Positions 1 through 26,782 are shown, counted from the first letter of the stretch. The stretch is DNA of 26,782 bases from Gemmatimonadota bacterium (GCA_046758745.1 JBHIAV010000040.1:1-26782), one strand, 5' to 3'. The notes: generated by a model not told the origin, from the sequence alone. A program made the numbers and translations.

Positions 1-54
<54 letters not shown>

Positions 55-826
55 CGATTTGTTACTCAGCGCCGCCATTGGGATCGCGACGCCGGGCATG
101 GTCATTTCTGCCATGCTCTGCATGTTGCCATGCAGTCCGGACTGTCTCATCCGCTATCGGGATTCAGCGGTCTGGCGTACAGTCTCTGAGGATTCTCGAA
201 CCGGGCCAGGATCTCCTCGTCCGCATACTTCCGCTTCCCACCGTCGTTCATGTCGCGGCGAATCTCCAGGATCTCTTCGATCCCTTCGTGTGTGAGATGC
301 CGCCTCTCCTTCATGATCTCCGCCAGCTTCACGAACTTCGCGAAGTCTCGCTTCTTCTTCGCCGATCGAAAGTTGAATCGCCTGAAGAAGGGAATGACGT
401 TCTGGAGGATGGTGTTCACGTTGTTAACCTCGTAATACCAGACTCCATCCCGTCGCTGACGCATGGTCCCACATTCCAAGTGTCGCTTGAAAAGCGACAG
501 AATGACCGGATCACGCTGGGAGATATTGAAGCAGAGAGAAACTTTCCATGGGAAACTGTAGTCGCTTCGTGGCCGAAAGCTCACGTTGAAGCTTCCTTCC
601 CCATCGGCGAAGCCGGCCAGATACCAGCCAATCTCCGCCGGGACTTGGTTGACCCTAGGCATTGCTCGAGCCTTTCCTGCTGATTGCCCGTCCACGTCGG
701 ATTTTCACTGCCACCCTCTTCGATCGCCTCAACACGAGGTCAACCCAGTGACGAGTACCGGCGCTTCATTCGGGTGTCCCAGCATATAGCCAGATTTGTT
801 AACGGAACTACAGTGGTCCTTAATCC
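55..826 (-). mobile_element. Group I self-splicing intron at 23S position L1917, 772 nt
   Basis: The 5' exon ends in U and the intron ends in G. Core elements: P TATGCTGGGACA (775-786), Q AATCAGCAGG (676-685), R TCAGAGACTGTA (178-189), S GAGACAGTCC (139-148). P3 is TCTGGC/GCCAGA and P7 is GACTGT/ACAGTC. IGS GTAGTT (806-811) pairs with exon AACTAT, giving a U.G pair at the splice site. P9 is CTGCATG-GCAA-CATGCAG. Confidence 0.96.
147..662 (-). CDS. Intron-encoded single-motif LAGLIDADG homing endonuclease (~171 aa)
   Basis: N-terminal motif WYLAGFADGEGSF, then NISQRD, IPFFRRFNFRSAKKKRDF and HLTHEGIEEIL. ATG at 662 is preceded by AGGAAAGG. The ORF track starts it at GTG 695. Confidence 0.95.
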   Translation of the reverse strand: MPRVNQVPAEIGWYLAGFADGEGSFNVSFRPRSDYSFPWKVSLCFNISQRDPVILSLFKRHLECGTMRQRRDGVWYYEVNNVNTILQNVIPFFRRFNFRSAKKKRDFAKFVKLAEIMKERRHLTHEGIEEILEIRRDMNDGGKRKYADEEILARFENPQRLYARPLNPDSG

Positions 827-857
<31 letters not shown>

Positions 858-1389
858 TTTCAAAGCTTCGCCCCCAGGAGCAAGCTCCCGGGAGCTGACC
901 TCTCCACTTAACCTTCCGGCACCGGGCAGGCGTCAGTGCCTATACGTCGTCTTGACGACTTCGCAGACACCTGTGTTTTTACTAAACAGTCGCTTGGGCC
1001 GATTCTCTGCGGCCCGCTTCGGCTCCACCGGCAAGCGGCTTCACCTACCACGGGCTCCCCTTCTCCCGAAGTTACGGGGACATTTTGCCGAGTTCCTTGA
1101 CCAAGACTCACTCGAGCGCCTGAGGCTTCTCGCCTCGCCCACCTGTGTCGGTTTGCGGTACGGTCGCCCGTCCATCTCGCCTGCGAAGCTTTTCTCGGCA
1201 GTTCTTACGGTCCCTTGGCGGGGTCCGAAGACCCCTTCGGCATCGGATCTCGGCTAAACGGGGGGATTTGCCTCCCCGAAAACGCCTACCTCCTTGCATC
1301 GAGCTCCACCGCCCGACGGACCTGCCATCCCTGCGTCCCTCCTCAGGCTCAAACGAAGAACGAGCGGTACGGGAATCTTCACCCGTTTC

Positions 1390-1421
<32 letters not shown>

Positions 1422-3013
1422 GGCCGACTGACCCTGAGCTGATCGACATGGCTCAGGAACCCTTGGGCTTTCGGCGACGGGGGTTCTCACCCCGTTTCTC
1501 GCGTACTCATTCCGGCATTCTCGCTTCCCTGCGCTCCACGGGCTGATGGCATATTCGCCAAGACCTCACGGCCCCGCTTCGCTGCACAGGCAACGCTCCC
1601 CTACCCCACGAAGGCTTCCGAAGAAGCCCCGCAGCCCTGGCTTCGGTGGCGGACTTGAGTCCCGACCATTATCGGCGCAAACCCGCTTGACTGGTGAGCT
1701 GTTACGCACTCTTTCAAGGAATGGCTGCTTCTAAGCCAACCTCCCAGTTGTCTGCGCAAGTTCACATCCTTTCTCACTTAGCCCGCACTTAGGGACCTTA
1801 GCCGGGGGTCTGGGTTCTTTCCCTCTCGCGCACGAACATTCTCGCCCGTGCCCTGCCTCCCTGAGACCGACTGACGGGCATTCGGAGTTTGGTTGGGGTT
1901 GGTACCCGGGTAAGGGCCCTAGCCCATCCAGTGCTCTACCTCCCGCAGTCTACGCTCAGAGGCGATACCGAAATATCTTTCGGGGAGAACCAGCTATCTC
2001 CAGGTTTGATTGGCCTTTCACCCCTATCCACAGCTCATCCGAGCGGTTTTCAACCCACAACGGTTCGGCCCTCCACGAGGCATTACCCCCGCTTCAGCCT
2101 GGCCATGGATAGATCACGCTGGTTTCGGGTCTTCGCCCGACCGACTCTGCGCCCTGTTAAGACTCGCTTTCGCTTCGGCTCCGCGGCTGAGCCGCTTAAC
2201 CTCGCCAGCCAGGTCGAACTCGCCGGATCATAATGCAAAAGGCACGCGGTCAGAGCGCCGTACCTCCGAAGAGGTACGGCCTCCTCCCACCGCTTGTAGG
2301 CACGAGGTTTCAGGTTCTCTTTCACCCGCCTCCCGGCGTGCTTTTCACCTTTCCCTCACGGTACTCGTTCGCTATCGGTCACAGGCTCGTATTTCGCCTT
2401 GGCAGATGGTCCTGCCGGCTTCAACCGGGATTCCTCGTGTCCCGGCCTACTCAGGAGGCCGTCCCGAACCCGCCGACCGGCTTTGCCTACGGGGCTTTCA
2501 CCCTCTTCGGCCGCGCTTTCCAGCGCTGTTCCGCTCCCCGATCGGCCAGGCCCGGAGGACCGGCAGATCCCCCCGGACGACCCCTGCAACCCCGCACGAG
2601 CAACGGCTGCCGCCTGTCACGCCCGCACGGTTTGGGCTCTTCCCCTTTCGCTCGCCGCTACTGAGGGAATCACTCTTGTTTCCTTTTCCTCGAGGTACTG
2701 AGATGTTTCAGTTCCCCCGGTTCGCCTCCCCGGGGCTATGTATTCCCCCCGGGGATGACCGGGTATGACCCCGGCCGGGTTCCCCCATTCGGACACCCGA
2801 GGATCAACGCTCGCTTGCAGCTCCCCCCGGCTTTTCGCAGCTTGCCACGTCCTTCATCGCCGGCCTGTGCCTAGGCATCCACCTCGCGCCCTTCCTTGCT
2901 TGATCCACCTATCCTTCGGAGGCCCGCACCGGGCTAACGCCCGACACGACCCCCCACGTCAGACGCCTCGGCGCCCTCTCGGCACTCACCTTCACACCCT
3001 CTCTCACTCCTGC

Positions 3014-3045
3014 TTGTCAAAAAGCTACCCGCCTCTTGCGAGACG
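3014..3045 (-). promoter_or_regulatory. rRNA antitermination boxB hairpin and boxA
   Basis: Minus strand has a GTCTC-GCAA-GAGGC GNRA hairpin followed by AGCTTTTTGACAA, close to boxA consensus TGCTCTTTAACA. Confidence 0.7.
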
Positions 3046-3052
3046 ACCTGCA

Positions 3053-3081
3053 AACCTAACCGGCGAGCCTTATGCCGTCAA
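3053..3081 (-). promoter_or_regulatory. Sigma70-type promoter for the 23S gene
   Basis: -35 TTGACG (3081-3076), 17-nt spacer, -10 TAGGTT (3058-3053), directly upstream of boxB/boxA. Confidence 0.75.
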
Positions 3082-3148
3082 CGACCGGGGAGGGCTCTCA
3101 GGCAGCATTCCCCGGTGGTGCGGTGCCGGAGCACGCCCGGGCCGGAGC

Positions 3149-3769
3149 TCAGAAGGCGACGCCGAAGCCGATCGCCTCGTTCTCGCCCACCGTGACGCCC
3201 ATACGGAGCTTGAACCGCTCCGCGAACTGAGCATCCATCCCGAGGTCCACGTCGAAATGGAGATCCTCATCATCAAAGTCCGCGAAGAGGATGTCGAGCG
3301 CCAACCTCGGGTAGAGGTAGGGAGTGAGCATCACCTCGCTGTTCTCCACCTTCAGCTCGCGCCCGAGCGATACCCCGCCCGGGATTCGCACGATCCCGAA
3401 GTCGCGATCGCGCGGGCCGGCATCGGGCACGAACCCGATCCCGAACCCCGTTACCCAGGCAACGTCGAGCGGGAAGGACTCGTCGGCGGCGACGAGCTCG
3501 TTCTTCAGATCCACCCCGCCGAACAGGCCCACCTCGCCGAACGCGTCCACCAGGCCGCCGCGGAGCCCGAGGTCGACCACATCGCCCGACTGGCGCCAGG
3601 TCAGGATCCCGGCGACGTCGTCGGCGTCGTTCTGAAACAGCAGGTAGAGCCCCAACCCATCCTCCCCGTACGGCGTATTGAAGGAGGGAGTGTCGAACGT
3701 CTGCGCCCGGAGGGCACTCGCTCCGACGAGAAGGGCGGAGGCGACCAGCCAGCCGGCGCCACAGCGCAT
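3149..3769 (-). CDS. Hypothetical exported protein, probable small outer-membrane beta-barrel
   Basis: Signal-peptide-like start MRCGAGWLVASALLVGASALRA-Q, alternating hydrophobic beta-strand pattern, C-terminal IGFGVAF ending in Phe. RBS GAGGGAG precedes ATG 3769. Confidence 0.7.
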   Translation of the reverse strand: MRCGAGWLVASALLVGASALRAQTFDTPSFNTPYGEDGLGLYLLFQNDADDVAGILTWRQSGDVVDLGLRGGLVDAFGEVGLFGGVDLKNELVAADESFPLDVAWVTGFGIGFVPDAGPRDRDFGIVRIPGGVSLGRELKVENSEVMLTPYLYPRLALDILFADFDDEDLHFDVDLGMDAQFAERFKLRMGVTVGENEAIGFGVAF

Positions 3770-3797
3770 ACGCGATCGCTCCCTCACAGGGGCTCCA

Positions 3798-6389
<2,592 letters not shown>

Positions 6390-6465
6390 TAGCGCGCTCC
6401 TTCACCCACCATTCCATCTCCGTCGCCGGCTGGCCGCTCTTCCTCCGGCCTCACTCTCTCCGGCC

Positions 6466-8073
6466 TCACGCCCGGGCGGCGGTCGCGGGCTCCGCTCGGT
6501 TCGCCCGGAAGAGCTGCTTGTGGGCCTCGATCGCCTCGCGCAGCTGCGACTCGATCTCCTTCGTAAGCACCTTCCCCATCCGAATGCCGGCCCCGATATC
6601 GGCATGCGCCGAGCGCATGTAGTCGAGGAAGCTCCTTTCCCAGCGCGGGACGTGGCGAACCTCCACGTCGTCCAGGAAGCCCTGCGTGACGGCGAAGATG
6701 ACCATGATCTGCTCCTCCACCGGCATCGGCTTGTACTGACCCTGCTTGAGGACCTCCACCGTGCGCCGTCCCCGAGCGAGCTGGCGCTGCGTGGCGGGAT
6801 CCAGGTCGGAGCCGAACTGGGCGAACGCCTCCAGCTCCCGGAACTGGGCGAGATCGAGGCGGAGGCGTCCCGCCACGCGCTTCATCGCCGTGATCTGGGC
6901 GTTCCCGCCCACGCGTGACACCGAGATCCCGGCGTTCACGGCCGGCTTTACGCCCGCGTAGAAGAGGTCGCTCTCGAGGTAGATTTGGCCGTCCGTGATG
7001 GAGATCACGTTCGTCGGTATGTAGGCGGAGACGTCTCCCGCCTGCGTCTGGATGATGGGGAGAGCGGTGAGCGAGCCGCCGGGCTTCCGGATCTCGGCGT
7101 GATCCCGAAGGATCTCCGCGTCCTCGGTGATCTTGGCCGCGCGCTCGAGCAGCCTGCTGTGCAGGTAGAAGATGTCGCCCGGGTACGCCTCCCGGCCCGG
7201 CGGCCGGCGCAGCACGAGCGAGATCTCCCGGTACGCGTCCGCCTGCTTGGAGAGATCGTCGTAGACGCAAAGCGTGTGACGGCCCTCCTCGTACACGAAA
7301 TACTCGGCCAACGCGCAGCCGGCGTACGGGGCGATGTACTGGAGGGTCGCGGGGTCGGAGGCGTTGGCGCTCACCACGATCGTGTGGTCCATCGCGCCTT
7401 CTTGCTCGAGCCGGTCGACCACCGACGCCACGGTGGATGCCTTCTGCCCGATCGCCACGTACACGCAGACGACGTCGCCACCGCGCTGGTTGATGATCGT
7501 GTCGAGGGCGATGGCGGTCTTCCCCGTCCGGCGGTCCCCGATGATGAGCTCTCGTTGGCCGCGCCCGATCGGGATCATGGAGTCGATCGCCTTGAGCCCC
7601 GTCTGGAGGGGCTCCTTGACGGGCTGGCGGAAGACGATTCCCGGTGCCTTGCGGTCCACCTTCATCGCGCCTGTCGTCTCGATCGGCCCCTTCCCATCGC
7701 GCGGCTCGCCGAGGGGGCTGACCACGCGGCCAAGGAAGCCGGGGCCCGCCGGGACCTCCAGGACGCGCTCCGTACGACGAACGGCATCCCCTTCCTTGAG
7801 CTGCAGGTAATCGCCGAGGATCACCGCCCCGATGTTGTCCTCTTCCAGGTTCAGGGCGAGGGCGATGATCGTGTTCCCGGTCTCGGAGGACTCGATCGCG
7901 AGCATCTCGTTCGCCATGGCGGAGGAGAGTCCCCAGATGCGGGCCACGCCGTCCTTCACCTCCAGGACCTCGCCCACCTCTTCGAGGCGCAGCTCCTCCT
8001 CGTATCGGTCGATCTGCTCGATCAGCGCCTTCTTTATCTCGCTGGCGCGCAGCGTCGCGTCTGTCCTGGCCAT
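6466..8073 (-). CDS. atpA: ATP synthase F1 alpha subunit
   Basis: Motifs [44 protein letters not shown] 8073 is the likely start. Confidence 0.99.
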
Positions 8074-8170
8074 GCTAGCGTTCACCCTCAGACTTCTACG
8101 GTTTCCGACACCCGGTCGGCCGAGCGGCGGATCTGACGAGCACCCGGCTGGTGGAGCCGCGCCCTTCCGA

Positions 8171-8734
8171 TCACCCGGCCTGCGGAGTGTGATCTCCCTC
8201 CTCGATCAGGACGCGGCGGAGATCGTGGAGCCGCCGCCGCAGGGAGCCGTCCATCAGGCGGTCCTCCACTCGGACGACGACCCCGCCCAGGATTGCCTCG
8301 TCCCGTCGGAACGTCGGGATGACCTCCCGCCCGAGGAAGCGCTCGAGGGCCGCTCGAATCTCCTTACGTAGCTCGGCGTCGGGCTCTCTCGCCAGGGTCA
8401 CCACGGCGCGCACTCGTCCCGCCCGCTCGTCGAGGAGCTCTCGATAAGCTTCCTCGATCTCGGGGAGGAGCGACAGCCGGCCCTTCTCCAGGGCGACGAG
8501 GAGGAAGCGCAGGAATAGGAGGGGGTAGCGATCGGAGAAGACCTCCCGGAGGGCGGAGCGCTTCTCCGTGAGCGAGATGCGCGGCGTTTCCACCAAGCGC
8601 CGGAAGTCCGGCTCCTCCCTGTGGAGCGCGGCCACCTCTCCGAGCCACTCTCCATACGCCTCGATCGCACCTTCCCGCGACCCGAGCTCGAGGAGCGTTT
8701 CCGCGTAGTTTCTCCCGATCGAGGCCCGGCTCAT
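8171..8734 (-). CDS. atpH: ATP synthase delta subunit
   Basis: N-terminal RNYAETL, C-terminal [22 protein letters not shown], and operon position. Confidence 0.95.
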
Positions 8735-9336
8735 CGAAGCTCCGCCACGTACTCCTGAACGAGACGGCGGCTCGCCTCGTCGTCCACCCGCTGGCGAATC
8801 AATCGTTCGGCTGCGGCCAGGGAGATCTCCACCGCCTCCCGGCGCACGGACTGCATCAGCTCGTCCCGCTCGCGGGAGAGTTCTCGCCGGGCCCGATCGA
8901 GAAGCTCCGCGTGCTCAGCCCGCGCTCGCGCCAGGATCTCCTCGCGCAGCTTGTCTCCGGCGACCCGGCTCTCCCGCAGGATTCCCTGCGCTTCGCGCCT
9001 CGCCTCGGCCAGCTGACGCGCGTGCTCGTCGAGCAGCCGACGCGCTTCTTCCCGGTCCTGCCGAGCCGCGTCTATCGCCTCCTGGATCTTCCGCTGACGC
9101 TGCTCCAGGCCGCCCGCGATCGCCGGGAAGACCTTCCAGGCGAGGATGGCCAGGGTGAGGAGGAATAGGACCCAGGTCCAGATGACCAGACCCAGGTTGA
9201 GCGAGAAGATCTGCGAGCCCCCCTCCTGGGCCGCGGCCACGGCCGCCGGCGTCCCGAGGAGGAGCCCCGCGCAGAGCGCGGCGCGAATCCCGCCGCTCGC
9301 TCGACTCCCGCCACGCACTTGAGTCCCGCCGCTCAC
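8731..9336 (-). CDS. atpF: ATP synthase Fo subunit b, with N-terminal extension
   Basis: TM segment GLVIWTWVLFLLTLAILAWKVFP followed by a long charged coiled coil; operon position. Confidence 0.93.
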   Translation of the reverse strand: MSGGTQVRGGSRASGGIRAALCAGLLLGTPAAVAAAQEGGSQIFSLNLGLVIWTWVLFLLTLAILAWKVFPAIAGGLEQRQRKIQEAIDAARQDREEARRLLDEHARQLAEARREAQGILRESRVAGDKLREEILARARAEHAELLDRARRELSRERDELMQSVRREAVEISLAAAERLIRQRVDDEASRRLVQEYVAELR

Positions 9337-9581
9337 TTGATGAAGGCGGCGATCACGAGCCCGAAGAGCGCGACGCCCTCGATCAGCGCCGCCAGGATGA
9401 TCGCGGCGGTCTGGATCTGTGGGCCCGATTCGGGCTGTCTGGCCATCGCGTCGGCCATCTGTCCGCCGATCCTGCCGATTCCGAGACCGGCGCCGATCAC
9501 CGCACCGAGAACCGCGAGACCGGCCCCGACGTCACCGATCCCGACGGCGGTTTCCTGAAGCATCAAGAGCAGATTCGGCAT
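9333..9581 (-). CDS. atpE: ATP synthase Fo subunit c
   Basis: GAGLGIG, ARQPE loop, ALIEGVALF with the conserved Glu. Start is ATG 9581 or TTG 9584. Confidence 0.97.
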   Translation of the reverse strand: MPNLLLMLQETAVGIGDVGAGLAVLGAVIGAGLGIGRIGGQMADAMARQPESGPQIQTAAIILAALIEGVALFGLVIAAFIK

Positions 9582-9657
9582 CAACGCCTCCCCTTCGGTT
9601 TCAGTATGGCGCGTACGGACAGAGCGTCACGCCGTGGCAGACGACGGAACGACGGCC

Positions 9658-10593
9658 TCAGTGGGCATGGCGGACGAGCCCGATGAACACGGCCGTCAGG
9701 ATGGTGAAGATGTACGCCTGCAGGAGCGCGATGAAGATCTCCATGAGCATGACGAACAGGCCGAGCAGGATCGGCCCGACGATCGCCGTGAGCCCCACCG
9801 CTGCCCTGAAGCTCCCGTACGTGATGATCAGCCCCAGGAAGGAGAGCAGCACCAGGTGGCCCGCAGTCATGTTGGCGAAAAGTCGGACGGCGAGCGCGAA
9901 CGGTTTGGCCAGCTTCCCGATCAACTCGACGGGGGTCATGATCACCAACATCACGGCGCCCATCACCGGGTTCAGGCCGGGAGGCACGTAGAAGATCGTG
10001 CGCAGGTAACCCCTGGGCCCGAGCGACACGAAGCCGGCCGTCTCCACGGCGAACAGCGAAATGACGGCGAGCGCGCCGGTGACCATGATGTTGGAGGTCG
10101 CCGTCGAACCGAACGGCACGAGGCCGAGGAGGTTCGCGTACATGATGAAGAAGAAGAGGGTGATGACGTACGGGACGAAGCGCTCTCCTCCGTGGCCGAT
10201 GTTGGCCATCGCTACCTCGTCCCGCAGGTATAGGTAGAGTGCCTCCACCGCGTTCAGCAACCCGCGGGGGGCCCGCTCCCCCTGCTCGAGCCGCTGCGCC
10301 TGCCGCGCGGCGAGCCACATCGTGAGCACCGTGAGCAGGGCCGCGATGCCAAGGAAGACAACGTGCTTTGTCACCGAGAGGTCGATGGTGAGCGGCCCCA
10401 CGTGGAGCGGGGGCACGCCGAGCGGCGCGAGGTCGATCTCCTTCGCGCCGAACTCGAGAACGCGGGAGTCCGTGACGTGGTGGAGCATCGTCTCCCTGCC
10501 CCACTCCTGGGCGTGCTCGGCCCCCGCCGCCAGCCCGTCGGGCGGGACCCCGTTCTCCTGCAGGAGCGTCGCCAGGATGCCCCTCAGCGTCAT
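9658..10593 (-). CDS. atpB: ATP synthase Fo subunit a
   Basis: Motifs KPFALAVRLFANMTAGH and LQAYIFTILT. Confidence 0.98.
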   Translation of the reverse strand: MTLRGILATLLQENGVPPDGLAAGAEHAQEWGRETMLHHVTDSRVLEFGAKEIDLAPLGVPPLHVGPLTIDLSVTKHVVFLGIAALLTVLTMWLAARQAQRLEQGERAPRGLLNAVEALYLYLRDEVAMANIGHGGERFVPYVITLFFFIMYANLLGLVPFGSTATSNIMVTGALAVISLFAVETAGFVSLGPRGYLRTIFYVPPGLNPVMGAVMLVIMTPVELIGKLAKPFALAVRLFANMTAGHLVLLSFLGLIITYGSFRAAVGLTAIVGPILLGLFVMLMEIFIALLQAYIFTILTAVFIGLVRHAH

Positions 10594-10627
10594 ATCGAGA
10601 CCAAACCCGTCATCCCCCCGGCTTCCT

Positions 10628-11011
10628 TCAGCTCCCGCGGCCCGGCCGGAAGCCGGCCAGCCAGCCCGCCTCCACGAGGAGGAAGGCCACCAGAGCCAGA
10701 CCGTACGACGCGACCAGACCCGGCCCCTCCCCCCCCGCGGCTACCCCAGCGATCCACAGAACGGCCAGGCCCGTGGCCCGCGCCGCGATCCCGGTCAGCC
10801 ACACCGCAAGGGCGTTCTGGCCGCGCGACAGCGCGCCCGTCAGCTTCCAGAACGCGACCGCCTGAACGCCCCACGCAGCGCCCAGCCCCACGGTGGCATC
10901 CGCCCCACCCCATCCCGCGAGCCTGGTAGCGACCCCCCAGCCCACGATCCCCAGGAGGGCCGTGATGGCCAGGTAGCCGGCCCGCCCCGCACAGGCCGAT
11001 CCACCCCTCAA
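10628..11011 (-). CDS. Four-TM membrane protein, ATP synthase protein I-like
   Basis: Hydrophobic 127-aa ORF between the AtpZ/I-like gene and atpB; its start overlaps the upstream stop. Confidence 0.65.
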   Translation of the reverse strand: MRGGSACAGRAGYLAITALLGIVGWGVATRLAGWGGADATVGLGAAWGVQAVAFWKLTGALSRGQNALAVWLTGIAARATGLAVLWIAGVAAGGEGPGLVASYGLALVAFLLVEAGWLAGFRPGRGS

Positions 11012-11292
11012 TCGACCTCCGCCCCGGAGTCACCGGGAGGAGTGTCCGTTCGCCGGCTCAGGACCAGGTGCCGGTACATGCTGAAGAACCCGGCGCCGAA
11101 TCCGATGAAGGTCCCGAGTATGACGAAGAGCGGCCCCGAATGGAGCCGCTCGTCCACGATCGACCCGAGCCACGCGAAGAGGGCCGTCGAGAGCCCGATC
11201 GTCAAACCGTAGCCGCCGTAGCGACCCATGGCGGCCAGCGCGCCGGGACCCGACCCTCCGCCGTCGTCGGGCGGCCCGTTCGGGTGATGCAC
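11008..11292 (-). CDS. AtpZ/AtpI-family small membrane protein
   Basis: GLTIGLSTALFAWLGSIVDERLHSGPLFVILGTFIGFGAGF is typical of the family. GTG 11292 is preceded by AAGGAGG. Confidence 0.85.
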   Translation of the reverse strand: MHHPNGPPDDGGGSGPGALAAMGRYGGYGLTIGLSTALFAWLGSIVDERLHSGPLFVILGTFIGFGAGFFSMYRHLVLSRRTDTPPGDSGAEVD

Positions 11293-11329
11293 GAACTTTG
11301 CCCTCCTTGAGGGGCGGCAGCCGGGGCCG

Positions 11330-11358
11330 ATCATACCGGCTTGTGAAATTTTTCGCAA
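11330..11358 (-). promoter_or_regulatory. Sigma70-type promoter of the atp operon
   Basis: -35 TTGCGA (11358-11353), 17-nt spacer, -10 TATGAT (11335-11330). Confidence 0.75.
11341..11358. promoter_or_regulatory. Rex operator (ROP) overlapping the atp -35 box
   Basis: TTGTGAA-ATTT-TTCGCAA versus Rex consensus TTGTGAA-N4-TTCACAA, one mismatch. Confidence 0.72.
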
Positions 11359-11392
11359 GCCCGGGAATCCGGCCTCGGGAGCCGCTTTCCGC

Positions 11393-11422
11393 TTGACGAT
11401 GCGGACTCCGCGTGCCTAGCTT
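11393..11422 (+). promoter_or_regulatory. Candidate divergent sigma70 promoter for the moxR unit
   Basis: TTGACG, 18-nt spacer, TAGCTT. Confidence 0.45.
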
Positions 11423-11646
11423 TTTCGCGTGCTCACACCGACTCCATGGTGGCCGCCTCCGTCCTTCCGAGCGTCCGATCTCCGGCCGACTCCTCACGCT
11501 CCGATCGCCGGGATCCGCCTGCACCGCCGCTTCGGCGGGAACGGCGGGGCCCGTCGGGGTACTCACACGGCGGTGCGCCCGGCCCTGCGGCGCCCCGCAA
11601 CCGGCCATCCGAGCCTCCGAGACGATTTGAACAACCGCGGGAGTAG

Positions 11647-12669
11647 ATGACGCTTCGAACAGCGGAGCGGGCGAGGGAGGAAGGGCGCGACGTCGAGCTC
11701 CTGGCCGCGCTGGCGGACGCGCGGGCCGCCCTCGAGGCGCAGATTGCACGGCGGATCGTCGGGCAGGCCGAGATCGTCGAGAAGCTACTCATCGCGCTCT
11801 TGGCCGCCGGGCACGCGCTCATCGTCGGCGTTCCCGGGCTGGCGAAGACGACCCTCGTCGCTACCCTCGCCGAGGCCCTGCGCCTGAAGTTCAGTCGGAT
11901 CCAGTTCACCCCGGACCTGATGCCTTCGGACATCACCGGGACCGAGGTGCTGGAGGAGGATCTCGAGACCGGGCGGCGCGTCTTCCGCTTCGTGCGGGGA
12001 CCGATCTTCGCGAACGTGATCCTGGCCGACGAGATCAACCGCACGCCACCGAAGACCCAGGCCGCGCTCCTGCAGGCGATGCAGGAAGGCGAGGTGACGG
12101 TCGCGAACGAAACCTTCCGGCTGGAGCGCCCGTTCTTCGTTCTCGCCACCCAGAACCCGATCGAGCAGGAAGGGACCTACCCCCTCCCGGAAGCCCAGCT
12201 GGACCGTTTCATGCTGGAGCTCCGCATCACATACCCGAGCGTGGCCGAGGAGAAGCGCGTGGCCGTGCTCATCCCGACGGGCGAGCCGGCCACCATCGAC
12301 CCCGTGCTCGGCGGGCGCGAGCTGGAGGAGCTCCAGGGCCTCGTTCGCCGGGTCCCCGCCCCTCCCTCGCTGGTCGAATACGCCGTCAAGTTGGCACGGT
12401 CCACGCGTCCCGTGGACGGCGAGGCGCCGCCGTTCGTCCGGGAGATGGTGAGCTGGGGGGCCGGGCCGAGAGCCTCCCAGTACCTCGTCCTCGGCGCCAA
12501 GGCGCGCGCGGCCCTCGACGGGCGGCCCGTACCGTGCCTGGAGGATGTGCGGGCCATCGCGCCAGACGTGCTCCGACACCGGATCGTGCCGGGGTTCGGG
12601 GCGGAGGCCGCCGGTCGGAGCGCCGAGGACCTCATCGAGGAACTGATCCGGACGAGCCGGGAATGGTAG
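11647..12669 (+). CDS. moxR: MoxR-family AAA+ ATPase
   Basis: Motifs GVPGLAKT, RIQFTPDLMPSDITG, LADEINR, ATQNPIEQEGTYPLPEAQLDRF. Confidence 0.95.
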   Translation: MTLRTAERAREEGRDVELLAALADARAALEAQIARRIVGQAEIVEKLLIALLAAGHALIVGVPGLAKTTLVATLAEALRLKFSRIQFTPDLMPSDITGTEVLEEDLETGRRVFRFVRGPIFANVILADEINRTPPKTQAALLQAMQEGEVTVANETFRLERPFFVLATQNPIEQEGTYPLPEAQLDRFMLELRITYPSVAEEKRVAVLIPTGEPATIDPVLGGRELEELQGLVRRVPAPPSLVEYAVKLARSTRPVDGEAPPFVREMVSWGAGPRASQYLVLGAKARAALDGRPVPCLEDVRAIAPDVLRHRIVPGFGAEAAGRSAEDLIEELIRTSREW

Positions 12670-12716
12670 AGTCGGGAGACCCAACATCAGCGCGCCGGCC
12701 CGCGACCGGCTGAGCG

Positions 12717-14012
12717 ATGCTCGGCACGCTGGGGCTCCTCGTCCTCCTCATCCTTCTGTCGGCCTGGTTCTCGGGCTCGGAGATCGCGCTCTTCTCCGTG
12801 CCGTTGACCCGGGCCCGCGCGCTGGCCGAGGAGGGGCGGCGAGGCGCGCAGGCCCTGGTGGACGTGAGATCCGACCCGGACCGCCTGCTCATCACCATCC
12901 TCATCGGCAACAACGTGGTGAACATCCTGGCGGCCTCGGTGGCCACCTACGCGGCCACGAACGCGGTCGGGTCGGCCGGGGTCGGGATCGCCACCGGCCT
13001 GATGACCCTGCTTATCCTCTTCTTCGGAGAGATCACTCCGAAGAGCTTCGCCGCCGCCAACGCCCTCCGAATCTCCCTCATGGCGGCACCTCTTTACCGG
13101 GTCCTGGCGCGCCTGCTCTTCTTCCTCGTCGCGCCGCTCGAGCGTCTGAACCGGGCCCTCCTTCCGAGGCGTCAGGGGATGCTTCCCAGAATCACCGAGG
13201 GGGAGATCCGGCAGCTCACGTGGCTCGGCCACCAGGCCGGCTCCATCGAAGCGCACGAGCGGGAACTGATCGAGCGGGCCCTCACGCTCGACACGACCCG
13301 AGCCTGGGAGGTCATGACGCCCAGGGTCGAGATCTTCGCCTGGCCCGCGTCGCGGCGGCTGGCCGACATCGCGCACAGGCTCGGGACCGTGCCCTACAGC
13401 CGGATCCCGGTCTACGGCGATTCCCTCGATGACATCACCGGGGTGGTCTACCTGAGGGACGCCTACCAGGCGCTCGTCTCTGCCCAGCGGGACGTGGAGT
13501 TAGGGGCGCTCGCCCGGAAGCCTTTCTTCGTGCCGGCGTCGGTCTCGGTGGTGAAGGTCCTCGGAGAGTTCCAGGCGAGACGGATCCACATGGGAATCGT
13601 GGTCGACGAGTACGGCGGGACGGACGGGCTCATCACGCTCGAGGACATCCTCGAGGAGCTGGTCGGCGAGATCATGGACGAGAAGGACGTGCCGGAGGAG
13701 TCCATCCGCCGCCTGAGCCGGAACGAGATCGTGGTGGAGGGCAGCGCCGATCTGCGGGAGATCAACCACTTCTTCAACACCAGCTTCCCCCTGCTCGAGC
13801 ACCGGTCGCTGAACGGCTATCTGCTCGAGGAGCTCGGTCGAGTTCCCGCCCGGGGCGAAAGGATCGAGCGGCAGGGGATCCGCATCGAGGTGCTGGCCGC
13901 CACCGAGACCCAGGTGCTGCGTGCCCGCCTCACACGCAGCACCCCGGCAGCGGCGCAGGGGACGGACCTGGCCGACAGCGCGACCGGTCGGTCCGGCGGC
14001 CCGGCCTCATGA
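12717..14012 (+). CDS. CNNM/hemolysin-family membrane protein (DUF21-CBS-CorC)
   Basis: FSGSEIAL, ILIGNNVVN, FGEITPK, VMTPR, YSRIPVY, VVDEYGGTDGLITLEDILEELVGEI. Confidence 0.93.
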   Translation: MLGTLGLLVLLILLSAWFSGSEIALFSVPLTRARALAEEGRRGAQALVDVRSDPDRLLITILIGNNVVNILAASVATYAATNAVGSAGVGIATGLMTLLILFFGEITPKSFAAANALRISLMAAPLYRVLARLLFFLVAPLERLNRALLPRRQGMLPRITEGEIRQLTWLGHQAGSIEAHERELIERALTLDTTRAWEVMTPRVEIFAWPASRRLADIAHRLGTVPYSRIPVYGDSLDDITGVVYLRDAYQALVSAQRDVELGALARKPFFVPASVSVVKVLGEFQARRIHMGIVVDEYGGTDGLITLEDILEELVGEIMDEKDVPEESIRRLSRNEIVVEGSADLREINHFFNTSFPLLEHRSLNGYLLEELGRVPARGERIERQGIRIEVLAATETQVLRARLTRSTPAAAQGTDLADSATGRSGGPAS

Positions 14013-15145
14013 GTGGGGCCGGCACGGTGGGGCGGGAGCCGGAAGCAGTCGTGCTCGGCGCCGGCATCGCCGGTTGCTGCGTCGCACTCGCCCTGCGCGC
14101 CCTCGGAGTCTCCGTCGCCCTCGTCGAGCGGAATGGGCCCGGAGGGAGGGCCACACGGGCCTCGGCCGGCATGCTCGCCGCGCAGTACGAGTCGGCAGCG
14201 GGCACGCCTCTCTTCCGACTCGCCGTCGAGGGCCGGCTCCGCTACCCCGCTTTCGTCGAGCGGCTCGAGTCGCTGAGCGGACGGAGGGTCGGCTGGCGCG
14301 TCCGCGGCATGCTTGTGGCCAACGCCGACCCGGCGATGAGCGCGGAGGCCGACGCCGCGGCGGTCCGACAGCGCGAGGCCGGGCTGCGGGCCGAGACGCT
14401 CCCAGGGGAGGAGGCCGCTCGGCTGCAACCGGGCCTCCAGACCGGCGTAGACTCCTGGCTGTGGCTCCCGGATGAGGCGCAGGTCGATGCACGGGAGCTG
14501 GCGGAAGCTCTGGGGGAGGCCGTCGCTCGGGCCGGGGTCCGAGTGGCCGCGGGGTGCGAGGCGGCCGGCATCGCGGAGAGGTCGGGACGGGTGCGTGGCG
14601 TGGTGCTCTCCGACGGCACTCGTTTCGAGGCGCGACGCGTCGTGGTGGCCTGCGGAGCGTGGTCGGGGAGCCTGGACGGGCTTCCGCGCCCTCTGCCCGT
14701 GCGGCCGATACGGGGCCAGGTGCTGCGACTCCCCTCCCCGGAACCTCCCGTCCGGCGCCTCGTCGCCGACCATCGGGGCCACTACCTGGTGCCCTGCGCC
14801 GACGGCACGCTGCTCGCCGGAAGCACGATGGAGGACGCGGGTTTCGACGCCACCACGAGCGAGGAAGGAGTGGCCGCCATCCTCGAGGCGGTCGCCGCCC
14901 TCTTTCCGGCGGTCCGGGGGGCGCGGCCCCTGGAGGAGTGGGCGGGCCTCCGTCCCATGGCCGAGGACGACCTGCCGGTCCTGGGACCGGACCCCGAGAT
15001 GGAGGGGCTCCTCTACGCGACGGGATACGGGCGAAACGGCATCCTTGTGGCCCCCCTGGCGGGCGAAGCGGTGGCCCGGCTCGCTCTCGACAGAGAGCCG
15101 GAGCTCGAGTGGCGGGCCTTCCGCCCCGATCGCTTCGGCGACTAG
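14009..15145 (+). CDS. thiO: FAD-dependent glycine oxidase (ThiO/DadA family)
   Basis: GAGIAG Rossmann motif, ASAGML, WAGLRP, ATGYGRNGILVAP. Confidence 0.8.
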   Translation: MSGAGTVGREPEAVVLGAGIAGCCVALALRALGVSVALVERNGPGGRATRASAGMLAAQYESAAGTPLFRLAVEGRLRYPAFVERLESLSGRRVGWRVRGMLVANADPAMSAEADAAAVRQREAGLRAETLPGEEAARLQPGLQTGVDSWLWLPDEAQVDARELAEALGEAVARAGVRVAAGCEAAGIAERSGRVRGVVLSDGTRFEARRVVVACGAWSGSLDGLPRPLPVRPIRGQVLRLPSPEPPVRRLVADHRGHYLVPCADGTLLAGSTMEDAGFDATTSEEGVAAILEAVAALFPAVRGARPLEEWAGLRPMAEDDLPVLGPDPEMEGLLYATGYGRNGILVAPLAGEAVARLALDREPELEWRAFRPDRFGD

Positions 15146-15159
15146 CGCATCCGCGGCCC

Positions 15160-15936
15160 CTACGCCCCCAGCAAGCCGCGGTACCAATCCACCAGCGTCT
15201 CCCCGGCGAGGAAGGTGACCGCTCCGCCCACGGCGAGGAAGACCCCGAACGGAACGAGCTGCTTGGTCTTGAGGCTGATCGGACCGAAGATCAGCGAACC
15301 GGTGAGGGCGCCGAGGAAGATGGTGAGCATGGCGCCGACCGGCCCGAGGAAGGCACCGAGCATCGCCATCATCTTCATGTCACCGCCGCCCATCGCCGGC
15401 TTCTTGAAGATCCATTCCCCGGCCAGACCGGCAGCGAACAGGACCAGATAGCCGAGGCCGGCTCCGACGAGCGCCGACAGGGGCGTCGGCGGGCCGGGAA
15501 GGAGGGAGAGGGCCAGACCCGCGCCCAGCCCACTCAGGCTCAGCACGTCGGGGATCAGGTAATGCCTGCCGTCGATGACGGCGATGGCGAGGAGGAGGCT
15601 GAACAGCACCGAGCCGCGGAGCGAGTGCCAGCTGGGTCCGTAGATCGCAGCCAGCCCCAGCCAGATGAGGATGGTCGCCAGCTCGACCGCGGGGTACTGA
15701 AGCGAGATTCGCTCCCGACACGCGCGGCAGCGTCCCCGCACGAGGAGAAAGCCGAGGAGGGGAACGTTGTCGTGCCACGCGATGGGACAGCCGCACGAGG
15801 GGCAGCGCGAGCGCGGGCGTACGACGCTCTCCCCCACCGGGAGCCGCGCGATGCACACGTTGAGGAACGAACCGACCGCACCGCCCAGAAGAGCCGTGTA
15901 GGCGAGGAACAGCGCCTCAATCCGCGGCAACCTCAC
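15160..15936 (-). CDS. pilD: Prepilin peptidase/N-methyltransferase (A24, PilD-like); start approximate
   Basis: GSFLNVCIARLP, two CxxC pairs (CPSC, CRAC), IDGRHYLIPD, MGGGDMKM, VPFGVFL. Confidence 0.93.
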   Translation of the reverse strand: MRLPRIEALFLAYTALLGGAVGSFLNVCIARLPVGESVVRPRSRCPSCGCPIAWHDNVPLLGFLLVRGRCRACRERISLQYPAVELATILIWLGLAAIYGPSWHSLRGSVLFSLLLAIAVIDGRHYLIPDVLSLSGLGAGLALSLLPGPPTPLSALVGAGLGYLVLFAAGLAGEWIFKKPAMGGGDMKMMAMLGAFLGPVGAMLTIFLGALTGSLIFGPISLKTKQLVPFGVFLAVGGAVTFLAGETLVDWYRGLLGA

Positions 15937-16696
15937 CCCCGAAGATCCGGTCCATGAGGATCGCCCCGGCGGCGGCCACGTTGAGCGACTCCAGCCGCCC
16001 GCCGAGGGGCACCCCGACGCGGCGCGCCGCGTCACGGAGCACGGCTGCCGAGATCCCGGCGCCCTCATTGCCGAGAGCCAGGGCGAGGCGTGAGGGCGCG
16101 GCGTCGCCCCGCCGGTACGGCTGCCCGGTCGCCTCGGCCGCCCAGGTCACCACCTCGCGCGCTCGGAGCTCCTCCGCCACCTCTTCCCAATCGCCGGCGA
16201 GAATCGGGATTCGCAGCGTGGAGCCGGCGGCCGCGCGGGCGACCTTGGGACTCCAGGGGTCCGCCGTGCCCGGGAGGACCACGACTCCCCCCAACCCCAT
16301 CCCCTCGGCCGTGCGCACGAGGGTGCCGAGGTTGCCCGGGTCTTGCACGGCGTCGAGCACGAGCAGACGAGGCGTCGTCACGTGGGCCCAGCACCACCTC
16401 GGAATCTCGGCGACCGCCAGGATCCCCTGCGGCGTGATGGTGTCCGCGTAGTCACCGAGCTCCGCCTCCGAAACCTCCCCGCACGGAACCCCGGCACCAA
16501 CGCACCGATCGAGGAGTCCAGCCGCCTCCGGATCCACGGCGACGGCCCGGGTATAGAGGACCCTCACGATCGGTCGCCCCGAGGCGAGCAGTTCGCGAAG
16601 CAGGTGCGGGCCCTCGGCCAGGAAGAGGCCGTGCTCCGCGCGACCTTTGCGGGCGCGGAGCGATCGTAGCAGCTTTCCTACCGAGCGGCTCGACAT
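15917..16696 (-). CDS. TrmH/SpoU-family RNA methyltransferase
   Basis: FLAEG, TPQGILAV, VQDPGNLGTLVRTA, LGNEGAGIS, ESLNVAAAGAI. Confidence 0.92.
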   Translation of the reverse strand: MSSRSVGKLLRSLRARKGRAEHGLFLAEGPHLLRELLASGRPIVRVLYTRAVAVDPEAAGLLDRCVGAGVPCGEVSEAELGDYADTITPQGILAVAEIPRWCWAHVTTPRLLVLDAVQDPGNLGTLVRTAEGMGLGGVVVLPGTADPWSPKVARAAAGSTLRIPILAGDWEEVAEELRAREVVTWAAEATGQPYRRGDAAPSRLALALGNEGAGISAAVLRDAARRVGVPLGGRLESLNVAAAGAILMDRIFGGEVAAD

Positions 16697-16819
16697 GTCG
16701 CGCCTTCCGTGCGTACCATCGAAGTCCGGAGCGGGGCGGGGCGCGTGGGCTTCTCCCTGCGCCGGCTCGACGGTAAGGGCAGCCGCTACGGCCGGCAATG
16801 ACTTCGGAGGTCTGCGAGG

Positions 16820-17638
16820 ATGCGACCACGCGAGCGGGCGGGTGGTAACGGCGGACGATCCGCCGTGCTCCTCCTACTGCTGGGAACCGCCTGTATGTGG
16901 ACCCCGCCCCAGTACTCCTTCACGCCGGATGAGGAGGTCGAGCTCGGCCTCACCGTGGCCGAGCAGCTGAACCGGTCGCTCCCCTTCGTCGCCGATACGG
17001 GCGTGCTCGCCCTGATCCAGGGGGTGGGCGATGGCCTCGCCGGACAGATCGGCCGGGCGCGGCGAGCCTTCGAGCTGCGCGTCGTGGATCGAGGCTCCGT
17101 GAACGCTTTCTCCCTGCCGGGGGGCTTCATCTACATGAACCGCGGGTTGATCGAAGCCACGAAGAACATGGCCGAGATCGCGGGCGTGATCAGCCACGAG
17201 ATGGCTCACGTGATCGCCGGACACTCGGCCGAGCGGGTGGTGCACGCCCGCCGGACCCGGCTCGGGCTCACCGTCAGCCCGGCGGGCACGGGCGACCTCG
17301 GCGGGGTCATCTTCTTCGCCAACCACCACCGACTGGCCGAAGCCGAGGCGGACAGCCTGGCCGTGGGGCTCATGATCGACGCGGGGTGGGACCCGGCGGG
17401 CCTCGTGAGCTTCTTCCAGTCCATGCTGTGGCTCCGCGAGCACCGCCCCGGCGCGGTGCAGGAGCCCTTCCTCTCGCACCCGAGGCTGGAGGACCGGATC
17501 GAGAACGTCCGCAGGATCATCGAGCAGATCCCGGAGGAGCGGCGCCGCGGCCTGCGCATGTTCACGCTCGAGTACGAGGTGATGAAGCGGGCGCTCGCCG
17601 GACTTCCCACGACCGGCTGGAACGCGGCCGCACGGTGA
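16820..17638 (+). CDS. M48-family zinc metalloprotease, probable lipoprotein
   Basis: Lipobox-like [32 protein letters not shown]. Confidence 0.88.
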
Positions 17639-18522
17639 GGCCGGGCGATCCCGACGGGGCGGATGCGCCCCTCGGCGCTGCGCCCCCGACGCAACGGGTG
17701 CGCCGGCGGCCTGTTCGGGTCGCGCTGACGATCGCCGGCAGCGACTCGGGAGGGGGCGCCGGCATCCAGGCCGACCTCAAGACATTCCATGCATTCGGCG
17801 TATTCGGCACATCCGCCCTGACGGCGATCACGGCGCAGAACACGACCGGGGTGTTCGGCATCCAAAAGGTCGATCCGGACCTCGTCGCTGCCCAGATTCG
17901 GGTCGTCGCCGAGGACCTTCATCCCGCAGCCTGCAAGACCGGCATGCTGGCCGACGCGCCGATCATCGGCGCGGTGACGAGCGCCCTGCGCGAGTGCGAG
18001 ATCCCACACCTCGTGGTAGATCCGGTGATGGTGGCGGCCAGCGGCGACCCACTGCTCGAGGAGCCGGCCGTGGAGGCACTGCGATCGGAGCTGCTTCCGC
18101 TCGCTACGCTGGTGACTCCCAACCTGTACGAGACCGAGATGCTCTCCGGAATGGAGGTGGGGGACGAGACCGCCATGCGGTCGGCCGCCGAGAAGCTCGT
18201 CGCCTGCGGCTGCCGCGCCGTGCTCGTGAAGGGAGGCCACCTCTCCGGGAGCGAGGTGGTGGATGTGCTGTTCGACGGGGCCCGATGGCGTGAATGGCGC
18301 GCCCCCAGGCTCGAGCGGGGCAACGCACACGGCACCGGTTGCACCCTGTCCGCAGCCATCGCCGCCGGCCTGGCGCACGGCGCCGACCTGCTGGAGGCGG
18401 TCGAGGCCGGGCTGTCGTTCACGCGCCGCGCGATCGCCGGAGCCCCGGGGCTCGGTGCGGGCGGCACGCCGCTCGACCACTGGGCGGCGGTCGAGCCTCG
18501 CCCGGCGCGAACGCGCTGCTAG
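17635..18522 (+). CDS. thiD: Hydroxymethylpyrimidine/phosphomethylpyrimidine kinase; start GTG 17635 or 17698
   Basis: [48 protein letters not shown]. Confidence 0.95.
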
Positions 18523-19469
18523 TCGAGCCGTCCCTCCCTTCCGATCCGCTCCACGGCGACCAGTACGAGCCGCTGGAAAGCCTCCGCCACCCGCGCCGTC
18601 GTCTCGAGCACCTCGTCGTGGGTCAGGGGTTCTGGACTGATCCCGGCGGCGAGGTTGGTGATGCAGCTCACGCCGAAGCACCGCACACCTCGTGCGCGCG
18701 CCGCGAGGACCTCCGGCACGGTGGACATGCCGACCGCGTCGGCGCCGAACCGTTGGATCATCCGGACCTCCGCCGGCGTCTCGTAGCTCGGTCCGAGGAG
18801 ACCGGCGTACACGCCCTCCCGCAGAGGGATCCGAGCCTCTCGCGCCGCGTCGCGTACCGAGGCGCGCAGGCCAGAGTCGTAGCAGTCGTGCATGTCCGGC
18901 CACCGCGACTCGCCGTCCTTCACCGGTCCGATGAGAGGGTTGCGCCACATCAGATTCAGATGGTCGCAGATGAGCATGAGGTCGCCGGGGCGGAAGAGCC
19001 GGTTGATCCCACCGGCGGCATTGCTCACGAAGAGAGCCCGGATGCCGAGCGTCGCCAGGGCGCGCACGGGGGTGACGACGACGTCCGGGGAGTGTCCTTC
19101 GTACAGGTGGGCCCGGCCGGTCAGCGCGATCGCGGGAACGCCGCCGAGGGTTCCGGCCACGACCTTTCCTTCGTGTCCGACCACGCCGACGGGCGGCCAG
19201 GCAGGCAGCTCGGAGTACGGGATCACCCGCGCCTCTTCGAACCTCTCGGCCAGGCCGCCGAGGCCGGAGCCGAGCACGAGCCCGAGCCGCGCCCGGAACC
19301 CTCCGAGCCGCGCCCCCAGGACGGCTGCCGCGCGCTCGTAGCCGGCGTGGCCTTGCGCTGCGCCTGGACCGTCTCGCCCCCTGCCCGGCGCCTCTCCCTT
19401 CCCCCGGCCGCCTTTGCTCTCCTGCCGCCCGGAGGCGGCCCCTGCGGCCGCGCGCTCCGAGGCCCTCAC
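18519..19469 (-). CDS. Purine nucleoside phosphorylase (trimeric, PunA/XapA-like)
   Basis: LVLGSGLG, GRAHLYEG, SNAAGG, GPSYETPAE, GADAVGMSTVPE. A GTG start overlaps the nupC stop. Confidence 0.93.
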   Translation of the reverse strand: MRASERAAAGAASGRQESKGGRGKGEAPGRGRDGPGAAQGHAGYERAAAVLGARLGGFRARLGLVLGSGLGGLAERFEEARVIPYSELPAWPPVGVVGHEGKVVAGTLGGVPAIALTGRAHLYEGHSPDVVVTPVRALATLGIRALFVSNAAGGINRLFRPGDLMLICDHLNLMWRNPLIGPVKDGESRWPDMHDCYDSGLRASVRDAAREARIPLREGVYAGLLGPSYETPAEVRMIQRFGADAVGMSTVPEVLAARARGVRCFGVSCITNLAAGISPEPLTHDEVLETTARVAEAFQRLVLVAVERIGREGRLD

Positions 19470-21079
19470 GCCAGCACCCCCGCCAGGGTGGCCGTCATCC
19501 ACGTCGCGGTGGTGCCGCCCAACATGGCTCGCAGGCCGAGGCGGGAGAGATCGTGGCGCCGCTCCGGTGCGATGCCCCCGATCCCCCCGATCTGAATCGC
19601 GATGGAGGAGAAGTTGGCGAAGCCCGTCAGGGCGTATGTCGTCATCACGACGGACTTCGGGGAGAGCTGCGTCCCGGTCGCCAGGTCGGTCGCCAGGCTC
19701 TGGAACGCCACGAACTCGTTCGCCACCATCTTCATGCCGAACAGGCTCCCCACGTGGACCGCATCGGCCCACGGGATCCCCAGGATCCAGGCCACCGGTG
19801 CGAACAGCCAGCCGAAGATCGTCTCCAGAGTCACACCCTCGACGCCGAAGAGGCCGAGGAGCCAGCCGAGGAGCCCGTTTCCGAGCGCGATGAGGGCAAG
19901 GAAGGCGAGAAGCATGGCGCCGACGTTGAGCGCCAGGCGGAGGCCGTCCGCCGCGCCGCCCGCCGCCGCGTCGATCACGTTCACGTAGGGCTGCTCCAGC
20001 TCGAGCCGCAGGCTCCCCCTGGTCTTCGGCTCCTCGGTCTCGGGGAAGAGCATCTTGCTCACCACGATCCCCGCGGGCGCCGCCATGATGCTGGCGGCCA
20101 GCAGATGGCCGGCGATGGTCGGGAAGAAGGTGTAAAGCATCCCCACATAGGCGGCCATCACGCCCCCGGCCACGGTGGCGAACCCCCCGGTCATCACCGT
20201 GTTCAGCTCCGAGTCCGTCATGGTGGCGACGAACGGCTTGATGAGCAGGGGCGCCTCCGTCTGCCCGACGAAAATGTTGCCGGCGGCCGAGACCGTCTCC
20301 GCCCCGCTGGTGCGCAGGCTCTTCTGCATCAGCCACGCCACGCCCCGCACGACCCGCTGCATGATCCCCAGGTAGTAGAGGAGCGTCATCAACGCGGAGA
20401 AGAAGATGATCGTCGTCAGGACGCTGAACGCGAAGTGGGCGTTGAGGTGGACGCTCCCCCCACCACCGCCCGTTACCGGGACGGTTGGATCGACCAGACC
20501 GCCGAAGAGAAAAGCGGCGCCGCTGTTCGTGTATCCGATGAGGGCTATGAAGACGTCGTTCACCACTCGGAAGAACCCCTGTCCCCAGGTGCTCTTGAGG
20601 ACGAGGATAGCGAAGAGGAGCTGCAGGAGGAGTCCCTTCGCGACGAGCGACCAGTCAATGGATCGGCGTCGCGCCGAGAAGATCCACAGCACGACCAGGA
20701 TGCTCGACATGCCGAGAAGGCCGCGCAGCACGCGGTTCCACAGGGGGATGTCGATCTTCTGGGAGATCAGCGTCCCGCCCCCCTCGTTCGCCCCCTGCGG
20801 CCCGGTTATCCCGGCACGCAACTGGGCGCCCATCCGACGGCCGATGGGCGGTCGCGCCGAGGCGAGCCGTCCCGCCGGATCCTCACGCGCCTCGCCTCCC
20901 TGTTCGGCGGGAGGCTCGGCCGCGGCTGCCGCCGGTGGGAGGACCGGCTCCGGGGGGGCTCCGAAGCCGGTCGGCGGCCCGTCTGCCGCGAAAGCCGTCC
21001 GACAGGTGCAGCCGAGCAGGAACATCACGGCGACCAGCCGCCCCGCTCTCCGCCCGCCCGACCCGCGCACTTCGACCAT
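19466..21079 (-). CDS. nupC: NupC/CNT-family nucleoside transporter with long N-terminal extension
   Basis: [42 protein letters not shown] 21079 follows AAGGAG. Confidence 0.92.
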
Positions 21080-21135
21080 CGCCCGCTCCTTTTCGCCCGG
21101 TCGAGCCCGGCGCCGCTCGCCGCAGCGCCGGCCGG

Positions 21136-21894
21136 CTACCACCAGCCGCGGCCGATATCGTCCCGCGTCAGCTTCCGTCTTCCCCGCTTCGCCGCGACGA
21201 GAAGGCGCCGCGCGAAGGGCTTCACCAGAACCACCCCGGCCAGGAAACCGCCGACGTGAGCCCAGAACGCCACGCCGCCCCCCATCGAGCCGCCGGCCGC
21301 GCCCATGAAAAGCTGAAGCACGAACCAGTATCCGAGGAGAACGAAGGCGGGCAGCGCGAAGACGCGCACGAAGATAACGAAGATCACGAGCGTGTAAACG
21401 CGGACACGCGGGTAGAGGATCAGGTACGCCCCCATCACGCCGCTGATCGCGCCCGACGCGCCGACCGTCGGAACGCCGCTTCCGGGCACGGAGAGGATGT
21501 GGGCACCGGCCGCGATGAGACCGGCCAGAAGGTAGAAGAGCAGGAATCGGAAGTGCCCCATCGAGTCCTCGATGTTGTTCCCGAACACCCACAGGAACCA
21601 CATGTTGCCGATCAGGTGCCCCCACCCGCCGTGCAGGAACATCGAGGTGATGAGGGTTCCCTCCACGAGCCCGCCCGTGCGACAGCGCACCGGGCCGAGA
21701 GAGACCCACTCGCCCGGCGAGAGCACACCCGTGATCTCTCCGGGGATCGTGCCGTACGCGCACAGCGACTGCAGGAAGGGCCCGCTCGCGCCCGCGCCCT
21801 GGACGAAGAGCCACACCGCGACGTTGGCGGCTATGAGGGCAACCGTGAAGAGAGGAACCAGCTCGGTGGGGTTCTCATCGCGGAGCGGGAACAT
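21136..21894 (-). CDS. Rhomboid intramembrane serine protease
   Basis: [22 protein letters not shown] (catalytic Ser), AHVGGF (catalytic His). Confidence 0.94.
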
Positions 21895-21940
21895 GCGCGC
21901 AGGTTAGATGGGGCGCGGAACGCGCGCAATCGCGCTCGGC

Positions 21941-22014
21941 GGGAGGCCATCCTTCCCGGGCGCGCTCCCGGCAGGGAGGCCATCCTTGCCCGGGCGCGCT
22001 CCCGGCAGGGAGGC
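21941..22014. repeat. Tandem direct repeat, 33/34-bp unit x2 plus a partial copy
   Basis: GGGAGGCCATCCTT(G)CCCGGGCGCGCTCCCGGCA at 21941-21973 and 21974-22007, then GGGAGGC. Confidence 0.9.
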
Positions 22015-22089
22015 GCTGCCACTCTGACACGAAAAGCTCCCGGCGGTGCCAGAATGTCGGGAAATCCGGGCCCAGGAAGGGACGGACCC

Positions 22090-22105
22090 GGGCATATGGC
22101 TTGCA
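22090..22105 (+). promoter_or_regulatory. Candidate sigma54 (-24/-12) promoter of dnaK
   Basis: GGGCAT-ATGGC-TTGCA versus consensus TGGCAC-N5-TTGCA, with GG-N10-GC spacing intact. Confidence 0.6.
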
Positions 22106-22191
22106 CCCTCCCCGAGGCGGCTCCGCCCCCCACGGCCCGCGGGCCGGTGTGGGAGCGGCCTTCAGACAACGCACTTTACGGGGAACTCAGC

Positions 22192-24120
22192 ATGGGCAAG
22201 GTCATCGGAATCGATCTCGGCACGACCAACTCGGTGGTCGCGGTCATGGAGGGCGGAGACCCGGTGGTCATCGCGAACGCGGAGGGCGCCCGCACCACGC
22301 CGTCCGTGGTGGCGTACACCAAGGACGGCGAACGCCTGGTCGGCCAGGTCGCCAAGCGGCAGGCGGTCACCAACCCCCTCAACACGATCTTCTCCATCAA
22401 GCGCTTCATGGGCCGCAAGTCGGCCGAGGTGGACAGCGAGAGGAAGCTCGTGCCCTACAAGGTCGAGGCCGACTCGCAGCAGCGTGTCACCGTGAACGTC
22501 CCCAACGCTGGCAAGACCTTCACGCCCCCCGAGATCTCGGCGATGATCCTCCAGAAGATGAAGCAGACGGCGGAGGACTATCTCGGCCAGGAGGTCACCC
22601 AGGCGGTCATCACGGTCCCCGCCTACTTCAACGATGCCCAGCGGCAGGCCACGAAGGACGCGGGAAGGATCGCCGGCCTCGAGGTCCTTCGGATCATCAA
22701 CGAGCCGACGGCCGCCTCGCTGGCCTACGGGCTGGACAAGAAACAGGATGAGAAGATCGCCGTCTTCGACCTGGGGGGCGGCACGTACGACATCTCGATC
22801 CTCGAGCTCGGCGATGGCGTCTTCGAGGTGAAGGCCACCAACGGCGACACGCACCTCGGCGGCGACGACCTCGACCAGCGGATCATCGACTGGCTGGTCG
22901 CGGAGTTCAAGAAGGACCAGGGCATCGATCTCTCGAAGGACCCGATGGCGCTGCAGCGTCTCAAGGAGGCAGCCGAGAAGGCGAAGTGCGAGCTGTCGAG
23001 CACCATGCAGACGGACATCAACCTGCCCTTCATCACGGCGGACCAGTCCGGCCCGAAGCATCTGAACATCACCCTTACCCGAGCGAAGTTCGAGCAGCTG
23101 GTGGACGACCTGATCGAGCGGACGAAAGCACCGATGCAGCAGGCGCTCGAGGACGCGGGGGTCGAGGCATCCGCTATCGATGAGGTGATCCTCGTCGGCG
23201 GATCCACCCGCATCCCCAAGATCCAGGAGACGGTGCGTGCGTTCTTCGGGAAGGAGCCCCACAAGGGGGTCAATCCGGACGAGGTGGTGGGGATCGGTGC
23301 GGCGATCCAGGGCGGCGTCCTGGCGGGGGATGTGAAGGACGTCCTCCTGCTCGACGTGACCCCGCTCTCCCTGGGCATCGAGACGCTGGGCGGGGTGATG
23401 ACGAGGCTGATCGAGCGAAACACCACCATCCCGACGAAGAAGAGCGAGATCTTCTCGACGGCCGAAGACAATCAGAGCACCGTGGACATCCACGTGCTCC
23501 AGGGCGAGCGACCGATGGCGGCCGACAACAAGACCATCGGCCGCTTCCAGCTCACCGGAATCCCGCCGGCGCCGCGCGGAGTGCCGCAGATCGAGGTGAC
23601 GTTCGACATCGACGCCAACGGGATCCTGCACGTCAGCGCGAAGGACCGAGCTACCGGCAAGGAGCAGAAGATCCGCATCGAGGCCTCCTCCGGACTCTCC
23701 GAGGCCGAGATCGAGCGGATGGTCAAGGAGGCGGAGGAGCACGCGAGCGAGGACAAGGACCGTCGCGAGGCCGTCGAGGCGCGGAACCGGCTCGACTCGC
23801 TAATCTATCAGACGGAAAAGAACCTGGAGGACTGGAAGGAATCGATCGACGAGGCGTCCAAGAGCCAGGTGGAAACGGCGCTCGAGCGTGGTCGGAAGGC
23901 CCTGAAGGAGGGCCAAATCGGCGAAATCCGTGCCGCGACCGACGCCATCAACCAGGCCGTGCAGGCCGCCGCTCAGCAAATCTACGCGAAGGCGGGAGCG
24001 GCCCAGGCGGGGGGGGAGGAAGCTGCTTCGGGTGGCCCCGAAGAAGCCGCCCCCGGGACGGCAGCGGAAGAGGAGGAGGTCGTCGAGGCCGACTACGAGA
24101 TCGTGGAAGACAAAGAGTAG
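22192..24120 (+). CDS. dnaK: Chaperone DnaK (Hsp70)
   Basis: [40 protein letters not shown]-terminal VVEADYEIV. The true start is ATG 22192 within the longer track ORF. Confidence 0.99.
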
Positions 24121-24509
24121 GCGGCCGGAGATGCGCGTGGGCGGACCGGGAAGCGAGTAGGCGCCGTGCGAGCCGGTAGGGCCCGGGAGAGCGAATAGCG
24201 GCGGGGTGCGCCGGCGGGCCGTTCCCCGCCGGTAATGTCCGTGGCGGGCGGCGTTCGGGCGACCGGGCGCCGCCTCGTCGTTCGCGTGGCCGTGCCGCGC
24301 CCGCTCCCGGGCAACTGCTCCACCTTGACGAGCGTCGAAACAGCGGCCGGGCCGGAACCGCACAGGGGCGTCGGAGTTATCACACCCGGGTGCCGGCGTG
24401 GGCCGGCGGCCCGCCGGCCCGCGCTCGCCTCGAAACGCGGCACCGAGCCCGCTTTCGCACAAACGGCATGAACTGAAGGAACAACTGCACGGCAAGAAAG
24501 AGACGGGAG

Positions 24510-26105
24510 ATGAACGACGCTCTGCGCACCAAGCTGAACCTGATTGTGGTCGCGTTGCTCGCCTTCGCGATCGGCCTCGGAGTGGCCGCGCGGTTCGACC
24601 TGACGCCGCGCTCATTCGCGCGCGGCCCGGGCGAGCCTCTGCAGCTGCGGCTGGGCGCCCCGGCCGACCTCCAGAACGCGACCGTGAGCAACTCGGGCTT
24701 CGCGGACATCGCGGAGCGGATCGCCCCGGCCGTCGTCACGATCACGACGGAGAGGGAGTCACCTTTCGCGGCGCGACCGCTACCGCCCCCTCTCGACCGC
24801 TTCTTCCCGCAGCCGGAACCGCAGGACACGCCGACCCAGCACGTCTCCGGCTCGGGATTCATCATCACGGAGGACGGCTACGTCGTCACCAACAACCACG
24901 TGGTGGAGGACGCGATCCGCATCGATGTGCAGCTCGCCGACGGTCGCCTCTTCGAGGACGTCGAGCTCATCGGTCGGGACGCCACGACCGACGTGGCTCT
25001 CCTCAACCTGGACTCGAGCGGGCTACCGGTGGCTCCCCTCGGATCCAGCGACAGCACCCGGGTCGGGGAATGGGTGCTGGCGATCGGCAGCCCGGGCTTC
25101 TCGGGCATCCGGGTACCCCGGCTCACCTCCACTGTGACGGCGGGCATCGTGAGCTACAAGGGGCGGAACCTGGGGATCATCGGGCAGAGCCTGCGGGGGC
25201 CGAACGGGATCAGTCCGGCGATCGAGGATTTCATCCAGACCGACGCGGCCATCAACCCCGGGAACTCCGGAGGCCCGCTGGTGAGCGCGCGCGGCGCGGT
25301 GATCGGGATGAACACGGCGATCGCCTCGACGAGCGGATACTACCAGGGTTACGGCTTCGCGGTCCCGATCGAGCTCGTCCGGGAGGTGGTCGAGGACCTG
25401 GTGGAATACGGGCGGGTGCGCCGCGCCATGCTGGGCGTCCTGATCGACGACGTCTCCGCGGAAGAGGCCGAGTATTACCAACTGGACGAGGTGGCCGGCG
25501 TCCTCGTCTCCGACTTCAGCCCGCTCACGGAAGGGACGAATCCCGCGAAGGAAGCCGGGATCGAACCGGGCGACGTGATCGTGAGCGTCGAGGGAGAGCC
25601 GGTACGCTCGGTGGGAGATCTCCAGCGGAAGATCCGGGCCCGCGAGCCGGGCGAGACGATCGCTGTCGAGCTGGTCCGCCGGGCGGATCGACGGCGCGAG
25701 TCCGTCCAGGTGACGCTCGGCGAGATGGAGGGGGACGAGACGGGCCGGACGCGCACGGCGGCGCGGAACGACCGAAGCGACATGCTGGGGCTCGAGGTCT
25801 CGGAGCTCGATGCACGGACGCGGCGGGAGCTGGGCATCCCGGCGGAGGTCGAGGGAGTCCTCGTGCGCTCGGTGCACTCCCGGGGCGCGGCCTCGCGGGC
25901 CGGGATCTTCCCGCCGAGCCGCACACGCGACGGAACGCTCGCCGCCATCATCATCGTCGACATCGACAACCGGCCGATCCGCTCCGTGGAGGATTACCGC
26001 CGCGCGGTCTCCGAGCTCGAGCCGGGCCAGGTGGCGAGCTTCCTCCTCTACCAGGTCCCGAGCGGCCTCCAGCGGCCGGTGACGGTCCGGGTGCCGCGAG
26101 AATAG
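24510..26105 (+). CDS. degP: DegP/HtrA (Do-family) serine protease with two PDZ domains
   Basis: N-terminal TM/signal segment; triad TNNHVV, DVALL, GNSGGPL; IQTDAAINPG; PDZ-like C-terminus. Confidence 0.93.
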   Translation: MNDALRTKLNLIVVALLAFAIGLGVAARFDLTPRSFARGPGEPLQLRLGAPADLQNATVSNSGFADIAERIAPAVVTITTERESPFAARPLPPPLDRFFPQPEPQDTPTQHVSGSGFIITEDGYVVTNNHVVEDAIRIDVQLADGRLFEDVELIGRDATTDVALLNLDSSGLPVAPLGSSDSTRVGEWVLAIGSPGFSGIRVPRLTSTVTAGIVSYKGRNLGIIGQSLRGPNGISPAIEDFIQTDAAINPGNSGGPLVSARGAVIGMNTAIASTSGYYQGYGFAVPIELVREVVEDLVEYGRVRRAMLGVLIDDVSAEEAEYYQLDEVAGVLVSDFSPLTEGTNPAKEAGIEPGDVIVSVEGEPVRSVGDLQRKIRAREPGETIAVELVRRADRRRESVQVTLGEMEGDETGRTRTAARNDRSDMLGLEVSELDARTRRELGIPAEVEGVLVRSVHSRGAASRAGIFPPSRTRDGTLAAIIIVDIDNRPIRSVEDYRRAVSELEPGQVASFLLYQVPSGLQRPVTVRVPRE

Positions 26106-26111
26106 GAGCGG

Positions 26112-26133
26112 CGGAGACGCGATCGCGTCTCCG
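26112..26133. terminator. Perfect 22-bp palindrome just after the degP stop; possible hairpin or terminator without a U-tract
   Basis: CGGAGACGCGATCGCGTCTCCG is its own reverse complement. Confidence 0.4.
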
Positions 26134-26409
26134 TCCCGGGCTGCCCGCCACCCGGCAACCGCCAGAGAGGTCCCACACACAGAGGGGCACCGGGCCGATC
26201 GCCGTTGGCCCCGGTCCGTCCATCCCCTCACAGCCCGGTCAGGGCCGAACTCGGCCACCGCGCCATGCCCATCTCGAACGGGAGCGTTCTTGAGGATGCC
26301 ACGCCACAGCGGTGCCGGCGGGGTGCGTACAAACGCCCCATCGATGGATTGATCTAAGTGCGTCTCGCAAAAGGTGTTGGAGCTGCACATCGGCACCCGC
26401 TACGGGCCG

Positions 26410-26425
26410 TGGCACGTCTCTGGCT
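26410..26425 (+). promoter_or_regulatory. Candidate sigma54 promoter of the Flp pilin gene
   Basis: TGGCAC-GTCTC-TGGCT with GG-N10-GC spacing, about 54 nt upstream of the ATG. Confidence 0.55.
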
Positions 26426-26478
26426 GACAAGCGGAGGCTGAGTATTCACCACATTCGGCCCCTGCTCGGGAGGAATTC

Positions 26479-26649
26479 ATGCTGGCACACCTCGAGAACC
26501 TTTGGAAGGACGAGTCCGGTCAGGACCTCGCGGAATACGCGATCCTGCTGGCCCTCATCGCTATCGTCGTGATCGCCGCCGTGCGTCTGCTCGGCCCGAC
26601 GATCCGCAACGTGTTCCAGGACATCAACGACAACCTGTCGACGCCGTAG
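26479..26649 (+). CDS. flp: Flp/Fap (type IVb/Tad) pilin, 56 aa, absent from the ORF track
   Basis: MLAHLENLWKDESG|QDLAEYAILLALIAIVVIAAVRLLGPTIRNVFQDINDNLSTP has the G/xxxxEY Flp motif. RBS GGGAGGA. Confidence 0.93.
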   Translation: MLAHLENLWKDESGQDLAEYAILLALIAIVVIAAVRLLGPTIRNVFQDINDNLSTP

Positions 26650-26688
26650 GACAACCTGTCGACGCCATAGGACAACCTGTCGACGCCG
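26629..26688 (+). repeat. 21-bp tandem repeat, ~2.9 copies, of the pilin 3' end
   Basis: GACAACCTGTCGACGCCGTAG / GACAACCTGTCGACGCCATAG / GACAACCTGTCGACGCCG. Confidence 0.95.
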
Positions 26689-26727
26689 CACACGCGGGAC
26701 GCGGCCCCGGGCCCTCGCTGCAATCGC

Positions 26728-26782
26728 GGCGGCGGCGACGTGAAGCTGCTGGTGGCCGTTGGCGCCTTTCTCGGACCCGGCC
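26728..26782 (+). pseudogene. Fragment of a CpaA/TadV-like A24 prepilin peptidase lacking its N-terminal half (runs off the window)
   Basis: Translates GGGDVKLLVAVGAFLGPG, the second-Asp motif of A24 peptidases. An in-frame TAG lies about 19 codons upstream, at 26668-26670. Confidence 0.6.

Follow-up and report, generated by a model that had tools for sequence, protein, structure and literature searches.

Introduction

In the textbook view, group I introns of bacterial rRNA genes are rare outside a few thermophiles, intracellular pathogens and CPR bacteria. Among the described systems, those closest to the locus analysed here interrupt 23S rRNA at position 1917 (L1917). Haugen 2007 lists L1917 introns carrying LAGLIDADG homing endonuclease (HE) genes in Synechococcus sp. 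C9 (743 nt, with a 181-aa HE) and, in Table 1, in Thermotoga subterranea (774 nt, with a 168-aa HE), and describes a layout in which the ORF runs from P6 through P7, P3 and P8, P2 is absent and P5 is complex (PMC1995217). The same authors considered that a larger sample of introns and endonucleases would be needed to resolve horizontal transfer (Haugen et al.; PMC1995217). A second study finds that LAGLIDADG_1 genes occur across the CPR bacteria at position 1917 of the 23S gene and at sites nearby, treats 23S introns of this kind as much rarer outside CPR, and demonstrates both target cleavage and dimerisation for I-ShaI, a related enzyme of the neighbouring site 23IS7 (PMC11270868).

The locus examined here lies in the window, the whole 26,782-nt stretch of DNA that was analysed, which constitutes contig C40 of a 130-contig MAG (estimated as 87.4% complete and 0.08% contaminated) from what is probably an uncultured Gemmatimonadota bacterium. 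On the evidence of its sequence, conservation and genomic setting, this chromosomal 23S gene quite probably harbours a mobile element, namely a group I intron belonging to the L1917 LAGLIDADG family. Like the introns of Synechococcus C9 and T. subterranea, of which the latter had already been named as a precedent in the sequence-only reading and is borne out by Table 1 of that source, the window element sits at L1917, is of comparable size (772 nt, 171 aa) and has one LAGLIDADG motif (Haugen 2007; PMC1995217). Its ORF likewise starts in P6 and crosses P7, P3 and P8 of a P2-less ribozyme with a complex P5, and the architecture matches the published L1917 type, a likeness that rests on the published description; however, the host phylum differs, and the ORF stops at a UGA in J8/7, as against P9 in that description (PMC1995217). 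With the CPR introns it shares a single-domain LAGLIDADG_1 gene within a group I intron at 1917, whereas its host is not a CPR bacterium (PMC11270868). A further counterpart, Cbu.L1917 of Coxiella burnetii, is reportedly also a group I intron at L1917 of a bacterial 23S gene; Table 1 of Haugen 2007, however, places the Coxiella endonuclease gene in the L1951 intron and not at L1917, where the window carries its own (PMC1995217). Unlike Coxiella with its Cbu.L1951, the window has no L1951 intron, its exon continuing uninterrupted to about position 1970. The element thus belongs to an intron family known from other bacteria and is not new in kind. The 23S group I introns of Coxiella burnetii were reportedly treated by Raghavan et al. 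2007. A literature search, with most subscription journals outside its coverage, found no report of 23S group I introns in Gemmatimonadota, Nitrospirota or Acidobacteriota, and the Gemmatimonadota are, as far as searched, a new host lineage in print, though not in databases.

Insertion site and boundaries

The minus strand of window bases 1-2905 carries a 23S rRNA gene from its 5' end through two-thirds of its length (Rfam LSU_rRNA_bacteria, model positions 1-1997 of 2925, 1546 bits). On that strand a 772-nt insertion (826..55) splits the gene within the helix 69 loop, a well-known hotspot, directly after U1917 by E. coli numbering. The 5' exon (827..2905, gene start to U1917) terminates in ...GGCGGCCGTAACTAT at 827, with the U at 827 as its last base, and the 3' exon resumes with AACGGTCC... 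at 54; read further out, the 5' side ends ...GGCGGCCGUAACUAU at 827 and the 3' side begins AACGGUCCUAAGGUAGCG... from 54. The final intron base is a G at position 55 (omega-G), which among related loci is G in 72 of 78 and A in 6. The 3' exon fragment (1..54, minus strand, A1918 to about 1970) matches the letters of intronless relatives and runs to the contig end, 54 nt past the intron, so that the assembly lacks the remainder of the 23S gene. The MAG yielded only this one, incomplete 23S copy and no further fragment of it; absent with the 3' third are any additional introns there and the 5S. The intron itself may explain the break in the rRNA assembly.

The U and omega-G boundaries, the P1 wobble, P10, the catalytic core and the unbroken ORF that the sequence-only reading had listed were all recovered where it placed them, on the minus strand. 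As a separate observation, the six L1917 introns that end in A instead of omega-G, before AACGG (L029, L045, L056, L061, L062 and L080), include five that belong to MAGs of Bipolaricaulota or Fraserbacteria and group together in the endonuclease tree. One Coxiella 23S intron is likewise reported to lack the canonical omega-G.

Ribozyme fold and covariation

Helices were placed on the window by eye and by script and then scored on an alignment of 78 sequences, comprising the window, the ORF-less copy of a related genome (G029) and 76 ORF-bearing copies from other genomes. Standard pairs occupy 92.9% of the 6271 pair cells, compared with 35-41% in a control in which the 3' partners were slid by 1-3 columns; 56 of 86 pairs have changed on both sides, and 0 of 500 shuffles match any of the observed measures.

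P1 (806..832) is formed by exon AACUAU and intron GG (832-825) with CUGUAGUU (813-806), is 98.9% paired with covariation at two inner pairs, and includes the internal guide sequence GUAGUU (811-806); its splice-site pair is U·G in all 78 sequences. The 5' strand of P10 (AGGACC, 815..820) faces GGUCCU of the 3' exon (51-46) with 84.3% of cells paired, its changes being one-sided and lacking covariation because the exon is invariant. Only 11 nt separate P1 from P3, leaving P2 absent, and the P5 region is extended. The 5' strand of P3 (UCUGGC, 789..794) finds its partner GCCAGA (176-171) across the ORF, with 98.9% pairing and two-sided change in 5 of 6 pairs. Within the P4-P5 domain (678..784), P4 (784-779/683-678) and P5 (774-771/690-687) are 100% paired, P5a (764-758/700-694) is 80% and P5b (756-748/714-707) 93% paired, compensatory changes occur, and there is a variable distal arm. 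The loop holding the endonuclease gene is closed by P6 (677-675/192-190), which is invariant, and P6a (670-665/200-195), which is 94% paired and covaries at 6 of 6 pairs (together 190..677). P4 and P6 hardly vary and are therefore uninformative on covariation; P3 and P6a, which span the 516-nt ORF, both covary. P7 (184-179/145-140; 96% paired, two covarying pairs) encloses P3' (176-171) and P8 (170-166/155-151; 95% paired, 5 of 5 covarying) in the region of the R and S elements (140..184). Toward the 3' end (56..135) lie P9 (135-129/124-118; 98.9% paired), P9.1 (116-111/101-96; 84%) and P9.2 (94-86/75-67; 79% and 67% in two segments), all with compensatory changes, followed by a conserved tail, GAGUAACA... 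All of these elements lie on the minus strand.

That tail is an observation in its own right. At 56-66 (GAGUAACAAAU before omega-G), GAGUAACA is nearly invariant in the family and repeats the exon GUAAC found just before the 5' splice site, and the Rfam LSU model aligns it as helix 69; no covarying partner for it was found.

A search with the Rfam covariance model, which the sequence-only reading had proposed as a check, gave a divided answer. For Intron_gpI (RF00028) the whole window yielded no match at the gathering threshold (12.5 bits, E 2.4 in E-value mode), and only the P7-P3'-P8-P7'-P9 half aligned well, with high posterior there; the low score arises because the 516-nt ORF in P6 splits the model. 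The ORF-less homologue of G029 (L004, 285 nt) scored 64.2 bits on the same model (gathering 50, E 7e-15). A group II intron and an RNase III-type intervening sequence were considered and dismissed, the core helices and G-binding P7 being those of group I. From structure and conservation, the identification of the insertion as a group I intron with a P3/P7 pseudoknot core is well supported.

It has also to be asked whether such an insertion is spliced. An unspliced 23S group I intron has reportedly been found in Chlamydiales, and this precedent gives some footing to a reading in which the insertion is retained in mature rRNA or is cut by host RNases, leaving a fragmented 23S in the manner of an intervening sequence. 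However, P1, P10, P7, omega-G and the core helices are maintained by compensatory change, for which only ribozyme activity offers an explanation, and the insertion occupies the loop of helix 69, where an extra 772 nt would disrupt bridge B2a. A non-splicing insertion is accordingly scarcely credible, and the element is better regarded as a probable self-splicing intron, although the earlier statement that splicing is obligatory is reduced by the same precedent to an inference.

The endonuclease gene

The ORF (147..662, minus strand) encodes 171 aa from an ATG at 662-660 to a UGA at 149-147 in J8/7 and is unbroken. It starts in the P6 loop and continues through P6', P7, P3' and P8, so that its last 17 codons (155-171, positions 200-150) double as P6a', P6', J6/7, P7, P3' and P8; the ATG at 662 coincides with the start codon of most aligned homologues. 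The product matches Pfam LAGLIDADG_1 (PF00961) with 63 bits against a cut-off of 23.1 (E 5.4e-17), and no NCBIfam family was found for it. Together with the junctions and the covariation across the 78 sequences, this match bears out the original reading: a group I intron occupies L1917, and its LAGLIDADG gene is intact.

The motif LAGFADGEG (594..620, minus strand), aligned with the motifs of I-SmaMI, includes a predicted catalytic residue, Glu22 (codon 599-597), which aligns with the acidic residues E and D of the two I-SmaMI domain motifs. The best matches in the PDB are enzymes of the I-SmaMI/I-OnuI type (E 5e-35), which are of fungal mitochondrial origin. Each half of these meganucleases (PDB 5e5o, 4lox and others) aligns with the whole window protein, motif included, and the single-motif chains 5gkk and 3e54 are also among the solved-structure matches. 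Between them, the Pfam and PDB matches place the fold securely. Whereas I-SmaMI and I-OnuI are two-domain monomers, the window protein has one domain and is predicted to need dimerisation; single-motif LAGLIDADG enzymes act as homodimers, and the window protein should do likewise. The two-fold symmetry of the target site reaches at most 5 of 11 positions for any centre near 1917, which is unhelpful for a homodimer, yet not contradictory, and says little either way.

Relative to the copy in G002, a genome of a sister genus, codons 1-153 give a dN/dS of 0.114 at a dS of 0.74, by which measure the endonuclease ORF is under purifying selection. In the overlap with the ribozyme core dS falls to 0.19, on few sites, a decrease that fits an added RNA constraint. 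By core covariation, the catalytic Glu and the dN/dS of 0.11, the features needed for splicing and homing are conserved.

Host genome, synteny and assembly

Upstream of the 23S gene and on the same strand lies an F1Fo ATP synthase operon (atpB, F, A, G, D) and, after it, further genes of housekeeping function; neither a 16S gene nor a tRNA was found upstream of the 23S in window 2906-10600. A single contig also joins atpD to the 23S gene in G002 (with an ORF-bearing intron), in G029 (with an ORF-less one) and in the intronless G082, and the 23S gene is therefore unlinked from 16S in this bacterial family. Elsewhere in the window, a match to Pfam NAD-GH (PF10712) at 22162-23742 on the minus strand lies opposite the dnaK gene (20935-24120, plus strand); NAD-GH is presumably an antisense artefact of Hsp70 genes.

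Support for the junctions from sequencing, the lack of which had been named as a ground for refutation, came from two DNA runs of one hydrothermal vent metagenome study, which may be source samples. Compared as contigs rather than raw reads, each run contains an 830-nt contig identical to window 26-855, without differences and with both junctions spanned. These contigs extend only 29 nt into each exon, the exon flanks are common to many organisms in the same runs with summed depths of hundreds to thousands, and the MAG contig ends 54 nt past the intron; it is thus conceivable that an intron-bearing rRNA piece of another community member was joined to this genome through conserved flanks during assembly or binning. 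Several results speak against such an artefact. The closest intron (85% identical) and the closest endonuclease both reside in G002, which belongs to the same family and shows the atp-23S synteny within a single contig; the intron contig has a depth of about 10-11, comparable with the depth of about 6-15 for lineage-specific 23S pieces in runs X1 and X2, albeit a weak measure; and the contamination estimate of the MAG is 0.08%. A chimeric join through conserved flanks is unlikely, and an assembly or binning origin of the locus as a whole appears very improbable.

Intronless joints (53->826) also occur in the DNA runs at a depth of 40-143. These were rejected as an intronless allele of the host genome, as their sides consist of 25-30 nt of universally conserved sequence and most likely derive from other organisms. 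The one RNA run compared, from seawater (X5), covered only the conserved exons; nothing in it pointed to the host, and the run is silent on splicing. In the vent runs X1-X3, contigs with 32 other letters in place of ORF region 192-669 were observed at a depth of about 12; ORF-less relatives of the intron therefore coexist in the vent community.

Relatives within the family

The exon just upstream of 1917 is present in 41 of the 114 genomes of the bacterial family to which the window belongs. Thirty family loci were read, and an L1917 intron is present in three of them (the window, G002 and G029), an L1923 intron in one and L1931 introns in two, these last three loci being unbroken at 1917. The remaining 24 are uninterrupted at 1917 with the same exon letters, as far as each locus reaches, four being readable for only 17-36 nt before the contig end. 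A match of 36 nt was recorded in G022 (E 5.3e-4). The earlier description of a patchy distribution agrees with the three occupied loci out of 30.

The G002 intron is the closest known to us in this survey, with 85% identity to the window over 727 nt, and G029, which represents another genus of the family, carries an L1917 copy in which a short hairpin stands at the position of the ORF. The L1923 intron of G014, six bases downstream, has a ribozyme 70-76% identical to that of the window over two segments and a 175-aa LAGLIDADG ORF with one motif, which likewise extends into the core. We take the L1923 intron and endonuclease type to be that of I-CeuI, from which the window differs in insertion site and guide sequence. 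Further introns were observed among relatives in the same 35-nt stretch of 23S: G014 (L005) has its L1923 intron at 1281-1966 and an L1951 insertion after 2007; in G002 (L010, 1621-1932) an ORF-less L1931 intron, and in G029 (L004, below 656) an L1931 intron, directly follow the L1917 intron; and G115 and G132 (L103, L104) carry L1931 introns.

Base composition and residence

The sequence-only reading had noted that the intron is lower in GC than the host genes and had taken this to suggest horizontal acquisition. The difference itself stands, as the intron has 55.2% GC against 61.9% in the 23S exons, with 69.2% in the rest of the contig. The inference drawn from it is weak, given that third codon positions of the ORF are host-like at 71.5% GC and that intron GC tracks host exon GC across 71 loci (r = 0.75). 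The pattern speaks for an element that has resided long or has passed between hosts alike in composition, and not for a recent low-GC donor.

Another possibility is that the element is a relic in the sense of a splicing, vertically inherited intron with an endonuclease that no longer homes, being inactive or retained for another function such as help in splicing. The host-like third positions accord with this, as does the sister relationship of the window and G002 copies at a syntenic locus, and the ORF-less derivative in G029 shows a gene lost and an intron kept. However, the dN/dS of 0.114 indicates a protein kept by selection, although a non-nuclease role would give the same value; the catalytic Glu is retained; and an old and purely vertical intron found at only 3 of 30 family loci would require many losses. 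We regard a resident relic as unlikely but deserving of some weight, and the homing intron as the preferred reading.

Distribution across phyla

In a protein database the endonuclease has 3861 relatives at E <= 1e-3, of which the best 120 are 74-84% identical and stem mostly from short metagenome contigs. A collection with one genome per species contained 193 stretches encoding a relative, at 65-84% protein identity. Among the best 80 of these 193 loci, all 80 have an open frame of at least 155 aa and 78 have both exon motifs, with the insertion exactly at L1917, the other two running off their contigs; several lie on megabase contigs or complete chromosomes. By the labels of the database records, the best 80 of 193 cover about 20 named phyla, including Acidobacteriota (19), Nitrospirota (10), Chloroflexota (7), Gemmatimonadota (6, labelled Gemmatimonadota or Longimicrobiales), Pseudomonadota (5) and Bipolaricaulota (5). 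At database level, the suggestion that this might be the first such element in its lineage is therefore not tenable: besides the 85% identical copy in G002 and the ORF-less copy in G029, there are the six Gemmatimonadota loci and about 20 phyla within the best 80 of 193.

A quick IQ-TREE phylogeny of the endonucleases, from which L073 of the 80 loci was omitted after being missed by the motif filter, places the window enzyme as sister to the G002 copy (SH-aLRT 87). Phylum labels change 30 times on the tree, against a minimum of 19 and a shuffled mean of 50.8, which suggests vertical runs with some mixing between phyla; starred branches demand multiple origins in some phyla only, and part of the apparent mixing could stem from mis-binned rRNA contigs. 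The backbone is weak, with 36 of 77 inner branches under 80, and recent mobility into the host lineage is therefore not demonstrated.

Two loci in this set stand out. In L067, a 2-kb contig of a MAG titled Syntrophus aciditrophicus, the endonuclease is nested among Chloroflexota copies, possibly as a mis-binned rRNA contig rather than a transfer. In L028, from a Betaproteobacteria MAG, the 5' exon motif runs straight into about codon 9 of the endonuclease around position 998; the whole 5' half of the ribozyme is therefore absent, and the copy has either decayed or been misassembled.

A model for splicing and homing

The comparisons permit a model of how the element may operate, in which the steps of splicing, translation and dimerisation, as well as the site of cleavage and any mobility today, are all inferred. 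The intron would be transcribed within pre-23S rRNA, and the guide GUAGUU would pair with the exon end AACUAU to form P1, with the U·G pair at the splice site. Free guanosine bound in P7 would then attack after U1917, and P10 (AGGACC/GGUCCU) together with omega-G (55) would set up exon ligation, by which helix 69 would be restored. The ATG at 662, within the P6 loop, would start translation of the 171-aa protein, which as a single-motif LAGLIDADG enzyme would form a homodimer. This enzyme may cut intronless 23S rDNA around 1917, whereupon repair from an intron-bearing copy would spread intron and gene together in the process of homing.

Implications

For the host, the sole assembled 23S gene would need splicing to yield a working helix 69. 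The element also shows clearly how protein and ribozyme constraint can act together on a single stretch of sequence, and the family to which it belongs provides a rich natural collection of single-motif LAGLIDADG enzymes directed at a single conserved 23S position. The survey, in which relatives come from 193 species genomes, 78 of the best 80 loci are occupied at L1917 and several lie on complete chromosomes, points against rarity of such introns in bacterial rRNA. It further supplies the larger sample of introns and endonucleases called for by Haugen et al. (PMC1995217).

The most interesting by-product is the breadth of one intron-endonuclease family over uncultured bacterial phyla. We give about even chances to a broader proposal, namely that the L1917 intron with its dual-coded endonuclease constitutes an under-recognised pan-bacterial homing element, present in at least 193 species-level genomes of about 20 phyla, mostly uncultured and non-CPR, with 65-84% protein identity and with phyla mixed in the tree. 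The ribozyme core from P6' to P8 serves as the last 17 codons of the protein, with the UGA of J8/7 as its stop codon. If the proposal is true, 23S group I introns would be no rarity in bacteria and would continue to pass from one distant lineage to another.
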